A program made the translations under genes and the position numbers. Shown in pieces: positions 1 through 64,000 of a stretch of DNA of 64,000 nt (positions within the stretch are counted from its first letter, which is position 1; every line of letters starts with the position of its first letter). Source of the DNA: an uncultured Actinomycetota bacterium. GTDB taxonomy: Bacteria > Actinomycetota > Thermoleophilia > RBG-16-64-13. The stretch lies in the NCBI GenBank assembly GCA_963790415.1, contig CAWBOK010000003.1:404409-468408 (forward strand), in the 5' to 3' direction. Under the pieces are notes generated by a model. The model saw only the letters and a program-made list of their open reading frames with translations, was not told the DNA's origin and did no database searches.

Positions 1-325
1 GGCGGCCATGGGCGGCCGCTTCGCCAAGGTGGAGATGGGGCCGGTTATCGTGCTCTTCGACGCCACCCGGCCGGACGAGCTACTCGACATGGAGCTGATG
101 GGCCGTCTGGTGACCAGCCAACTGGCGGACGCCGACGTCGTGGCGGTCTCAAAGATCGACGCGGTCTCCCCCGCCGAGCGAGACCGGGCGATGGCCGCCG
201 CGAGAGAAGTGATCCCGGGAGCGGAATTCATCGGAGTGTCGTCGGTCACGGGCGAAGGGATCGACGCCCTCTTGGCCTACATCGTCGGCGGCCTTCAGCC
301 GGCTGGCTTAGAGGTGGAGGCTTGA
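1..325 (+). CDS. G3E-family P-loop GTPase (HypB/UreG/CobW/MeaB-like), C-terminal part; 5' end lies outside the window
   Basis: ORF 8..325 translation ends ...ADADVVAVSKIDAVSPAERDRAMAAAREVIPGAEFIGVSSVTGEGIDALLAYI, typical of the C-terminal half of G3E GTPases. Frame is open to the window edge. Confidence 0.55.
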   Translation, partial: AAMGGRFAKVEMGPVIVLFDATRPDELLDMELMGRLVTSQLADADVVAVSKIDAVSPAERDRAMAAAREVIPGAEFIGVSSVTGEGIDALLAYIVGGLQPAGLEVEA

Positions 326-813
326 GCGCCGACGACGCCTGCTATACCGATCATGGTGTCAGCGGGTATGGGGTGGCCATCAAGTTCCATCAGGATACCG
401 CCGTGGCTCCAGCGGAGGTGGGCGACTTTCTGCGGGAGATGATGGACGACATCGCTCAGGATTGCGTGCGACGCGGAGCCCGTTTCATCGGGCACATCAA
501 GTCGCACCTGGTGTGCGCTCAGGGTAGTCTCAAAGCCGACACTATCGGCATCAACCATCCGGCGGCGCTGCACGGTGAACTCTCGGGGCCCGCCAACGAC
601 CTGTACGTGGCCATCAACTCCATAGTGCAGGGCATCCCTGAGGACCAGGTGATGGAGGCGACCCTGGGTGCTGCCCACCGACTGGCGGAACGACATGGGT
701 TCCGCGTGGTCAAAGAGAAGGAGCACTTGTACTTCGACAAGTACGACTTTGCCAACGAAGAGGAGTATCTTGAGCAGCTCCGTCTGCAGTTCGAGGCGGA
801 GCCGGAACCGTAA
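322..813 (+). CDS. hypothetical protein between two G3E GTPase genes (possible chaperone partner or CobW C-domain-like)
   Basis: 163-aa ORF with ordinary non-Arg-rich composition, start overlapping the upstream stop by 4 nt. No family recognised. Confidence 0.4.
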   Translation: MSADDACYTDHGVSGYGVAIKFHQDTAVAPAEVGDFLREMMDDIAQDCVRRGARFIGHIKSHLVCAQGSLKADTIGINHPAALHGELSGPANDLYVAINSIVQGIPEDQVMEATLGAAHRLAERHGFRVVKEKEHLYFDKYDFANEEEYLEQLRLQFEAEPEP

Positions 814-833
814 ACGCAGGGGGGGCCCGGCGG

Positions 834-1439
834 ATGGTGCGCGTGATATCGATCATCGGGCTGGTGGATTCGGGCAAGAGCAGCCTTATCCGGGTGCTCC
901 TCGACGCGGTGCGCTCCCGGGGTGAGTGCGGCGGCGTGGTGATCAACGACGCGGGGGCCGTGTCCCTGGACGTGCCTGAGATCACCGACCGGCACCCCGT
1001 GCGCACCATCGGAGGCGGTTGAATAGGGTGCAACGAAGCCGGGAGCTTCCAGACCGCGATCAAGTCGATGGCTCGAGACGACGGGGTGAGCGTGTTGTTC
1101 GCCGAACCGTCGGGTATCGTTATACCGTTCGAAATGCGCAACGCCATCAGCGCGGCGGGGCGTGACATACCCGTGACCGTGGGTCCGGTGGTGCTCCTGC
1201 TGAACGCCTCCGAGTCGGAGATGCTGTTCGGGGACGGGCTGGGCCATATCACCGCCCAGCAGATCGCACAGGCGGATATGGTGGCCATCACGAAGGCCGA
1301 TTCCGCTCGGGGTACGGAGATCCTCCGATTGGAGGAAGAGGTGGCGCGGCTGGCTCCCCAGACCCATCTGCACCACGTGAACATGCAGTCGGGCGAGGGT
1401 GTCGCCGCCCTCGCAGAAGCTATACTGGGTCCCCTGTAA
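834..1439 (+). CDS. CobW/COG0523-like G3E GTPase with in-frame UGA (candidate selenocysteine) in the CxCC metal-binding motif
   Basis: ORFs 834..1022 and 1068..1439 are in the same frame, separated only by TGA at 1020-1022 with no other stop. Walker A is IGLVDSGKSS. The CobW-like ENEFGE segment reads VVINDAGAV. The usual GCICC motif reads GGG-U-IGC. Downstream LFAEPSGIVIPFE and ITKAD motifs follow. A hairpin GAAGC-CGGGA-GCTTC lies at 1035-1049. Confidence 0.6.
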
Positions 1440-1549
1440 CGAAGGAGGTACCACTGAGGCGACGCTGTCACGGTTTGGCATGGTCGCGACCCGTGGGCGG
1501 AGCGCGAACGAACGTAGAGTTGGGTCAACATAAGGACAAAGGGGTGGAC

Positions 1550-2621
1550 ATGGCTTTGAAGACAGGTGAGATGACGGGCCTCGAGCGCATCGTCTCCGCA
1601 CTGCAACACAAGGAAGGCGACCGCGTGCCGGCGGGCCCGCTGGTGTGCGGGGCGGCTCGGCGGGTGCTGGGCGTCAACTTATCGGGACTGGGCACAGGAC
1701 TCCGACGTGACGATCGAGAGCATGGTCCAGGCGCAGAAGCTCATCAGGCCGGACGGGGTACTGTTGCTGGTGGATCTCTCCGTGGAGGGGGCCGACTTCG
1801 GCGGACCGATGGTCTTCCCCATCGAGGACACTCCGCATCCGGTGTACAAGGACAACCTGATCAAGACTCTCGACGACTACCACAAGGTCGAGCGGATCGA
1901 CCCGCGCAAGGCCAAGCGCATGAGCCATATGGTGCGCTACACCGACGGCGTCATGAAGGCCATGGGCAGCGAGACCGCTGTCATGACCTTCTGCTATGGC
2001 CCGCTGGGCATCCTCTCCATGCTGCGGGGCGCCGAGAAGCTGTTCCTCGACTGCATGAAGAACCCTGAGGTCGTTCACGAGGCCTCCGAGATCATCACCG
2101 ACGTGCTGCTCGAGCAGATCGACGCGCTATGCGAGACCGGCGTGCACGCCGTCGTGCTCGACACGCTGTTCGCGTCCGGTTCGATCATGAGCAAGGACCT
2201 GTGGATGAAGATGGAGGGGCCGTACGCCCGGCGCCTGGCCGAGCGCGTGCATAGCCACGGCAGGGCCGTGATCGTGCACAACTGCGGCAACAACGTGTAC
2301 TTCGACGTCCAGATCGAGACCATGGCGCCGGAGGCGATCAGCTTCGCCTACCTGCCCGACGACTGCAAGACGTCGCAAGAACTCAAAGACAAGTGGGGCG
2401 ACAAGACGTGCCTCATCGGATATGTGCCGCCGAGCCCGGACATGATGCTGCACACTCCCGAGCAGATCAAGGAGACGTGCAAGGAGCAGATCAAGGTGTT
2501 GGCCCCGGGCGGTGGGTTCATCCTCTCCACCGGGTGCGAGTTCCCGCCGAACGGTTCACTGCTCAGCGCCATAGCGATGATGGAAGCGGCCGACGAGTAC
2601 GGCTGGTATCCGATCGCATAG
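1550..2621 (+). CDS. MtaA/MtbA/CmuA-like methylcobamide:acceptor methyltransferase (uroporphyrinogen decarboxylase fold); reading frame changes near 1690
   Basis: N-terminus MALKTGEMTGLERIVSALQHKEGDRVPAGPLVCGAARRVLGVNLS (frame of ORF 1475) matches MtaA N-termini. The rest (ORF 1707..2621, a different frame) matches the UroD/MtaA family through the C-terminus. RBS aaagggg lies before ATG 1550. A single extra base around aacttatcgg restores VNYRDWAQDSDV. Confidence 0.7.
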
Positions 2622-2638
2622 TCGGGCTGCGTGTTTCT

Positions 2639-2669
2639 GGGGGGGCTTCGCCTCGGCGAAGCCCCCCAT
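2639..2669 (+). terminator. perfect GC-rich hairpin (GGGGGGCTTCGCC-tcg-GCGAAGCCCCCC) after the mtaA-like gene; no U-tract
   Basis: Inverted repeat read directly from the sequence, 18 nt downstream of the stop at 2621 and ahead of the corrinoid protein gene. Confidence 0.45.
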
Positions 2670-2706
2670 GCTACGAGGGTCAGTAGATAGTCACTAGGAG
2701 GGATCC

Positions 2707-3372
2707 ATGGGCACAGACGAACGATTCCAGGAACTGCTCGCCGAGATGAAAGACGGCGTCATCGAGTACGACGAGGACCGGGTGATCGCAGCCGCGCAGG
2801 CCGTCGTCGACGAGGGCTTCGACGCCTATGACGGCATCATGAACGGCCTGGCCGCCGGTATGGAAGTGGTGGGAGAGCTCTTCGACTCCCAGGAGTACTT
2901 CGTGCCCGAAGTCCTCATGTGCGCCGACGCCCTCTACGCCGGTCTCGACATCCTGCGTCCCAAGGTGGACATGGCGGGTCGCGAGACCATCAAGGGTGAA
3001 GTGGTCATCGGTGTGGTGGAAGGCGACGTGCACGACATCGGCAAGAACCTGGTCAAGATGATGTTCGAAGTGGCCGGCTTCACCGTCCACGACCTGGGCG
3101 CCGATGTGCCCATCGACGACTTCGTCGAGGCGCAGATCTCCACCAATTCCGACATCGTGTGCCTCTCCGCCATGATGACCACCACCATGATGGGCATGAA
3201 GAAGGCCATCGTGAAGCTGAAAGAGAAGAACCCCAACGTCATGATCATGCTCGGTGGCGCCCCCGTCACCGGCGAGATCGCCGACATGTTCGGCGCCGAC
3301 GGCTACTCCGAGAACGCCTCCAACGCCGTGTCGGAAGCCATCAAGATGGTGGCGGCGCTGCGGAAGATGTAG
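2707..3372 (+). CDS. corrinoid (cobalamin-binding) protein of methyltransferase systems (MtaC/MtbC/MttC-like)
   Basis: B12-binding DxHxxG motif (GDVHDIGKN), followed by a Rossmann-like C-domain (LSAMMTTTM...MLGGAP). RBS GGAGGG lies 5 nt before the ATG. Confidence 0.85.
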   Translation: MGTDERFQELLAEMKDGVIEYDEDRVIAAAQAVVDEGFDAYDGIMNGLAAGMEVVGELFDSQEYFVPEVLMCADALYAGLDILRPKVDMAGRETIKGEVVIGVVEGDVHDIGKNLVKMMFEVAGFTVHDLGADVPIDDFVEAQISTNSDIVCLSAMMTTTMMGMKKAIVKLKEKNPNVMIMLGGAPVTGEIADMFGADGYSENASNAVSEAIKMVAALRKM

Positions 3373-3427
3373 TACGGTTGTATCCGGAGGAGGGCGACAC
3401 GTCGCCCTCTTTTCCAGCTGTGCAGTG

Positions 3428-4282
3428 ATGGTGAGGTCGAGTGAGATGGTCGGCCGCGTGAGCAAGAAGAGACGAGTCAAGGCCCACGTGGGCCCGGTGG
3501 CGCGCCGCGCTCTGACCGCCGCGATGGAAGACATCGCGCGGGCCGCCGGCGCGGACGTCATCGGGTTCGGCGACGTCAGCGCGGCGCTGCCGGCCGATTT
3601 CCATCACCTGCCGGTGGGAGTATCGCTCGGCGTGGTGCATCCGGCCGTCCGATCGCTCCATCTACTGCCGGGAGGATCGCCTGCCGTCGAACTCGAGCGG
3701 GCCTTGGGCGATCATCGCGACAGGCATGCGCAGGTGTTGCTCGAGACGACCCTGAGCCGGCTGGCCGAATACCTGCAGACCCAGGGGTTTCGCTACTTCT
3801 GTTGTCCACCTGAGGTGGACCCTATGGACGCACCCTTCACTGCACTCCTTGTGCGTCGCTTCTCCCACAAAGCGGCCGCAACGTGTGCTGGGCTTGGTTG
3901 GGTGGGTAGGCACGGATTGCTGAACCACCCGGAGTATGGGCCGCATGTGACTTGGGCGACACTGGTGACCAACGCGCCTCTCGACGTCGGTGCTCCCATC
4001 GTCGAGAGCGCATGTGGGGACTGTAGCCTCTGCGTGTCCGCCTGTCCCGCCGGAGCGATATCCGGCCGGCCGTGGCGGCGCGATGATGGCATGGTGAGTC
4101 TGGTCGACGCCGAGAAGTGTCGCCAGATGTTGGTGGACAACGAGCGCGCCACAGGCCGCCGTTTCTGCGGGCGGTGCGTCGTTGTCTGCGCGGAGGCACG
4201 CATGGCCGCGCGTGGCGGCGTCTCCGCACGTTCGGACGAGAGAGGAGGTGGTGCGCGGCTGGACATGGAGAGCGCTCTATAG
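3428..4282 (+). CDS. QueG/RdhA-like iron-sulfur protein (epoxyqueuosine-reductase/reductive-dehalogenase superfamily) with two 4Fe-4S motifs
   Basis: CGDCSLCVSACPAG and CGRCVVVCAE cluster motifs. The N-terminal domain resembles QueG. The part of ORF 3254..4282 overlapping the corrinoid gene is treated as spurious, so the start is placed at the first ATG after 3372. Confidence 0.55.
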   Translation: MVRSSEMVGRVSKKRRVKAHVGPVARRALTAAMEDIARAAGADVIGFGDVSAALPADFHHLPVGVSLGVVHPAVRSLHLLPGGSPAVELERALGDHRDRHAQVLLETTLSRLAEYLQTQGFRYFCCPPEVDPMDAPFTALLVRRFSHKAAATCAGLGWVGRHGLLNHPEYGPHVTWATLVTNAPLDVGAPIVESACGDCSLCVSACPAGAISGRPWRRDDGMVSLVDAEKCRQMLVDNERATGRRFCGRCVVVCAEARMAARGGVSARSDERGGGARLDMESAL

Positions 4283-4302
4283 TCCCTCTACAACGAAGGA
4301 GG

Positions 4303-5238
4303 ATGATGGGTAAGCAGGCAGTCATAGATGCCTATGAAGGGCGCTATACCCCGGTCGTGCCGTGGGTGCCCTACGTGGGCGTCCACGGAGCATATCTGAT
4401 CGGGGAGACGGCCACGAAGGTGCTGCAGGATTCCGATCTACTGGCGAAGGCGGTGGTCAACGCCGCCGAACGCTACAAGGCCGACGGCATCCCGTTGATC
4501 TTCGATCTGGCCGTCGAGGCCATGTCGATGGGAATCACGGCCAAGTGGTTCGACGATAACCCACCTACGGTGATCGAGCATCCGCTGGCAGACAAGACCC
4601 TGGCGGAAGCGGGCCTGAAGATCCCCGGTCCCACCGACGGTCGTTTTCCGACGGTCATCGCGGCGGGCAAGAAGGCCAAAGCGCAGTTGGGCGACGTGGC
4701 CCTCATCGGCCTCGTGTGCGGCCCGCTCACCTTGGCCTCGCACATGCGCGGCGCCAAGATGTTCACCGACATGGTGAAGAAGCCCGAGCTCGCCATGGAG
4801 ATCATGGAGTTCGCGGGCAAGGTGTGCGCGGAGTCGGCGCGCATCTATGCCGAAGAGATCGGCTGCGACATCGTCGCACTGGTGGAGCCCGTTGGCAGCC
4901 AGGTGCGCCCGGACACCTACGACAAGTTCGTGATCCCGGCGTGCCAGGAAGCCTTGGACAACATCCACAAGGCCGGCAAGACCAGCGCTCTCTACATCTG
5001 CGGCGACGCCACCAAGATCGTCGAGAACATGATGTACACCGGCGCCAGCTGCGTGTGCGTCGACGAGCAGTTGAACATGAACTACGTGCGCGACTGCGCC
5101 CTCAAGTATGGTCGCGGCTTCGGCGGCAACCTGAAGCTGACCCTGGCCCTCTCCCTCGGGATCATCGATCCGCGGGAAGACGCCATCGTCAGCCTGGCGG
5201 CCGGCGGCAAGATCGGCTACACCTTCTCCCCTGGCTGA
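4303..5238 (+). CDS. second MtaA/UroD-family methylcobamide methyltransferase
   Basis: MMGKQAVIDAYEGRYTPVVPWVPYVG... shows UroD-family similarity along its full length. RBS GAAGGAGG sits immediately upstream. Intact 311 aa. Confidence 0.8.
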   Translation: MMGKQAVIDAYEGRYTPVVPWVPYVGVHGAYLIGETATKVLQDSDLLAKAVVNAAERYKADGIPLIFDLAVEAMSMGITAKWFDDNPPTVIEHPLADKTLAEAGLKIPGPTDGRFPTVIAAGKKAKAQLGDVALIGLVCGPLTLASHMRGAKMFTDMVKKPELAMEIMEFAGKVCAESARIYAEEIGCDIVALVEPVGSQVRPDTYDKFVIPACQEALDNIHKAGKTSALYICGDATKIVENMMYTGASCVCVDEQLNMNYVRDCALKYGRGFGGNLKLTLALSLGIIDPREDAIVSLAAGGKIGYTFSPG

Positions 5239-5240
5239 GA

Positions 5241-5375
5241 CATGCCCTATGACGTTCCGGTTGAGAACGTGGATAAGGTCATCGAAGTCAAGACCTGGTA
5301 CGAGACGTACTACGCGCACTATCCGAATGTCGACTACCCGTCGATCCTACCCAAACGCAGCCCAGTCAAGGCTTA
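5241..5375 (+). CDS. small ORF (44 aa, MPYDVPVENVDKVIEVKTWYETYYAHYPNVDYPSILPKRSPVKA)
   Basis: Fills the 150-nt gap between mtaA-2 and the thioredoxin-like gene with ordinary composition. Below the ORF-track length cut-off. Confidence 0.2.
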
Positions 5376-5391
5376 GAGGGAGGTGACCCAC

Positions 5392-5733
5392 GTGGCTGAC
5401 GACAAGATCCTTGTCGAGGTGCTCACGCTCGACTCCCTTCAGTGACCGGCCTGCGGGTACATGGTCGATGTACTCAATACGCTGCCGCCGCAAGTGAAGG
5501 AATTCATCGAGTACAAGGAGTGGTCCATCAAGAACCCTGAGGGCATCCAGATGTTCATGGCCCGCAAGGGGAAGGTGCTGCCCACCTTGTGCATCAATGA
5601 AGCGTGCGTCTACGAGAGCATCATCCCGACTCTGGACGAACTCTACGAGACGCTGATCGCCGCTGCAAAGAGCGACTCTCAGAGGGAGACCCTCCGCGCG
5701 GCCTTCGACAAGGCCATGGAGGAGTACAACTAG
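5392..5733 (+). CDS. small thioredoxin-fold protein (Thioredoxin_3-like) with UxxC active site; candidate selenoprotein
   Basis: RBS AGGGAGG lies 9 nt before GTG 5392. In-frame translation is MADDKILVEVLTLDSLQ-U(TGA 5443-5445)-PACGYMVDVLNTL...LPTLCINEACVYESIIPTLDELYE. The beta1/CxxC/alpha1 layout and the C-terminal cis-Pro region are those of the fold. An 8-bp hairpin GGGTACAT-GGTCG-ATGTACTC lies at 5455-5475, 9 nt after the UGA. Confidence 0.6.
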
Positions 5734-5884
5734 ATCGAGACCGGATTCCCTCCGGTGGATGCTGGGGCGGCGGCCGCGAATGCGGCCGCCGCCCCGCCTC
5801 ACTCTCGGCTCTAGTAGGCTGTCGAAGATGATCGAGGACGGTGTATCGCGCCACCCAGCGCTGTACACGCAAGGAGTCGACTCC

Positions 5885-6444
5885 ATGGCGGTGAGACGCA
5901 TCTGCATGCACGCCTGTGGGGGCATCACCCGCGTAGGAGCGACCGTCGGCCCGACTGGCCACGTACATGGTGGCCGAGGAACTGCTCCCCGAGAAGACGC
6001 TCATCTCGTGTGCTCCGGCGTTTCTGCGCGGCGTCGAGGAGGACGTGCTCATGGTGCTGAAGAGCCCTTCCTTCGCCCTCGACGGCTGCGAGTGGAGCTG
6101 CGGCACCAACCTGCTCTATCTGGCCGGCATCACGCCTGCGGTGCGCTTCCTGCTGCCCGAGTACGCGGAGGCGCAGGGCTTCGATCTCTCGGGAGGCAGC
6201 CGCCGCTTTCCGTCGGGGGTGACGCAGGAGTTCGCCCGAGTCGTCGCCGAGCGGGTGGCCGGCATCGCCGAAGGCATGATGGCTCGAGGCGGCGCGTACC
6301 AGTTCCAGCCGGCCCGAACTCAAGATGCAGCCGGACAAGTGGTTCCGCACGGCGCCGAACATGGAGGGCATCATGGAGTTCGTCCGTATCGAACCGGGCG
6401 TGTATCGGCCCGTGACTATGCCGCTTCTGCCCGAAGAGGCCTGA
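5885..6444 (+). pseudogene. DGC-domain protein paralog 1, interrupted by at least two +1 frame changes
   Basis: N-terminus MAVRRICMHACGGITRVGA is in one frame, ARLATYMVAEELLPEKTLISCAPAFLRGVEEDVLMVLKSPSFALDGCEWSCGTN in a second, and RPELKMQPDKWFRTAPNMEGIMEFVRIEPG in a third. Each segment aligns with the downstream intact paralog. RBS AAGGAG lies before ATG 5885. Confidence 0.5.
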
Positions 6445-6445
6445 C

Positions 6446-7069
6446 ATGGCGGTGGAGAAGGTGACCATCTTCCCTTGTGGGGGGATCGGCGACCCGGTGT
6501 CGTCGGTGACCCGGCTGGCCGGCTACGTTCTGGCGGAGGATCTTCTGCCCGGACCGAGTGGAGCTGGTCGAGTATCCCCCCGATCATCACCGGCGTGCCG
6601 GAGGAACTGGAGGCCGGTGCAGGCCTATCCGGTGATCGTCCTCGACGGCTGCGGCCACCGCTGTGGCTCCAATGCGCTGAATCTGGTGGGCATCAAGCCG
6701 GCGGCCCGCCTCTTCACGCCCCGGGTGCGTTCGGACACCAAGCACGCCATCGGGAAGCGGCGACCGTTCCCGGAGGTGTCGGGTCAGAAGCTGGCAAAGG
6801 ACCTGGCTGAGAGGGCCGCCGCCATCGCCCGCCACATGCTCGAAGACCCGGCGTACGTCTTCGCACGACAGACGGTCAGGCCCAACCCCGAGGGACTCCA
6901 CGACGAGTCCTTGGATATCGAGTCCGCCATGGGGTATGAGGAGATAGAGACGGGCTGCTTCCAATGCGCCGGAATGTGCGCGTTCAAGATGCGGGACGAT
7001 CCCGAGGTGCGCCGCATGCTCGAAGAGGACGTCGAGGAGATCGAGGATGTGGAGGACCTGAGGCCGTGA
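6446..7069 (+). CDS. DGC-domain protein paralog 2 (CGGI...DGC...CGSN motifs, acidic C-terminal tail)
   Basis: Continuous 207-aa ORF: IFPCGGIGDPVSSVTRLAGYVLAEDLLP...VIVLDGCGHRCGSNALNLVGIKPA...ETGCFQCAGMCAF. The middle segment PSGAGRVSPRSSPACRRNW has odd composition, and an alternative frame reads IITGVPEEL. Confidence 0.55.
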   Translation: MAVEKVTIFPCGGIGDPVSSVTRLAGYVLAEDLLPGPSGAGRVSPRSSPACRRNWRPVQAYPVIVLDGCGHRCGSNALNLVGIKPAARLFTPRVRSDTKHAIGKRRPFPEVSGQKLAKDLAERAAAIARHMLEDPAYVFARQTVRPNPEGLHDESLDIESAMGYEEIETGCFQCAGMCAFKMRDDPEVRRMLEEDVEEIEDVEDLRP

Positions 7070-7281
7070 TCGTTCGCCTGCTGCTGCGTGGCTGAGTGAC
7101 CTGCGGTCCGGCGGTGCGTCGGGCTCTGGAATCCACGCCCGAGGTGGAGCTCGTGGCCATGGATTGGGACGAGCACTGGGCAGACGTGCGCTTCCTCGAC
7201 CCCACATACGGGTACCGTCAGTTGCAGACCCGCCTGATGCTCGCGGGCGCTTGGTGCGACGTGTGGCCGAAGGAGGTGTGA
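7066..7281 (+). CDS. mini thioredoxin-fold protein with UxxC motif; candidate selenoprotein
   Basis: GTG 7066 overlaps the DGC-2 stop, with GGAGGA 9 nt upstream. Translation is MIVRLLLRG-U(TGA 7093-7095)-VTCGPAVRRALESTPEVELVAMDW... A hairpin CCGGCG-GUG-CGUCGG lies at 7108-7122, extendable to 9 bp with wobble pairs. Confidence 0.5.
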
Positions 7282-7682
7282 TGATGACCCGATCTCTGCA
7301 GGGTTTGCCCGCGCTGAACATACAGGTGGTCTCCGAAGGCGGGCACTGCGTTCCCTGACTGATCGCGATAGACGCCACCCGGGAGGTGGCGGCGGAGTTC
7401 GCTGAGGGCGAGGTGGCCGTCGAGGTGGTCACGCTGAAGGAACCTGCCGGCGCGGAACGGTACCGCGAGTTGCGGCGTTCGGCGGGGCAGCACCTTCCTG
7501 TTCCGTGCGTACTTCTGGAAGGGCGTCTGGTCTCCCCGGGAATCCCGGAACCGGACGGGCTTCGCGAGGTCATCCGAGAGGCGCTGCTCCACGGTCCGCC
7601 AGAGTTCGGCGACGCGACTCCCAGCGACGAGGCTCCCGGTGACGCCAGGACGGTCGACGAGAGGGTGGGCACGGCGGAGTGA
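7281..7682 (+). CDS. thioredoxin-fold protein (Thioredoxin_3-like) with CxxU motif; candidate selenoprotein
   Basis: ATG 7281 with AGGAGG 5 nt upstream. Translation is MMTRSLQGLPALNIQVVSEGGHCVP-U(TGA 7356-7358)-LIAIDATREVAAEFAEGEVAVEVVTL...LPVPCVLLEGRLVSPGIPEPDGLREVI. The cis-Pro/GR region of the thioredoxin fold is present. A hairpin CGCCACC-CGGGA-GGTGGCG lies at 7373-7391. Confidence 0.6.
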
Positions 7683-8275
7683 TCCTGCTGCGGGGGTTCT
7701 ACGGACAGACCGTCGAGATCGAAGAGGACCGTCTCTACGACGGCGCCGAGGAGCTGTGGGTGCGGGACATGGGCGACCGCGTGCGCGTCGGCGTTACGAA
7801 GGTCGGCGTGCTCCTGATGGGCGGCATCGAGTCCACGGAGTTCTTCGTGGAGCCCGGCGACCACATCGAGAAGGACGGCGACCTGGTCTTCTTCGAGACC
7901 TTCAAGGCGGTCCGCTACGTGCTCGCTCCGCTGACCGGGGAGGTGATCGTGGTCAACGACAAGGTGGTCGACGACCCGGAGTTGTTCGACGACGATCCCT
8001 ACGGCGAGGCCTGGTTGGTCGAGGTTCGCCCGGCTTCCCCGGGCTGGGCGGATTCGTCGCTGAACTCGCCGCAGGACTATGCCTCGGCGCTTGAGCGCTC
8101 GGAGCATTGCGCCGAGGGATCGGAGGTCTTGCTCGAGGTCAAGAAAGGCTCCCCCACGTGCCGTTCGCTCTACGGCGGCATCCGTGGGAACGAGCCCGGC
8201 GAGGGGAGTCTCAGCTGGAGAGACCCCGCCGCCGGCGGTGCGCGACCTCCAGAGGAGGAAGGCACCGCCGACTGA
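7679..8275 (+). CDS. glycine-cleavage H-protein-like (lipoyl-domain fold) protein with extended C-terminus
   Basis: LWVRDMGDRVRVGVTKVGVLLMGGIESTEFFVEPGDHIEKDGDLVFFETFKAVRYVLAPLTGEVIVVNDKVVDDPELFDDDPYGEAWLVEV matches the GcvH family, including the ETFKA lysine position. Start overlaps the upstream stop. Confidence 0.65.
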   Translation: MILLRGFYGQTVEIEEDRLYDGAEELWVRDMGDRVRVGVTKVGVLLMGGIESTEFFVEPGDHIEKDGDLVFFETFKAVRYVLAPLTGEVIVVNDKVVDDPELFDDDPYGEAWLVEVRPASPGWADSSLNSPQDYASALERSEHCAEGSEVLLEVKKGSPTCRSLYGGIRGNEPGEGSLSWRDPAAGGARPPEEEGTAD

Positions 8276-8312
8276 ACTCACCGGCCCGGCGTGGGGCGGT
8301 CGCGTCCCAGCT

Positions 8313-9053
8313 CTACCTGTGCGCCTGATCCGCCTCGAACCAACGCCACATCATGGCACTCGCCTCGGCGTGGTTGGTCATGTCGCCGGGGCGGAACATC
8401 CCGAAGCCATCGCTGTTGATGACGCCCATCTGCATCATCCAGGCTATGTGGTCGGCGGCCCAGCTACCTTCCGCGCCCGCAAGGCGTCCCATCCTGGTGG
8501 CCATAGCTGCCGTCATGTCCGCCGAAGTGGCGATGCCGTGCTTCGCCTGCCAGGCGCGGTCCATTATGGCCGCCATCTGCTCGCGGGTGATGGTGTCGTA
8601 GGGCCCAAAGGTGCCGTCGGCGTGCCCGGTCAGGATGCCCATCTCGGTCATGGTCTCGATCATGCCCGCTCCCCAGAAGCCTTCCGTGTCGGAGAAGCTG
8701 GTCCCCGCCGTCGGCTGGAGGTTCATCATGCGGGCCATGATGCCCGCGAACTGGCCGCGTGTGAGGGGTTGGTCGGGACCGAAGGTGCCGTCACTGAATC
8801 CACCCATGAATCCGCGCCCGGCCATGTTCTCCGCCATCGGGGCGAACCAGTCGCCAGAGGTGACGTCGACGAACATATGCCCTTGGCCAGGGCCGCCGGG
8901 GACGGTCCCGGGCTGCATCATGGTGGGGCTGCCCGGGCTGCCGCCCATTCCGCCGCCCATCGGGCTTGCGCCGGCCACTCCCGCGAGCAGCAACGCAACC
9001 GTTCCCGTCACGGCGAGTAGGGTGACTCCTGTGCGTCGTACGTTCATTCCCAC
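8313..9053 (-). CDS. secreted S-layer-homology (SLH) domain protein
   Basis: Signal peptide followed by three SLH repeats (FSDGTFGPDQPLTRGQFAGIM, HADGTFGPYDTITREQMAAIM, ...). Confidence 0.75.
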   Translation of the reverse strand: MGMNVRRTGVTLLAVTGTVALLLAGVAGASPMGGGMGGSPGSPTMMQPGTVPGGPGQGHMFVDVTSGDWFAPMAENMAGRGFMGGFSDGTFGPDQPLTRGQFAGIMARMMNLQPTAGTSFSDTEGFWGAGMIETMTEMGILTGHADGTFGPYDTITREQMAAIMDRAWQAKHGIATSADMTAAMATRMGRLAGAEGSWAADHIAWMMQMGVINSDGFGMFRPGDMTNHAEASAMMWRWFEADQAHR

Positions 9054-9227
9054 ATCCTTGTTCTGGTTTCCGCGTCTAGTCGTTTCCGCGGCCGATCCGC
9101 TACGCGTAGGCGTCGGACCCTGGGCTAGAAGTCTAGCGGGGAGTCGTAAAGGCCTTGTGGCGCGGGTGTAAGGCCGGAGTAAATGGTGGGGTGGCTGAAT
9201 TCCGGGGAAGCGTGCATCGTGCGCTTC

Positions 9228-10319
9228 CTAGACCGAAGGACGCGCGAGCGGCAGCGTGAACATCATGGTCGTGCCTTCGCCTACCACGCTCTCAACGTGT
9301 ATCGAGCCCCCCGACTGCTCGACGACGCCCTTGGCCACGGCCAAGCCGATGCCCGCTCCGCCACCGGCGCTCGAGCGCGACTTGTCCACCCGGTAGAACC
9401 GCTCGAAGATGTGGGGCAGGTCGTCCGGTGGGATCCCGATGCCGGTGTCACGCACCGAGAAGAGGACCTCATCCGCCCCTCTCGACGCCGTCACCGTCAC
9501 CATACCGCCGGGGGGCGTATACCGGCAGGCGTTCGTGAGTAGGTTGACCAAGACCTGCTGGAGCTTGTCGGGGTCGACCCACACCGCAGGCAGGTTTTCG
9601 GTCGTCTCCTGGCCCAGCATCACACCCTTCTCCTCGAACTGTGGCCTGAGGCTCATTTCGGCGGTCTGGATGGCGGCGGATGGGTCGACAGGCTGAGGAT
9701 CGAAGCGTTCGGCGCCTGCCTCCAACCGGGAGAGTCTCTGGATGTCGCCCACGAGGCGCGATAGCCTTCCCGCCTCCTGGCGGACCATGTCGTAGGTCGC
9801 GGGCTCCTCGGCGACGACACCGTCCAGAAGTCCTTCCATGTAGCCCTGTATGTTGGTCAGGGGAGTACGCAGTTCGTGCGCGATCGTGGCCAGGAGTTCG
9901 GCCCTCAGCTTCTCGGTGGCCTCGAGTGTGGCGGCCATCTGGTTGAACGCCTCGCTGAACTCCCCGATCTCGTCGTGGGCCCGATAGGCGACGCGCTGCC
10001 CGTAACGTCCATCGGCGATGCGGCGGGCAACCTCCGCCATGTGGGCCAAGGGCCGCGTGATCCACACCGCGACTATGAGGCTCGCGAGGACGGCCACCAG
10101 CCCTGCCACCACCAAGGCGACGAGGACGGCCTGCTCCACTCCGCCCGTGATGGCTTCCTGCAGGTCGCTTGTGGCTCCCGGCATCATGGACGTCATCATG
10201 CTGCCCATATGATCGCGCACGGCACCAATAGCGACGCCCCTGAAGGCGACCGAGGCCGCGGCGATGATCACAGCACACGCGACGAGGTAGGAGAGGAAGA
10301 GCTTCCAGCGCAGTTGCAC
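9228..10319 (-). CDS. two-component sensor histidine kinase (HAMP-HisKA-HATPase)
   Basis: HELRTPLT H-box, N/G1/G2 boxes (LLTNACRYT, DTGIGIP, GGAGIGLAV), two transmembrane segments. Confidence 0.85.
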   Translation of the reverse strand: MQLRWKLFLSYLVACAVIIAAASVAFRGVAIGAVRDHMGSMMTSMMPGATSDLQEAITGGVEQAVLVALVVAGLVAVLASLIVAVWITRPLAHMAEVARRIADGRYGQRVAYRAHDEIGEFSEAFNQMAATLEATEKLRAELLATIAHELRTPLTNIQGYMEGLLDGVVAEEPATYDMVRQEAGRLSRLVGDIQRLSRLEAGAERFDPQPVDPSAAIQTAEMSLRPQFEEKGVMLGQETTENLPAVWVDPDKLQQVLVNLLTNACRYTPPGGMVTVTASRGADEVLFSVRDTGIGIPPDDLPHIFERFYRVDKSRSSAGGGAGIGLAVAKGVVEQSGGSIHVESVVGEGTTMMFTLPLARPSV

Positions 10320-10322
10320 TAT

Positions 10323-11039
10323 CTACTCTTGAAACTTGTAGCCGACGCCCCGCACCGTTCGGATGCGTTTGGGGTCCGCGGGATCCTCTTCGACTTTCTT
10401 GCGCAGATTGGCTACGTGCACGTCTATGGTCCGCGAATCCCCGATGAACGAATACCCCGTGACTCCTTCGAGGAGTTGTTCGCGGGTGAAGACCCAACCG
10501 GGGTGCTCCATGAGGACTTTGAGGAGATCGAATTCCGTTGACGTGAGCTCTACATCGCGTTCTGCGACGGTCACCTGCCTGGTTCTGACATCCAGGGCGA
10601 GGTCGCCGCGCGTGAAACGATCGTCGGCCGCACTGGGTGCCAGCCCGGCCCGGTGGAGGATGGCCCGCACGCGGGCTACGAGCACCTTCGGGCTGAACGG
10701 CTTGGTGAGGTAGTCGTCCACGCCGGCCTCGAATCCGGCGAGCACGTCCTCCTCTTCGCCTCTGGAGGTGAGGATGAGGATGGGAGCGTCTCGCTTCGCC
10801 TTGACCTTCTGTGCGATCTCGAGCCCGGAGAGTCCCGGCAGCATGATGTCGAGGATGAGCAGATCGGGCAGTTGCCGCTCCGCTTCCACCAGACCGCTCC
10901 TGCCGTCGGCCGCTTGTATGACCTCGTAGCCTTCGCGCTCGAGGTACGCGGCAACCAGTCTGCGCACGTTGTCGTCGTCTTCGACCACCAGGATCCGCGA
11001 AGGGCGAGTACCCCGTTCTATGCCTGGGTCAGATTGCAT
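10323..11039 (-). CDS. OmpR-family response regulator
   Basis: Receiver domain (ILVVEDD...LILDIMLPGLSGLE...LTSRG) plus winged-helix (TRGDLALDVRTRQV...LTSTEFDLL...RTVRGVGYKF). Start taken at MQSDPGIERG; the upstream part of the ORF is Arg-rich. Confidence 0.85.
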   Translation of the reverse strand: MQSDPGIERGTRPSRILVVEDDDNVRRLVAAYLEREGYEVIQAADGRSGLVEAERQLPDLLILDIMLPGLSGLEIAQKVKAKRDAPILILTSRGEEEDVLAGFEAGVDDYLTKPFSPKVLVARVRAILHRAGLAPSAADDRFTRGDLALDVRTRQVTVAERDVELTSTEFDLLKVLMEHPGWVFTREQLLEGVTGYSFIGDSRTIDVHVANLRKKVEEDPADPKRIRTVRGVGYKFQE

Positions 11040-11071
11040 CTCTACAGTATAGGGCGACAGGCGAGCGTCTC

Positions 11072-12574
11072 CTAGGCTCGATGCGACATGGGCAGGGTGA
11101 ACATGTATGCGTTGACAGCGATCAGCAGCCAGATGAGGAATAAGTGCGGCACCAACGCGCGCACGGTCCGTGTCTGGCCCCCGCGCCGGGCGATGCGATA
11201 GGCCGCGTACACGGTCGCGACGGCCCCCGCGCCCAGCATGAGGTACTGGAGCACCTGGATCGTGGGGGTGTTCAGCAACTCGTCGCCGACCCGGGTCCAC
11301 GAGAGCCCGAATACCACGGCCAGCGTTCGGGGGACCGCGAACCCTTCGCCCAAGAGGTGGAACAGGTTGTGCGCCATGTGGGCCGCCAGGTCGAGGGGGA
11401 TGATGGCATAGCCGAAGCGGGCGAAGTTCTGCAGGGTGGTCTCATCGTGTCCGCGGCTGAATCGGCTCGCCAGCGCCAGGGCGGCCAACGGCAGGACCAT
11501 GGCGATCGTGAAGATGATCGTGAAGTTGAGCGTGAAGTTGGTCGATCCGGTCAGTCCCGCGACCCGATCCAAGAGCGGCTGCCACACGCTCAGCATGGTC
11601 AGGTTCTGGATGATCACGACGCCGACCAGGATCATCGCGAGAAAGGCCACCTCGATGCGTGCCGTGTTGATATGCCAGAACTCGCTGGTGGGCTTGCGTA
11701 TCTCCAACCGCAGCGAGCCGTGCGGGCATGACTTGATGCAGTTGCCGCACAGGTTGCACTCCCGGTTGGTCTGCATGGTGCGTGGCGTCTCGAACATGGG
11801 GCAGGCCGCCGCGCGCTCGGAGCCTTTGGCGCACCACAGGTCGCGGCATTTGTCCTTGCAGTTGGCCTGATTCGCGCGCAGAGCGAGGGGTGAGGCCATC
11901 GAGTAGTTGCCCGAGAGACCGCCCAGGAAGCAGACGCTTCGGCAGAAGGTGCGGCGCTCGAACACCAGGCTCATGGTAAGGACGCCGGCCAGGATCATGA
12001 GCAGAAGATAGCCGGTGCCACGCGGTGACTCCACGATGCCGAAGACGTGATCGGCCCAGGTGATGCCGATGAACCAGGCGTCGATGATCCAGAGGCCGTA
12101 CTTCTTGAGAAAGGCCGGCATTGGGAGCCGCATGCCGGCAAAACGCTGGAGCAGATCGCCGACGACCGGGAACGGGCACACCGTGCACCAGAACCGGGCG
12201 AGCATGAAGTAGCTTAGGGGGAGCAGCGGCCACCACAGGATCCATACGATCGCCGAGCCGGCGTTGTCGTGCACGGTGGTGGGGCCGAAGAGGGTCTCGA
12301 TCATGATGAACGCGAAGACCAGGACGCCGGCGATCTGGAAGACTCCTGGGTACCACCGGCTACGGAGGAACGCGTTCAACGGCCGCAGGTGCAGCAGGTT
12401 AGGCCGCTCTCCGGAAGGGGGCAGGGGGATCACCTCGGCCAGGCGTAGGTCCTCCACCGGGCGCAGATCGGGCAGTGGCTCCGGCTCGACCAGGGGCTCG
12501 GCCGTCGCGGAGCGGCTGGGCGGTACCGAATTCACAGGTTTGGGCCGATTGTGGTTGCGTTTGCCGTTACTCAC
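11072..12574 (-). CDS. membrane polyferredoxin (NapH/MauN/NosR-like 4Fe-4S-binding integral membrane protein)
   Basis: Several transmembrane segments plus CxxCxxCxxxCP-type clusters (CTVCPFP; CNLCGNCIKSCP; FCRSVCFLG). Confidence 0.7.
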   Translation of the reverse strand: MSNGKRNHNRPKPVNSVPPSRSATAEPLVEPEPLPDLRPVEDLRLAEVIPLPPSGERPNLLHLRPLNAFLRSRWYPGVFQIAGVLVFAFIMIETLFGPTTVHDNAGSAIVWILWWPLLPLSYFMLARFWCTVCPFPVVGDLLQRFAGMRLPMPAFLKKYGLWIIDAWFIGITWADHVFGIVESPRGTGYLLLMILAGVLTMSLVFERRTFCRSVCFLGGLSGNYSMASPLALRANQANCKDKCRDLWCAKGSERAAACPMFETPRTMQTNRECNLCGNCIKSCPHGSLRLEIRKPTSEFWHINTARIEVAFLAMILVGVVIIQNLTMLSVWQPLLDRVAGLTGSTNFTLNFTIIFTIAMVLPLAALALASRFSRGHDETTLQNFARFGYAIIPLDLAAHMAHNLFHLLGEGFAVPRTLAVVFGLSWTRVGDELLNTPTIQVLQYLMLGAGAVATVYAAYRIARRGGQTRTVRALVPHLFLIWLLIAVNAYMFTLPMSHRA

Positions 12575-13040
12575 TGCAGACCCCTTCTGTGACGAGCGTA
12601 CCCGTGGCGATGCGGTGCTCCAGATGTTCGTTCAGACCGGCGGCCAGCGCAATGCCTGCGGCGATCAAGGCGAGGATGACCTCCGATCACGTACCAGTTG
12701 ATCGCGCCGCCCATGGCCATCTCGTGGTGGCCCTCGACGGGTGTGGATGCGGCGGGGTCGACGCCGGTCGCGGCCGCGGGAGGGCTCTCGGCCGGATGTT
12801 CGCCCATGTCCATGGTGCTCCCGTCGGGCATGACCATCTGGCCGCCCATGGAAGAAGCCGCGGGGTCGACGGCCGCCCCGCCCTGCGGGAGGGCGGCGTC
12901 GGACATCGTCATGCCGCCCATGCCCCCGGCGCTCATCGAGAACGCGTACGCGAAGAGCAGGGCCAACAGAATCGCCGCCGCTACGCCCCCGGCCACTCTG
13001 GACACTCGTGGCTTCCGCCGCGTCTGAGGCGCCGCGCAGC
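12571..13040 (-). CDS. Met/Gly/His-rich membrane-anchored protein, possibly metal (Cu)-binding
   Basis: N-terminal hydrophobic anchor, then repeated MxxM/MGG/HH motifs (MSAGGMGGMTMSD, SSMGGQMVMPDGSTMDMGEHP, HHEMAMGG). Start and C-terminal end uncertain. Confidence 0.4.
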
Positions 13041-13316
13041 TCACCTGTGCCGGGCTTCCGCCCTCTGTTCTCGATCCTCCGCCTGCTGCTTCCACTAAGC
13101 CCCCCGCTCGGTCCGTATCCCACCGGTCTCGACACACGGGCGGCATACTACTAGGGTCAGTAGTACAGGGTAAGTAGGGCGGGGAGTCGATTTACGTGAA
13201 ACTTAAACAGGCGGCGACCGCGGTAGCCGCAATGCGGCGGCATCCGCTGGAGGGCGCGCCAATGCGCCCGGCATGCGTGCGACATCGCCGGCGGACGGGC
13301 GGCGCAGGCAGCCCGC

Positions 13317-14582
13317 CTAGCGGCCGTCCCGGGTGGGCCGTCGCCGAAGGTCGGGCCCGGGTGCGCGTTTCCGGCCCGACGAAGTCTTCGTCGCGGATCC
13401 GGTCGTCGTCGACGGATCCGACCCGCGGGTGGCCTTGTTCTCGGACTTCGCGCCAGGGTACTCAGGGGCGTCGCGAACGGTTCGGCGTCGGGAACCGCCC
13501 GCCACGAGCTGACCGCATGCCGCGGCGATGGACCGCCCGCGGCTCTCCCTCGTGCTGACCTCGACCCCGCGGGTCTTGAGCGCGTTCATGAAGGCGACCA
13601 TGACCTCGGGAGGCGACGGGCTGAAGTCGCCGCATGCGGGGTTCCAAGGGATGAGATTCACCGTGACCACACGCCCGCGCAGAAGATCGGCCAGGACGTT
13701 GGCCTGCCGGGGAGAGTCGTTCACTTCGGCGAGCAGCAGGTACTCGACGAAGAGTTTGCGTCGGGTCAATGCAAAATGATCGTCGCAGGCGCTCAGCACG
13801 TCCCGCAGGGGGAAGCGGCGGTTCGCCGGTATCAATCGGGTGCGGAGCTCGTCGTCGGCGGCATGGAGGGAGAGCGCCAGATTGACCTGTGGTTCTTCCC
13901 GCGCAAGGCGCCGGATACCCGCGGGGACCCCGATGGTCGAGACCGCGAGGGAGCGGGCCGAGTGCCCCATGCCGCTGGGATCGTGCAGGAGCTTCAGGGA
14001 GAGCAGGACCGCGTCGAGGTTCAGCAGTGGTTCTCCCATACCCATGTAGACGACGTTGGTGACGCGCCGCCCCTCTTCCGCAAGCAGCGCGCGGGCCTCG
14101 CGCACCTGGTCCACGATCTCGGCTGCGCTCAGGTTCCGGGTGAAGCCGAGGGAGCCGGTGGCGCAGAACGCGCACCCCAGGGCACAGCCCACTTGGGTCG
14201 ACACGCACACGGTGCTCCGCTTGGCACTGCGCATGATGACCGCTTCAAGGGCGACGTCATCGTCGACGGCCTTCAGAAGGAGCTTCGTGGTGCCGTCGGG
14301 ATCGTCGAACCGCGCCGCGACGGCGAGCGTGGAATGGCCCGCCTCGTCGAGGGCCACCCGCAGCGGGCCGGGCAGATTCGTAGCCTCGGTGAACGAGAGG
14401 CCGGGATGTTGGGTGAGATGTTCGTAGACCTGCTTGTAGCGGTAGGCGGGCGCAGCCTGTTCGCTCAGGATGGCGGCCAGATCGGGACGATAGCTGCCGA
14501 TGTCGGCCCTGGCGGGCGGCGACGTCGACGGCGGCGGCGACCGGTCGGCGGTCGAGCCACGGGAGGGGCGACGCGCGCTCAT
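13317..14582 (-). CDS. rlmN: radical-SAM 23S rRNA/tRNA adenine-C2 methyltransferase RlmN
   Basis: YRYKQVYEHL N-terminal motif, CxxxCxxC radical-SAM cluster (VGCALGCAFCATG), GMGEPLLN, and conserved C-terminal region. Confidence 0.85.
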   Translation of the reverse strand: MSARRPSRGSTADRSPPPSTSPPARADIGSYRPDLAAILSEQAAPAYRYKQVYEHLTQHPGLSFTEATNLPGPLRVALDEAGHSTLAVAARFDDPDGTTKLLLKAVDDDVALEAVIMRSAKRSTVCVSTQVGCALGCAFCATGSLGFTRNLSAAEIVDQVREARALLAEEGRRVTNVVYMGMGEPLLNLDAVLLSLKLLHDPSGMGHSARSLAVSTIGVPAGIRRLAREEPQVNLALSLHAADDELRTRLIPANRRFPLRDVLSACDDHFALTRRKLFVEYLLLAEVNDSPRQANVLADLLRGRVVTVNLIPWNPACGDFSPSPPEVMVAFMNALKTRGVEVSTRESRGRSIAAACGQLVAGGSRRRTVRDAPEYPGAKSENKATRGSDPSTTTGSATKTSSGRKRAPGPDLRRRPTRDGR

Positions 14583-15415
14583 GTCGCGGCGCTGAGCACG
14601 AGGCGGATCACGCTGCCGCGCTGGGCTCCGAGCAGTTCCGCGGCACTGGCCTCGTTGAGAGTCAGTCCGGCGTGGCCCCACGAATCCCGCAGCAGGCCGA
14701 GTTCGCCGGGCTTGAGATCGGCGAAGGTACGGACCACGCGCGCGGTCCAGGTGGGGTCCGGTTCTCCTTCTACCATCACGCCGACCGCGTCGGCGATCAG
14801 ACGCACGCTGTCGAGGTCCAGGCTGAGGGCGACGTTGCCGAAGCGATCGACTTCCACCACTTCGGTGCGTACCGCGTCAGGCAGTCGCTCGAGCAGCGCG
14901 GGCGCGAGGGTGGCCAGACTCTCCGCCGGTATTGGTTCGGCCAGCACGGCCAGGGGTGTACCGCAGGCGAGAAGTGCCGCGGCCGGGGCGAAGAGGTCTC
15001 GCCCATGAAAAGTGGATGAGAGCCCATTGACGGGAAGAGCAGCGGTCAGGCGTACCCGTTCGGGAATCAGACGCCACGCCGAGAGTATGCCCCCCAGGGC
15101 TGCCGCCGCCGGCCCGAGCAGGCCGTTATCCGGCCCCACCAGGAGATCACTGCGGTTCGTCTGGAGCACGATGGGCCTCCGTTCGGTGCCCACGCTAGGG
15201 TCCACCACGGCCAGATGGACGGCGGGCGGGGCCAACGGCGCCACGCGGGCGAGCGTCGTGGCGCCGTCGCGCACGTCGCCCAGGGCCACTCCGTGAGAGA
15301 CATGAAGCACGCGAGCGTGGGGGCAGACCGCCGCGAGTATGGCCTCACACGCGGCCACATAGCCACCTTGCCAACCGAAGTCACTGAGAAAAGTGATGAG
15401 TTCGTACCGCTCCAC
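14579..15415 (-). CDS. SAM hydroxide adenosyltransferase / fluorinase-chlorinase family (DUF62) protein
   Basis: ELITFLSDFGWQGGYVAACEAIL N-terminus and the C-terminal beta-barrel region of the family. Confidence 0.7.
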   Translation of the reverse strand: MERYELITFLSDFGWQGGYVAACEAILAAVCPHARVLHVSHGVALGDVRDGATTLARVAPLAPPAVHLAVVDPSVGTERRPIVLQTNRSDLLVGPDNGLLGPAAAALGGILSAWRLIPERVRLTAALPVNGLSSTFHGRDLFAPAAALLACGTPLAVLAEPIPAESLATLAPALLERLPDAVRTEVVEVDRFGNVALSLDLDSVRLIADAVGVMVEGEPDPTWTARVVRTFADLKPGELGLLRDSWGHAGLTLNEASAAELLGAQRGSVIRLVLSAAT

Positions 15416-15439
15416 CAGCCGATTCTAGCATCACGGCCG

Positions 15440-17809
15440 GAGTTGCGGCGCGGCGGCGAAGGCGGCAGTGCCTTCGGTCGCGCCCCGCCCGCAGGCTCTG
15501 TCACGCCAAGATCGAGTTCGATGGATCCTTGCGCGGGCAGCAGTTCCATGAGTGTGTCTTCACGGAGCGTGGCTATCGAGAATGAGAGTCGCGTCGCCCG
15601 GCGTCCGGATGGGTCGCCTTCCGGAAGCGCCCTCAGGAGCGCGAGAGGGCAGGGCCACTTCGATGACGTGTCGAAGGCTGCGTGGGGCTCCGGCGAAGGC
15701 GAGTCCCGCAGCCGCCTCGAGGCTCGAGAGGGTCGAGATCTTCGCGCTGACGTGGGCGGGACCGTCCACCACCAACGCCAGTTCGTGTGACGGTTCATAC
15801 GCGCACACCGGCTCGGCGGGCCCATCGACGCAGGAGAGCAGCGCGATGGACACCTTCATCGTGTGTTCCCACGGGGAATCCGCCCCGACCGGGGATCAGC
15901 AGTAGATAGAAGTACTCCTGGTCGCAGCCGAACTGGACCTCCTCCAGGATCCGGGCCTCGGACGTCTGCATGGTGCCGGCCGGCGGCGCCCGGCGGAAGC
16001 CCGCGTGGGCCCACTCGTCGGGTGACGAAGTCCGACCGTCGATGACGGGCGTGAAGCGGTCCTTCGGCGGAGCGCCTTCTCGTGAGCGGAGTCGCGCGGC
16101 AGAAGGAGGGCGAAGAGATCGTTCGGCGGGACTCTCCCCCAGGCACCGATACGCTTCCTGCAGATGCCCGCGGAACGCGAGATCCCACAGGTAGTCGACC
16201 CCGCTCTCCTGGTGTGTGCTGAACCACCAGAACCAGTCGCTGCCTTCGGCGATCAGGATGTGACGCCACGCCTCCTCCACGTCGGCGACAGTTGGGTCCG
16301 AGTGCGGGCGACGGTGGGCGCTCCATCGCCGCGGGCCACGGCCCGTCGAGCGTCGCCGGCGAGCCGTCGGTCGCGTCGCGGCGCGCGGCGACACGATCCC
16401 GCGCCCGATGGAGAAGATCCCAGGCGGGGCCGTGGGCGGGATCGCCGATCCAGGTGGAGAAGTCTCCGAAGACCCAGGAGCCCGTGTGCAGCCAGGGAAG
16501 CTCGCGCTGAGGTGGGTTCTCGGCGAGGAACTCGCCCACGGTCACACACCGGAAGCCGGGGTCGCGCGGCCAGGGTCTCGTACAGCCGGCTGAGGAACTC
16601 GTGGCCGTCGTCCGGGTAGTACTCCCAGGCGTTCTCCCCGTCGAGGGCGATGGTGACCAGCCGGGGTTCTTCGCCTTCCGCCGTGCTCTCCCGGATCTCG
16701 CGCAGGCGCTCGACCAGATTGGCGGCCGCGTCCCTGGGGCCCACGAGCGATAGGTGAAGCCGATAAGGTCCGACAGCACGCGGTCGCGAAACACGATGTC
16801 GAGGCTACCGTCCCTCGCGCTCGAGCCGGTAGGGGTGATAGAGCCGGTCCGGGTCCTGCACCCGCCCGCCGTCGGTGCGGACGATGTCCTGTCCGAGCGA
16901 GCGGCCGAGGATGCCTTCGTCGGCGATGGTCCAGACCAGGCCGGCTTCGGTCAGCATGGGCACGACGTCCTCCCCCACGCCGAGCTCGGAGCACCACATT
17001 CCCCGTGGACGTCGGCCGAACGTCGCCGCGTGATGTTCCATGGCGAGTCGGATCTGTTCGCGCGCGTCTTCGGGGTGCGCGAACCGTCGCGGGGGTAGCG
17101 GCGCGTCCGACCGCGATATCCGCGAGATGTCGGTGTTGATCAACAGCGGCAGGATGGGGTGGAAGTAGGGTGAGGTGGTGAGTTCCACGCGGCCTTCCGC
17201 CTCGGCCTGACGGTACGCCGGGAGGACGCGGGCCAGGATGTCGGCCTGCGCCGCGGCGAGCACCTGCTTATCGGCCTCGGTGAAGTCCCGGCCTCGAGAA
17301 ACGAGGTCGGCGAGGGGTCCGTCGCGCAGGTGGACCGGGTCGAACCAGGCCAACGTGAACCATATCTGTAGGTCGCGCAGCTCGTCCACGTCGAAGGCGG
17401 CGGCGCAGACGTCGATGCCCTGGCCGAGGTACGCCTCCCTCTTGCGACTGAGTTCGAGGTAGCGGGGATAGCGCTGGGCACGCGGGTGCGCCGAACGCTC
17501 GCACATGAGGTCCACGACGAACCCCCGCTCGCCGACGTCGAGATCGGCGGCGGGTTTCATGGTGAGATTCCAATAGGGATCAACGAAGTCGCCGCGGGCG
17601 TAGTCGTCGATCTGCTCCACCAGAGACGGCACCAGGTTGAATGTCTGGTGCAGGGACGGATAGGAGGATGTGATCTCCACCATGTCGAGGTAGTCCTTCA
17701 ACGCGTGCAGTCGCACCCAGGGCATGTCGAACGAGCCATATCGAGACCGTTTGTAGTACGGCTGGTGCATGTGCCACACGAAGGCGACAGAGAGTGGCGG
17801 GGCGCTCAT
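15440..17809 (-). pseudogene. GH57-family alpha-glucan hydrolase (amylopullulanase/alpha-amylase-like) with at least five frame changes after an intact ~335-aa N-terminal domain
   Basis: Frame 1: MSAPPLSVAFVWHMHQPYYK...HPYRLEREGR. GH57 segments FRDRVLSDLIGFTYRSW, AANLVERLREIRESTAEGEEPRLVTIALDGENAWEYYPDDG, VTVGEFLAENPPQRELPWLHTGSW and ILIAEGSDWFWWFSTHQESG follow in four different frames across 16800-15450. Confidence 0.5.
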
Positions 17810-18114
17810 GCCGTCTGGACCTCCAGGCTGAGCCTGATCCGCAGGATGGCGCCTTCCTGCAGGGGGATGGTCCAGGCGGGCAGCAGGGCGGTGCCCTGGT
17901 AGATGCGCTCGAAGCCGTCGTCGCTCTGCGACACGGTGACGATGCCGTAGCGGTGCAGGCAGACCGGTCCGGCGTCGCTCCCGGCGTGGTCGTCCCCGGC
18001 CCCGGCGTCGGCTTCCCAGCCAAGCCGGACGGCTGAGGTCGCGCGTCTGGTCTACCAGCTCCACCGACCGAGCTCCCGGGTGGGAGGCGATGCCGGCGAG
18101 ATGGGGGTGCTCGA

Positions 18115-20152
18115 CTACGGCTCCGTCGACCATGACGTACCGCTCGGTCGACCAGCCCGCCAGCAAGGTGAGGTCCACCTCGGGCGCGAAGAGGATCTCC
18201 CCGCGCCGGCAGCGCCGGCGGGAGTGGCGGCCGTCGCGGCGCAGGCGCCCCCGATCTCCACGCGGTACGTGACGGCGAGCGAGGGTTCGCCGGCAGCACC
18301 GAGCCGGTATGTCTTCTCGATGCGTACCTCGTGGCCGGCCGCCGTGCCGGTTCGGGAGAGCTGGACGCGGGAAGGACGATCCGCACCGTCTTGGCGGGTG
18401 TCGGCAGGAAACGCAGGCGCGTACGGGACGTCGAGGAAGTCGCCGAGTTCGTCCGCGCGTCCCTCGTGGATCGCCGCGGTGGTCGTACTCACAGGGAAGA
18501 AGTGATCGAGGAACGCGCCTCGGGCGTGTGTGTCTACGAACAACAGGTGCTCGAGCCCCGGCTCTTTCATGCGGACGCCCTCGTGGATGTTCTGGGGGGC
18601 GTCCTCGCCGTCGGGTGCTTCGGCGCCGGCGCCCGCCTGCGGCGGGCCGGCGTCGCCTGCGGAGGTCGTCGAGAGTGTCGCCGACGCGGGCGTCCGCGCC
18701 GCGAGGCTCCTCGAGGACACCATGCTCCGGCTCGCGGCGGCGGCGGAGCACGTCGAGCAGAGCGGAGGCCGTCGGCAGGTGGTCGAAGGCCGCGAGGGCG
18801 CCGCCGCGGGCCGGCCGGATGACGGCCACCAGGTCGCTCGAGCGCAGGATGACCTCTTCGGCCGCGTCTAGATCGAGATCGAGGACCTCGAGCGCCGGGC
18901 CCGCGGCCGGTCCCAGCAAACGCTCCGCGGCGAGCAGGTCGGCGTATGCGGCTTGGCGTAGGTGTGGCAGATAGAGGCCGCCGAAGACCCCGTGCCAATA
19001 GGGGTCGTTGCATTGCGCGCGCAGCACGTGGTCCCAGGCGAGCAGGGCGTCGGGCAGCGCTTCGGCGCCGCGGCCCGCGTGGGGCCGGTTCGTGTCGCGA
19101 AAGGTATCGGCGCCGTGACGGGGCGCCACGCCCAGCTTGTCGAGCCGTCGCCGCACCCGGCCGCTCGTGTAGAGCATCCGCTTGTGCAGCAGGTTCGCCT
19201 CGTCGTAGCGCACCAGGAAGTTGCGGAAGAATCCCCCCGACCACTCCAGCATCTCGGCGTATGAGCATGTTGGTACGTAGATGCGACCGAGGGGTGGGAA
19301 GGCGCGGCGGTAGTCGCTCAGTGTGGTCAGGCGCAGTCCGCCGCCGTCGACGGCCTCTTCGAGGGAGCAGAGGAATCGCTCCAGCCAGCCGTTCTCGTAG
19401 ACGTGCCGATTGGTGCCCGCCCAGCCGCCGAACTTCTCGCCGTCGTCGTCATAGACGGCCAATGGTGGGGGTGCGGTGGGCGGCAGCGATCCATCCGCCA
19501 GCCGCGCGAGCCACGTCTCGCGCAGGTCGGCCAGGTGAGCGATGGTCTCTTCCGGCTCGTGGAACGGTATGAGGTAGCGCAATTCTTTGCTGATGGGGAA
19601 CAGGTCGAACCGCCATCCCTGCTCCTCGGTGACGTAGTAGCCGGCGGTGTCGGCGGGATCGACCCCGGCGGCCAGGAAGTGGGAGTCGTCGAGCACGGCG
19701 TACTCCAGCCCGGCCTCGGCCAGCACGCGGGCGAGTTGCGGCTCCCAGACGCGTTCCGCTATCCAGGCGCCGGTCGGCGTGAAGCCGAACTGTTCCACCA
19801 GGTAGCCGGTCATGCGGCGCAGCTGTTCCCGCTTGTCGTCGTCGGGGATCAGCGCCAGGATCGGTTCGTAGAAGCCCCCGCCCTTGAGGTCGAGACGTCC
19901 GGCGGCCACGAGAGAACGCAGGCGGGCGAGGTACTCGGGCTTCTCCTTGGCGAGCCACAGCAAGAGAGGTCCCGTGAGATGCAGAGAGAACGGCACGCGG
20001 GGGTGCCGTTCCATGACGTCGAGGAAGGGTAGGTAGGCTTGTTCATAGTGCTCCGCATAGACCCAGGAGAAGTTGCCTGTAGGCTGGTGGTCGTGGAAGC
20101 CCAGCGAGAGGTAGACGGCCTCCGTATCAGTCGGTGCCTGTCGTCTCTCCAT
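18115..20152 (-). CDS. GH57-family glycoside hydrolase (branching-enzyme-like) with one frame change near 18700
   Basis: The N-terminal 480 aa sit in the frame of ORF 16805..20185 (YLSLGFHDHQP..., second domain to DLVAVIRPARGGALAAFDHLP). The C-terminal domain EHLLFVDTHARGAFLDHFFPVS...YRVEIGG sits in the frame of ORF 18115..18723. The 1126-aa ORF read through to 16805 is an artefact, since its middle 250 aa are Arg-rich wrong-frame sequence. Confidence 0.55.
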
Positions 20153-20456
20153 GCGGCTCCCTGTCGCGCGAAAGTTGGAACTCATACTGTCGGCCCACGA
20201 CCATGCCCCAGAGAAGTGCTCCGGTCAAGATGTCCTTCAGTCCGATCACCGTAGCTACCACGATAACGACCGGAAGGAGCAGGATCGGATCCCTGCCTCC
20301 CGCCCGCTTCTCCACGTCCGCAGGATCCATCCCAAAGGCTATCGCCGCGACGAGAGAGAAGACCACGGCTGCGGCGATGTGCCACCACGATGCCCCATTC
20401 TCCCACGGGAGGACGCTCTCCAGCGCGGTCAGGCCGACGGCGGCGACATACAGCAC
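20127..20456 (-). CDS. small membrane protein
   Basis: Three predicted transmembrane helices in 109 aa, ordinary composition. Confidence 0.35.
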   Translation of the reverse strand: MLYVAAVGLTALESVLPWENGASWWHIAAAVVFSLVAAIAFGMDPADVEKRAGGRDPILLLPVVIVVATVIGLKDILTGALLWGMVVGRQYEFQLSRDREPHGETTGTD

Positions 20457-20521
20457 CCATCTTTCCCGCCTGCTTATGGCGTCATCGCGCTGGGCTCGGC
20501 GTCACGGCGCTGGGCTCGGTG

Positions 20522-21733
20522 TCACGCATACTCGTCCATGGCGTGCAGGAAGTTCTTGTAGACGTTCTGCTGCTCGGTCAGTATGCGGTCGGGGCCCAGC
20601 TCCCACCATTCATCGGGGGTGAAGTAGGCGGAGACCTCGGCTTCTGAACCGCTCCGGCCGGCCCATTGGATGAGATGCAGGTTGTCCGACTGGAGCAACC
20701 ACAGCGCAGTGTCGAGCAGCGTGGCGTTGCCGGTGAGTTTGGCCTTGTTCAGCACCGAATGCATCAGGCGGTAGATCGCCTGCTGGGCGTCGTTCCCCAG
20801 GAAGAACTCCATGCCGTCCGGATCCGGCCCAGGTGGTTCCGAAGGGTGGCAGTGGCAGGTCGGGGCGATGTTCTCCGAACCGGTCGAGGGCCTCGCTGGG
20901 CAGTAGGCACTCGATGTTCTGCGCTGCGTAGTTCTGTCGGCAGGTGGCTCATGAACGAGAAGATGCCGGTGTCGACATTGTGGTGTTCGCCGAAGGTCTC
21001 GTAGTCCCAGCCGATGAAGACCAGGTCGCCCTCGGCGCGCTCCCAGCATGCCGGCGTAGGTGTCGGCCTTCAGCGGGAAGCCCGACCAGGTGCGGTTACT
21101 GAAGCGATAGCCCACGTCGTCGGAGAGCTCGTGGTGGCGGCACAAGAGCCCAAGGTCGCGACCGTCGTAGTCGTAGATGTAGGTGGGTTCCCGCCACTCC
21201 ATGACCCAGGGGCGGCCGTCCAGGACGGCACCCCGGTACCCTGCCTTCAGCAGGGCGAAGTAGATCTCGTTGTTCATGCACATCTCGGTGGTATCGGTGA
21301 CGCGGATCTCCTTCTGGAAGTAGTCTTCCGCGTAGGTCTTGCCCCGGAGCATCTCGCTCTGGAACAGGCCGATGTCCAGGCCGAAGCTGAAGCTGTGGTA
21401 CGGCTCGACTCCCACCAGTTCGCACGACGGATGAGCCACCAGGCGGCGGAACTTGTTGGCGAGGCGGCGGTCCCAGCGGCGCAGCTGGTGCAGGAAACTC
21501 ACCGAGAAGCCCAGGCCCAGCTTGTAGCCGTCATCGAGCATGCTTTGGAACATGTCCGTGGCCGGGTGGTAGCACCAGCGCGCCACCTTTTCGAAGTAGT
21601 GCCGGTTCATGGCCTCGTCGAACAGGTAGGGGGCCATGTCTTTGGGCGCGGTGCCCCGGGGGATCACCTGAGCCGGCAGGAGGAGTCTTCGGGGCTGGTG
21701 CACGACGCAGTAGGTGACGAGGTTGCGGGCCAT
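20522..21733 (-). CDS. GH57-like glycoside hydrolase with compensating frame changes in 20850-21050
   Basis: N-terminal 230 aa (YCVVHQPRRL...FSNRTWSGFPLKADTYAGM) and C-terminal 95 aa (MEFFLGNDAQQAIYRLM...) are in the ORF frame. The middle of the ORF reads Arg-rich sequence, while GWDYETFGEHHNVDTGIFSFMSHL and RQNYAAQNIECLLPSEALDR are found in the other two frames. Confidence 0.5.
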   Translation of the reverse strand: MARNLVTYCVVHQPRRLLLPAQVIPRGTAPKDMAPYLFDEAMNRHYFEKVARWCYHPATDMFQSMLDDGYKLGLGFSVSFLHQLRRWDRRLANKFRRLVAHPSCELVGVEPYHSFSFGLDIGLFQSEMLRGKTYAEDYFQKEIRVTDTTEMCMNNEIYFALLKAGYRGAVLDGRPWVMEWREPTYIYDYDGRDLGLLCRHHELSDDVGYRFSNRTWSGFPLKADTYAGMLGARRGRPGLHRLGLRDLRRTPQCRHRHLLVHEPPADRTTQRRTSSAYCPARPSTGSENIAPTCHCHPSEPPGPDPDGMEFFLGNDAQQAIYRLMHSVLNKAKLTGNATLLDTALWLLQSDNLHLIQWAGRSGSEAEVSAYFTPDEWWELGPDRILTEQQNVYKNFLHAMDEYA

Positions 21734-21748
21734 GGAGCCTCCGGCGGG

Positions 21749-23219
21749 CTAGGTTTCGCGATGCTCTGACGGCGCGGCAGTCGGCTTCTTGTTCGGCGCC
21801 GCGGCGGGGGACGTCGGGTCCACAGGGAGTCGACCGACCGCGCGCCCGCCGTACGCGGCGGCGGCCTGGCCGGGCAGCGACGGACCGCCGGGTGACGTCT
21901 GTGCCGCTGTCCTTTCGTCGACGGCCTCTCCATGGACGTCCTGCCGCACGGCCACGTACTGCAGTTTGCCGAGAAGCGTGTCTTCGATGATGGTGGCCCA
22001 CGAGAAGCTGGTGGCTGTGGCGGTGGCCTCGCGGCGCATGCGCTCGGCCACGTCGGGGTGGTCGCGCAGATACTGCAGGGCGATGCAGATCTCGGTGGGG
22101 TCGTCGGAGTCGAGCACCACCGCGTTAAGGTACGGCACGGCGTAGTCTTCGCCCGTGGAACCCACGAAGGCGAGGCCGCCCGCGGCCATCACTTCCAGAC
22201 CCACGAGGCCGAAGGGTTCGTGGCCCGAGTTCGCCAGCACCGCGTCGGACGAGCCGTAGAGCAGGGCGACCAGTTCGTCCGACATGAAGGTCTGCACGTT
22301 GTAGATGTCCGCCGCGGGCGCTTCGGCGAAGGCCGCGAGGGCCCCGTCGAGGTCGCGGGGCAGACGAAGGTCGACGATGGAAAGTCCGCGTGCGTGCGCG
22401 TTGTGCAGCACCTCGAGCGCATGTGGTTCGACACCGCCCCGTATCACCAGTGTGATGTCGCGCCCTAACTGACGCTCCATGGCCAGGGCGTCTACGGCCA
22501 TGTTCCAGCGCTTGTCAGGGCTCCAGCGTCCGATCTTGAACAGTAGTTCCTTCCTGCCGACAGCCCCTCGCAGCCGCAGTATCGCTTCATCCGACGGACG
22601 CACGACCCGCTCGAGAGGGATGCCGTTGGGTATCACGAGAGGGTTGATCCCCCTACCCCACATGACGTGCTTCATATATCGGGAGACCGTGGTGATCTGG
22701 CTGCAGTAGCCGAGCCGAGCCCAGTCGATGCGGTCGAAGCCCATGACGTTGTTGGCGTTCCACAGGATCACCGCGCGATCCCGGAGACCCGCCGACCAGA
22801 GCCGGTCGGAGAGCAAGGCAGGTAGAGTACGCGGTGTGCCACTCCTCTGCGAGCACGGCGGTGAGCACGCCCTTCTCCGCCGCGGGCCGCACGAGTTCGT
22901 CGACCACGAAGCCCGGCAGGGTGGCGTTCCACTCGGCCAGTTTGGACTCCTCGGCTTCGTAGACACCGCCCCGATGGTAGGCGGAGAGCCACTGGCACCA
23001 GCGGTAGAGGGTGAGGTTCTCCCGCGGATCTTCCCGGCCGGGGAGATCAGGATCGCCCACGAAAAGTAGGTGCGTGCGAAAACCCTGCCGCGCGAGTTCC
23101 AGAGCGAGTTCTTTCATGCGTACGCCCAGACCGCCTGCCATCGCGTACTCGTCGGGGCCTTCGAACGACAGGAGCACGAACTGCAGCGTCTCCGGCGTGA
23201 GCCGTGGTAGTGAGAGCAC
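21749..23219 (-). CDS. GT4-family glycosyltransferase (glycogen/alpha-glucan synthase-like) with one frame change near 22730
   Basis: N-terminal half from ORF 22653..23219 (VLLSFEGPDEYAMAGGLGVRMKELA...EEWHTAYSTC). C-terminal half from ORF 21749..22966 (LSDRLWSAGLRDRAVILWNANN...EPFGLVGLEVMAAG...). Confidence 0.65.
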
Positions 23220-23376
23220 GGAGCCTCCTCCAGCCGTTTCCTCTACGAATCCTCTCTGCGAACGGCACTAGGATACCCCAGCGTGTGAGCTACTAACCCG
23301 TGCCCGTCCCCGGGTTTCGCTTCGACGCTAATGCGGAATGTAACTAAGAGACGTAGACGCGGGGGAAGGAGAGGCG

Positions 23377-23580
23377 ATGTCCGCTAATCGACATGACGTG
23401 GGAACGGTTCCGTCGGGGCTCTTGCAGGAGTATCCACACTTCCAGGCCCATATGGACGAGGTCGGAGATGAGCTTGGCCGGATCGTCCGGTGGGGGTATC
23501 TCGCGTGGGTGGCGTTCTGGGTGGTCGCATTGTCGGTGCTTGCGTTCGCGACTGTGGTCCAGGGCCCAGTAGGCTTCTGA
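23377..23580 (+). CDS. small membrane protein (67 aa)
   Basis: RBS GGAAGGAG upstream, hydrophobic C-terminal helix, lies in a lower-GC intergenic island. Confidence 0.3.
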   Translation: MSANRHDVGTVPSGLLQEYPHFQAHMDEVGDELGRIVRWGYLAWVAFWVVALSVLAFATVVQGPVGF

Positions 23581-23604
23581 AGGTGACAGAGATGTACAGG
23601 AAGG

Positions 23605-23648
23605 TGTAGCTGTACAACGTACAGGTAAGTGTAGCTGTACAACGTACA
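23605..23648 (+). promoter_or_regulatory. two tandem copies of a 21-nt element, GTGTAGCTGTACAACGTACAG, each containing the perfect palindrome CTGTAC-aac-GTACAG; putative operator
   Basis: Direct repeat and dyad read from the sequence, lying upstream of the -35 element of a promoter-like sequence for trpB2. Confidence 0.45.
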
Positions 23649-23659
23649 GTTGTTCTCTA

Positions 23660-23700
23660 TGTCCACTATGCCTTGACGGGCTGCTGTGCCTGGGATATTT
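23660..23700 (+). promoter_or_regulatory. sigma-70-like promoter (TTGACG - 17 nt - TATTTT) upstream of trpB2
   Basis: Sequence ttgacgggctgctgtgcctgggatatttt in an AT-richer stretch about 45 nt before ATG 23743. Confidence 0.4.
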
Positions 23701-23742
23701 TGTATGCTCCGATTACCGGTGTCGCGTACAAGGGGGATCAGA

Positions 23743-25107
23743 ATGGCGACGAAGTATCTGCTCAGCGAAGACCGCATGCCCACGTCCTGGACCAACCTGA
23801 TCGCGGACATCGTGGGTGCCGGACTCCCCGGCCCGCCACCACCGCTCCACCCGGGAACGCACGAGCCTCTCCAAGGGCCCGATCTCGCTCCGCTCTTCCC
23901 GATGGCTCTGATCATGCAGGAAGTCAGCGCCGAGGCTTCGATAGAGATCCCGGAGGAAGTGCAGGAGATCTACAAGCTGTGGCGTCCGACGCCCCTTATC
24001 CGTGCCCATCGTTGGGAAAAGGCGCTTGGCACTCCGGCGAAGATCTACTTCAAGTACGAAGGTGTGAGTCCGGCAGGCTCGCACAAGCCCAACACCTCGG
24101 TGCCGCAGGCGTACTACAACAAGCAGGAAGGCATCAAGCGTCTGAGCACCGAGACCGGCGCCGGCCAGTGGGGCTCGTCGCTCGCCTTGGCTACCTCCAT
24201 GTTCGGCCTTGAGTGCTTGGTCTACATGGTCAAGGTCTCGTACTACCAGAAGCCGTACCGGCGCAGCATGATGGGCGTGTGGGGCGCGACCTGCATCCCC
24301 AGTCCGTCGGATACCACCGACGCCGGCCGGGCGATGCTCGAGAAAGACCCCGATTCCACCGGTAGCCTGGGCATGGCTATCAGTGAAGCCGTCGAAGTGG
24401 CGGCCAAAGACGACAACACGCACTACGCCTTGGGTAGTGTGCTGAACCACGTCATGCTGCACCAGTCGGTCATCGGGCAGGAAGCCCTGATGCAGATGGA
24501 AGATGCGGGAGACTATCCCGACATCGTCATCGGGTGCGCGGGCGGCGGCTCGAACTTCGCGGGCCTGGCCTTCCCCTTCATCGGCCAGAACCTGAAGAAG
24601 GGCAAGAAGACCCGCATCATCGCCGTGGAACCGGCGGCCTGCCCGACGCTCACCAAGGGTGTGTACGCCTACGACTTCGGCGACGTGGCCGGCATGACGC
24701 CACTGCTGAAGATGCACACGCTGGGTCATGACTTCATGCCGGCCGGCATCCATGCCGGCGGTCTGCGCTATCACGGCATGGGCCCGTTGGTGTCGCATGC
24801 CTACGAGCTCGGACTGCTCGAAGCCCAGTCGTTCCCGCAGAATCCCTGCTTCTCCGCGGCTCTGAGCTTCACCCGCAGTGAAGGCATCATCCCGGCGCCT
24901 GAGAGCTCACATGCTCTCGCGTCCGTCGTGGCCGAAGCGGAAGCCTGCACGCAGTCCGGCGACGCGAAGACCATCATCTTCAACCTGAGCGGCCATGGGC
25001 ATTTCGACATGGCGTCGTACGACAACTACATGGCCGGCAACCTCGAGGATTACGCGTATCCGGAAGAGAAGATCAGGGAGTCGATGGCGCACCTGCCCAA
25101 GATGTAG
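23743..25107 (+). CDS. trpB: tryptophan synthase beta chain, TrpB2-type (PLP-dependent)
   Basis: TrpB2 N-terminal signature ([15 protein letters not shown]...[16 protein letters not shown]), PLP lysine region (GSHKPNT), intact 454 aa. Confidence 0.85.
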
Positions 25108-25141
25108 GTCGTCACGCCTGCAGCGGCGGGAAGGCTACGGA

Positions 25142-25166
25142 TATGAGAACGCGAGGGGCCCCGTCG
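25142..25166. terminator. bidirectional GC hairpin GAGGGGCCCC-gtcg-GGGGCCCCTC between the convergent trpB2 and vapC genes
   Basis: Perfect 10-bp inverted repeat read from the sequence. Confidence 0.45.
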
Positions 25167-25247
25167 GGGCCCCTCGTTGCATGTGGCGACCGGGGTGCCT
25201 CGCTCCCCGCCCGGTCCGCGCTGCGGTCTCCCGCGCACGTCCTAGCC

Positions 25248-25664
25248 CTACAGTTCGTACGGCACGAAGACGAACGCATGGCGTTTTGGAGAGAAGTCGC
25301 GGGTGTTTCGAGTCGCCAATCGGAGTCCGTGGGTCATCGCGAGAGCGGCTTGAATCGCGTCCGGCATCTTCCACCGCCACGTACGGCGGAGTCGGCCTGC
25401 CACGTCGGCGGCCTCGCGGTCGAAGGAGAGGGTTGGGAACAGATCGAGGAAGCCCAGGCCCAGCTCTTCCTGATCCTCGGTGAAGCCGCAAAGCACTTCG
25501 GCGCGGGTGATCACCGACACGGCGCTGCGCGATCTCACCGAGCGCAGGAACTCCGTGGCCTGCGGTATTCCGTTCAGATGGTCGATCAAGATGACCGAAT
25601 CGAGAAGGAAATTCCACGACGGCGCGCCGGCTTCCGTGGCAGCGGTTCCTTCCGAGACTACCAT
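25248..25664 (-). CDS. vapC: PIN-domain toxin VapC
   Basis: PIN-fold acidic residues (LLDSVILID...ITRAEV...DAIQAA). Overlaps the upstream antitoxin gene by 7 nt. Confidence 0.7.
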   Translation of the reverse strand: MVVSEGTAATEAGAPSWNFLLDSVILIDHLNGIPQATEFLRSVRSRSAVSVITRAEVLCGFTEDQEELGLGFLDLFPTLSFDREAADVAGRLRRTWRWKMPDAIQAALAMTHGLRLATRNTRDFSPKRHAFVFVPYEL

Positions 25665-25888
25665 TCGGCCCGGATCTTCCGCTGGTACTCCAACCCCTCG
25701 TCCTGGTGCCAGATCCCGCTGGTCCTTGCCAGAAGGTCATCGCCTGGACCTGCGGCCTGCTCCGATTCCTGCCGCTGCCTATCGATCAGGTTGCGGATGA
25801 GCGCCGCGGCAGACACATTGTCGAGGCGGGCCCGTTGCTCCAACCACTGTTTTTCGTCCGGCGTCAGGCTTATGATCGTGCGGATCAT
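25658..25888 (-). CDS. vapB: VapB-type antitoxin (ribbon-helix-helix)
   Basis: 76 aa, MIRTIISLTPDEKQWLEQRARLDNVSAAALIRNLI RHH motif, immediately upstream of vapC. Confidence 0.65.
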   Translation of the reverse strand: MIRTIISLTPDEKQWLEQRARLDNVSAAALIRNLIDRQRQESEQAAGPGDDLLARTSGIWHQDEGLEYQRKIRAEW

Positions 25889-25977
25889 CGGTATCCCTGC
25901 TGGCTAGATATCACTGAGCAAACGAATGATATCACCAAAGTCTGGTGTTCGCCCGCCGGCGGGATTCCGGGCGCGGA

Positions 25978-26925
25978 TCACTCCGTGGTGTCCAGCAGAC
26001 TCATCAACTGACGGGCGTTGCGGGGCGCGTAGTCGCCGTAGCAGTTGTTGAACATGGCGTACGTCACCGTCGTCTCGTTCGCCAGTTGCAGCAGCGGCGG
26101 AACCCACTCCGCCAACTCACGTTCCGCGTAGTCGTACTTGAACCGTTCCGCGGCCGAACTCACCCGAGCGTGCCAGGTGGTGGCGTTGCGTCCGTGGAAG
26201 CGCACATAGCCGATGTCGCTGGTCGCGGCGGTCAGCGGGGGCAGTACACCGGTCGAGTCCAGCCGGGGTTCGTCCACGCCGACGTAGGTGAGGCCGAGGC
26301 TTTCGAGGAGGTCCAACGTGTGCTCGAGTTCCTCCGGACCGACCCACGAGGCGTGTCGGAACTCCACCGCCACTCTGTCTGGCGACAGCAGGGACGCGGC
26401 GTGGGCTATGTAGGCGCGGTTGGCGGCGTTGGCGACAAAGTAGGGCGGGAACTGCATCAGGATGACTCCGAGCTTCCCGGCCTCGCGCAGCGGGCCGAGG
26501 GCCGAACTGAACCAGGCGAACACATCCTCGCGCAGGCCGGCGGGCGGATGGATGACGCGGCCGTATCGGTCGAGTTCCAGGTCGTGGATGGTGCGCAGGC
26601 CGACAGGGAGCTGCTCCGGCTTGACCCCGTGCCGGGTCAGCATGGCGAACGCTTTGATGTGGAACGTGAACCCGGGGGGCGTGCGTTCGGCCCACAGGGC
26701 GGAGTTCCGCTCCGAGGGGAGCCCGTAGAAGCTGGAGTCGACCTCCACAGTGTCGTATCGTTCCGCGTAGTAGCGCAGGCGGTCGGTGGCACTCTTCGCC
26801 GCCGGGGGGTACCACGCCGCGACCATGGTGCGGTCGGTCCAGGAACAGGTGCCTACACGGATCACGCCTCGCCCAGCGGGCGCGCGGGCGGGGTCGGCGT
26901 CGCCGCCGCTGAACGGCCCGCTCAT
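25978..26925 (-). CDS. DUF72 (UPF0759) family protein
   Basis: GTCSWTD...FYGLP...FHIKA...GVILMQFPP signature. The Arg-rich 5' extension of ORF 25978..28044 is rejected. Confidence 0.7.
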   Translation of the reverse strand: MSGPFSGGDADPARAPAGRGVIRVGTCSWTDRTMVAAWYPPAAKSATDRLRYYAERYDTVEVDSSFYGLPSERNSALWAERTPPGFTFHIKAFAMLTRHGVKPEQLPVGLRTIHDLELDRYGRVIHPPAGLREDVFAWFSSALGPLREAGKLGVILMQFPPYFVANAANRAYIAHAASLLSPDRVAVEFRHASWVGPEELEHTLDLLESLGLTYVGVDEPRLDSTGVLPPLTAATSDIGYVRFHGRNATTWHARVSSAAERFKYDYAERELAEWVPPLLQLANETTVTYAMFNNCYGDYAPRNARQLMSLLDTTE

Positions 26926-28235
26926 GCCGCTCTGGGGGTGGGCGCTTGTACGCCTTGGAGCACCACGAGACCGGCAGCCACCAGCACGACAAGGGAGGCG
27001 AGCGCAGGTCGCTGGTTCCCCGACAACGACGACACCGTTCCGAAGAGCAGCGGGCCGAAGATCGCCGACACGCGGCCCACAAGAGCGTAGAAGCCGAAGA
27101 ACTCCGCCTCCCGGTCGCGGGGAGAGAGTTGGGCCATGAAACTGCGGCTGACCGATTGCAGCGCGCCCGTCCCCACCCCCGCGAGCAGCGCGATCAGGAC
27201 AAACGTGCTGTAGCCCCGGGCGACGGCGCCCAGGACCATGATCACCAGCCAGACGCACAACGATACGCTTATGGTCGGTTTCGCCCCCACTCTGTCGGCC
27301 AGTCGGCCTACGATAAAGGATCCGGGTATGGCCGTGAACTGAGAGATCACGTACAGGCTGACGATCTGAGGCAGGCTGAGGCCGATGGTGTCGCGGGCGT
27401 AGATGGCGGTGAAGGCGGTGAGGGTGGTGATGGCGTCCATGTAGAGCAGGTAGGCGACCAGGTAGCGGAACAGAGGGCGATGCCCGCGCCGGAGTTGAGA
27501 GATGTCCTCGCGCAGGCGGGCCAGGCTGCCGGTTCGTCGCGCAGTGACCGGCGCTTCCGCTGTGAACGCGCCGCGCGCCGGTCCGCCGCGGTCGCGCACG
27601 TACACGAAGGTCGGTATGCAGAACACGGCCCAGAACACCGCCACGAACACGAAGAGGGCCTGGACGTTCCCCAGGTTGGCCGTATCGAAGCCGTTCCAGA
27701 AGAAGGGCAGCGCTCCGAGCAGGGAGAGCAGGGCCCCGACATAGCCCGCCGCAAAACCCAGGCCCGACACGGCGCCGAGGGTGCGCTCGCCGGTCACCTC
27801 GGGCAGGAAGGCGTTGTAGAAGACCTGCCCTCCCTGGAAGCCCACGTTGGCCACGATGAAGAGCAGCATGCCCCACACCACCATGCCTTCCTTGACAGTG
27901 GCGAGGAGGGCGGTGCACACGACGGCCACCGCTGTGTAGGCGATAAGAAGGCGGCGCTTGGCACCGGCTGCGTCGGCATAGGCACCGGTGGCGGGGGCGG
28001 TGAGTGCGACCAGGATCATGGAGATAGACCCTGCGAGTCCCCACAAGAAGTCGCCCGAGCGGGCGCCGGCGGCCACGACGTCCTTGAAGTAGGTCGCGTA
28101 GCCGACTGTGGCCACCAGGACTACGAAGGGAGTGTTGGCAAAATCGAAGGCCGCCCAGGCCAGGACCCTGCGATCGCGGAACGGCGACCGGCTTGGCGAT
28201 CCGATGAGTGGTTCGGCGGACATGATGATCGTCAT
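26922..28235 (-). CDS. MFS transporter
   Basis: 12 predicted transmembrane helices, MFS loop motifs, ATGA start-stop overlap with the DUF72 gene. Confidence 0.75.
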   Translation of the reverse strand: MTIIMSAEPLIGSPSRSPFRDRRVLAWAAFDFANTPFVVLVATVGYATYFKDVVAAGARSGDFLWGLAGSISMILVALTAPATGAYADAAGAKRRLLIAYTAVAVVCTALLATVKEGMVVWGMLLFIVANVGFQGGQVFYNAFLPEVTGERTLGAVSGLGFAAGYVGALLSLLGALPFFWNGFDTANLGNVQALFVFVAVFWAVFCIPTFVYVRDRGGPARGAFTAEAPVTARRTGSLARLREDISQLRRGHRPLFRYLVAYLLYMDAITTLTAFTAIYARDTIGLSLPQIVSLYVISQFTAIPGSFIVGRLADRVGAKPTISVSLCVWLVIMVLGAVARGYSTFVLIALLAGVGTGALQSVSRSFMAQLSPRDREAEFFGFYALVGRVSAIFGPLLFGTVSSLSGNQRPALASLVVLVAAGLVVLQGVQAPTPRAA

Positions 28236-28266
28236 TCTACGGTACACTTCAAGGCAGGATGTGCGG

Positions 28267-29034
28267 ATGGTCGTGAAACGCGCCGCGATTTTCGTCGTGC
28301 TCGTCGCGATAGGCGTCGTGCTGGTCGGCTGTGGTGGCAGCGCCTCCACTACCGATTCAGCGGCCGGGGGCGTGGGGACTTCTGTCGGCCAACCGGTCTC
28401 GGCCGGGACGGTGGTCACCTTCGTCACCGACGACGGGGTGACCCTGTCGGGGCGGCTGTTCGGCGGGCGGAATAGCGATGGCGCCGGCGTGGTGTTGGCG
28501 CATATGTACCCGGCCGACCAGACCAGCTGGTATGACTATGCCCGGAAGTTGGCGGACGACGGCTATATGGCCCTCACGTTCGATTTCCGCGGATACGGGG
28601 AGTCGGGCGGCAGCAGGCAGATCGACCGGATCGATCGAGACGTGGCGGCCGCCCTGGACGAGCTGCGGGCGCAGGGCGTGGCGCGCGTGGTTCTGGTGGG
28701 TGCGTCGATGGGAGGAACCGCGGCGTTGATGGTGGCGGCTCGGCAACCGGTCGAGGGAGTGATCGCTCTCTCTGCTCCGGTGGAATTCAGAGGCCTCTCG
28801 GCCAAGGATGCGGTGACACAGGTGATGGCTCCGAAGTTGTTCGTAGGGGCTGAGGACGATGCGGGCGGCCCGGCCGCCCGCGAACTGGGCGCTATGGCCT
28901 CGGAGCCGAAGGAAGTGGCGGTGTTCCCGGGCAGCGACCACGGCACCGACCTGCTCCAGGGAGATCAAGGAGTCGCCGTTCTGGCGCGCATGAAGGAGTT
29001 CCTGGCCCGCAACGTCGCGGGGAGCACGCCCTGA
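28267..29034 (+). CDS. alpha/beta-hydrolase lipoprotein (dienelactone-hydrolase-like)
   Basis: Lipobox LVGCGG, nucleophile elbow GASMGG, catalytic His near the C-terminus (GSDHG). Confidence 0.65.
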   Translation: MVVKRAAIFVVLVAIGVVLVGCGGSASTTDSAAGGVGTSVGQPVSAGTVVTFVTDDGVTLSGRLFGGRNSDGAGVVLAHMYPADQTSWYDYARKLADDGYMALTFDFRGYGESGGSRQIDRIDRDVAAALDELRAQGVARVVLVGASMGGTAALMVAARQPVEGVIALSAPVEFRGLSAKDAVTQVMAPKLFVGAEDDAGGPAARELGAMASEPKEVAVFPGSDHGTDLLQGDQGVAVLARMKEFLARNVAGSTP

Positions 29035-30038
29035 TCGCCTGCCCACGACTCTTCCTCACCCGCTTCGTTCCCGACCCGGGCCTGCCGCTGTTGCGCGAAG
29101 TCTTCGAACTGCTCGGTAATGTCGAGGATAGGGCGCTTTCGCGGGAGGAGCTTCTGGCCGGGATCCCGGGCGTGGAGGTGCTGCTCTGCACTCCCGCCGA
29201 CCGTGTCGACGCCGAACTGATGGACGCCGCGGGACCGAGTCTGCGGGTGATCTCCAACTACGCGGTCGGCTACGACAACGTCGACATCCCGGCCGCCACA
29301 GCGCGCGGTATCCTGGTCGCGAACACGCCGGGCGTGCTCACCGAGACCACGGCCGACCTGGCCTGGGCCCTCATCTTGGGAGCGTCACGTCGCGTGGCCG
29401 AAGGCGACGCTCTCGTGCGGCGCGGAGACTTCCGCGGCATCTTCCCCACGTTCATGCTGGGGCGCGATGTCAACGGCAAGACCCTCGGCATCGTGGGCAT
29501 GGGTCGCATCGGAATGGCGGTCGCCCGCCGGGCGTTCGGGTTCGGTATGCCCGTTCTGTACGCGCGTCGCTCGGGGCCGGTGGCGCCGGAACTCGTGCCG
29601 ACCGGAGCGTCGTGGCAGCATTGCGAGTCCCTCGACATGCTCCTTGTAGCCGCGGATATCGTCAGCGTGCACGTGCCGCTCTCGCCGGTCACGCGGCATC
29701 TGATCGGAGCTTCAGAGTTGGCGCTCATGCGGCCGGGGTCGGTGCTGGTGAACACGTCCCGCGGCGCGGTCCTGGACGAGGTCGCGCTGGTGGATGCGCT
29801 CCGTACGGGGCCTCTCGGGGCCGCCGGGCTCGACGTGTACGAAGACGAACCTCGGCTCTCTCCCGGTCTGGCCGATCTGCCCAACACCGTCCTGCTGCCG
29901 CACGTGGGAAGCGCTACCGTCGAGACCCGAGGCCGGATGGCGGAACTCGCCGCTCGGAACGCCATCGCCGCCGTGCGGGGCGAATCGGTGCCGCACCCGG
30001 TCAACCCCGACGTGCTCGCGCGGCAGCACCACCGCTGA
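29031..30038 (+). CDS. D-isomer-specific 2-hydroxyacid dehydrogenase (glyoxylate/hydroxypyruvate reductase-like); start codon uncertain
   Basis: GxGxxG (GIVGMGRIG), catalytic R/E/H region, SNYAVGYDNVD. Homology extends upstream of the first ATG/GTG/TTG to about LIACPRLFLTRFVPDPG, where there is no canonical start. Confidence 0.7.
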   Translation: MIACPRLFLTRFVPDPGLPLLREVFELLGNVEDRALSREELLAGIPGVEVLLCTPADRVDAELMDAAGPSLRVISNYAVGYDNVDIPAATARGILVANTPGVLTETTADLAWALILGASRRVAEGDALVRRGDFRGIFPTFMLGRDVNGKTLGIVGMGRIGMAVARRAFGFGMPVLYARRSGPVAPELVPTGASWQHCESLDMLLVAADIVSVHVPLSPVTRHLIGASELALMRPGSVLVNTSRGAVLDEVALVDALRTGPLGAAGLDVYEDEPRLSPGLADLPNTVLLPHVGSATVETRGRMAELAARNAIAAVRGESVPHPVNPDVLARQHHR

Positions 30039-30051
30039 GGAGCCCGCGCCG

Positions 30052-30705
30052 ATGATCGACAAGAAGACGCAGGGCCGACGTCGGCTTGGCTTGTTGGCTG
30101 CGGTCATCCTGCTGGTTCTCGTAGTCGCCCTGGTGGTGCGTGGAGGATGTGGGGACGGCGGTATAGCCGGATTGGGATCCGGCGGCATCGGCGGCACAAA
30201 GACCACCGCCGTGAAGGCCAAAGTGGGAGAGACCGTGAAGGTGGAGGGTGCGGAAGCCGTGGTCACCGCATTTTCCTCAACTGACCATCCTGCGCGACCC
30301 GTACAGCCACTGCGCGCGGGCGTCGCTGTGCCCGCGCGCGCGGGCGAGACCTTCTACCAGGCCTACGTGTGGATCAAGAACGACGGCACCTCGGTGGTCA
30401 GAGTCGATCCGCGCGACTTCGACCTCGTGGTGGGTGATGGATACGTGTCCGTCGACCCCTCTAGGACCGGCCCACCCGCCCGCTCGCTCTTGCCCGGCGC
30501 GTCGCTGGATCTCATCGTGACGTTCCGCGCACCGGCGGGAAAGGACGCCGATCTCCGCTGGCGGCCTGCCGGCAGCGGCATGGCGATAACGTTCACCGGC
30601 GAGCGGAAGCCCGCGGGAATGACCGGTCTTCTCGGTGGCAGTACCGCGGTGAGCGGCGCGGCCGCGATCGACCGCTGGGGCGTCGTCATGAGGGGGCTTT
30701 CGTGA
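30052..30705 (+). CDS. DUF4352-like secreted/membrane-anchored protein
   Basis: N-terminal transmembrane anchor, Gly-rich linker, then VKVEGAEAVVTAF...YVWIKNDGTSVVRVDPRDFDLVVGDG beta-sandwich motif. Confidence 0.5.
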   Translation: MIDKKTQGRRRLGLLAAVILLVLVVALVVRGGCGDGGIAGLGSGGIGGTKTTAVKAKVGETVKVEGAEAVVTAFSSTDHPARPVQPLRAGVAVPARAGETFYQAYVWIKNDGTSVVRVDPRDFDLVVGDGYVSVDPSRTGPPARSLLPGASLDLIVTFRAPAGKDADLRWRPAGSGMAITFTGERKPAGMTGLLGGSTAVSGAAAIDRWGVVMRGLS

Positions 30706-30715
30706 AGGAGTCTTC

Positions 30716-31150
30716 GTGAGACGAGTCTGGGTGTTGTTGGTGGTGGCGGCTGTCGTGTCCGGCGTGGCGGCGTACCTCTACTACTTCGCCTGGCCGGAGT
30801 CTCTGCTCGACACCACGCGCATCGCGTCGTACTCGTACGGAGCACAGGGAGTGAATCCTCTCGAATACACGAAGGTCACCCGGGCCGACGATCCCGCCAC
30901 GTTCGACAGACTGATGGCACTCGTGCGCGACGCGCCGGTGGCCCGCCCGCAGGTGACTCGTGCTCCGGGGCGACTCATGCTCATCCTGCACCGAGACGAC
31001 GGCCTGCAATACCGCCTCTTCCTCGACGGACCCCGGGGCGACGGCACCTGGCAGGTGGGCGTCTCCGAGGGCGACGAGAGTTACCTGGGGACTCTCGACC
31101 AGCCTCAGCTTGTCGAGTTGCTGCGGGGGTTCGAGGCCAAGCTGCCCTGA
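30716..31150 (+). CDS. hypothetical membrane-anchored protein
   Basis: GTG start, single N-terminal transmembrane helix, ordinary composition. Confidence 0.35.
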   Translation: MRRVWVLLVVAAVVSGVAAYLYYFAWPESLLDTTRIASYSYGAQGVNPLEYTKVTRADDPATFDRLMALVRDAPVARPQVTRAPGRLMLILHRDDGLQYRLFLDGPRGDGTWQVGVSEGDESYLGTLDQPQLVELLRGFEAKLP

Positions 31151-31456
31151 CCGTCGCTTCGTGGCAGCCTCTGCATCTCACCAGCGGCCTGCTTGAAATC
31201 GGCATCGATCCGATGGGCTGTAGGTCGGCGAAGACGCGGTAGCGGTCGTACTCCCGTTCCGCCTTGGCCATGTCGGCGAAGGTCGTTGCACGACGGCACC
31301 ATGGAAGTGCGTGCAGCGTATCTCTGCGCTGGAAACAGACTGCTGGGTTCGCCTGCCGCGCAGCTACACCGCTGCCTGCGTGGGTCGGTTCACACCCGCT
31401 CTGCTCGCGGAATCCGGGGAGCGACGAGCCGCTCGGCACGGCTACGACGCTCCAGG

Positions 31457-31840
31457 TCACTTCGCGGGCACCAACTCCACGGCGTAGCCGTCGGGGTCCT
31501 CGACGAAGGCGATCACCGTTGTGCCAGCGTTCATGGCTTTGGGCTCGCGCCGGATCGTGCCGCCGCGCGCGCGGACTTCCTCCACCGTGGCCCTCACGTC
31601 GTCGACCTCGAGGGCCAGATGGCCGAAGCCCGTGCCGAGTTCGTACTCGTGGGTGTCCCAGTTGTGGGTGAGTTCGAGGAGAGCGGCCTCGGGCTCGTCG
31701 CCGAACCCGACGAAGGCCAGCGTGAACCGGCCCTCGGGGAAGTCCAGTCGGCGGTGCAGCTTCATGCCGAGAATCCGCGTGTAGAAGTTGAGGGAACGCT
31801 CGAGGTCGGTGACGCGGATCATGGTGTGTGCGATGCGCAT
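31457..31840 (-). CDS. gloA: glyoxalase I / VOC-family lactoylglutathione lyase
   Basis: MRIAHTMIRVTDLERSLNFYTRILGMKL...GFGHLALEVDDV...GYAVELV. Confidence 0.8.
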   Translation of the reverse strand: MRIAHTMIRVTDLERSLNFYTRILGMKLHRRLDFPEGRFTLAFVGFGDEPEAALLELTHNWDTHEYELGTGFGHLALEVDDVRATVEEVRARGGTIRREPKAMNAGTTVIAFVEDPDGYAVELVPAK

Positions 31841-32033
31841 CGAGTGGTACCTCCGGCGGGCGTTATCGGTTTCTCGTCTGAGAACCTACCCTGCTTCCGC
31901 CGGTCCCACTCTGGGGACCTAGGAACAGCTGTGCCCTGGCACCTCACCCCGCCGCCGTCTATCATGGTGTCTCCGCGCGGCGCCACAGCATCACGCGGTC
32001 TACACGTCGCAGTCGCGGTCGAGAGGACGGCAC

Positions 32034-32451
32034 ATGCTCACCCGCATCGATCATCTCGGCATCGCCGTCACCGACCTGGACGAGGCCCTCGCACTCTACG
32101 GCGGAGCCTTCGCCCTCGTGACGCACCACCGGGAGATCCTCGAGGACCAGGGGGTGGAGGCCGTCGCCCTGCAGGTGGGCGAGAGCACCATCGAGCTGCT
32201 CCGCCCCATCCGCGACGATTCCCCGGTCGCCCGCTTTCTGGCTGAACGCGGGCCCGGGCATCCACCACGTGGCCTACCGGGTCGACGACATCGAGGCCGC
32301 GCTGTCCGCGTTGCAGGAGGCCGGCGTGCGATTGATCGACCAGACTCCGCGGACAGGCCTGGCGGGAACGAGGATCGCGTTCGTGCATCCGAAAAGCACG
32401 TTCGGAGTGCTGTCGGAGCTGGTGCAGCGCGCAGGGGTCGTTCCAGAATGA
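32034..32451 (+). CDS. mce: methylmalonyl-CoA epimerase (VOC family) with a +1 frame change near 32240
   Basis: N-terminal 75 aa in ORF 32034 (MLTRIDHLGIAVTDLDEA...FLAERGPG). The remainder HHVAYRVDDIEAALSALQEAGVRLID...FVHPKSTFGVLSELV is in ORF 32269..32451. Junction lies in a gggcccggg run. Confidence 0.7.
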
Positions 32452-34110
32452 CGCTTCGGCCTCGGGGCGGTGAGGAAGCGGAGGGAGGCTGCGTGGCACG
32501 AGGGTCTGGCGAGAGCACCGACGACCGGAGGGTCACCGATTCCGGCATCGAGGTCCGGCCCGTCTACGGATGGGACGATCTGGACGGCAAAGACTGGCCG
32601 GGCGACGTCGGCGCTCCCGGGGAGTTCCCCTTCACCCGCGGAGTCTACCCCGACATGTATCGCAGTGCGGCCCTGGACCATGCGCCAGTATGCCGGTTTT
32701 GCCTCGGCCGAGGAGTCCAACCGGCGCTATCACTACCTGCTCGAGCACGGCCAGACAGGTCTCTCGGTGGCCTTCGACCTGCCCACGCAGATGGGCTACG
32801 ACTCCGACCATCCCCTGGCCGAGGGGGAGGTGGGGAAAGTCGGCGTGGCCATCGACTCGCTGCGCGATATGGAGACGCTGTTCGCCGGCATCCCGCTGGA
32901 CAAAGTCTCGACCTCCATGACCATCAACGCACCGGCCGCCATCCTGTTGCTCATGTACGAGCTGGTGGCCGAGCAGCAGGGTGCCGACACGCGGGAGCTG
33001 CGGGGCACCATCCAGAACGACGTGCTCAAGGAATACGTGGCCCGGGGCACCTTCATCTTCCCTCCGGCGCCATCGATGCGTCTGATCACCGACATCTTCA
33101 AGTACTGCCAGGCGGAACTGCCGCGCTGGAACACCATCTCCATCTCCGGCTACCACATCCGGGAGGCCGGCTCGACGGCGGCGCAGGAACTGGCTTTCAC
33201 GCTGGCGAACGGCATCGCCTACGTGCAGGCCGCCGTTGACGCGGGCTTGGCGGTGGACGCCTTCGCCGGACAACTCTCCTTCTTCTTCAACGCCCACAAC
33301 CACTTCCTGGAGGAGGTGGCCAAGTATCGGGCGGCCCGGCGCATGTGGGCCCGGATCATGCGGAACCGCTTCGGAGCGGTCGACCCCAAGAGCCAGATGC
33401 TGCGCTTCCACACCCAGACGGCCGGCTGCACGCTCACCGCTCAGCAGCCCCACAACAACATCGTCCGCGTGGCGCTGCAGGCACTGGCGGCGGTGATGGG
33501 GGGCACGCAGTCGCTGCACACCAACTCCTTCGACGAAGCGCTGGCCCTTCCGTCGGACGAATCGGTCACGGTCGCGCTGCGCACGCAGCAGATCATCGCC
33601 TGCGAGACGGGTTTGGTCGACACGGTCGACCCCTTCGCAGGCTCGTTCGCGGTGGAACGGCTCACCGACGAGTTGGAGGAGAAGGCCCTGGAGTTGATGA
33701 GTCACGTGGAGCAGCTGGGCGGCTCGGTGCGGGCGATCGAGCAGGGCTACATGCAGCGGGAGATCGAGGATGCCGCCTACGCCTATCAGATGGCGGTGGA
33801 GCGCGACGAGAAGGTAATCGTGGGGGTCAACCGCTTCACAACCGGCGAGAAGGTCAAGATGAATCTGCTGCGCGTCGACCCAAAGGTGCAACAGCAGCAG
33901 GAAGAACGGCTGGCGGCGCTGCGGGCGGAGAGAGACCCCATCGCTGTGGAGCGGGCCCTGGCCGCCCTCCGCGCCGCCGCCCGCACATCCGACAACCTGC
34001 TCTACCCCATGAAGCACGCTTTGCGCGCCTACGCCACCCTGGGCGAGGTCATCGGGGTACTGCGTCAAGAGATGGGCGAGTTCAAAGCCCGGGAGGCCAT
34101 GCATTTCTAA
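32448..34110 (+). CDS. methylmalonyl-CoA mutase, catalytic (N-terminal/large) domain protein, with a +1 frame change near 32690
   Basis: [13 protein letters not shown]...[11 protein letters not shown] is in the frame of ORF 32034. [25 protein letters not shown]...[10 protein letters not shown]...HTNSFDEAL is in ORF 32470..34110. ATGA overlap with the mce stop. Confidence 0.8.
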
Positions 34111-35264
34111 TGGATCTATACGAGTACCAGGGAAAAGAGCTCTTGCGGAGCGTGGGGATCGAGACTCCCGAGGGACGGGTGGCGACGTCCCCGGCGCGGG
34201 CGGCCGCCGCGGCTGCCGACCTGGGTGGCGGTGTGGTGGTGAAAGCCCAGGTGCTCGTGGGAGGCCGCGGCAAGGCCGGCGGCATCGTGCGGGCCGAGGA
34301 ACCCGAGGACGCCCGCGAGGCGGCCCGGCATATCCTCGGCATGACCATCGGCGGTCTCGGCGTGCACCGTGTGCTGGTGGAGAAGGCGGCCCGCATGGAG
34401 CGCGAGCTCTATGCCGCGGTCGTCTTCGATCGCGGAGCAAAGAAAGCGCTGGCCATGCTGTCCGGCATGGGCGGCATGGACGTGGAGGACCTGGCGCGCG
34501 AGCACCCGCATGCCATCGCCCGTGTGTATGTGGACCCGCTCGCCGGGTGGAGCACCTACCACGGGTGCAGGCTGCTGTTTGAGGCCGGTCTCGAGGTCGA
34601 GCTGCTGCGGCCCGTATGCGACCTGTTCGCCCGCCTGTTTGAAGCGTTCACCCGCTACGAGGCCCTATTGGTGGAAGTGAACCCGCTGGCGGTGGTCGCC
34701 GGTCGTCTGGTAGCGCTCGACTGCAAGCTCACCGTGGACAACAACGCCTTGTTCCGCCATCGGCACGTCGCCCACATGATGGATATCCACCTGGCTGATC
34801 CCCAAGAGGTCATGGCCCGCGAGCGTGGGGTCACCTATGTGAAGATCGGTGGCGACGTGGGCATCCTCGGGAACGGCGCGGGACTGGTCATGAGCACGCT
34901 CGATGTGGTCGCCGAGGCGGGCGGAGCTCCGGCCAACTTCCTGGATGTGGGCGGTGGCGCCAAGGAAGAGGAGATCGTCACGGCGCTCGAGGTGCTCACG
35001 TCGGATTCCGAGGTGCGGACGATCCTGTTCAACATCTTCGGCGGCATCACTCGCTGCGACGAGGTGGCCCGGGGCATCCTCACGGCCATCAGCCGGATGG
35101 GTATCACGATGCCCATAGTGGTGCGCCTGGAGGGCACGAACGAGGTCGAAGGCAGGGTCATCATCGCCGACGCCATTGCCGGCGGGGCGACGAATCTGTT
35201 CGTGGAGGAGACCATGCGGGGTGCGGCCACCCGCGCAGTCGCACTGGCGCGGGGGGTGGTGTGA
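34110..35264 (+). CDS. sucC: succinyl-CoA synthetase beta subunit
   Basis: [13 protein letters not shown]-terminus, ATP-grasp motifs, intact 384 aa, start overlaps the mutase stop. Confidence 0.9.
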   Translation: MDLYEYQGKELLRSVGIETPEGRVATSPARAAAAAADLGGGVVVKAQVLVGGRGKAGGIVRAEEPEDAREAARHILGMTIGGLGVHRVLVEKAARMERELYAAVVFDRGAKKALAMLSGMGGMDVEDLAREHPHAIARVYVDPLAGWSTYHGCRLLFEAGLEVELLRPVCDLFARLFEAFTRYEALLVEVNPLAVVAGRLVALDCKLTVDNNALFRHRHVAHMMDIHLADPQEVMARERGVTYVKIGGDVGILGNGAGLVMSTLDVVAEAGGAPANFLDVGGGAKEEEIVTALEVLTSDSEVRTILFNIFGGITRCDEVARGILTAISRMGITMPIVVRLEGTNEVEGRVIIADAIAGGATNLFVEETMRGAATRAVALARGVV

Positions 35265-36154
35265 TGGCTATCGTCATCGACGAGAAGAGCAGGATCGTCG
35301 TGCAGGGCCTCACCGGGAGGGAAGGTTCGTTCCACGCCCAGCGCAACCGAACGTACGGCACGAACGTGGTAGCCGGAGTCACTCCCGGCAAGGGTGGGCA
35401 ACAGGTGGAGGGCATCCCGGTGTTCGACACGGTGCGGTCGGCTGTGGACGCCACCGCCGCCGACGTCTCCCTGGTCTTCGTCCCCCCCCGCGCGGCCACC
35501 GACGCCATCTACGAGGCGGTCGACGCGGGCATCGGCACGGTCGTGGTGATCACCGAAGGTATCCCCGCGCACGACATGCTGCGGGTTTACAACTATCTGC
35601 AGTGTCGTGCGGTCACGCTGATCGGACCCAACTGCCCGGGCGTCATCTCGCCGGGCAAGGCGAACGTGGGCATCATGCCGTTCCAGATCTTCATGCCCGG
35701 GCCGGTGGGCATCGTCAGCCGCTCGGGCACCCTCACCTATCAGATCGCCAATGAACTCACCCATCGAGGCATCGGCCAGTCCAGCGCGGTCGGCATCGGC
35801 GGGGACCCCATCGTGGGGTCCACCTACGTCGACATCCTTGCCCTCTACGAGGCCGACCCGGAAACGCGGTTGATCGTCATGGTAGGGGAGATCGGCGGCG
35901 ACGAGGAAGAGACGGCGGCGCGCTACATCGCCGAGCACATGACCAAGCCGGTGGTGGGCTACGTCGCCGGTTTCACCGCTCCTCCGGGCAAGCAGATGGG
36001 CCACGCCGGAGCCATCATCTCAGGTTCGTCGGGAACCGCGCGCGCCAAGCAGATGGCGATGGAGGCGGCAGGCATGCGGGTGGGCTCCGACCCTACCGAC
36101 GTCGCGGAACTGGTGGCGGAGGTGCTGGCTACATCGACTCCATGTTCCAGATGA
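35261..36154 (+). CDS. sucD: succinyl-CoA synthetase alpha subunit
   Basis: CoA-binding GxTGxxG (QGLTGREG), active-site His region (SRSGTLTYQ...GHAGAII). Confidence 0.9.
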   Translation: MMAIVIDEKSRIVVQGLTGREGSFHAQRNRTYGTNVVAGVTPGKGGQQVEGIPVFDTVRSAVDATAADVSLVFVPPRAATDAIYEAVDAGIGTVVVITEGIPAHDMLRVYNYLQCRAVTLIGPNCPGVISPGKANVGIMPFQIFMPGPVGIVSRSGTLTYQIANELTHRGIGQSSAVGIGGDPIVGSTYVDILALYEADPETRLIVMVGEIGGDEEETAARYIAEHMTKPVVGYVAGFTAPPGKQMGHAGAIISGSSGTARAKQMAMEAAGMRVGSDPTDVAELVAEVLATSTPCSR

Positions 36155-37172
36155 CCTGGGCGCACTCGCCTCGGGTGGCCGCGCCGAACCAGTCGTAGGG
36201 CGTCGCGATACCGTCGAGGAGGCCGTAGTACGCCGCGACCCGTGCCCAGGGGTAGTGCGTGGCGTCGAAGCTGCCGAACGGCGGCACGTACGTATCGGGG
36301 ACCGGCGGGAGGTATCCCGCCGCGAACCGCGTGACCATGGTGACGACCTGGGCAAACTTGATCGGTGCATCCGGATCGAAGGTATTGGGTGTGAGGCCGG
36401 TCGTGATGCCGGCGACGGCCGCTGCGGCGATGTACTCGTTGGGGTAGAGATCGTCGGGGTCGTCGGCCGGCAGGTCCGTGAACGGAGAGGTCAGCGCTTC
36501 GGTCACGGCGAGGTGCCCGGCAAGCGCGATCATCTTCGCGAACTGTTGCCGTTTGACGAGATCATCGGGACCGAATCTTCCATCGGCATAGCCGTTCACG
36601 TAGGCTGCGCGTGCCATGCCCATGATGGCGTCATGATGGCGATGGTCTGTCGGCACGTCGGGGAATTCGGATACGGTATTGGTCCAGTACACCCGCAACT
36701 TGTAGGCGTCGGCGCTCGAGAAGTCACCGTCGTCTTCGCCTTTGACCATCACGTAGAGTCTGGCTGGTCCTGTCACGTCGCCTTCGAGCTGCAGTCTACC
36801 TGCCCACGGCCGGCTCTGGGTCCACTGCGGCCAGACGAGGCCTGACGGCACACCGGGCAAGGATAGGGCGACGGCTGCAGTGTAGTCGCGCCCCTGAGGC
36901 ACATCCAGGGCGACGGTGACCTGGTGAGGGGAGCCTACAGCCGGCACGGGGATGTCGAAGAAGTCGATATCGCCGGCGTGCCCGATCAAGCTCTGCGCCT
37001 GGATCCACCACCCCAAGTGAGTCGCAGATACCACGTCGTCGTCTGCGGGTTCGTCGGGATCTGTGGCCGCGAGGGCCGGGTCAGCGGGGAGGAGCAGAAG
37101 AAGAAGCGTAGCAATCAGGAGGAGCAGCGCAAGGAGCAACAGGTTGTGGCTGTGCCGGCGGACGGCGACCAT
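36129..37172 (-). CDS. secreted SLH-domain protein
   Basis: Leu-rich signal peptide (LLLLALLLLIATLLLLLL) and three C-terminal SLH repeats. Confidence 0.7.
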   Translation of the reverse strand: MVAVRRHSHNLLLLALLLLIATLLLLLLPADPALAATDPDEPADDDVVSATHLGWWIQAQSLIGHAGDIDFFDIPVPAVGSPHQVTVALDVPQGRDYTAAVALSLPGVPSGLVWPQWTQSRPWAGRLQLEGDVTGPARLYVMVKGEDDGDFSSADAYKLRVYWTNTVSEFPDVPTDHRHHDAIMGMARAAYVNGYADGRFGPDDLVKRQQFAKMIALAGHLAVTEALTSPFTDLPADDPDDLYPNEYIAAAAVAGITTGLTPNTFDPDAPIKFAQVVTMVTRFAAGYLPPVPDTYVPPFGSFDATHYPWARVAAYYGLLDGIATPYDWFGAATRGECAQVIWNMESM

Positions 37173-37251
37173 CGTAGCCCCCTTCCTATAATGATGCTGC
37201 TTCCACTCTACGGCAGGAGAGCCTGTCTTCGCAAGGGGTCCGAGGTGCTTC

Positions 37252-38454
37252 CTACGACAGCCCCTTCTCGTCGAGGATACGCCTGTGGAGGGTGACGAAA
37301 TCCAGCGCCAGGTGCGGCGACACGTCCGCTCGGGCACGCAGCCCGGCCGCCCCGGTGGGGCAACGCGGCACGCAGACTCCGCAGCCGATGCACCAGTCGA
37401 GGTCGACCACCGCGATCGTGTCGCCCAGACGCTCCGCGGCCTGGCCGCTTCCGCTTCGTGGCTCCAGACTCAGCGCCGCCACCGGGCACACTTCCGCGCA
37501 GCGTCCGCATCCGGTGCACTTGTCGCCGACGGTGGTGCGCAGGAAGTAGGTGGCCATCAGCACGTCGCGGGGGATCTTGCGCCGCCGGATACTGCCCACG
37601 TTCCAGCAGGCGCACCCGCAGCAGTTGCAGTTGTGCTTGACGTTGCCTTCGGCGTTGTCGACGAAGTGAACCAGCCCAGCTTCTTCGCTCCGGCGGATGA
37701 CATCGAACGCTCCGGCGCGATCGATCTCTCGGCCCAGACCCCGTTCAATCAGGTACTCGGCCAAGTCGTCGAACTTCATGCAGACGTCCTCGGGATGGTC
37801 GCACGCTCGGCCCCGCAGCCGAAGCGTCACCCGGCAGGGGCAATGCGCGAGGGCGAAGGTCTGCGCCTGCTCGAGGATAGGCGTCATCGCGTGGGCGGGC
37901 AGCACGGCCTGCAGTCCCTCGTCGAGAGAAACATCCACCGGCACGTACCGGTAGGGTTTTGTGGTCGTCCCCCCGTATGCCTCCCGGGTGACTTCTCGGT
38001 TGAAGTACTTGATGACTAGATCGGCCATGGCGGCCGACTCAGGCTTGCGTCCGCCGTCCCAGAGCAGGGTCTGGGGGAACCCGAAGCCCACCTGCAGGAG
38101 GCCGTAGCCCCGCTCGCCTTCGAGTGTCGTTCCCGCGAAGAGCAGGCCCCGCGTGGCGAGGTCTTCAAGCGTCCGAGCTATCTCGGCGGCGTCGAGAGGT
38201 GGGTTCACGGGACGGTCGCCCGCGCCGGCCCGCCCGACGGCCTGGGCCGCCGATATGACTTCCAGTGGCGTCACGGCTGTAGGAAGTAGGAGGGCGACTT
38301 CCGCTTCGGCGGAAGTCAGCAACGTGCGCAGGAATTCCAGGAGTTCCGGTCGGGGCGGATAGCCCATTCCCAAGGCAGAGAGGTGTTTCGCCAAGCGCTC
38401 GTGGGCGTCAGGGCCGGCCGGCTCCTCGCCCAGAGAATCGGCTCGGTCGGTCAC
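37252..38454 (-). CDS. 4Fe-4S ferredoxin-domain protein with CNCCGCAC motif and two CxxCxxCxxxCP clusters
   Basis: HNCNCCGCACWN, CTGCGRCAEVCP and CIGCGVCVPRCP motifs. Start uncertain; a GTG at 38454 would overlap the cyclase stop. Confidence 0.55.
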   Translation of the reverse strand: MTDRADSLGEEPAGPDAHERLAKHLSALGMGYPPRPELLEFLRTLLTSAEAEVALLLPTAVTPLEVISAAQAVGRAGAGDRPVNPPLDAAEIARTLEDLATRGLLFAGTTLEGERGYGLLQVGFGFPQTLLWDGGRKPESAAMADLVIKYFNREVTREAYGGTTTKPYRYVPVDVSLDEGLQAVLPAHAMTPILEQAQTFALAHCPCRVTLRLRGRACDHPEDVCMKFDDLAEYLIERGLGREIDRAGAFDVIRRSEEAGLVHFVDNAEGNVKHNCNCCGCACWNVGSIRRRKIPRDVLMATYFLRTTVGDKCTGCGRCAEVCPVAALSLEPRSGSGQAAERLGDTIAVVDLDWCIGCGVCVPRCPTGAAGLRARADVSPHLALDFVTLHRRILDEKGLS

Positions 38455-39143
38455 CGGACCCGCCCCTCCATCGCGGCGCTTTCGGCTCTCAGCCACGCGA
38501 TCGCCCGGACAGGCGCTCCGTCGCAGGCGGCGAGAGGGAGGGGTAGGAATGCGCAATCGACGCGTCCCGCGCCCAGACGGTCGAGGGCCCGCAGATTCTC
38601 CACAATCAGTAGACCGCTCCGCAGCAACGCCACATGCGCAGGGAAGGCTGTGAGGTCGGTCGAGCTATCGACGTTGGCAGTATCGGTGCCCACCAGCGTG
38701 ACGCCCGCGTCGACGAGCAACCGCGCGGCATCCTGCGACAGGTAAGGGTTCCTCCACATGAGGTCGCCGCCATAGTGAGCGTCCCAACCGTGCCAGAGCA
38801 GGGCGAAGTCGCCGGCTTGGATTCCCCCGGCCGACGCGATGGCGGTGCGAAGAGTGTCCGGGGTCACCGGGGTATCCGCCGGCTGGGAGCGCAGATCGAG
38901 TACTATCCCGCTGCCGACGAACCGCTCTACCGAGTATTGATCGATGGTCGGCATCTCCGCGAAGAAGTGGTAGCCGGCGTCCATGTGAGTGCCGTCGTGA
39001 GTGCCCATGCGTATCTCGGTGACGGCGTGCCCATGCTCGGCGTGCGTGAGGCGGGGGATGATCTCCACGGGCGGATCTCCCGGGTAGACGGGCTGCCCGG
39101 TGCGCAGAGCTTGGCTCAGGTCGATGATGGTTGACGCGAACAC
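38451..39143 (-). CDS. cyclase-family protein (kynurenine formamidase-like metal hydrolase)
   Basis: HxGTHxDxxxH motif (MGTHDGTHMDAGYHF), full length of the cyclase family. Confidence 0.7.
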   Translation of the reverse strand: MFASTIIDLSQALRTGQPVYPGDPPVEIIPRLTHAEHGHAVTEIRMGTHDGTHMDAGYHFFAEMPTIDQYSVERFVGSGIVLDLRSQPADTPVTPDTLRTAIASAGGIQAGDFALLWHGWDAHYGGDLMWRNPYLSQDAARLLVDAGVTLVGTDTANVDSSTDLTAFPAHVALLRSGLLIVENLRALDRLGAGRVDCAFLPLPLAACDGAPVRAIAWLRAESAAMEGRVR

Positions 39144-39296
39144 GTGTCTGTCCTTTCGATGAACCTACGCCGCGGATGCCGACCGATGCTATCAGCATAG
39201 CGTCTTGCGCCTACACCGGGAACCCCGACGGCTCAGCTCCATCTGGCGACGGCCATCTGCTACCATGACTCCCATCCACACGTAAAGGAGGCCTCC

Positions 39297-39584
39297 ATGG
39301 GCGGCGTCTACGGCACTCCCGACATCCGCATCACTGTCACCGAGGTCCAAGGCTCCGGGAAGGCACCCTGCGGGTACCAGCCCGGCGACTCGTGGCTGGT
39401 CACCGATCTGTGTGCACCCGAAGGGCTCTGCACGTGGGCGATCGCTTCCATCGCCCCGTATCTTGCCACCCTTCGCTTTGGAGGCAGCGTGCCGTGGGAG
39501 GATGACAAGGATAGGGTCGTGGCGTGCTGTTCAGACGCCGCGAACCCCGTGGCGTTCGAACTGCGCAGACTTCCGGCTTCCTAG
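39297..39584 (+). CDS. TIGR04076-family small Cys-rich protein
   Basis: CTWAIASIAPYLATLRFGG...ACCSDAANPVAFEL signature, RBS AAAGGAGG upstream. Confidence 0.55.
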   Translation: MGGVYGTPDIRITVTEVQGSGKAPCGYQPGDSWLVTDLCAPEGLCTWAIASIAPYLATLRFGGSVPWEDDKDRVVACCSDAANPVAFELRRLPAS

Positions 39585-39588
39585 TCCG

Positions 39589-40200
39589 ATGACGTACCAC
39601 GGCGCCGCACAAGAGTTGCAGTTCCTCGTTGAGAGGGCAAAGGATTTCGGGGCAACGCACGCCGCGCTGATGCCCGCCGAGCGGGTAGTGGTGGATGAGC
39701 GCGTGCGGTTGAAGTGCGCCGTACCGGTGTGCCAGGGCTACGGGAACTACCTGCACTGCCCGCCCAACACCATGTCGGTGGCCGAGTTCCGCGTTGTGCT
39801 CGAGCGGTTCTCCGTGGCGCTGCTGGTGCAGGTCGAGTCCGAGCGGAACTCCGCCGATCTGGACGCGCAGGGGCTGGCGGGGAAGAACGCGGCCGAACTC
39901 GAGGCCCTGCTCCATGGCGAACCGAACCTACTGCTCGGCCGCGTCATCACCCAGATGGAGGCCGAGGCGTTCAAGGCCGGTTACTACTACGCCGCCGGCT
40001 TCAGCGGGGGCATCTGTCTGCTATGCCCGGAGTGCGTCGGCGTGGGTAGCGGCAAACCCTGTCGCCGACCGTACGAGGCCCGTCCGTCGATGGAGGCCGT
40101 GGGCATCGACGTGTTCAAGACCGCGGCCAACGCGGGTCTGGCCATCTCGTTGTCGTCGGATCAACCTGTGAGGTGGACCGGATTGGTCCTGGTGGACTAG
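39589..40200 (+). CDS. DUF2284 predicted metal-binding protein
   Basis: KCAVPVCQGYGNYLHCPP...ICLLCPECVG motifs. Start MTYHGAAQEL lies 4 nt after the upstream stop. Confidence 0.55.
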   Translation: MTYHGAAQELQFLVERAKDFGATHAALMPAERVVVDERVRLKCAVPVCQGYGNYLHCPPNTMSVAEFRVVLERFSVALLVQVESERNSADLDAQGLAGKNAAELEALLHGEPNLLLGRVITQMEAEAFKAGYYYAAGFSGGICLLCPECVGVGSGKPCRRPYEARPSMEAVGIDVFKTAANAGLAISLSSDQPVRWTGLVLVD

Positions 40201-40285
40201 AAGACGCCCTCGAGGCGGACGACGCATCGTGCCGCCCAGTGCGCCCCCCCCGGCGGCCAAGGCTTCGTTTCGCAACGCGCTCCTA

Positions 40286-40648
40286 CTAGAGCTTGGTCAT
40301 CTTGATGGTGACGTCCTTCGGCAGCGCGAGCCCCGCTGAGGCCTCGGCAGCCTTCAGGATGCCCGATCCCACCGGGCAGGTGACGTGGCGCACGCACCCG
40401 GAGAGCACGCCGTACACGTGACCGTGACCCAGTCCGGCCTTCAGCTCCTCCAACATGTCCATCTCGGTGAGTTCCTCCACGGCCTTGGTGACCATGTCGC
40501 ACTCGGTCTCTATGGTCAGTTTGACCTTCCGCATGGACTCGGCTTCAGCGATCACGCTGGTGTGGAAGCCGCAGATACCCGCGTCTATGTCCGCTCTAAC
40601 GGCCGATTTGGCTGTGCCGGTGGTGCGAGGTATGTTGTTCTCGGTCAT
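40286..40648 (-). CDS. hypothetical Cys/His-containing small protein
   Basis: 120 aa, ordinary composition (ICGFHTSVIAE...GCVRHVTCPVGSG). No family assigned. Confidence 0.35.
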   Translation of the reverse strand: MTENNIPRTTGTAKSAVRADIDAGICGFHTSVIAEAESMRKVKLTIETECDMVTKAVEELTEMDMLEELKAGLGHGHVYGVLSGCVRHVTCPVGSGILKAAEASAGLALPKDVTIKMTKL

Positions 40649-40654
40649 TGCGCG

Positions 40655-40984
40655 TCACCCCTTGTGCAGGTGGAGTAGGAATACCATGTCGTCTATGGCG
40701 TCTACGGCGTGTTTGAGGCCGGCCGGCATGAAGATGTACGTGCCGGCAGGTGCGTCGTGGCGTTCGTCGCCCAGGAGCACCGAAGCGTGCCCTTTGAGGA
40801 TGTGGATGGACGCCGGCACGCCGGCCGTGTGCTCGGATAGCGATTGGCCGGGGGCGAACGCCATGATCAGAGCCTTGACGGCGGACTCGTCCACTATGGT
40901 CTTGCTCACGATGCCGTCTTTCGCGAACTCGATGATATCGGACAGGTTGCCCACCCACGGAGTGGTAAGCGGCGCGTCGGCCAT
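40655..40984 (-). CDS. cupin-domain protein
   Basis: 109-aa C-terminal part of ORF 40655..41641 (HTAGVPASIHILKGHASVLLGDERHDAPAGTYIFMPAGLKHAV). Upstream part of the ORF is rejected. Confidence 0.55.
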   Translation of the reverse strand: MADAPLTTPWVGNLSDIIEFAKDGIVSKTIVDESAVKALIMAFAPGQSLSEHTAGVPASIHILKGHASVLLGDERHDAPAGTYIFMPAGLKHAVDAIDDMVFLLHLHKG

Positions 40985-41001
40985 GGTGTGTCTCTCCTTC
41001 G

Positions 41002-41592
41002 TTAGAGTGACGGGCGGAAGCAGACGCCCAAGAGCAAGGTGGCGACGTCCCTGCCGGGATTCCCCATGAGCGAGCGGATATACTCGTCGCCGGGAGTGGA
41101 CGGGGATCCCACGCCGCACACCGTGAAGGGTGAGTCTTCGCCTTCCAATGGCAAACAGACGAACGGCATCACAAAACGGCTCTTCCCGCGCGGGCGAGGC
41201 TCCTTGTACATGACGAAGTCGTCGGAGATGAAGATGCAGCGCTTGCTCTCCCGAGCCTCGGCGATGCGGCTCTGAGGCAGCCACTCCCCGATCATCCTGT
41301 CGTCCTCGTCGACCATGATGGTCCAGGGAGCAGGGGGCTCGTTGGTCATGGGCCCTGTGGTCACCGCGAAGACGACGTCGGAGGCCAGGGCCGCGTGGAT
41401 CCCTTCGTTCACGAACGGCATGATTCCCCCCGCGGCGCCGGACTCCTCCGCCAAGTCCTCCAGCCGCTGTGCCTCGCTCCGCTCCTCGGCCGTGAGTAGC
41501 CGCATATCGACCACGTCGGCTACGCTGCGCATCAACACCCGCAGTTGCGGCACAAGTTCGGCCGGATCGGGATGTCGGCGCGTCGCGTCCAT
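41002..41592 (-). CDS. hypothetical protein
   Basis: 196 aa with ordinary composition, no family recognised. Confidence 0.35.
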   Translation of the reverse strand: MDATRRHPDPAELVPQLRVLMRSVADVVDMRLLTAEERSEAQRLEDLAEESGAAGGIMPFVNEGIHAALASDVVFAVTTGPMTNEPPAPWTIMVDEDDRMIGEWLPQSRIAEARESKRCIFISDDFVMYKEPRPRGKSRFVMPFVCLPLEGEDSPFTVCGVGSPSTPGDEYIRSLMGNPGRDVATLLLGVCFRPSL

Positions 41593-41701
41593 GACGTGGA
41601 TTGTACCGCAATGAGAGAGACCCGGGTGGTGGGGGGTCCACCCGGGTCAGAATGGGCGAGATGCGGCCGGCCGGCCGCGGGCGGCCGGCGGCGCCAGGAG
41701 A

Positions 41702-43048
41702 CTATCCGGTCACGGCTGCGTCGGTGATGTCCAGGCCCGCGTCGAAGATCTCGAATGCGGCCCGCAGTTCCTCCTCGGTGACGCACAGCGGGGGGTTGGT
41801 GAAAAAGTTGTTCCAGTTCACGAAGACGTACAGGCCGTTCTCCTTGAAGAAGGCGCCCAGCTCCTGCATCTCGGGGCTGGTGCCGTTGAATGGGGCCATC
41901 GGCTCCTTCGTCTGGCGGTTCCGCACCAACTCGACGAGGCCGAAGAGCCCGATCGAGCGGACGTCGCCCACCGAGGGGTGCTTCGCCTTGAGATCGGCTA
42001 TCAGGCCGGCCATGACGACGCCCATGCGCCGAGAGTTGCCCACCAGGTCGTCCTCGTGCAGTACCTTGAGCGTGGCCACCGCCGCCGCCAGGCACATGGG
42101 GTGGGCGCTGTACGTCAGTCCGCCGAAGTACATGCGGTCCTGGTAGAAGTCCGCGATCTTCTTGCTGATGGCCACCGCGCCCAGCGGTAGATAGGCCGAC
42201 GTGAGGCCTTTGGCCATGGTGATGATGTCGGGCTCCACCTTCCAGTGGTCCACCGCGAACCAGGCGCCGGTACGGCCCAGGCCGGCCATGACTTCGTCGC
42301 AGATCAGCAGGATGCCGTATCTGTCGCAGAGCGCGCGCAGTCCCTGCATGTAGCCGTCGGGCGGCACGATCAGGCCGTTGGTGCCGGTGACGGGTTCCAC
42401 GAAGATGGCAGCCACGGTCTGGGGCCCCTCATACATGAGGGTCTCTTCGAGCTGATCGAGGCACTTCTGCGAGAACACGGCGTCGCTGTCACCCTCCACG
42501 TAGAGGTGGCTGCGGTACTTGTAGGGGTCGAACACCCGGATGATCCCGGGGTAACCGGGCTCGTTCGCCCAGCGACGCGGATCGCCGGTGAGGGCGATGG
42601 CCCCCGCGGTGGCTCCGTGATACGACCGGTAGCGGGTGACGATCTTGTGGCGGCCGGTGAACGCTTTGGCCATGCGGATAGCGTTCTCGTTCGCCTCGGC
42701 GCCGCCCAGTGTGTAGAAGAACGTGTCGAGGTCGCCCGGCGTGACTTCAGCCAGCTTCTCCCCCAGCTCCGCGCGCACCCGCGTGGCCATGCCCGGCCCG
42801 GCGTAGACCAACTCGTCGGCCTGAGCCTTGATGGCGTCGATGACGCGCTGGTCGCCGTGGCCGATGTTGACGCACATAAGCTGGGAGTTCATGTCCGTGT
42901 AGCGTTTGCCGTCGGCATCCCAGAAGTAGACGCCCTTGGCCCGCGTCATCGCGATCGGGTTGACGGTTCCCTGCACCGACCAGGAGAAGAAGGAGTGTTT
43001 CTTGCTTTGCTCTACGATCTCGGCGCCGGACATCAGTTCAGTCGCCAT
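41702..43048 (-). CDS. class-III (omega) aminotransferase, beta-alanine/taurine:pyruvate type
   Basis: PLP lysine region (DIITMAKGLTS), full-length similarity to AT-III family, intact 448 aa. Confidence 0.85.
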   Translation of the reverse strand: MATELMSGAEIVEQSKKHSFFSWSVQGTVNPIAMTRAKGVYFWDADGKRYTDMNSQLMCVNIGHGDQRVIDAIKAQADELVYAGPGMATRVRAELGEKLAEVTPGDLDTFFYTLGGAEANENAIRMAKAFTGRHKIVTRYRSYHGATAGAIALTGDPRRWANEPGYPGIIRVFDPYKYRSHLYVEGDSDAVFSQKCLDQLEETLMYEGPQTVAAIFVEPVTGTNGLIVPPDGYMQGLRALCDRYGILLICDEVMAGLGRTGAWFAVDHWKVEPDIITMAKGLTSAYLPLGAVAISKKIADFYQDRMYFGGLTYSAHPMCLAAAVATLKVLHEDDLVGNSRRMGVVMAGLIADLKAKHPSVGDVRSIGLFGLVELVRNRQTKEPMAPFNGTSPEMQELGAFFKENGLYVFVNWNNFFTNPPLCVTEEELRAAFEIFDAGLDITDAAVTG

Positions 43049-43051
43049 ATC

Positions 43052-44593
43052 TCAGCTCCAGGTGCCCATGGTCTTGGGATCCCAGATCCAGCGGTTCACG
43101 ACCACCTTCTTGTCGGTGAAGAAGTCGATCGCGTCCCGGCCTTGGCCGTGCAGGTCGCCGAAGAACGAGTCTTTGCGTCCCGCGAAGGGGAAGTAGGCCA
43201 TCGCGGCCGGCACGCCGATGTTGATGCCGATGTTGCCGGCGTTCGCCTCGTACTTGAACTTGCGGGCGGTGAAGCCGTCCTGGGTGTAGATGGAGGCGGC
43301 GTTGCCGTAGGGGCTCTCGTCGATGATCTTGAGCGCCTCGTCGAGGGTGTCGACCTTCATGATGCAGGCCACGGGCCCGAAGATCTCCTCCTGCGCGATG
43401 GTCATCTCGGGCGTCACGTTGTCGAAGATGGTCGGGCCGACGAAGTAGCCGTCTTCACAGCCCGGAGTGACCACGTCGGGGTCGCGCCCGTCGAGCAGTA
43501 GGGTGGCGCCCTCCGCGATGCCCGTCTCGATCAGGCTGAGGATGCGTTCTTTGGCCGACTTCGAGATGACCGGGCCCACGGCCACGCGCTCGTCGAGGCC
43601 ATATCCCACGGATACCTTCTCTGCTTGGGCTTTGAAGGCGGCGGCCGCCGCCATGTGGGTCTCTTCTCCCACGCACACCAGCACCGAGCCTGCCAGGCAG
43701 CGCTCGCCCGCACAGCCGAAGAAGGAGTTGATCCAGTTCTGAGACGCCTTATCGAGCACGGCGTCGGGCATGACCACCAGGTGGTTCTTCGCGCCCGCTT
43801 GAGCCTGCACGCGCTTCTTGAACTTGGCGCCCTCGTGGTAGACGTAATGCCCCACGCGGGTGGAACCCACGAACGAGATGCCTCGGATCAGCGGGTGGTG
43901 CAGCATCGCGTCGACGACTTCCTTGTCGCCGTTCACCATGTTCATCACGCCTGCCGGCAGGCCGACTTCCTGCAGGAGCTCGAAGATCAGCATCTGGCTG
44001 ATGGGGTCCTGCTCCGACGGCTTCACGATGAAGGTGTTGCCCGCGGCGATCGCGTACGGCCAGAACCAGAACGGCACCATCATGGGGAAGTTGAAGGGGG
44101 CGATGCATGAGAACACGCCCATCGGCTGGCGGATCATCTCTTCGTCGATGCCGGGGGCGGCGCCGTCCTCCAGGTTGTAGCCCATCATCAGCGACGGCAT
44201 GCCGCAGGCCACCTCGAGGTGTTCGATGCCGCGGGCCACGGACCCGCGGGCTTCCTCCAGGCTCTTGCCGTGTTCCTGCGTGACCACGCGGGCCAGATCC
44301 TCGAGATGCTCCTCCATCGCCTGCTTCATCTTGTAGAGGTACTGCACCCGCACCTGCGGCGGCACCCGACGCCACTCCTGGTAGGCGGCGTGAGCGGCCT
44401 GTGCGGCGGCGTCGACCTCAGCGGCCGTGGACATGGCCACCGTGGCTATCTCCTTGCCGGTTGCTGGGTTGTCGATCGAGAGGATGCGGCTACTCTCCGA
44501 CGGCGCGAAGCATCCGTCTATGTAGTTGGGCACGAGTCCGTAGTGGGCCCTGTACTCAGGGATGAGCACAACGGGGTTCTCGGTTACCGACAT
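43052..44593 (-). CDS. mmsA: CoA-acylating methylmalonate/malonate-semialdehyde dehydrogenase
   Basis: Aldehyde-dehydrogenase catalytic Cys (FFGCAGERCLAGS) and Glu regions. N-terminal IPEYRAHYGLVPNYIDG is typical of MmsA. Confidence 0.85.
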   Translation of the reverse strand: MSVTENPVVLIPEYRAHYGLVPNYIDGCFAPSESSRILSIDNPATGKEIATVAMSTAAEVDAAAQAAHAAYQEWRRVPPQVRVQYLYKMKQAMEEHLEDLARVVTQEHGKSLEEARGSVARGIEHLEVACGMPSLMMGYNLEDGAAPGIDEEMIRQPMGVFSCIAPFNFPMMVPFWFWPYAIAAGNTFIVKPSEQDPISQMLIFELLQEVGLPAGVMNMVNGDKEVVDAMLHHPLIRGISFVGSTRVGHYVYHEGAKFKKRVQAQAGAKNHLVVMPDAVLDKASQNWINSFFGCAGERCLAGSVLVCVGEETHMAAAAAFKAQAEKVSVGYGLDERVAVGPVISKSAKERILSLIETGIAEGATLLLDGRDPDVVTPGCEDGYFVGPTIFDNVTPEMTIAQEEIFGPVACIMKVDTLDEALKIIDESPYGNAASIYTQDGFTARKFKYEANAGNIGINIGVPAAMAYFPFAGRKDSFFGDLHGQGRDAIDFFTDKKVVVNRWIWDPKTMGTWS

Positions 44594-44718
44594 GGGCGCG
44601 GTCCTCCTGTGGGCTATTCCGGGCTCGCGAGAGCGCACGGGAACGGTTGCTGGTCTGCACCATCAGGCTACCGTCGCGACCTGACCCTGTCCAGTGGTAG
44701 TATGCACTGCCATGAGAT

Positions 44719-46510
44719 GTGAAGGCAGCATACTGCACACTTGCGATGGGTCCGACTAGCCGTTCTGGCCAAGATTCGTCGGGGCCGGCCCTGACCATCC
44801 GCGACCTTCTCGCGGAGGCCGAGTTCGGGTTGGTGACGCTCGCCGGCGAGCGCGGCGGCGAACGAGGCGGTCGAGGGCATCCACCTCTCGGAGCTGGAGG
44901 ACCCGACCCCGTGGATGGCGCCCCGCAGCCTTCTTCTGTCGACCGGGCTGAACCTGGTCTCCGATCCCTCATTCGGAGCGAGACTGGTGGACGCGATGGT
45001 GCGGGCCGGCATGGCCGGCATCGGCATCTCCCTGGGTCACTACGTGGACGCGTTGCCGGACGTGATGGTGCGCCGCGCCCAAGAGCTGTCGCTGCCCCTG
45101 TTCACCGTGCCCATGAGCGTGCCGTTCCGCCGCATCACCTCGTACGTGTACCTGGCTCTCAGCTCTCAGGACACCTACCGGCTGCGGCGCACACTGTCGC
45201 TACAAAGCCACCTGCTGGAACTCCTGCTCGAAGAGCGGGGGCCGGCCGACCTCGTGGGCCAACTGGCCGAGTTGCTGGAGACCACCGTCTTCCTGTTCGA
45301 CGGCCGGGGCGAACTCGTGGCCGAAGCCCAGACCCAGGCCCGGTTCAGCGTCCGTGGTCGGAAGGCGCTATGGGGCGGCTACCGCGAGCACCGCGAGCGG
45401 CGTGAGCCGTTGCACTCGTTCCAGTTGTCCGGCTATCGCGTCTCGTATCGGGAGGCCTCGCTCTACGGCCGGGTGGACCGCGTGTTGGTCGCCGCGTACG
45501 CGAACCGGCCCATCCCGGAACTGGCCGAGACCACGCTGTCGTTCGCCCAAAAGCTCATCACGCTCGACCGTCTGCGCGAGCGCGATGTCGCCGCCCTGGA
45601 GCGGCGCATGCGCGTGGGCCTGCTCGACGATCTGGTTTCGGGCATCGGCAGCGAACGCGACCTTCGCGAGCGTATGACCTACCACGGTCTCGACGTTTCC
45701 GCGTGGTGGCGCGTGGCGGTGCTGGATATAGAGGACGTCACCGGCCGTCACTCCCAGGGCAGCGACCGCAGTGAGGAGCAGATCCAGGAGATAAAGACGG
45801 CCCTTCTCGAGAGTGCGGAGCGGTTCCTCGGCGACCACGGGCTGCCGTATCTGACGGTGCCGAAGAGCGACACGGTGGTGGTGTTGATACAGTTCGGCGA
45901 CATCGACCGAGCGGCGGCCGAGCGGACCCTCACCTCGCTCTGGCGCGCGACCGAGCAGGAGGTGGGCGCCATCACCGTGAGCATCGGGGTCTCGGCGCCG
46001 GGACGTGGGCCTGCGGCCGCTCAGGGCGCGTTCCGCCAGGCGCTGGAGGCGGCGGATCTGGCCAAGCGTCGCGGCGGACAGCGCATCAGGTTCTTCGACC
46101 AGCTCCATCCCGAGGAGCGGCTGTTGGAGACGCAGAGCGCGGAAGCGCTGACGGCCATCTACGAGGACACCGTCGCACCCTTGGTGGAGCACGACCGGCG
46201 GCGGAACGGTCATCTGGTCGACACGTTGAAGGCATACCTGGGCGCCGATAGGTCGGTAGGGGCAGCCGCCGCGAGCCTCAACCTGCACCGCAACACGCTT
46301 ACCAAGCGGCTCGAGCGCATCGAGGCGCTCCTGGGGTTGAGTCTGACCGCCAACGACGACCTGGTCTCGCTCACCTTGGGGTTGCGGGCCTGGGAGTTGC
46401 TCGCGGGGAGTACTGAGCGCGCAACTGGCGTCGTCGCGGGAGGGCTTGCTGCGCGGGAAGCGGGTTCTGCGCCTCCGATTGGGCGCGCAGGGTCGTCAAC
46501 CACTCGTTGA
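44719..46510 (+). CDS. PucR/CdaR-family transcriptional regulator with a +1 frame change near 44860
   Basis: N-terminal 50 aa in ORF 44719 (LTIRDLLAEAEFGLVTLAGE). The rest EAVEGIHLSELEDPTPWM... through the C-terminal HTH (LNLHRNTLTKRLERIEALLG) is in ORF 44915..46510. Confidence 0.7.
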
Positions 46511-46600
46511 TGTGGGCCTGAGCTACCCGCTCGCTCGACCCCAACCAAAGTCCGATTCCTGTGTGGCCTCCAAGCGTGGCAGAATCGCGTCGCAATCATC

Positions 46601-46990
46601 GTGGACGCGAGGTTTCGGGCGATGGTAGAGTTTCTGCCTCAAGTCGAGCCGCATGAGCGTGAGTGTCACGTTCGTGCGCCGAAGCTGCTGGATCAGCTTC
46701 GGGAGGCCTTGCGGTCTCGTCATTACAGCACGGGTACGGAGTTGGCCTACTGTGGGTGGGTCGAACGCTTCGTCTACTTCCACCGTGTACGCCACCCGGC
46801 AGATATGAGTGAGCCCGAGATCAACGCGTTCCTGACGCACCTTGCCGTGCGGGAGAAGGTCGGCGCGTCGACGCAGAACCAGGCACTATCCGTGCTGCCA
46901 CGGGTCGGGGTGGTGGGAAGACAGCTTTCGGATCGCCTGGGGGGTGCTGGGAATCACCCGCTCGTCGCACTCCGCAGCACCGGGGCGTAG
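46601..46990 (+). pseudogene. 5' fragment (~95 aa) of an integron-integrase-like tyrosine recombinase (IntI/XerD N-terminal SAM-like domain); catalytic domain absent
   Basis: LLDQLREALRSRHYSTGTELAYCGWVERFVYFHRVRHPADMSEPEINAFLTHLAVREKVGASTQNQALSVL closely matches IntI N-termini. Homology stops at about 46885, where the antisense IS110-like fragment begins. Confidence 0.55.
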
Positions 46991-47046
46991 CACAGCCACG
47001 GCGATCGTCTCCTTGTGGACATCCAGTCCAATGTGAGTAAGCTTGT
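46885..47046 (-). mobile_element. 5' fragment of an IS110-family transposase gene (MDKLTHIGLDVHKETIAVAVL...)
   Basis: Reverse complement of 47046-46885 reads ATG GAC AAG CTT ACT CAC ATT GGA CTG GAT GTC CAC AAG GAG ACG ATC GCC GTG GCT GTG, the diagnostic IS110 N-terminus. The frame ends after about 54 aa. Confidence 0.5.
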
Positions 47047-47170
47047 CCATGGTCGGTCCCTCCGTGTGTTGCTCTCTCGGCGGACCACCTCCGCCGACAA
47101 TCCACGTTATACGCGGACTGGGCCGGCCATCTCATAGTGACTAGGCCCACGAACCGCTTGCTCACCCGAT

Positions 47171-47353
47171 GTGGCCCCAAGGGAGCGCTATGTGCACTCG
47201 AGCTGTGTACCTTGGACCCGACCAGACGGTTATCACGGCCCCCCACGTTCCCTCACCTGGACGTCGCGCTACGGCAGCGTGGTTGCCACCGGATACGATG
47301 CCGGCACTGCCGACGGGATGAGCGAGGCGGGGCTCGTCGTCAGCATGCTCTAG
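47171..47353 (+). pseudogene. fragment of a choloylglycine-hydrolase/linear-amide C-N hydrolase (Ntn) gene
   Basis: SLTWTSRYGSVVATGYDAGTADGMSEAGLVVSML matches the conserved N-terminal core (WTSkYGSV...GmNEkGL). Surrounded by non-coding-looking sequence. Confidence 0.35.
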
Positions 47354-47493
47354 CCACAAGCCCGAACACGTTCTGGGTGCCGCTGGGTGATCTGGCGCTG
47401 GGCGAGGGGGCTGGGGTCCAGAAGCTCGGGCTCGCTTGACGAGCACGGCACCTTAGGGAGAAGAACCCGTGGCCCGGCTACGATGGGGATGAC

Positions 47494-47668
47494 GTGACCA
47501 AGCCTCGGTACTGTCTGACAGGTAGGATCAAAACGTGCGGTGAGATCGCGGGCGGTGCCGCCACGTCTTGTCTCGACTGCGCTGGCTTCCCTTGCACCCG
47601 ACTGCGCCGGCTCGACAAGCGGCATCGCACCAAATACGGCATGAGTCGGGAGGAAACGTGCAGATGAA
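47494..47668 (+). pseudogene. C-terminal fragment of a DUF3795-like Cys-rich zinc-binding protein
   Basis: YCLTGRIKTCGEIAGGAATSCLDCAGFPCTRLRRLDKRHRTKYG matches the C-terminal half of DUF3795. No N-terminal half upstream. Confidence 0.3.
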
Positions 47669-47686
47669 GGACGCTCGGCGGGCTCT

Positions 47687-48043
47687 GTGATGGACGTCCT
47701 GTTCCATGTCGCGTCGGCCTTGACCGGCCTTTGGGGGGTCGCTCACCTCGTCGCCACACGCGGCGTGGTGGCGGGTTTCGGCGAACTCACGGCGGACAAC
47801 CGCCGAATCATCACCATGGAGTGGATCGTCGAGGGCGTAGCGCTCATCTCGACGGCCGCCTTCGTCGCCGCTGCGACGGCGATCGACTCACAGACCGCGG
47901 TCTCGAGTGCGGTCTATGCCGTGGCGATGACGACGCTGCTCGCACTTGCACTTGTATCCCTGTTCACCGGGTTCAGGGTCGCGTTTTGCCCGATCATCTT
48001 CACGCTCTCTGCCGTCCTGATCGCCCTAGGCGCTTGGCTGTGA
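47687..48043 (+). CDS. small integral membrane protein (4 TM)
   Basis: 118 aa, four hydrophobic helices. Confidence 0.45.
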   Translation: MMDVLFHVASALTGLWGVAHLVATRGVVAGFGELTADNRRIITMEWIVEGVALISTAAFVAAATAIDSQTAVSSAVYAVAMTTLLALALVSLFTGFRVAFCPIIFTLSAVLIALGAWL

Positions 48044-48410
48044 CAGTGCGCTTGGTCGGCGGCGTCAGACGGCGGAGACAATCCGTCTCCAGGTTGTTGG
48101 GATCCAATCCCCAGCGGCTATTCTTCTGGCATGAAGCCGACGACTTCGAGGTTCGCAACCTGCGGGCGACATTCGCGTCAGAGACGTCAGCGACTGCCAG
48201 CCAGCCTCAGCTCTCGCAGGAGGTATCATGACCGAGGAGACCGTCGCCGAGAAGGCGCGCATCAAGGCGGGGACCACGATCGCGGTCCTGAACCGGGTTC
48301 CCGGCACGATGAACATGCGGCCGCTGGGTCTCGTGGGCATCGATGACACCTGGTCGGCGTTCCGGCTGCGACCAGGGCAGTAGCTGTCGCGCGAACCGAT
48401 CGACACGGGA

Positions 48411-48746
48411 GTGACTATGCAGATCTCGGGCATTCCATTCGGCACTACAGATTGGTCCAAGATCGAACGCACTGAACACAAGGGCACGACCGGGATGGCC
48501 TACTGGCGCACGCAACACTTCGGCGGGATCAGGGTGCGGATGGTCGAGTACACGCCCGGCTACCTCGCCGATCATTGGTGTGCGAAGGGACACATACTGC
48601 TGTGCATGGAAGGCGAACTCGACACTGAGTTGGAAGACGGCCGCCGGTTCACGTTGACACCAGGCACGAGCTACCAGGTCGCGGACGATGCGGAACCGCA
48701 CCGTTCGTCCACCGCGGGTGGTGCCACCCTCTTCATCGTCGACTGA
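48411..48746 (+). CDS. DHCW-motif cupin-fold protein
   Basis: GYLADHWCAKGHILLCMEGEL motif. Confidence 0.6.
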   Translation: MTMQISGIPFGTTDWSKIERTEHKGTTGMAYWRTQHFGGIRVRMVEYTPGYLADHWCAKGHILLCMEGELDTELEDGRRFTLTPGTSYQVADDAEPHRSSTAGGATLFIVD

Positions 48747-48822
48747 AGTCGGCATCGCACGAAGGTGTTCGCCGGGGTGCCGGCGGCCGTTGGCCGCCGG
48801 CACCCGTCAACCTATGCCGATA

Positions 48823-50310
<1,488 letters not shown>

Positions 50311-50486
50311 TGTCTGCCCCCGGGATCAGAGAGATTGTCGGTCCTCTATGTACACGCGGGCGTGGCCCGTCCGGCCATGCCCGCGGTTGCAGGGGGAAGA
50401 GGGGTGCCTGCCGACGCCGCGCCCGGCCGTCCGCGACTTCGGCGCGGCCGCTGCGATCGGCGGCTGGTCGGCGGCCGTTGCCCACC

Positions 50487-51668
50487 TCAGGCCCTCACCA
50501 TGGCGATGGCGCCGTAGTCGCAGACCGCCTGACAGAGCCCGCAGCCGTCGCACGCGACCGCGTCCACATGGGCGGCGGCCGCGTTCATGGAGATCGCCTG
50601 GAAGCCGCCGTCGGTGCAGGCGGCCTCGCAACTCCCGCAGGAGACGCATGCATCGGCGTCGACCTCCGCTCGCGCGGGCGCCCCCGAATCGAGTTCGCCG
50701 AAGTCGCCGATGAACGGCAGGGCTTTGCCCTGGGCGGCGTCGACGCTCTCGAAACCCATGCGCTCCAGATAGGCTGCGAGCCCGTCGACAAGATCGTCGA
50801 TGATCGTGATGCCTCGGGTCATCACTTCGGTGCAGACCTGGAAGGTCGTCGCACCGGCCAAGAGGAACTCGGCGGCGTCGTGCCAGGTGGCTATGCCGCC
50901 CGATGCGCTGACAGGAAGTCCGGTAGCGATGGCCGATGCCGAGACGGCCCGCAGGGCTATCGGCTTGATGCCGCGTCCAGAGTAGCCACCGTAGGCTCCC
51001 CTGTTCGCCACCGCAGGGAGGGGCTGGAAGGTGTCTATGTCGATGCCCATCAAGCCGGCGACGGTATTGATGGCGGCCAGCGCGTGGGCGCCGGCCTGCT
51101 GAGCCGCCAGGGCCATCTGAGCGATATCGGTCACGTTGGGGGTGAGTTTCACCCACACCGGCAGGCTGGTTCCCGCCACGGCCGCCTCCACGGCTCCTCG
51201 TATCAATCCCGGATCCTGGCCCATGAACGCCCCCATGTGCTGCTCGGGCATGCCGTGGGGGCAGGAGACGTTCAATTCCACGGCGTCGGCACCGGCCGCT
51301 TCGACGGCTCCGGCCAAGATCTGCCATTCGCCGAAATCGGTGGAACCCATGATGCTGGCGACCACGCGGCCATTAGGGAAAGCCGCCTTGACGTCCGCGA
51401 TCTCGTCGACCCAGTGGTCCAGATCTTTGTCGGAGATCAACTCGAAGTTGGTCATGCCCATGACGCGGTCGTCGTCTTTCCAGAATGCGAATCGGGGGCG
51501 CACGTTGGTGGCGCCCCGCAGGCCGATGGTCTTGGTGACGACCCCGCCCCAGCCCGCCTCCAGTGCCCGTTTCATCATGTCGGCGGTGCGGGTGGGAGGG
51601 GCGGAAGCAAGCAGAAACGGGTTGGGGAACCCGACCCCAGTGAATGTGGTGCGAAGCCTCTCGGCCAT
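50487..51668 (-). CDS. preA: dihydropyrimidine/dihydroorotate-dehydrogenase-like flavoenzyme with C-terminal 2x[4Fe-4S] domain (PreA/PydA-type)
   Basis: DHOD/DPD TIM-barrel motifs (GFPNPFLLASAP...NVSCPH...) and C-terminal CVSCGSCEAAC / CDGCGLCQAVC. Confidence 0.75.
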   Translation of the reverse strand: MAERLRTTFTGVGFPNPFLLASAPPTRTADMMKRALEAGWGGVVTKTIGLRGATNVRPRFAFWKDDDRVMGMTNFELISDKDLDHWVDEIADVKAAFPNGRVVASIMGSTDFGEWQILAGAVEAAGADAVELNVSCPHGMPEQHMGAFMGQDPGLIRGAVEAAVAGTSLPVWVKLTPNVTDIAQMALAAQQAGAHALAAINTVAGLMGIDIDTFQPLPAVANRGAYGGYSGRGIKPIALRAVSASAIATGLPVSASGGIATWHDAAEFLLAGATTFQVCTEVMTRGITIIDDLVDGLAAYLERMGFESVDAAQGKALPFIGDFGELDSGAPARAEVDADACVSCGSCEAACTDGGFQAISMNAAAAHVDAVACDGCGLCQAVCDYGAIAMVRA

Positions 51669-51853
51669 GTGCCCCCCTGCTTGTCCTTGCCCCCCGTCGC
51701 GGGATGAACATACTGTATACAGTGGACCGTCCGTATCGCAAGTCCTTTCTCGATGGTGCATCCGAACGCGTCCCGAAATATCTTGCGTTGTCACCGTGGA
51801 TATGATGAAATTGTGAGGACGTCAGGTATCGCCGAAGGAAGGAGGACGGTTCA

Positions 51854-52552
51854 TTGGCCAATCGCAACGCATTCTTCATCTTCCTAGCCGGCACCCTTAT
51901 CTCCCTCGCCATCTTTCTCGGTCTCACGTGGGACACCCACCGGCAGGTGGACGCTCTCACTCACGCAGAGAAGTTGAGCGACCAAGTGGTGGCCGGCAAA
52001 CACGTGTGGGCAGGCAAGAACTGCAACATATGCCACACGATCCTGGGATTCGGGGTCTACTATGCCCCCGATCTCACCAAGGTCTACAAGCGCATCGGGG
52101 CCGCTGGGATCAAGGCCGCCGTGCAGCAGCCGGAGGTGGTTTTCGCCAAGTCCATCCGACACATGCCGAATCTCAAGGTCACCGATCAGCAGACGTCCGA
52201 CTTGGTGGCGTTCTTGGAGTGGGTCGGCAACATCGACAACAATGACTGGCCCCCCCAGGACAAAGAAGCCGGCTTGTCGGCCGCTCAGCGTCGTCTCACC
52301 GGTGGCGCGGGCCTGACTCGAGGAGCCGCCGCGTTTAAGGAGAGCTGCATAGGGTGCCACTCCATCGGCGGAGTGGGGGGCAGCATCGGCCCCGCTCTGG
52401 ATACGGTGGGCACCAAGTACGACGCGGCCACCATCGCGAAGCTCATCGCCGATCCCAAATCGGTGAACCCCGCTTCCAGGATGCCGGCGCAAGACAGCGT
52501 CAGTCAAGACGACCGCAACGCTCTGGGCGAGTTCCTCGCCAAGCAGCAGTAG
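51854..52552 (+). CDS. norC: nitric-oxide reductase subunit C-like membrane cytochrome c with an extra C-terminal c-type heme domain
   Basis: N-terminal TM anchor, NorC-like VWAGKNCNICHTILGFGVYYAPDL (CxxCH), then second CIGCHS heme motif. Confidence 0.7.
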   Translation: MANRNAFFIFLAGTLISLAIFLGLTWDTHRQVDALTHAEKLSDQVVAGKHVWAGKNCNICHTILGFGVYYAPDLTKVYKRIGAAGIKAAVQQPEVVFAKSIRHMPNLKVTDQQTSDLVAFLEWVGNIDNNDWPPQDKEAGLSAAQRRLTGGAGLTRGAAAFKESCIGCHSIGGVGGSIGPALDTVGTKYDAATIAKLIADPKSVNPASRMPAQDSVSQDDRNALGEFLAKQQ

Positions 52553-52556
52553 GGGG

Positions 52557-53975
52557 GTGAGGGACATGGCAGATACAGCGACCATCGATACTTCCGCGGC
52601 ATCCGGCGGCGAGGCAAAGGCTACGAGCGGGACCAGATTGTATCCCTACGCCTCCCAGCGGGTGGCCTACTGGTACTTCGTCATCGCACTGGCCCTCTTC
52701 GCACTGCAGCTCGTCGTAGGGCTCTGGCTGGCGATCAGCTATTCCTTCACGATCCCGCAAAGCATCGTGGACGCGTTGCCCTTCGGCATGACGCGGGCTA
52801 TGCACACCAATCTCCTGGTTCTCTGGTTGCTACTCGGCTTCATGGGGGGCACGTATTACCTGGTGCCCGAGGAAGCCGAGCGGGAGATATTCAGCGTCAA
52901 ACTGGCCTACCTGCAGTTGGTGGCCTTGGTTGTTACCGGGGTCGTCGCACTGGTGGGCTTCGCGTTCGGATGGACGCAAGGCAAGCCCATCTTGGAGATC
53001 CCCCTCCCGCTGGACTTCGTCGTCGTGGTGGGCGCGCTGATCTTCCTGTTCAACGTCGGGATGACGGTGCTGAGAGGCAAGAAGACCGCGGTCCTCGGCA
53101 TGTTGCTGGGCGGTCTGGTCTTCCTTGCGCTGCTCTACATCTTCGGGATGCCCTTCTACCGCAATCTGACGCTCGACTGGTTCTACTGGTGGTGGGTGGT
53201 GCACCTGTGGGTGGAAGGAGCCTGGGAGTTGGTGACGGCTTCCATCCTCGCCTTCATCCTGATCAAGATCACCGGGGTCGACCGGAAGGTCGTCGAGAAG
53301 TACCTCTATCTGGAGACGGCTCTGTTCCTCTTCACGGGTCTCGCGGGCACCGGTCACCATTACTACTGGATCGGCGCCCCGAAGGCCTGGCTCTGGATCG
53401 GCGGGATCTTCAGCGCGATGGAAGTGTTGCCCATCATCGCCATGGTGATCGATACGTTCCTCACCCAGCGGCGGCAGGGTCGGGTCATCAAGGACAAGGT
53501 CGTGTGGACGTTCTGCATGGGCACCGCGATCGGCCACCTGGTGGGCGCGGGCATCTGGGGTTTCGCCCACACGCTTCCCCAGATAAACTACTACACCCAC
53601 GGCAGCCAGATCACCGCCAGTCACGGTCACTTGGCGTTCTTCGGCGCCTATGCCTTGCTCAACTTCGCGATGTTCTGGTACGCCCTGCCCAAGCTGCGCG
53701 GCGTCTCGCGCTTCAAGCCCGCGTTGGCTATCGCCGGCTTCTGGATCATGAGTCTCGCCGTGCTCGGCCTCGGTGTGGCCATGGGTATCGCCGGCATCCT
53801 GCAGGTGTACATCGAGCGGGTCATGGGCCAGGGCTTCATGAGCGCCCAGCTGCAGATGCAGTTCTGGTTCAAGATCGTGCTCTTCTTCGGCGTAGTGCTG
53901 TTGGCTGGACTAGCGATCACTATCTGGACCATCTTGACCGGCAAGCAACTTCCGCCCGAGGCCGCCGAGGCTTGA
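52557..53975 (+). CDS. norB: nitric-oxide reductase large subunit NorB (heme-copper oxidase superfamily)
   Basis: 12 TM, His ligands including TGHHYYW and HGHLAFFGAY, intact 472 aa immediately after norC. Confidence 0.85.
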   Translation: MRDMADTATIDTSAASGGEAKATSGTRLYPYASQRVAYWYFVIALALFALQLVVGLWLAISYSFTIPQSIVDALPFGMTRAMHTNLLVLWLLLGFMGGTYYLVPEEAEREIFSVKLAYLQLVALVVTGVVALVGFAFGWTQGKPILEIPLPLDFVVVVGALIFLFNVGMTVLRGKKTAVLGMLLGGLVFLALLYIFGMPFYRNLTLDWFYWWWVVHLWVEGAWELVTASILAFILIKITGVDRKVVEKYLYLETALFLFTGLAGTGHHYYWIGAPKAWLWIGGIFSAMEVLPIIAMVIDTFLTQRRQGRVIKDKVVWTFCMGTAIGHLVGAGIWGFAHTLPQINYYTHGSQITASHGHLAFFGAYALLNFAMFWYALPKLRGVSRFKPALAIAGFWIMSLAVLGLGVAMGIAGILQVYIERVMGQGFMSAQLQMQFWFKIVLFFGVVLLAGLAITIWTILTGKQLPPEAAEA

Positions 53976-54064
53976 TGACGGCGCCCTGCTAGATCATACC
54001 CAGACGGCCGGACCGGGGCGGGAGCATCGCTCCGGAGCCGGCCGGCAGGGCGATACGTTGACGT

Positions 54065-54093
54065 CAGGCGAGGGGGCCCATCGGGCCCCCTCG
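54065..54093. terminator. bidirectional GC hairpin GGCGAGGGGGCCC-atc-GGGCCCCCTCGCC between convergent norB and trpS
   Basis: Perfect 13-bp inverted repeat read from the sequence. Confidence 0.45.
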
Positions 54094-54174
54094 CCACATC
54101 TTCGAGGACGCCGCCTTGGGTGTTGCGGCCGTTGCGGCCCGACGATCTTAGCGCTGCGGGCGGGTCCCCCGGTC

Positions 54175-55158
54175 TTACGGCGCCGGCGTGTAGCTGATGG
54201 GTAGCCCCACCGCCTCGCGTACGCGCTCCATGGTCTTGTGCGCGACGGCCCGCGCCCGCAGGCCGCCGTCGCGGAGCACGTCTTGCACGTAGCCGGGATC
54301 GGCCTCCAGGGCTTTGCGCCGGTCGCGGAAGGGGGCGAAGGTCTCGTCGAGTAGCTCGTACAGGCGCTGCTTGATCTCGCCGTAGCCCATGCCGCCGCCG
54401 CGGTAGCGTTCCTCCCACTGGGCGATCTCGTCGGGGGAGGCCATGAGCTTCAGCAGCAGCAACGGCGTGGAGGTCTCCGGGTCCTTGGGCTCATCCACCG
54501 GGGTGGAGTCGGTGACGATGCTCATCACCTTCTTCCGGAGCGCCTTCCCCTCTTCGAACATGCCGATGTCGTTGCCGTAGCTCTTCGACATCTTCTTGCC
54601 GTCGAGGCCCGGCACCACGGCGGTGGATTCGAGGATGTAGGCGTCGGGGATCTTGAAGATCTCGCCGAACTGGTTGTTGAACTTGGCGGCGATGTCGCGG
54701 GTGATCTCGATGTGCTGCTTCTGGTCCTGCCCCACCGGCACAAGGTCAGGCAGGTAGATGAGGATGTCGGCCGCCTGCAGCACGGGGTAGGCGAAGAGGC
54801 CGTGGTTGGCCATGAGACCCTGGGCCACCTTGTCCTTGTAGCTCGTGGCGCGCTCCAGGAACCCCATGGGGGTGACACACGAGAACATCCAGGTGAGCTC
54901 GGTCACCTCGGGTACGTCCTGCTGGGTGAAGAGCACGGTCTTTGTGGGGTCGAGGCCCAAGGCCAGGTAGTCGGCGGCCACACCCAGGGTCAGCGCGCGC
55001 AACTCCTTGGGATCCTGTACCGTGGTGAGGGCATGGTAGCTCGCCATGAAGTAGAACGCCTCGTTCTCGGCCTGCAACGCCAGGTGCTGACGCATGGCTC
55101 CGAAGTAGTTGCCGATGTGGAGACGGCCTGAGGGCTGGATGCCCGAGAGAATGCGCAT
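54175..55158 (-). CDS. trpS: tryptophanyl-tRNA synthetase
   Basis: HIGH-type motif (GRLHIGNY) and KMSKS present, intact 327 aa. Confidence 0.9.
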   Translation of the reverse strand: MRILSGIQPSGRLHIGNYFGAMRQHLALQAENEAFYFMASYHALTTVQDPKELRALTLGVAADYLALGLDPTKTVLFTQQDVPEVTELTWMFSCVTPMGFLERATSYKDKVAQGLMANHGLFAYPVLQAADILIYLPDLVPVGQDQKQHIEITRDIAAKFNNQFGEIFKIPDAYILESTAVVPGLDGKKMSKSYGNDIGMFEEGKALRKKVMSIVTDSTPVDEPKDPETSTPLLLLKLMASPDEIAQWEERYRGGGMGYGEIKQRLYELLDETFAPFRDRRKALEADPGYVQDVLRDGGLRARAVAHKTMERVREAVGLPISYTPAP

Positions 55159-55743
55159 GGAGCCTTCCCTGTACGTTGTACGGTTTCGCTCTTCAGCAGC
55201 CTCTTAGTCTAGCGGAGGGGCGGGGTCGTGGGTAGGGGGGCCGGAGCGACCCTGGCTTCCACACGAATGCAGGCCACATCCCTTGTGTCTCCGGTCAGGT
55301 AGCGGACATCGAAGTCCATGGAGTCTCGGCGAGCGCCATCGCGGGCTTGTACGCGAGGATGTGCGGCGTGTCCATTGAAACGTCGCGCTTCGCCTCGGGT
55401 CGCGGACCACGCCGCAGCAGTGGCCATCCCGCCCACCAGGCCGCCCATTTCCGCCCCCAGGCCGCGGTTTCCGCCCGCTCCCCAGTCGGACTGGCGCCAT
55501 CCGGCCGCGTATGATACCAATAGTACAAGCGCACCCGTGCGCGACATAGCTGCCGCTACTGCGACCGTAGTCGGCTCGAGATAGTGTCGTCTCGGGGGGC
55601 CGGCCTGGTAGGAGCTTTAGTGATCCAGCGTCGATTCCTCGCCAGGCATAGGGGTGTCGGCCGCTGGGTCTTTCGCTTCTTTGGCGAATCGGGCGGGACG
55701 TGAACGGGCACGGACGTCCGCAAGAAAGGGTGGCCACGTGGCT

Positions 55744-57024
55744 ATGGACATTCAGCAGGAAGCCCTCAAACTCCACGAGCAGTGGCGTGGCAAGATCGAG
55801 GTAACCAGCCGGGTGGGCGTGGACTGCAAGCACGATCTCTCCACTGCGTATACCCCCGGTGTGGCCGAGCCCTGCCGCGAAATCCACAAGGACCCCGAGT
55901 TGGTCGATCTCTACACGCGCCGCTGGAATCTGGTGGCGGTGGTCTCAGACGGTACGGCCGTACTCGGCCTGGGTGATATCGGTCCGCGGGCAGCGATGCC
56001 GGTCATGGAAGGCAAGGCGGTGTTGTTCAAAGCCTTCGGGGGGGTCGACGCCTTCCCCATCTGCTTGAACACAAAGGACATCGACAAGATCGTCGAGACC
56101 GTCTCCCTGCTCGAGCCGACCTTCGGGGGCGTCAACCTGGAGGATATCTCAGCGCCTCACTGCTTCGAGATCGAGCGGCGGCTCAAGGAGTGCATGGACA
56201 TCCCTATCTTCCACGACGACCAGCATGGCACGGCCGTGGTGGTGATGAGTGGCATCATCAACGCCTGCCGGCTGACCGGTCGAGGACTAGGCGATCTGCA
56301 CGTGGTGGTGAACGGGGCCGGATCGGCGGGCATCGCGTGCGCGAAGCTCCTATTGGATGTGGGCGTGAGAGACCTGCTGCTGGTGGACTCCAAGGGCATC
56401 GTCTGCTCGGGCCGCGAGGACCTCAACTCCTTCAAGCGCGACATGCTTAGTAGCACCAACAAGCGCGACCTGTGCGGCAGTCTCGCCGACGCCATGAAGG
56501 GGGCGAACTGCTTCATCGGCGTGTCGGCCCCGAACGTCCTCACGGGAGAGATGGTGCGCTCGATGGAAGAGGGCGCCATCATCTTCGCCATGGCCAACCC
56601 AGACCCCGAGATCCTTCCCGACCTGGCCAGGGCGGCGGGCGCCGCCGTGGTGGGGACCGGCCGGAGCGACTACGCCAACCAGGTGAACAACGTGCTCGGG
56701 TTCCCGGGCATCTTCCGAGGGGCCCTGGACGTGCGCGCCCGGGATATCAACGAGCAGATGAAGATCGCCGCAGCCCACGCCCTCGCCGACCTCGTCGGCG
56801 ACGACCTGTCCACGGAGCATGTCATGCCCGAAGCCTTCGACCTGCGTATCGCCCCCGCAGTAGCGGCCGCTGTGGCCGGCGCCGCCATAGAAAGCGGCGT
56901 GGCCCGGGATCCGAAGGACCCCGAGTGGGTCAGACTACACACCATGGAGCTGCTCGGCCTGGCGCCGGTCGGTTCCGCCGGTCCCGGGGCGCCCGTCGGC
57001 GCCATGGGTTGCGATCTGGACTAA
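55744..57024 (+). CDS. maeB: NAD(P)-dependent malic enzyme
   Basis: Malic-enzyme N-terminal and NAD-binding domains (LSTAYTPGVAEPC...GAGSAGIACAKLL). Confidence 0.85.
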   Translation: MDIQQEALKLHEQWRGKIEVTSRVGVDCKHDLSTAYTPGVAEPCREIHKDPELVDLYTRRWNLVAVVSDGTAVLGLGDIGPRAAMPVMEGKAVLFKAFGGVDAFPICLNTKDIDKIVETVSLLEPTFGGVNLEDISAPHCFEIERRLKECMDIPIFHDDQHGTAVVVMSGIINACRLTGRGLGDLHVVVNGAGSAGIACAKLLLDVGVRDLLLVDSKGIVCSGREDLNSFKRDMLSSTNKRDLCGSLADAMKGANCFIGVSAPNVLTGEMVRSMEEGAIIFAMANPDPEILPDLARAAGAAVVGTGRSDYANQVNNVLGFPGIFRGALDVRARDINEQMKIAAAHALADLVGDDLSTEHVMPEAFDLRIAPAVAAAVAGAAIESGVARDPKDPEWVRLHTMELLGLAPVGSAGPGAPVGAMGCDLD

Positions 57025-57040
57025 AGAGGAGGCGGTTGCG

Positions 57041-57886
57041 ATGAGAGATATCGACGTAGCGGAGGTCACGCGGGCGGTGGCCGATCTATCGATGGACGCC
57101 TGCTACAACTTAGGCGACGACGTGCTGGCGTTCTTCCGGGCGGCCGTGGAACGCGAGGAGTCCGAGGCGGGGCGCGACGTCTTCCGGCAGCTCCTGCAGA
57201 ACGCCGATATCGCCCGCGCCGAAGCTATGCCCCTGTGTCAAGACACCGGTCTCACCGTGGTCTTCTTGGAAGTGGGGCAAGACGTGCACTTCACGGGAGG
57301 CAGTCTCGAGGACGCGGTGGACGAAGGCGTGCGCCGCGGCTATACGGACGGTTACCTGCGCAAGTCGGCCGTCGTGGCGCCCTTCGCCGAACGCAAGAAC
57401 ACCGGCGACAACACGCCGGCCGTCCTGCACACGCGCATCGTGCCGGGTGACCGGGTGAAGCTGACCGTGGTGCCCAAGGGCGGCGGCGCCGAGAACATGA
57501 GCGCCCTGGCGATGCTGAAGCCGGCCCAGGGGCGGCCGGCGATAGTGGACTTCGTGGTCGAGACGGTAAGCAAGGCCGGACCGAACGCCTGCCCGCCCAT
57601 GGTGGTGGGCGTAGGGGTGGGCGGCACCTTCGAGCGGGTGGCCTACTTGGCCAAGAAGGCGCTGTTGCGACCGATCGGGTCGGCAAACCCGGTGCCGCGC
57701 CTGGCAGAGCTCGAGGACGAACTCGAGTCGCGCTGCAACGACCTGGGGATCGGGCCGCAGGGGCTCGGCGGGCGCATCTCGGTCATGGACGTCTTCGTGG
57801 AGGAGGCCCCCTCCCACCTCGCTTCCATGCCGACCGCGGTGAACATCCAATGTCACTCCGCCCGCCACAAAGAGGTGGTGCTCTGA
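57041..57886 (+). CDS. fumA: Fe-S hydro-lyase (class-I fumarate hydratase / tartrate dehydratase) alpha subunit
   Basis: MPLCQDTGLTVVFLEVGQDVHF and later Cys ligands, intact 281 aa. Confidence 0.8.
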   Translation: MRDIDVAEVTRAVADLSMDACYNLGDDVLAFFRAAVEREESEAGRDVFRQLLQNADIARAEAMPLCQDTGLTVVFLEVGQDVHFTGGSLEDAVDEGVRRGYTDGYLRKSAVVAPFAERKNTGDNTPAVLHTRIVPGDRVKLTVVPKGGGAENMSALAMLKPAQGRPAIVDFVVETVSKAGPNACPPMVVGVGVGGTFERVAYLAKKALLRPIGSANPVPRLAELEDELESRCNDLGIGPQGLGGRISVMDVFVEEAPSHLASMPTAVNIQCHSARHKEVVL

Positions 57887-58446
57887 TGGAGAAGACCCTC
57901 TCCACTCCGTTGACCGACGAGGCCGCGGCCGGGCTGCGGTCGGGCGACCGGGTGCTGCTCACCGGCACCATCCTCACCGCCCGGGACGCCGCGCACAAGC
58001 GCATGATCGAGCTGCTCGACGCGGGCCAGGCGCTGCCCATCGAGCTGGACAGCCAGATCATCTACTACGCCGGTCCGTCGCCGGCCAAGCCGGGGAAGCC
58101 CATAGGCTCCATCGGACCGACCACTTCCGGGCGCATGGACGCGTACACCCCCCGCCTTCTCGACCTGGGTCTCAAGGGCATGATAGGCAAGGGCTATCGC
58201 AGCCCGGCGGTGAAAGAAGCCATCCTGCGCAACCGCGCGGTGTACTTCGCTGTGGTGGGTGGAGCCGCCGCTCTGGGTGCGCAGCGGGTCACGGCGGCCC
58301 GCGTGGTGGCGTGGGACGACTTGGGCCCGGAGGCTATCCGGGAACTCGACGTGGTGGACTTTCCGGTCATCGTGGTGAACGATATCTACGGCGGCGACCT
58401 CTACGAGGAGGGGCGGCGACAGTTCGAGCGGAAGGGGGCGGAGTGA
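57886..58446 (+). CDS. fumB: Fe-S hydro-lyase (class-I fumarase) beta subunit
   Basis: ATGA overlap with the alpha subunit; LLTGTILTARDAAHKRM...GPTTSGRMD...MIGKGYR signature. Confidence 0.8.
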   Translation: MEKTLSTPLTDEAAAGLRSGDRVLLTGTILTARDAAHKRMIELLDAGQALPIELDSQIIYYAGPSPAKPGKPIGSIGPTTSGRMDAYTPRLLDLGLKGMIGKGYRSPAVKEAILRNRAVYFAVVGGAAALGAQRVTAARVVAWDDLGPEAIRELDVVDFPVIVVNDIYGGDLYEEGRRQFERKGAE

Positions 58447-58829
58447 GCGGTAAGAACCGCGAAACGGCCAATGTAGGGGCCGGGCTGTGGAAGGGCACCG
58501 GTATGTGGGCCTGGCTGCTTCACCGCATCAGCGGGCTCGTGCTGGTCGTCTACCTACTGGCCCACATCGGCGTGATATCCCAAGGCCGCGTGCAGGGGCA
58601 GCAGGGCTTCGACAATCTCTTCAAGACGCTGGAGAGCCCGCTCTTCATCCTGCTCGACGTGGCGCTGGTGGCGGCCGTGATCTACCACGGTTTCAACGGG
58701 ATTCGGATCGTGCTGATGGATATTGGGGTCGGTATCCGCAGTCACAAGAGCGTCTACTACGCTGTGATGGGCGCCGCGATCGTGGCGCTCGGCATGTTCG
58801 CCATCACTGCGATCTCGTTCATCCTGTAA
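58443..58829 (+). CDS. sdhC: succinate dehydrogenase cytochrome b subunit
   Basis: WAWLLHRISGLVLVVYLLAHI heme-ligand region and three TM helices. GTG start overlaps the fumB stop. Confidence 0.75.
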   Translation: MSGKNRETANVGAGLWKGTGMWAWLLHRISGLVLVVYLLAHIGVISQGRVQGQQGFDNLFKTLESPLFILLDVALVAAVIYHGFNGIRIVLMDIGVGIRSHKSVYYAVMGAAIVALGMFAITAISFIL

Positions 58830-58844
58830 GGCGGGAGAGGCATC

Positions 58845-59208
58845 ATGAGACAAGAGACTATCAGCGAACGCGCGGGCGGCATGTGGCCGTGGCTGCTTCC
58901 AGCGCATCACCGCGGTCATCTTGATCGTCGGCCTTTCCGTGCACCTGTTCGCGCTGCATATCGTCAACCTGGGGTCGTTGAGCTACGACAACGTGGCCGC
59001 GCGACTCGCGTCCGGGTTCTTCGTCGTCGTCGACTTCGCATTGCTCGGAGCCGGCCTCTTCCACGCCCTCAACGGCCTGCGGATGGTGCTGCTGGACTAC
59101 GGCTTTACCGGTGGCCGGGGGGTGGCCCTGTCCGTGGTGCTGTGGGTGGTCGGCCTCGGTGCCTTCGTCTATGGCACCTGGGCGCTCTGGCCATGGCTGA
59201 CTGCGTAA
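58845..59208 (+). CDS. sdhD: succinate dehydrogenase membrane anchor subunit SdhD with a +1 frame change near 58895
   Basis: MRQETISERAGGMWPWLL (ORF 58845 frame) continues as QRITAVILIVGLSVHLFALHIV... in ORF 58921 frame. One extra C in cttCcag explains the shift. Confidence 0.65.
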
Positions 59209-59224
59209 TGGAGGGGTTGCCGGC

Positions 59225-60931
59225 ATGATCCAATGCGAGTTGATCGTCGTCGGGGGTGGCCTGGCAGGGCTGCGCGCGGCGGTGGAGGCCAAAGCCGAGG
59301 GCATCGACGTGGCGGTTCTGTCGCAGGTGTGGCCGGGACGTAGCCACTCGGGCGCGGCGCAAGGCGGGGTGAACGCCGCCCTGGCGAACCACCCGGAGTC
59401 GGCCGACGACACGTGGGAGAAGCACGCCTTCGACACCGTCAAGGGCTCCGACTACCTGGCCGACCAGGATGCCGTGGCCCAGATGACCAAGGACGCCATC
59501 CCGGTCATCTACGACCTGGACCACTGGGGCTGCCCGTTCAGCCGTTTCGACAACGGCACTATCGCCCAGCGGCCCTTCGGGGGAGCGGGCTACCCGCGCA
59601 CCTGCTATGGGGCCGACAAGACCGGTCACTACATGCTGCACACCATGGTCGAGCAGGCCGTCCAGGCCGGTGTCCCCATGTACGTGGAGTGGTTCGTCAG
59701 CCGCCTGATCGTCGACGACGGCGTGTGCCGCGGTGTGGTGGCCTACGACATGACCAAAGGCGGGTTCCACGCCTTCGCGGCCGACGCCGTCATCATGGCC
59801 ACCGGCGGCGCCGGGCGCACGTACGGCAACTCCACCAACGCGATCATCTCGACGGGGTACGGCATGGCCATGGCCTACCACGCCGGAGTGCCACTCAAGG
59901 ACATGGAGTTCGTCCAGTTCCACCCGACCGGTCTGCTGACCACCAACATCCTGATGACCGAGGGGGCGCGAGGCGAGGGCGGCTATCTCATCAACGATCT
60001 GGGCGAGCGCTTCATGGCAACCTACGCGCCCAAGGCCATGGAACTGGCTCCGCGGGACATCACCTCTCGGTCGATCCAGACCGAGATCAACGAGGGCCGA
60101 GGCATCGGTGGCAAGGATTACGTGTATCTCGATCTGCGTCATTTGGGCGCCGAGAAGATCAAAGACAAGCTGCCCGGCATCCGCGATCTGGCCATCCACT
60201 TCGAAGGAGTGGACCCTGTGGAAGAACCCGTCCCCATTCTTCCGAGCCAACACTACTCCATGGGCGGCATCGATACCGACATGGACGGACAGACCAACCT
60301 TCCCGGCTTCTACGCCGCCGGCGAGTGCGCCTGCGTCTCGGTGCACGGCGGCAACCGCCTTGGCGGTAACTCCCTGCTGGAGACCGTGGTGTTCGGGCGG
60401 CGGGCGGGAGTCGCGGCCTCGCGGTACATCCGGTCCGCCAAGACACGTAGGGACGTCACGCCGGCGGCCGAGCGGGCCGTGGCCGGCATGGAGGCCCGGG
60501 TAGGCGAGCTGGCGGCCCGGGGTGCGGGAGGCGAAGACCCCTACGCCATCCGGGCCGGGATGACCGCTACCATGAAGGACCACTTCGGGGTGTTCCGCGA
60601 GGCCCCCACCATGCAGGCGGGCTTGGATGCGATGCGTCGCTTGAAGGAGCGGGTCGGCACGGTCGGCCTGCGCTACAACGGAGCCGTGCTCAACCTGGAC
60701 ATGATCCGTACGGTCGAACTCGAGGGCATGGTCGACGTGGCCCTCGCCATCGCGGCCGGCGCTCTAGCCCGGACGGAATCCCGGGGTTCGCACTCGCGCA
60801 CGGACTATCCCGACCGCAACGATGCTGATTGGCTGAAACACACGCTCGCCTACTACCAACCGGAGGGCCCGCGCTTGGCCTCCAAACCGGTGACCCTTGG
60901 GATGTTCGAGCCACAGGAGCGGAAATACTGA
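59225..60931 (+). CDS. sdhA: succinate dehydrogenase flavoprotein subunit
   Basis: FAD GxGxxG (VVGGGLAGLRAA), His-FAD site (RSHSGAAQGG), intact 568 aa. Confidence 0.9.
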   Translation: MIQCELIVVGGGLAGLRAAVEAKAEGIDVAVLSQVWPGRSHSGAAQGGVNAALANHPESADDTWEKHAFDTVKGSDYLADQDAVAQMTKDAIPVIYDLDHWGCPFSRFDNGTIAQRPFGGAGYPRTCYGADKTGHYMLHTMVEQAVQAGVPMYVEWFVSRLIVDDGVCRGVVAYDMTKGGFHAFAADAVIMATGGAGRTYGNSTNAIISTGYGMAMAYHAGVPLKDMEFVQFHPTGLLTTNILMTEGARGEGGYLINDLGERFMATYAPKAMELAPRDITSRSIQTEINEGRGIGGKDYVYLDLRHLGAEKIKDKLPGIRDLAIHFEGVDPVEEPVPILPSQHYSMGGIDTDMDGQTNLPGFYAAGECACVSVHGGNRLGGNSLLETVVFGRRAGVAASRYIRSAKTRRDVTPAAERAVAGMEARVGELAARGAGGEDPYAIRAGMTATMKDHFGVFREAPTMQAGLDAMRRLKERVGTVGLRYNGAVLNLDMIRTVELEGMVDVALAIAAGALARTESRGSHSRTDYPDRNDADWLKHTLAYYQPEGPRLASKPVTLGMFEPQERKY

Positions 60932-61656
60932 TGCCTGACGCACAGTTTCGTATCGCACGGTGGGACCCGGAGCACGACGCACCGGGGGCGGTCCGCTACG
61001 ACGAGTTCACGGTACCCTACGAGTCCAGTCTGACGGTGCTCGAGGGATTGTTCTACATCCAGGAGAAGCTTGACGGCTCCCTGGCGTTCCGCTACTGCTG
61101 CCGGGCGGCGGTGTGCGGCTCGTGCGCCATGTACATCGATGGGAGATACCGGCTCGCCTGTCAGACGAACGTTCGACATCTCACCGGTTCGGCGATCACG
61201 GTGGAACCGATGCCCCACATGCCGGTGGTGAAAGACCTGGTCTGCGACATGACCGACTTCTTCGCCAAGTACGAGTACGTGCAGCCGCATCTGATACGGA
61301 ACTCGGCCGATCCGGAGAAGGAGATCCCCCAGTCCCCCAAAGACAGGCACAAGCTCGACATGCCCATCGACTGCATCCTCTGTGGGAGTTGCTACAGCTC
61401 CTGCCCCTCGGTGTGGGGGGAGGAGAACTACGTGGGCCCGGCCGCGCTCTTGAAGGCGTACCGGTTCGAGGTGGACTCCCGCGACGAGGCCCGCCGCGAG
61501 CGGCTACCCCGCTTCGCCAACGAGCGCGCCGTCTACCGCTGCCATACCATCACCAACTGCGTGGAGGCCTGTCCGAAGGAACTCAACCCCACGGAGGCCA
61601 TCCAGTGGCTCAAGGGGGCGGCGGTCAGGCGAAAGTTGCTGGGCAGATTCAAATAG
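60931..61656 (+). CDS. sdhB: succinate dehydrogenase iron-sulfur subunit
   Basis: 2Fe-2S (CRAAVCGSCAM), 4Fe-4S (CILCGSCYSSCP) and 3Fe-4S (CHTITNCVEACP) motifs. Start overlaps the sdhA stop. Confidence 0.85.
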   Translation: MPDAQFRIARWDPEHDAPGAVRYDEFTVPYESSLTVLEGLFYIQEKLDGSLAFRYCCRAAVCGSCAMYIDGRYRLACQTNVRHLTGSAITVEPMPHMPVVKDLVCDMTDFFAKYEYVQPHLIRNSADPEKEIPQSPKDRHKLDMPIDCILCGSCYSSCPSVWGEENYVGPAALLKAYRFEVDSRDEARRERLPRFANERAVYRCHTITNCVEACPKELNPTEAIQWLKGAAVRRKLLGRFK

Positions 61657-61692
61657 CGCGACCCGCGCGAGGCGGCCCCGCGCGCAGTCCGG

Positions 61693-63399
61693 TCAGTACA
61701 CGCGTTCCTGCGGCTGGAACTGGTCGACCACCACGGGCTTGTAGTCCAATCTCGGGCCGTCATCGGTGCGGTAGGCGAGCGTGTGTCGCAGCCATTGGTC
61801 GTCGTCGCGGGCGGGGAAGTCGAGCCGGGAGTGTGCTCCACGCGACTCTTCTCGAGCGAGGGCGGCTTCGGCGGTGGCCAGCGCCAGGTCGATCATGGTG
61901 TCGAGTTCGAGCACACGTAGCATGTCGAGGTTGAAGATCGTTCCGCCGGACCGCACGGCCACCCCGTCGTACCTCTGCCGCAGGTCGCGCAGCTCTCCCA
62001 CGGCTCGGGCCAGCCCGTCACCGGTGCGGAACACCTGCACGTCGCTGTCCATGACGTCGGTCACCTGCGTCCTCATCGCGTAGGCATCCTCGGTCGCCTC
62101 GCGCGACAGCAGCCGGCCGAGCTTGGCCGTGAACGTCTCGAGCGCGGCAGAAACGGCCGGGGCGTGCCGCGCCGGGTTGCTTGGGCGCCGCTGCAGGAAG
62201 GCCGCCGCCGTCTCCCCGGTCAGGGCGCCGAAGACGATGGTCTCGAGCAGCGAGTTGCCGCCCAGCCGGTTGGCTCCGTGCACCGACAGGCAGGCCGCCT
62301 CTCCGGCGGCGAAGAAGCCTTCCACGCAGGTGCTGCCGTCGGTGTTAACGTCGATGCCACCCATGGAGTAGTGCTGACCGGGTTGGATGGGGATGGGCTC
62401 CTCCACCGGGTCCATCCCGGCAAAATGGATGCAGAGGTCGCGGACGCCGGGGAGCCGGTCGTCGATCACCGCCGCCCCCAGGTGGCGCAGGTCGAGGAAG
62501 ACGTAGGGCCTGCCCGCGATCCCTCGCCCCTCGTTGATCTCGATCTGGATCGAGCGGGCCACCAGGTCCCGCGGGGCCAGTTCCATGAAGCTGGGCGCGT
62601 ACCGTTCCATGAAGCGCTCGTTCTCTGAGTTCAGCAGGTAGCCCCCTTCGCCTCGGCACCCCTCGGACATCAGGATGTTCGTGCCGTAGAGGGTCGTGGG
62701 GTGGAATTGCACGAACTCGGGGTCTTTGACTGGGATGCCGGCCCGGTAGGCCATGGCCATGCCGGTACCGGTGTTGATGAGTGCGCTCGTGGAGCGGCCG
62801 AAGATGCGGCCCGATCCACCGGTGGCGAAGAGCACGGCGTCGGCCGAGAGGCCTTCGATTGTGCCGGCGCGGAGGTTGTAGGTCACCAGCCCGTGGCACA
62901 CGCCCTCGTCCACGACCAACTCCTGCACCGAGTACTCGTCGTACACCTTCAGGCCGCGGGCGACGGCCTGCTCGTAGCAGGTGTGCAGCAGATAGTGGCC
63001 GGTCTTGTCGGCGGCGTAGCACGCCCGGGGGAAGCGGGTGCCGCCGAGCGGGCGTTGGGCGACGGTGCCATCGTCGAAACGACTGAAGGGCGTGCCCCAG
63101 TGCTCCATCTCGTAGATGCAGACGGGGGCCTCGTCGCACAGGATGCGGATGGCGTCCTGGTCTCCCAGGTAGTCCGAGCCTTTGACGGTGTCGAAGGCGT
63201 GATACTCGGGAGTGTCCTCGCGGGATTCCGGGTGGTTCCCCAGACTGGCGTTGATGCCTCCTTGGGCCGCGCCGGAATGGGAGCGCACGGGGTGCACCAT
63301 CGAGACCACCGCGCAATCGACTCCGGCGCTCGTGGCCTTGATGGCCGCCCGCAGGCCTGCCAATCCCCCGCCCACGATCAGCAACTGATGATGGTTCAT
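61693..63399 (-). CDS. second succinate-dehydrogenase/fumarate-reductase-type flavoprotein (SdhA/FrdA paralog)
   Basis: Full-length 568-aa paralog (LIVGGGLAGLRAA...RSHSGAAQGG...), convergent with sdhCDAB. Confidence 0.8.
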   Translation of the reverse strand: MNHHQLLIVGGGLAGLRAAIKATSAGVDCAVVSMVHPVRSHSGAAQGGINASLGNHPESREDTPEYHAFDTVKGSDYLGDQDAIRILCDEAPVCIYEMEHWGTPFSRFDDGTVAQRPLGGTRFPRACYAADKTGHYLLHTCYEQAVARGLKVYDEYSVQELVVDEGVCHGLVTYNLRAGTIEGLSADAVLFATGGSGRIFGRSTSALINTGTGMAMAYRAGIPVKDPEFVQFHPTTLYGTNILMSEGCRGEGGYLLNSENERFMERYAPSFMELAPRDLVARSIQIEINEGRGIAGRPYVFLDLRHLGAAVIDDRLPGVRDLCIHFAGMDPVEEPIPIQPGQHYSMGGIDVNTDGSTCVEGFFAAGEAACLSVHGANRLGGNSLLETIVFGALTGETAAAFLQRRPSNPARHAPAVSAALETFTAKLGRLLSREATEDAYAMRTQVTDVMDSDVQVFRTGDGLARAVGELRDLRQRYDGVAVRSGGTIFNLDMLRVLELDTMIDLALATAEAALAREESRGAHSRLDFPARDDDQWLRHTLAYRTDDGPRLDYKPVVVDQFQPQERVY

Positions 63400-63403
63400 G
63401 CGG

Positions 63404-64000
63404 CTAGCTCCTGCGGCTTGCGCCGTCGCCGATGCCGGCGAACAGCTGGGTCATGTCGGCGAGCGAGTCGAGTTTCCGCAGCCTGCTCAGCAGACGATCG
63501 GGATCGTCGCCGGCGAGGGTTCCGGAGGCAAGCAACAGGAACTTCGCGTCGAGCTCGGTGTCGGTGACCGGGTTCTCGGGGTCGCCTTTGGGGGTGTCGA
63601 CGCGGCACGTATACACCTGCCCGGAGGTGGTCTCCACCCGCACCCGAGCCGGCCAGAAACGCGGATAGACCGCATCCAGGCTCGGGTCGACGCGGAGGCT
63701 CACCCGCTCCATGATCTGAGTCACCCGCGGGTCGACGAGAGCCTCCTCGGTGAAGGCATCCAAGGACAGACGGCCCAACAACGCAGCCTGCGCCAGGCAG
63801 AAGGGTACGTTGAACTTGGCCGCCCATGGAGTGGAAGGAACGACGTCCTTGAGCAACTCGTAGGCCCCGGTGTAGACGTAGGCCTGGATGTCCTGGAGGT
63901 CGTCGGCTGCCAGTGCGTGTTCGCGCATCAGTCCCAGCACCGCGTCCACCGACGAGTGCGTGTGCCTGCACGACGCGTGGTACTTGATGGACACCCCCGG
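63404..64000 (-). CDS. MmgE/PrpD-family (2-methylcitrate dehydratase-like) protein, C-terminal part; 5' end outside the window
   Basis: C-terminal domain similarity (KYHASCRHTHSSVDAVL...). ORF is open to the window edge. Confidence 0.6.
   Translation of the reverse strand, partial: PGVSIKYHASCRHTHSSVDAVLGLMREHALAADDLQDIQAYVYTGAYELLKDVVPSTPWAAKFNVPFCLAQAALLGRLSLDAFTEEALVDPRVTQIMERVSLRVDPSLDAVYPRFWPARVRVETTSGQVYTCRVDTPKGDPENPVTDTELDAKFLLLASGTLAGDDPDRLLSRLRKLDSLADMTQLFAGIGDGASRRS

What the first reader, a model, noticed from the sequence alone, without database searches (positions are those of the whole stretch)
7066..7682. Two adjacent, translationally coupled thioredoxin-fold genes with complementary UxxC and CxxU motifs
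Gene 7066..7281 (GTG overlapping the upstream stop) reads MIVRLLLRG-U-VTC-GPAV.... Gene 7281..7682 (ATG overlapping the previous stop, AGGAGG upstream) reads ...QVVSEGGHCVP-U-LIAIDATREV...LPVPCVLLEGRLVSPG.... In one the Sec is in the N-terminal (attacking) position, in the other the C-terminal (resolving) position. With the UxxC protein at 5392 this makes three Sec-thioredoxin-fold proteins in 2.3 kb, followed directly by a GcvH-like (lipoyl/dithiol-carrier fold) protein. This looks like a dedicated selenol/thiol relay rather than general redox housekeeping.
Basis: partly seen in the sequence, partly recalled or inferred. Interest (0 to 1): 0.75.

Follow-up and report, generated by a model that had tools for sequence, protein, structure and literature searches.

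The report
Two selenoprotein genes: metallochaperone-like and thioredoxin-like
Two small neighbouring genes each read a UGA 'stop' as selenocysteine; one has a thioredoxin fold and the other a metal-chaperone fold, and both sit in a conserved five-selenoprotein operon around a vitamin-B12-dependent methyltransferase in uncultured Actinomycetota, which makes this an unusual selenium-rich accessory system worth testing.

Summary
Both ORFs are at the stated coordinates, each with one in-frame TGA (7093, 7356). The TGA is kept in orthologues from about 14 distinct Thermoleophilia/Gaiellales/Actinomycetota MAG loci. Coding is conserved on both sides (dN/dS 0.02-0.3), and a conserved hairpin follows at 7106-7124 and at 7369-7395.

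In gene 2 the TGA alternates with TGC/TGT (CVPC) in close orthologues. For gene 1, none of 39 protein clusters reaches the TGA position, so no Cys form was seen.

Gene 2 is a small thioredoxin/glutaredoxin-fold protein (C-V-P-U), related to, but below the cut-off of, NCBIfam's 'HUIPC' thioredoxin-like selenoprotein. Gene 1 does not have a thioredoxin fold. It is an HMA (CopZ/MerP/Atx1-type) domain with U-x-x-C in the metal-binding loop.

The operon holds five selenoprotein genes: a CobW-like GTPase, an MtaA-like methyltransferase with Sec at a zinc-ligand position, a second thioredoxin-like protein, and these two. It also holds two DGC proteins and a GcvH-related protein.

My best reading, at about 0.45, is a Se/S-ligand metal hand-off plus redox-maintenance module for the Sec-containing methyltransferase. 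The metal, the direction of transfer and the Sec machinery are untested.

The parts
7066..7281 (+). Gene 1: 71-codon HMA-fold (CopZ/MerP-like) selenoprotein, motif R-G-U-V-T-C, with an invariant C-terminal A-G-A-W-C
7093..7095 (+). In-frame TGA of gene 1 (predicted Sec10)
   Evidence: TGA in 14 distinct orthologous sequences. Upstream codons are conserved through synonymous changes (CGT/CGC/AGG, GGC/GGT/GGG). It aligns with the first Cys of the MerP MxCxxC motif in hhalign (weak, probability 15%).
7106..7124 (+). SECIS-like hairpin of gene 1: 7-bp stem, 5-nt loop (G/C)GU(G/A)C; the loop starts 18 nt after the UGA
   Evidence: 96% of cells paired across 14 sequences. One compensatory pair (C-G to U-A, with U-G as intermediate). 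Slid controls pair at 31-56%.
7281..7682 (+). Gene 2: 133-codon thioredoxin/glutaredoxin-fold selenoprotein, motif G-G-H-C-V-P-U, with a cis-Pro loop L-P-V-P-C. The start may be ATG 7284.
   Evidence: Translation. Full-length Cys orthologues carry CVPC. AF2 model of the 82%-identical orthologue P0003 has pLDDT 86 and b-a-b-a-b-b-a topology. Foldseek finds Grx/Trx. PDB profile hits are 1NHO and 1FO5. NCBIfam HUIPC_Trx_selen scores 76 bits against a cut-off of 105.
7356..7358 (+). In-frame TGA of gene 2 (predicted Sec26), at the C-terminal position of the CxxC motif
   Evidence: TGA in 12 distinct loci and TGC/TGT in 5. Aligned with Cys in P0001, P0003-7, P0009, P0011, P0012, P0014 and P0016.
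7369..7395 (+). SECIS-like hairpin of gene 2: core stem 7373-7379/7385-7391, loop C(G/A)(G/U)GA, and a lower 3-bp stem
   Evidence: 95% of cells paired in 12 Sec-type sequences. Two pairs show compensatory changes (C-G/G-C at columns 18/36, and C-G to U-A through two synonymous changes in L012). The covariation score is reached by 2/500 shuffles.
7679..8275 (+). GcvH-related protein, start overlapping the stop of gene 2. The lipoyl-lysine position is kept (FFETFKAV). It has a conserved Cys-bearing C-terminal extension (EHC...GSPTC).
   Evidence: Pfam GCV_H 5.9e-21. NCBIfam GcvH_rel_desulf 110 bits, cut-off 150. Alignment of 15 loci.
6446..7069 (+). DGC-domain protein 2 (Cys-rich). In this window it carries three 1-nt insertions relative to L015.
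   Evidence: Pfam DGC. Synteny. Indels.
5885..6444 (+). DGC-domain protein 1, split over three frames in this window
   Evidence: Three-frame translation. Pfam DGC. Intact in L001, L004 and L015.
5392..5733 (+). Second thioredoxin-like selenoprotein (Q-U-P-A-C), TGA at 5443, with an invariant downstream hairpin carrying a GGUCG loop
   Evidence: Translation. TGA in all 13+ loci. NCBIfam HUIPC_Trx_selen E 7e-6 over the full length. Hairpin.
4303..5376 (+). MtaA-like (UroD superfamily) methyltransferase with TGA at 5236 (S-P-G-U-D-M-P)
   Evidence: Pfam URO-D 2.8e-48. Alignment to MtaA 4AY7 puts Sec on the P-G-C cysteine and Tyr on the His of H-x-C. TGA in 16/16 loci.
3428..4282 (+). Two-[4Fe-4S] protein related to QueG and reductive dehalogenases
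   Evidence: Pfam Fer4 families. NCBIfam QueG 5e-16 and RDH 6.5e-14, both below cut-off.
2707..3372 (+). Corrinoid (B12-binding) protein of the MtbC/MtgC type, with D-V-H-D-I-G-K
   Evidence: NCBIfam pyl_corrinoid 4.4e-60.
1550..2621 (+). MtaA-like methyltransferase 1, with a canonical H-N-C ... T-G-C site; frameshift near 1680 in this window
   Evidence: Three-frame translation. tblastn synteny.
834..1439 (+). CobW/HypB-family GTPase selenoprotein, TGA at 1020 (G-G-G-U-I-G-C)
   Evidence: Pfam cobW 3.9e-19. NCBIfam CobW_rel_Se 122 bits, cut-off 180. TGA in 4/4 loci that cover it.

Best explanation
**What the two genes are.** Both ORFs are genuine selenoprotein genes. They belong to a conserved operon of uncultured Thermoleophilia/Gaiellales that is built around a corrinoid-dependent, MtaA-like methyltransferase, and that methyltransferase itself carries Sec.
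- Gene 1 is a stand-alone HMA (CopZ/MerP/Atx1-type) domain. Sec10 and Cys13 occupy the two ligand positions of the metal-binding loop, and an invariant Cys64 follows the second helix.
- Gene 2 is a minimal thioredoxin/glutaredoxin-fold protein of the 'E-G-x-H-C/U-x-P-C/U' family. Here Sec takes the C-terminal position of the redox motif.

**Mechanism I commit to (inferred, not shown).**
- The cluster is an assembly and maintenance line for the thiophilic metal site of the Sec-containing methyltransferase.
- The HMA protein holds the metal ion on a Se/S pair.
- The two CobW-family GTPases, one with Sec in its CxCC-type motif, insert it into the Tyr/Cys/Sec site of the methyltransferase.
- The two thioredoxin-like selenoproteins, coupled to the lipoyl dithiol of the GcvH-related protein, keep the Cys/Sec ligands reduced by breaking Se-S bonds.

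**Shown versus inferred.** Shown: coding status, Sec/Cys correspondence for gene 2, folds, hairpins, synteny. Inferred: metal binding, the partner order, the identity of the metal and the direction of transfer.
For: **Selenoprotein status.**
- The TGA is conserved with flanking purifying selection.
- Gene 2 alternates between Sec and Cys.
- Conserved hairpins start 10-13 nt after each UGA, with the apical loop 18-22 nt after it.
- TGA is also used as the real stop of the DGC2, gene 1 and gene 2 ORFs, so the recoding is site-specific.
- No further candidates appear in the other 56 kb.

**Folds.**

**Metal reading.**
- Sec or Cys sits at canonical metal-ligand positions in three proteins: the HMA loop, the CobW CxCC-type motif and the P-G-C zinc-ligand cysteine of MtaA.
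- PMC10418091 describes His-Cys-Cys zinc coordination in UroD-superfamily S-methyltransferases.
- Two CobW-family GTPases precede the module wherever the locus reaches that far.
- L007 and L008 carry a large ORF upstream of the CobW genes that I read by eye as vWA/CobT-like; it was not scanned against any family library.

**Gene 2 as a redox partner of the GcvH-related protein.**
- The start of the GcvH-related gene overlaps the stop of gene 2.
- The pairing recurs in a distant relative, L028.

**The gene 2 family travels with corrinoid methyltransferase and CobW genes.** Seen in L021, L022 and L025.
Against: - No metal binding, metal identity or protein contact has been tested.
- Every family-model hit for gene 1 is far below its cut-off (14.9 bits against 24.8 for Pfam HMA; 16.8 against 95 for NF041115). 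hhalign probability is only 15%.
- Gene 1 is a remnant or absent in three loci (L005, L020, L009), so it is not essential to the module.
- Seven accessory proteins seem many for inserting a single zinc-type ion.
- Thioredoxin-like proteins in Sec-rich operons have also been proposed to bind metals directly (SaoT; bioRxiv 10.1101/2022.07.06.499078). A paralogue with U-P-C-C exists in L011 and L017.
- Sec machinery (selA/B/C/D) is not in the window and could not be looked for in the rest of the genome.
Confidence: 0.45

Rival explanations
1. The cargo is the substrate or product rather than a cofactor metal. The HMA, thioredoxin-like, DGC and GcvH-related proteins would bind and pass on selenide, sulfide, methylselenol or a metalloid such as As(III). 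These species would be released from, or delivered to, the corrinoid-dependent S/Se-methyltransferases as Se-S, Se-Se or Se-metalloid adducts, for example to salvage selenium for selenoprotein synthesis.
For: - UroD-superfamily clusters with His-Cys-Cys enzymes have been linked to methyl-sulfur and methyl-selenide metabolism. One Mlp2 methylates selenide in vitro (PMC10418091).
- URO-D 1 here has the H-x-C ... G-C site.
- L010 and L011 add an MtrH-like methyltransferase and a RACE activase, giving a complete demethylation route to a folate-type carrier.
- A relative of gene 2 lies beside an MIP channel gene (L025).
- The operon's demand for five Sec residues fits a selenium-centred function.
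Against: - CobW-family GTPases are metallochaperones, not chalcogenide carriers (established family knowledge).
- No rhodanese, TusA, SelD or Sec-lyase gene is in the cluster.
- Nothing identifies the substrate.
- Membership of the two URO-D proteins in the Mlp clades was not tested.
Confidence: 0.25
2. This is the first reader's model: a pure selenol/thiol redox relay. All three small selenoproteins would be oxidoreductases that pass reducing equivalents from the lipoyl dithiol of the GcvH-like protein to a target, for example a Cys-Sec bond in the methyltransferase.
For: - Gene 2 and the 5392 protein have the thioredoxin fold or a thioredoxin-like profile.
- C-x-x-U and U-x-x-C are classical redox motifs.
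- The gene 2/GcvH pairing is conserved.
- The lipoyl-lysine position is conserved.
Against: - Gene 1 is HMA-fold, not thioredoxin-fold.
- The model leaves the two CobW GTPases, the two DGC proteins and the Sec at the zinc-ligand position of the methyltransferase unexplained.
Confidence: 0.2
3. These are not selenoproteins. The TGAs would be real stops. The region would then hold decaying pseudogenes, or short independent ORFs starting just after each TGA, as the public annotations assume.
For: - The window carries 1-nt indels in three neighbouring genes.
- Public gene calls start after the TGA.
- Gene 1 is decayed in three loci.
- Sec machinery was not seen in the window.
Against: - The codons just upstream of each TGA are conserved in frame, with synonymous variation.
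- dN/dS is well below 1.
- In five loci the codon after the gene 1 TGA is GTC, which cannot start translation.
- Gene 2's TGA is replaced by exactly Cys codons in orthologues.
- Five genes in one operon show the same pattern, each with its own conserved hairpin.
Confidence: 0.03

Closest known systems
NCBIfam NF047660, 'HUIPC motif thioredoxin-like (seleno)protein' (listed in the review PMC13188914, which cites Haft & Tolstoy 2025, a paper not held here)
   Same: - The alignment with gene 2 runs end to end (residues 12-101 against model positions 2-90 of 91, E 1.5e-21).
- The fold is the small MJ0307-type thioredoxin fold.
- His precedes the redox motif and Pro is at its third position.
- Sec and Cys alternate within the family.
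   Different: - The score is 76 bits against a cut-off of 105.
- Sec is at the C-terminal position (H-C-V-P-U) instead of the N-terminal one (H-U-I-P-C).
- There is an extra near-invariant Cys after the cis-Pro.
- The genomic context is a corrinoid methyltransferase operon of Actinomycetota.
HMA-domain metallochaperones and domains (CopZ, Atx1/ATOX1, MerP, NmerA; Pfam PF00403), and the Sec-containing relatives listed in PMC13188914 (NF041115 UxxU metal-binding protein; cation-transporting ATPase with UxxC)
   Same: - The topology and the position of the two-ligand motif in the b1-a1 loop match.
- The best structural matches are HMA domains.
- Weak profile hits go to HMA, CopZ, MerP and UxxU_metal_bind.
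   Different: - Every sequence score is below the family cut-off.
- The motif is G-U-V-T-C rather than M-x-C-x-x-C or U-x-x-U.
- There is an invariant W-x-E-x-W and an A-G-A-W-C with a third Cys.
- None of 39 protein clusters reaches the motif, so no Cys form was seen.
- The protein is stand-alone and found only in this operon.
Multi-selenoprotein operons: the SAO system (six selenoprotein families; bioRxiv 10.1101/2022.07.06.499078) and the Tso operon (PMC13188914)
   Same: - Several selenoprotein genes sit in one operon.
- These include an MJ0307-like thioredoxin-like protein, with Sec placed at presumed metal-contacting positions.
- The systems occur in anaerobe-type metabolism.
   Different: - None of the SAO or Tso family models hit these proteins.
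- There is no MerB-like lyase, ABC transporter or rhodanese/DsbD fusion.
- The core here is a UroD-type methyltransferase with corrinoid protein and CobW GTPases.
- The hosts are Actinomycetota.
Type 1 mlp gene clusters of MtaA-like methyltransferases (Kountz & Balskus, PMC10418091)
   Same: - Two UroD-superfamily MtaA-like methyltransferases sit with an MtbC-type corrinoid protein.
- A RACE activase is present in some loci.
- URO-D 1 has a His-Cys-Cys site.
- There is a proposed link to S/Se chemistry.
   Different: - Clade membership was not tested.
- The second enzyme has Tyr-Cys-Sec.
- A QueG/RdhA-like Fe-S protein stands where the activase usually is.
- The HMA, Trx, DGC, GcvH and CobW accessory set is not part of the described clusters.
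CxxU thioredoxin-like selenoproteins (SelW-like; GrdA of glycine reductase)
   Same: Sec is at the C-terminal position of a C-x-x-U motif, at the start of helix 1 of a thioredoxin-like fold.
   Different: There is no detectable sequence relationship, and the partners are different.

Membership tests
Bacterial selenoprotein gene (UGA recoded as Sec) | In-frame UGA conserved among orthologues, with coding conservation on both sides | tested here: met
   Gene 1: TGA in 14 distinct sequences. Gene 2: TGA in 12. dN/dS is 0.02-0.3 across the codon.
Bacterial selenoprotein gene (UGA recoded as Sec) | UGA aligns with Cys in homologues | tested here: met
   Gene 2: CVPC in 11 full-length proteins and TGC/TGT in 5 loci. 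Gene 1: none of 39 protein clusters reaches the motif, so no Cys form was seen. Its only link is a weak profile alignment to the first Cys of the HMA motif. For gene 1 alone this feature is therefore inconclusive.
Bacterial selenoprotein gene (UGA recoded as Sec) | Stem-loop (bacterial SECIS) immediately downstream of the UGA, with G in the apical loop | tested here: met
   Hairpins at 7106-7124 and 7369-7395 are 95-96% paired. There are 1 and 2 compensatory pairs. The loops are GGUGC and CGGGA. Covariation is modest, and part of the conservation is forced by coding. There was no Rfam match.
Bacterial selenoprotein gene (UGA recoded as Sec) | selA, selB, selC (tRNA-Sec) and selD in the same genome | not testable with these tools
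   There is no tRNA in the window and no Sec-machinery domain among 20 large ORFs.
Thioredoxin fold (gene 2) | b-a-b-a-b-b-a topology, with the CxxC-type motif at the N-terminus of helix 1 and a cis-Pro loop before strand 3 | tested here: met
   The AF2 model of orthologue P0003 gives E11-17, H23-36, E44-50, H54-67, E75-78, E81-84, H90-103. The alignment to 1NHO/1FO5 pairs C-x-x-C and V-P. Foldseek finds Grx/Trx with probability 1.0. Pfam Thioredoxin_3 scores only 17.2 bits against 24.8.
HMA domain (PF00403) for gene 1 | b-a-b-b-a-b ferredoxin-like fold, with two soft ligands spaced x-x in the b1-a1 loop | tested here: met
HMA domain (PF00403) for gene 1 | Score above the Pfam gathering threshold | tested here: not met
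   14.9 bits against 24.8, E 0.037.
NF047660 HUIPC thioredoxin-like selenoprotein (gene 2) | Score above the curated cut-off, and an H-U-I-P-C motif | tested here: not met
   76.3 bits against 105. The motif is H-C-V-P-U. Gene 2 is a relative, not a member.
NF041115 UxxU metal-binding selenoprotein (gene 1) | Score above the curated cut-off, and a U-x-x-U motif | tested here: not met
   16.8 bits against 95. The motif is U-V-T-C.
Type 1 mlp gene cluster (PMC10418091) | Mlp2- and Mlp3-clade UroD methyltransferases with His-Cys-Cys, plus a corrinoid protein and a RACE activase | tested here: inconclusive
   Two UroD proteins and a corrinoid protein are present. RACE is present only in L010/L011. 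URO-D 2 has Tyr-Cys-Sec. Clade placement was not tested.

The most novel reading that the evidence does not exclude
The operon would be a dedicated, selenium-based metallocentre assembly line with these steps:
- A Sec-containing HMA chaperone that may occur only as a selenoprotein (no Cys form seen) hands a thiophilic metal to a Sec-containing CobW GTPase.
- That GTPase builds a Se-ligated (Tyr/Cys/Sec) metal site in an MtaA-like corrinoid methyltransferase.
- Two Sec-thioredoxins and a lipoyl GcvH-type carrier keep the site reduced.

This would be the first selenoprotein of the UroD/MtaA superfamily not listed in the 2026 family table (PMC13188914). It would also be the first chain of selenoproteins that passes a metal from Se/S site to Se/S site.
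Probability: 0.3. Interest if true: 0.8.

Novelty: new variant of a known kind. Interest (0 to 1): 0.62.

Why it matters
**Gaps in annotation.**
- Public annotations truncate all five genes at or after the UGA. The operon is therefore invisible in protein databases as anything more than 'hypothetical' fragments.
- Recognising the genes adds a Sec-bearing HMA-fold family with no Cys form seen so far. It also adds a permuted-Sec branch of the HUIPC thioredoxin family.
- It points to a Sec-containing member of the MtaA/UroD methyltransferases, in a phylum where selenoproteomes are little studied.

**A testable question.** Corrinoid-dependent S/Se methyl transfer outside methanogens has unknown substrates and unknown accessory needs (PMC10418091). 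This operon offers a compact set of candidate partners: an HMA protein, thioredoxin-like proteins, a GcvH-related protein, DGC proteins and CobW GTPases. Their order of action can be tested in vitro. It also allows a direct test of why selenium is placed at metal-ligand positions.

**A practical point.** The same thioredoxin-like family travels with corrinoid methyltransferase genes in unrelated lineages. It may serve as a marker for such systems.

Tried and rejected
- **Full-length model of gene 1.** Only residues 11-71 could be modelled, so strands b1 and b4 are unverified.
- **Origin of the window.** Exact-sequence look-ups of the window's GcvH-like protein and of P0008 found no contig. The source record was not identified. 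P0008, 99% identical to the post-TGA part of gene 2, comes from a 1.2-Mb NCBI/ENA contig.
- **Rfam.** The scan of 1-9000 gave only chance-level hits and no SECIS family.
- **hhalign.** I treat this as weak support.
- **Foldseek.** The truncated gene 1 model against PDB gave no significant E-value. I use only the ranking and the TM scores.
- **Paralogy.** BLASTP of gene 2 against the 5392 protein shows no pairwise similarity. Their kinship rests only on both hitting NF047660.
- **DGC proteins.** They have no informative PDB or NCBIfam relatives.
- **Papers not held.** Haft & Gwadz 2023 (journal version) and Haft & Tolstoy 2025 are not held. I cannot rule out that the latter already describes part of this neighbourhood.
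- **afdb50.** This library was unavailable.
- **Global UGA reassignment.** Rejected, because TGA ends several genes of the same operon.
- **More selenoprotein genes in the window.** A scan for in-frame TGA flanked by coding-like composition found only the known ones plus gene boundaries and antisense frames. Its thresholds did not flag gene 1 or gene 2 themselves.
Full report
**What is in the sequence.** On the + strand, 7066-7281 reads V-IVRLLLRG-TGA-VTCGPAVRRALESTPEVELVAMDWDEHWADVRFLDPTYGYRQLQTRLMLAGAWCDVWPKEV-stop. The stretch 7281-7682 reads MMTRSLQGLPALNIQVVSEGGHCVP-TGA-LIAIDATREV...LPVPCVLLEGRLVSPGIPEPD...-stop. The GTG at 7066 overlaps the TGA stop of the preceding gene. ATG 7281 overlaps the stop of gene 1, behind AGGAGG at 7271-7276. 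A second ATG at 7284 is spaced better and fits the single-Met starts of homologues. GTG 7679 of the next gene overlaps the stop of gene 2.

**The surrounding cluster.** The window has about 65% G+C. A three-frame translation of 1-9000 plus Pfam and NCBIfam scans give one co-directional cluster, in this order:

| Coordinates | Product | Notes |
|---|---|---|
| 2-325 | End of a CobW-like GTPase | |
| about 340-810 | Conserved unknown | |
| 834-1439 | CobW-like GTPase | In-frame TGA at 1020 (G-G-G-U-I-G-C) |
| about 1550-2621 | MtaA-like UroD methyltransferase 1 | Frameshift near 1680 |
| 2707-3372 | MtbC-type corrinoid protein | |
| 3428-4282 | QueG/RdhA-like two-[4Fe-4S] protein | |
| 4303-5376 | MtaA-like methyltransferase 2 | TGA at 5236 (S-P-G-U-D-M-P) |
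| 5392-5733 | Thioredoxin-like protein | TGA at 5443 (Q-U-P-A-C) |
| 5885-6444 | DGC-domain protein 1 | Split over three frames |
| 6446-7069 | DGC-domain protein 2 | Three 1-nt insertions |
| 7066-7281 | Gene 1 | TGA at 7093 |
| 7281-7682 | Gene 2 | TGA at 7356 |
| 7679-8275 | GcvH-related protein | |

Downstream genes lie on the other strand and differ between genomes.

**Are the TGAs more than chance?** I collected 20 related loci.
- Exact-protein look-ups gave L001-L004.
- A scan of species-representative genomes gave L005-L013, all titled Thermoleophilia, Gaiellales, Actinomycetes or Actinomycetota MAGs.
- A metagenome scan gave L014-L020.

tblastn shows the same gene order wherever the contig is long enough. 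The codon at each suspected Sec position is as follows.
- **Gene 1:** TGA in all 14 distinct intact sequences.
- **Gene 2:** TGA in 12 distinct sequences and TGC/TGT in 5.
- **5392 protein:** TGA in all loci.
- **Methyltransferase 2:** TGA in 16 of 16.
- **CobW:** TGA in 4 of 4.

The residues just upstream of the gene 1 TGA (R-L-x-L-R-G) are kept through synonymous codon changes: CGT/CGC/AGG for Arg and GGC/GGT/GGG for Gly. In five loci the codon after the TGA is GTC, which cannot start translation. Nei-Gojobori dN/dS across the region spanning each TGA is 0.02-0.3, apart from one comparison (gene 2, L013) inflated by an indel. TGA also terminates several genes of the same operon, so the recoding is site-specific. 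A composition-based scan found no further convincing in-frame TGA in the remaining 56 kb, although its thresholds also missed genes 1 and 2.

**Cys homologues.**
- **Gene 2.** The protein database holds full-length relatives (78-83% identity) with G-G-H-C-V-P-C. It also holds many fragments that begin right after the motif, which is the signature of gene callers stopping at a TGA.
- **Gene 1.** A single-sequence search and a profile search found 39 clusters, every one 42-75 residues long and none reaching the TGA position. No Cys form was seen. Gene 1 may therefore occur only as a selenoprotein. Its support comes from upstream conservation, the hairpin and the fold.

**Hairpins.** Each of the five TGAs is followed, 10-13 nt downstream, by a conserved stem-loop.
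- **Gene 1.** A 7-bp stem (7106-7112 with 7118-7124) and loop (G/C)GU(G/A)C. 96% of cells are paired in 14 sequences, against 31-56% when the partner is slid. One pair goes C-G, U-G, U-A.
- **Gene 2.** A core 7-bp stem (7373-7379 with 7385-7391) with loop CGGGA and a 3-bp extension (7369-7395). 95% of cells are paired. C-G/G-C alternate at one pair. In L012 a C-G to U-A change is made by two synonymous substitutions. The covariation score is reached by 2 of 500 shuffles.

The distances and the G-containing loops agree with what I recall of the bacterial SECIS consensus (own knowledge). The covariation is modest, and part of the stem conservation is forced by conserved amino acids. The Cys-type copies of gene 2 keep the stem in L004 and L020 and weaken it in L001 and L005. 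Rfam has no matching family.

**Folds.**
- **Gene 2.** A profile of the family matches the small archaeal thioredoxins 1NHO and 1FO5, with C-x-x-C on C-x-x-C and V-P on V-P (E 0.017 and 0.31). An AlphaFold2 model of the 82%-identical Cys orthologue P0003 (pLDDT 86) has the b-a-b-a-b-b-a order. It retrieves glutaredoxins and thioredoxins. NCBIfam places it next to NF047660, 'HUIPC motif thioredoxin-like (seleno)protein'. The alignment runs over the full length at 76 bits, below the 105-bit cut-off.

Gene 1 is therefore best described as an HMA-type domain with a Se/S ligand pair.

**Wider relatives of gene 2.** A full HMMER profile search of 1.84 billion representatives found only 60 proteins at E<0.001. 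The more distant ones carry E-G-P-H-C-[VI]-P-C, E-R-x-H-C-V-M-Y or K-K-G-C-M-L-C. Their contexts again involve corrinoid chemistry.
- **L021:** UroD methyltransferase, corrinoid protein, the thioredoxin-like gene, then a RACo activase.
- **L022:** RACE activase, the thioredoxin-like gene, then a TSCPD protein.
- **L025:** MIP channel, CobW, the thioredoxin-like gene, then CobW, V4R, MtrH and UroD further along.
- **L028:** GcvH next to the thioredoxin-like gene.
- **L024:** CobA/BtuR and DUF2284 neighbours.

The family is thus a recurrent companion of corrinoid methyltransferase, CobW and GcvH genes.

**The rest of the operon.**
- Methyltransferase 2 aligns to MtaA (PDB 4AY7). Its Sec falls on the cysteine of P-G-C, and a Tyr falls on the His of H-x-C.
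- PMC10418091 describes His-Cys-Cys as the zinc site of UroD-type S-methyltransferases.
- That these are the MtaA ligands His240, Cys242 and Cys319 is my recollection of the structure paper.
- Methyltransferase 1 keeps H-N-C and T-G-C.
- The CobW Sec lies in the family's Cys-rich motif. The protein scores 122 bits on NF041053, 'CobW-related selenoprotein' (cut-off 180).
- The GcvH-related protein keeps the lysine of the lipoylation motif and has a conserved C-terminal extension with two cysteines.
- L010 and L011 add a RACE activase and an MtrH-like methyltransferase upstream, as read from ORF translations.
- L007 and L008 carry a large ORF before the CobW genes that I read by eye as vWA/CobT-like. 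It was not scanned.

**Mechanism.**

*Shown:* coding status, the Sec/Cys relationship for gene 2, the folds, the hairpins and the conserved neighbourhood.

*Inferred:* three of the five Sec residues lie where their families bind metal. These are the HMA loop, the CobW motif and the MtaA zinc site. CobW proteins are GTP-dependent metal insertases (family knowledge). I therefore favour, at about 0.45, a metal-site assembly and maintenance line with these roles.
- The HMA protein carries the ion on Se/S.
- The CobW GTPases insert it into the Tyr/Cys/Sec site of methyltransferase 2.
- The two thioredoxin-like selenoproteins, with the lipoyl arm of the GcvH-related protein, keep the ligands reduced.

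The main rival, at about 0.25, is that the small proteins carry the substrate or product of S/Se methyl transfer (selenide, sulfide, methylselenol or a metalloid). This follows the case made for mlp clusters (PMC10418091). It explains gene 2, the 5392 protein and GcvH, but not the HMA fold, the CobW proteins or the Sec at the zinc position. Decay or chance gets about 0.03.

**Caveats.**
- Sec machinery is not in the window and could not be searched for elsewhere.
- The window carries single-base insertions relative to L015 in both DGC genes, and a frameshift in methyltransferase 1. These may be assembly errors or early decay. Genes 1 and 2 themselves are intact.
- Gene 1 is a remnant in L005 and L020 and is absent from L009, so it is dispensable in some lineages.

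**Comparison with what is known.**
- Thioredoxin-fold selenoproteins, C-x-x-U motifs, Sec in HMA domains of P-type ATPases, a U-x-x-U metal-binding protein, a CobW-related selenoprotein and the HUIPC family are all listed in the 2026 review (PMC13188914).
- Multi-selenoprotein operons (SAO, Tso) are also known.
- Term searches of that review found no UroD/MtaA-type methyltransferase and no stand-alone U-x-x-C HMA protein.
- No Pfam or NCBIfam model reaches its cut-off on gene 1 or gene 2.
- I could not read Haft & Tolstoy 2025, which may touch on the NF047660/NF045810 neighbourhoods.

**Verdict.** This is a new variant of a known kind. Interest is moderate to high (0.62), mainly because of the operon as a whole.

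Noticed in passing
window 4303-5376 (TGA at 5236-5238): The MtaA-like (UroD superfamily) methyltransferase has a conserved in-frame TGA in S-P-G-U-D-M-P. The TGA aligns with the P-G-C cysteine of MtaA 4AY7, and the His of H-x-C is Tyr here. TGA is present in 16/16 loci, followed by a conserved hairpin ACGUUC-CNGUUGA-GAACGU. Term searches found no UroD/MtaA entry in the selenoprotein family table of PMC13188914.
   Followed up: partly
window 834-1439 (TGA at 1020-1022): The CobW/HypB-family GTPase has an in-frame TGA in G-G-G-U-I-G-C. It scores 122 bits on NCBIfam CobW_rel_Se (cut-off 180). The hairpin GAAGC-CGGGA-GCUUC has the same loop as gene 2. A second CobW-like gene ends at 325.
   Followed up: partly
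window 5392-5733 (TGA at 5443-5445): The thioredoxin-like Q-U-P-A-C protein has a downstream hairpin GGUACAU-GGUCG-AUGUACU. In the main-copy gene this hairpin shows only a single terminal-base change across the 10 distinct sequences compared, including at wobble positions. That suggests RNA-level constraint.
   Followed up: partly
L011 about 6395-6463 and L017 1456-1779: These loci carry an extra paralogue of the 5392 protein with a Cys-overloaded motif, K-Q-U-P-C-C. This resembles the CPCC forms that Haft discussed for SaoT as a hint of metal binding.
   Followed up: no
window 5764-5795: There is a perfect 14-bp G+C inverted repeat (GGGGCGGCGGCCGC / GCGGCCGCCGCCCC, 4-nt loop) between the 5392 gene and the first DGC gene. 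It is also present in L015 and has no T-tract. It may be a transcript boundary or a stabiliser that splits the cluster into two units.
   Followed up: partly
window about 1680, 5885-6444, 6550-6620: There are frame disruptions relative to orthologues. URO-D 1 has one frameshift. DGC1 is split over three frames by two 1-nt insertions. DGC2 has three 1-nt insertions that restore the frame after about 80 nt. The cause could be long-read assembly errors or incipient decay.
   Followed up: partly
window 7679-8275: The GcvH-related protein keeps the lipoyl-lysine motif (F-F-E-T-F-K-A-V). It carries a conserved C-terminal extension, L-E-R-S-E-H-C-A-E-G...K-K-G-S-P-T-C-R-S-x-Y-G-G-I-R-G-N-E-P-G-E-G-S-L-S-W, with two cysteines. 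The extension is shorter in L010 and L011.
   Followed up: partly
L005 about 960-1110, L020 about 1130-1276, L009 2990-3030: Gene 1 is reduced to a C-terminal remnant in L005 and L020, and both of those loci have the Cys form of gene 2. Gene 1 is missing altogether in L009, which has the Sec form of gene 2.
   Followed up: yes
L021, L022, L024, L025, L028: Distant relatives of gene 2 (E-G-P-H-C-x-P-C) lie inside or next to corrinoid methyltransferase clusters, CobW genes, a GcvH gene, an MIP channel gene, CobA/BtuR and DUF2284. The thioredoxin-like family may be a general accessory of such systems.
   Followed up: partly
L010 1-2100, L011 1-2000; L007 and L008 1-2050: Upstream of the cluster, L010 and L011 encode a RACE-type corrinoid activase and an MtrH-like methyltransferase, as read from ORF translations. 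L007 and L008 encode an ORF of about 640-690 aa that I read by eye as vWA/CobT-like, not scanned, just before the CobW genes, and they lack URO-D 1 and the corrinoid gene at that position.
   Followed up: no
window 3428-4282: A protein with two [4Fe-4S] motifs resembles QueG and reductive dehalogenases (both B12 enzymes, below cut-offs). It stands where corrinoid methyltransferase clusters usually carry an activase. Its role is unknown.
   Followed up: no
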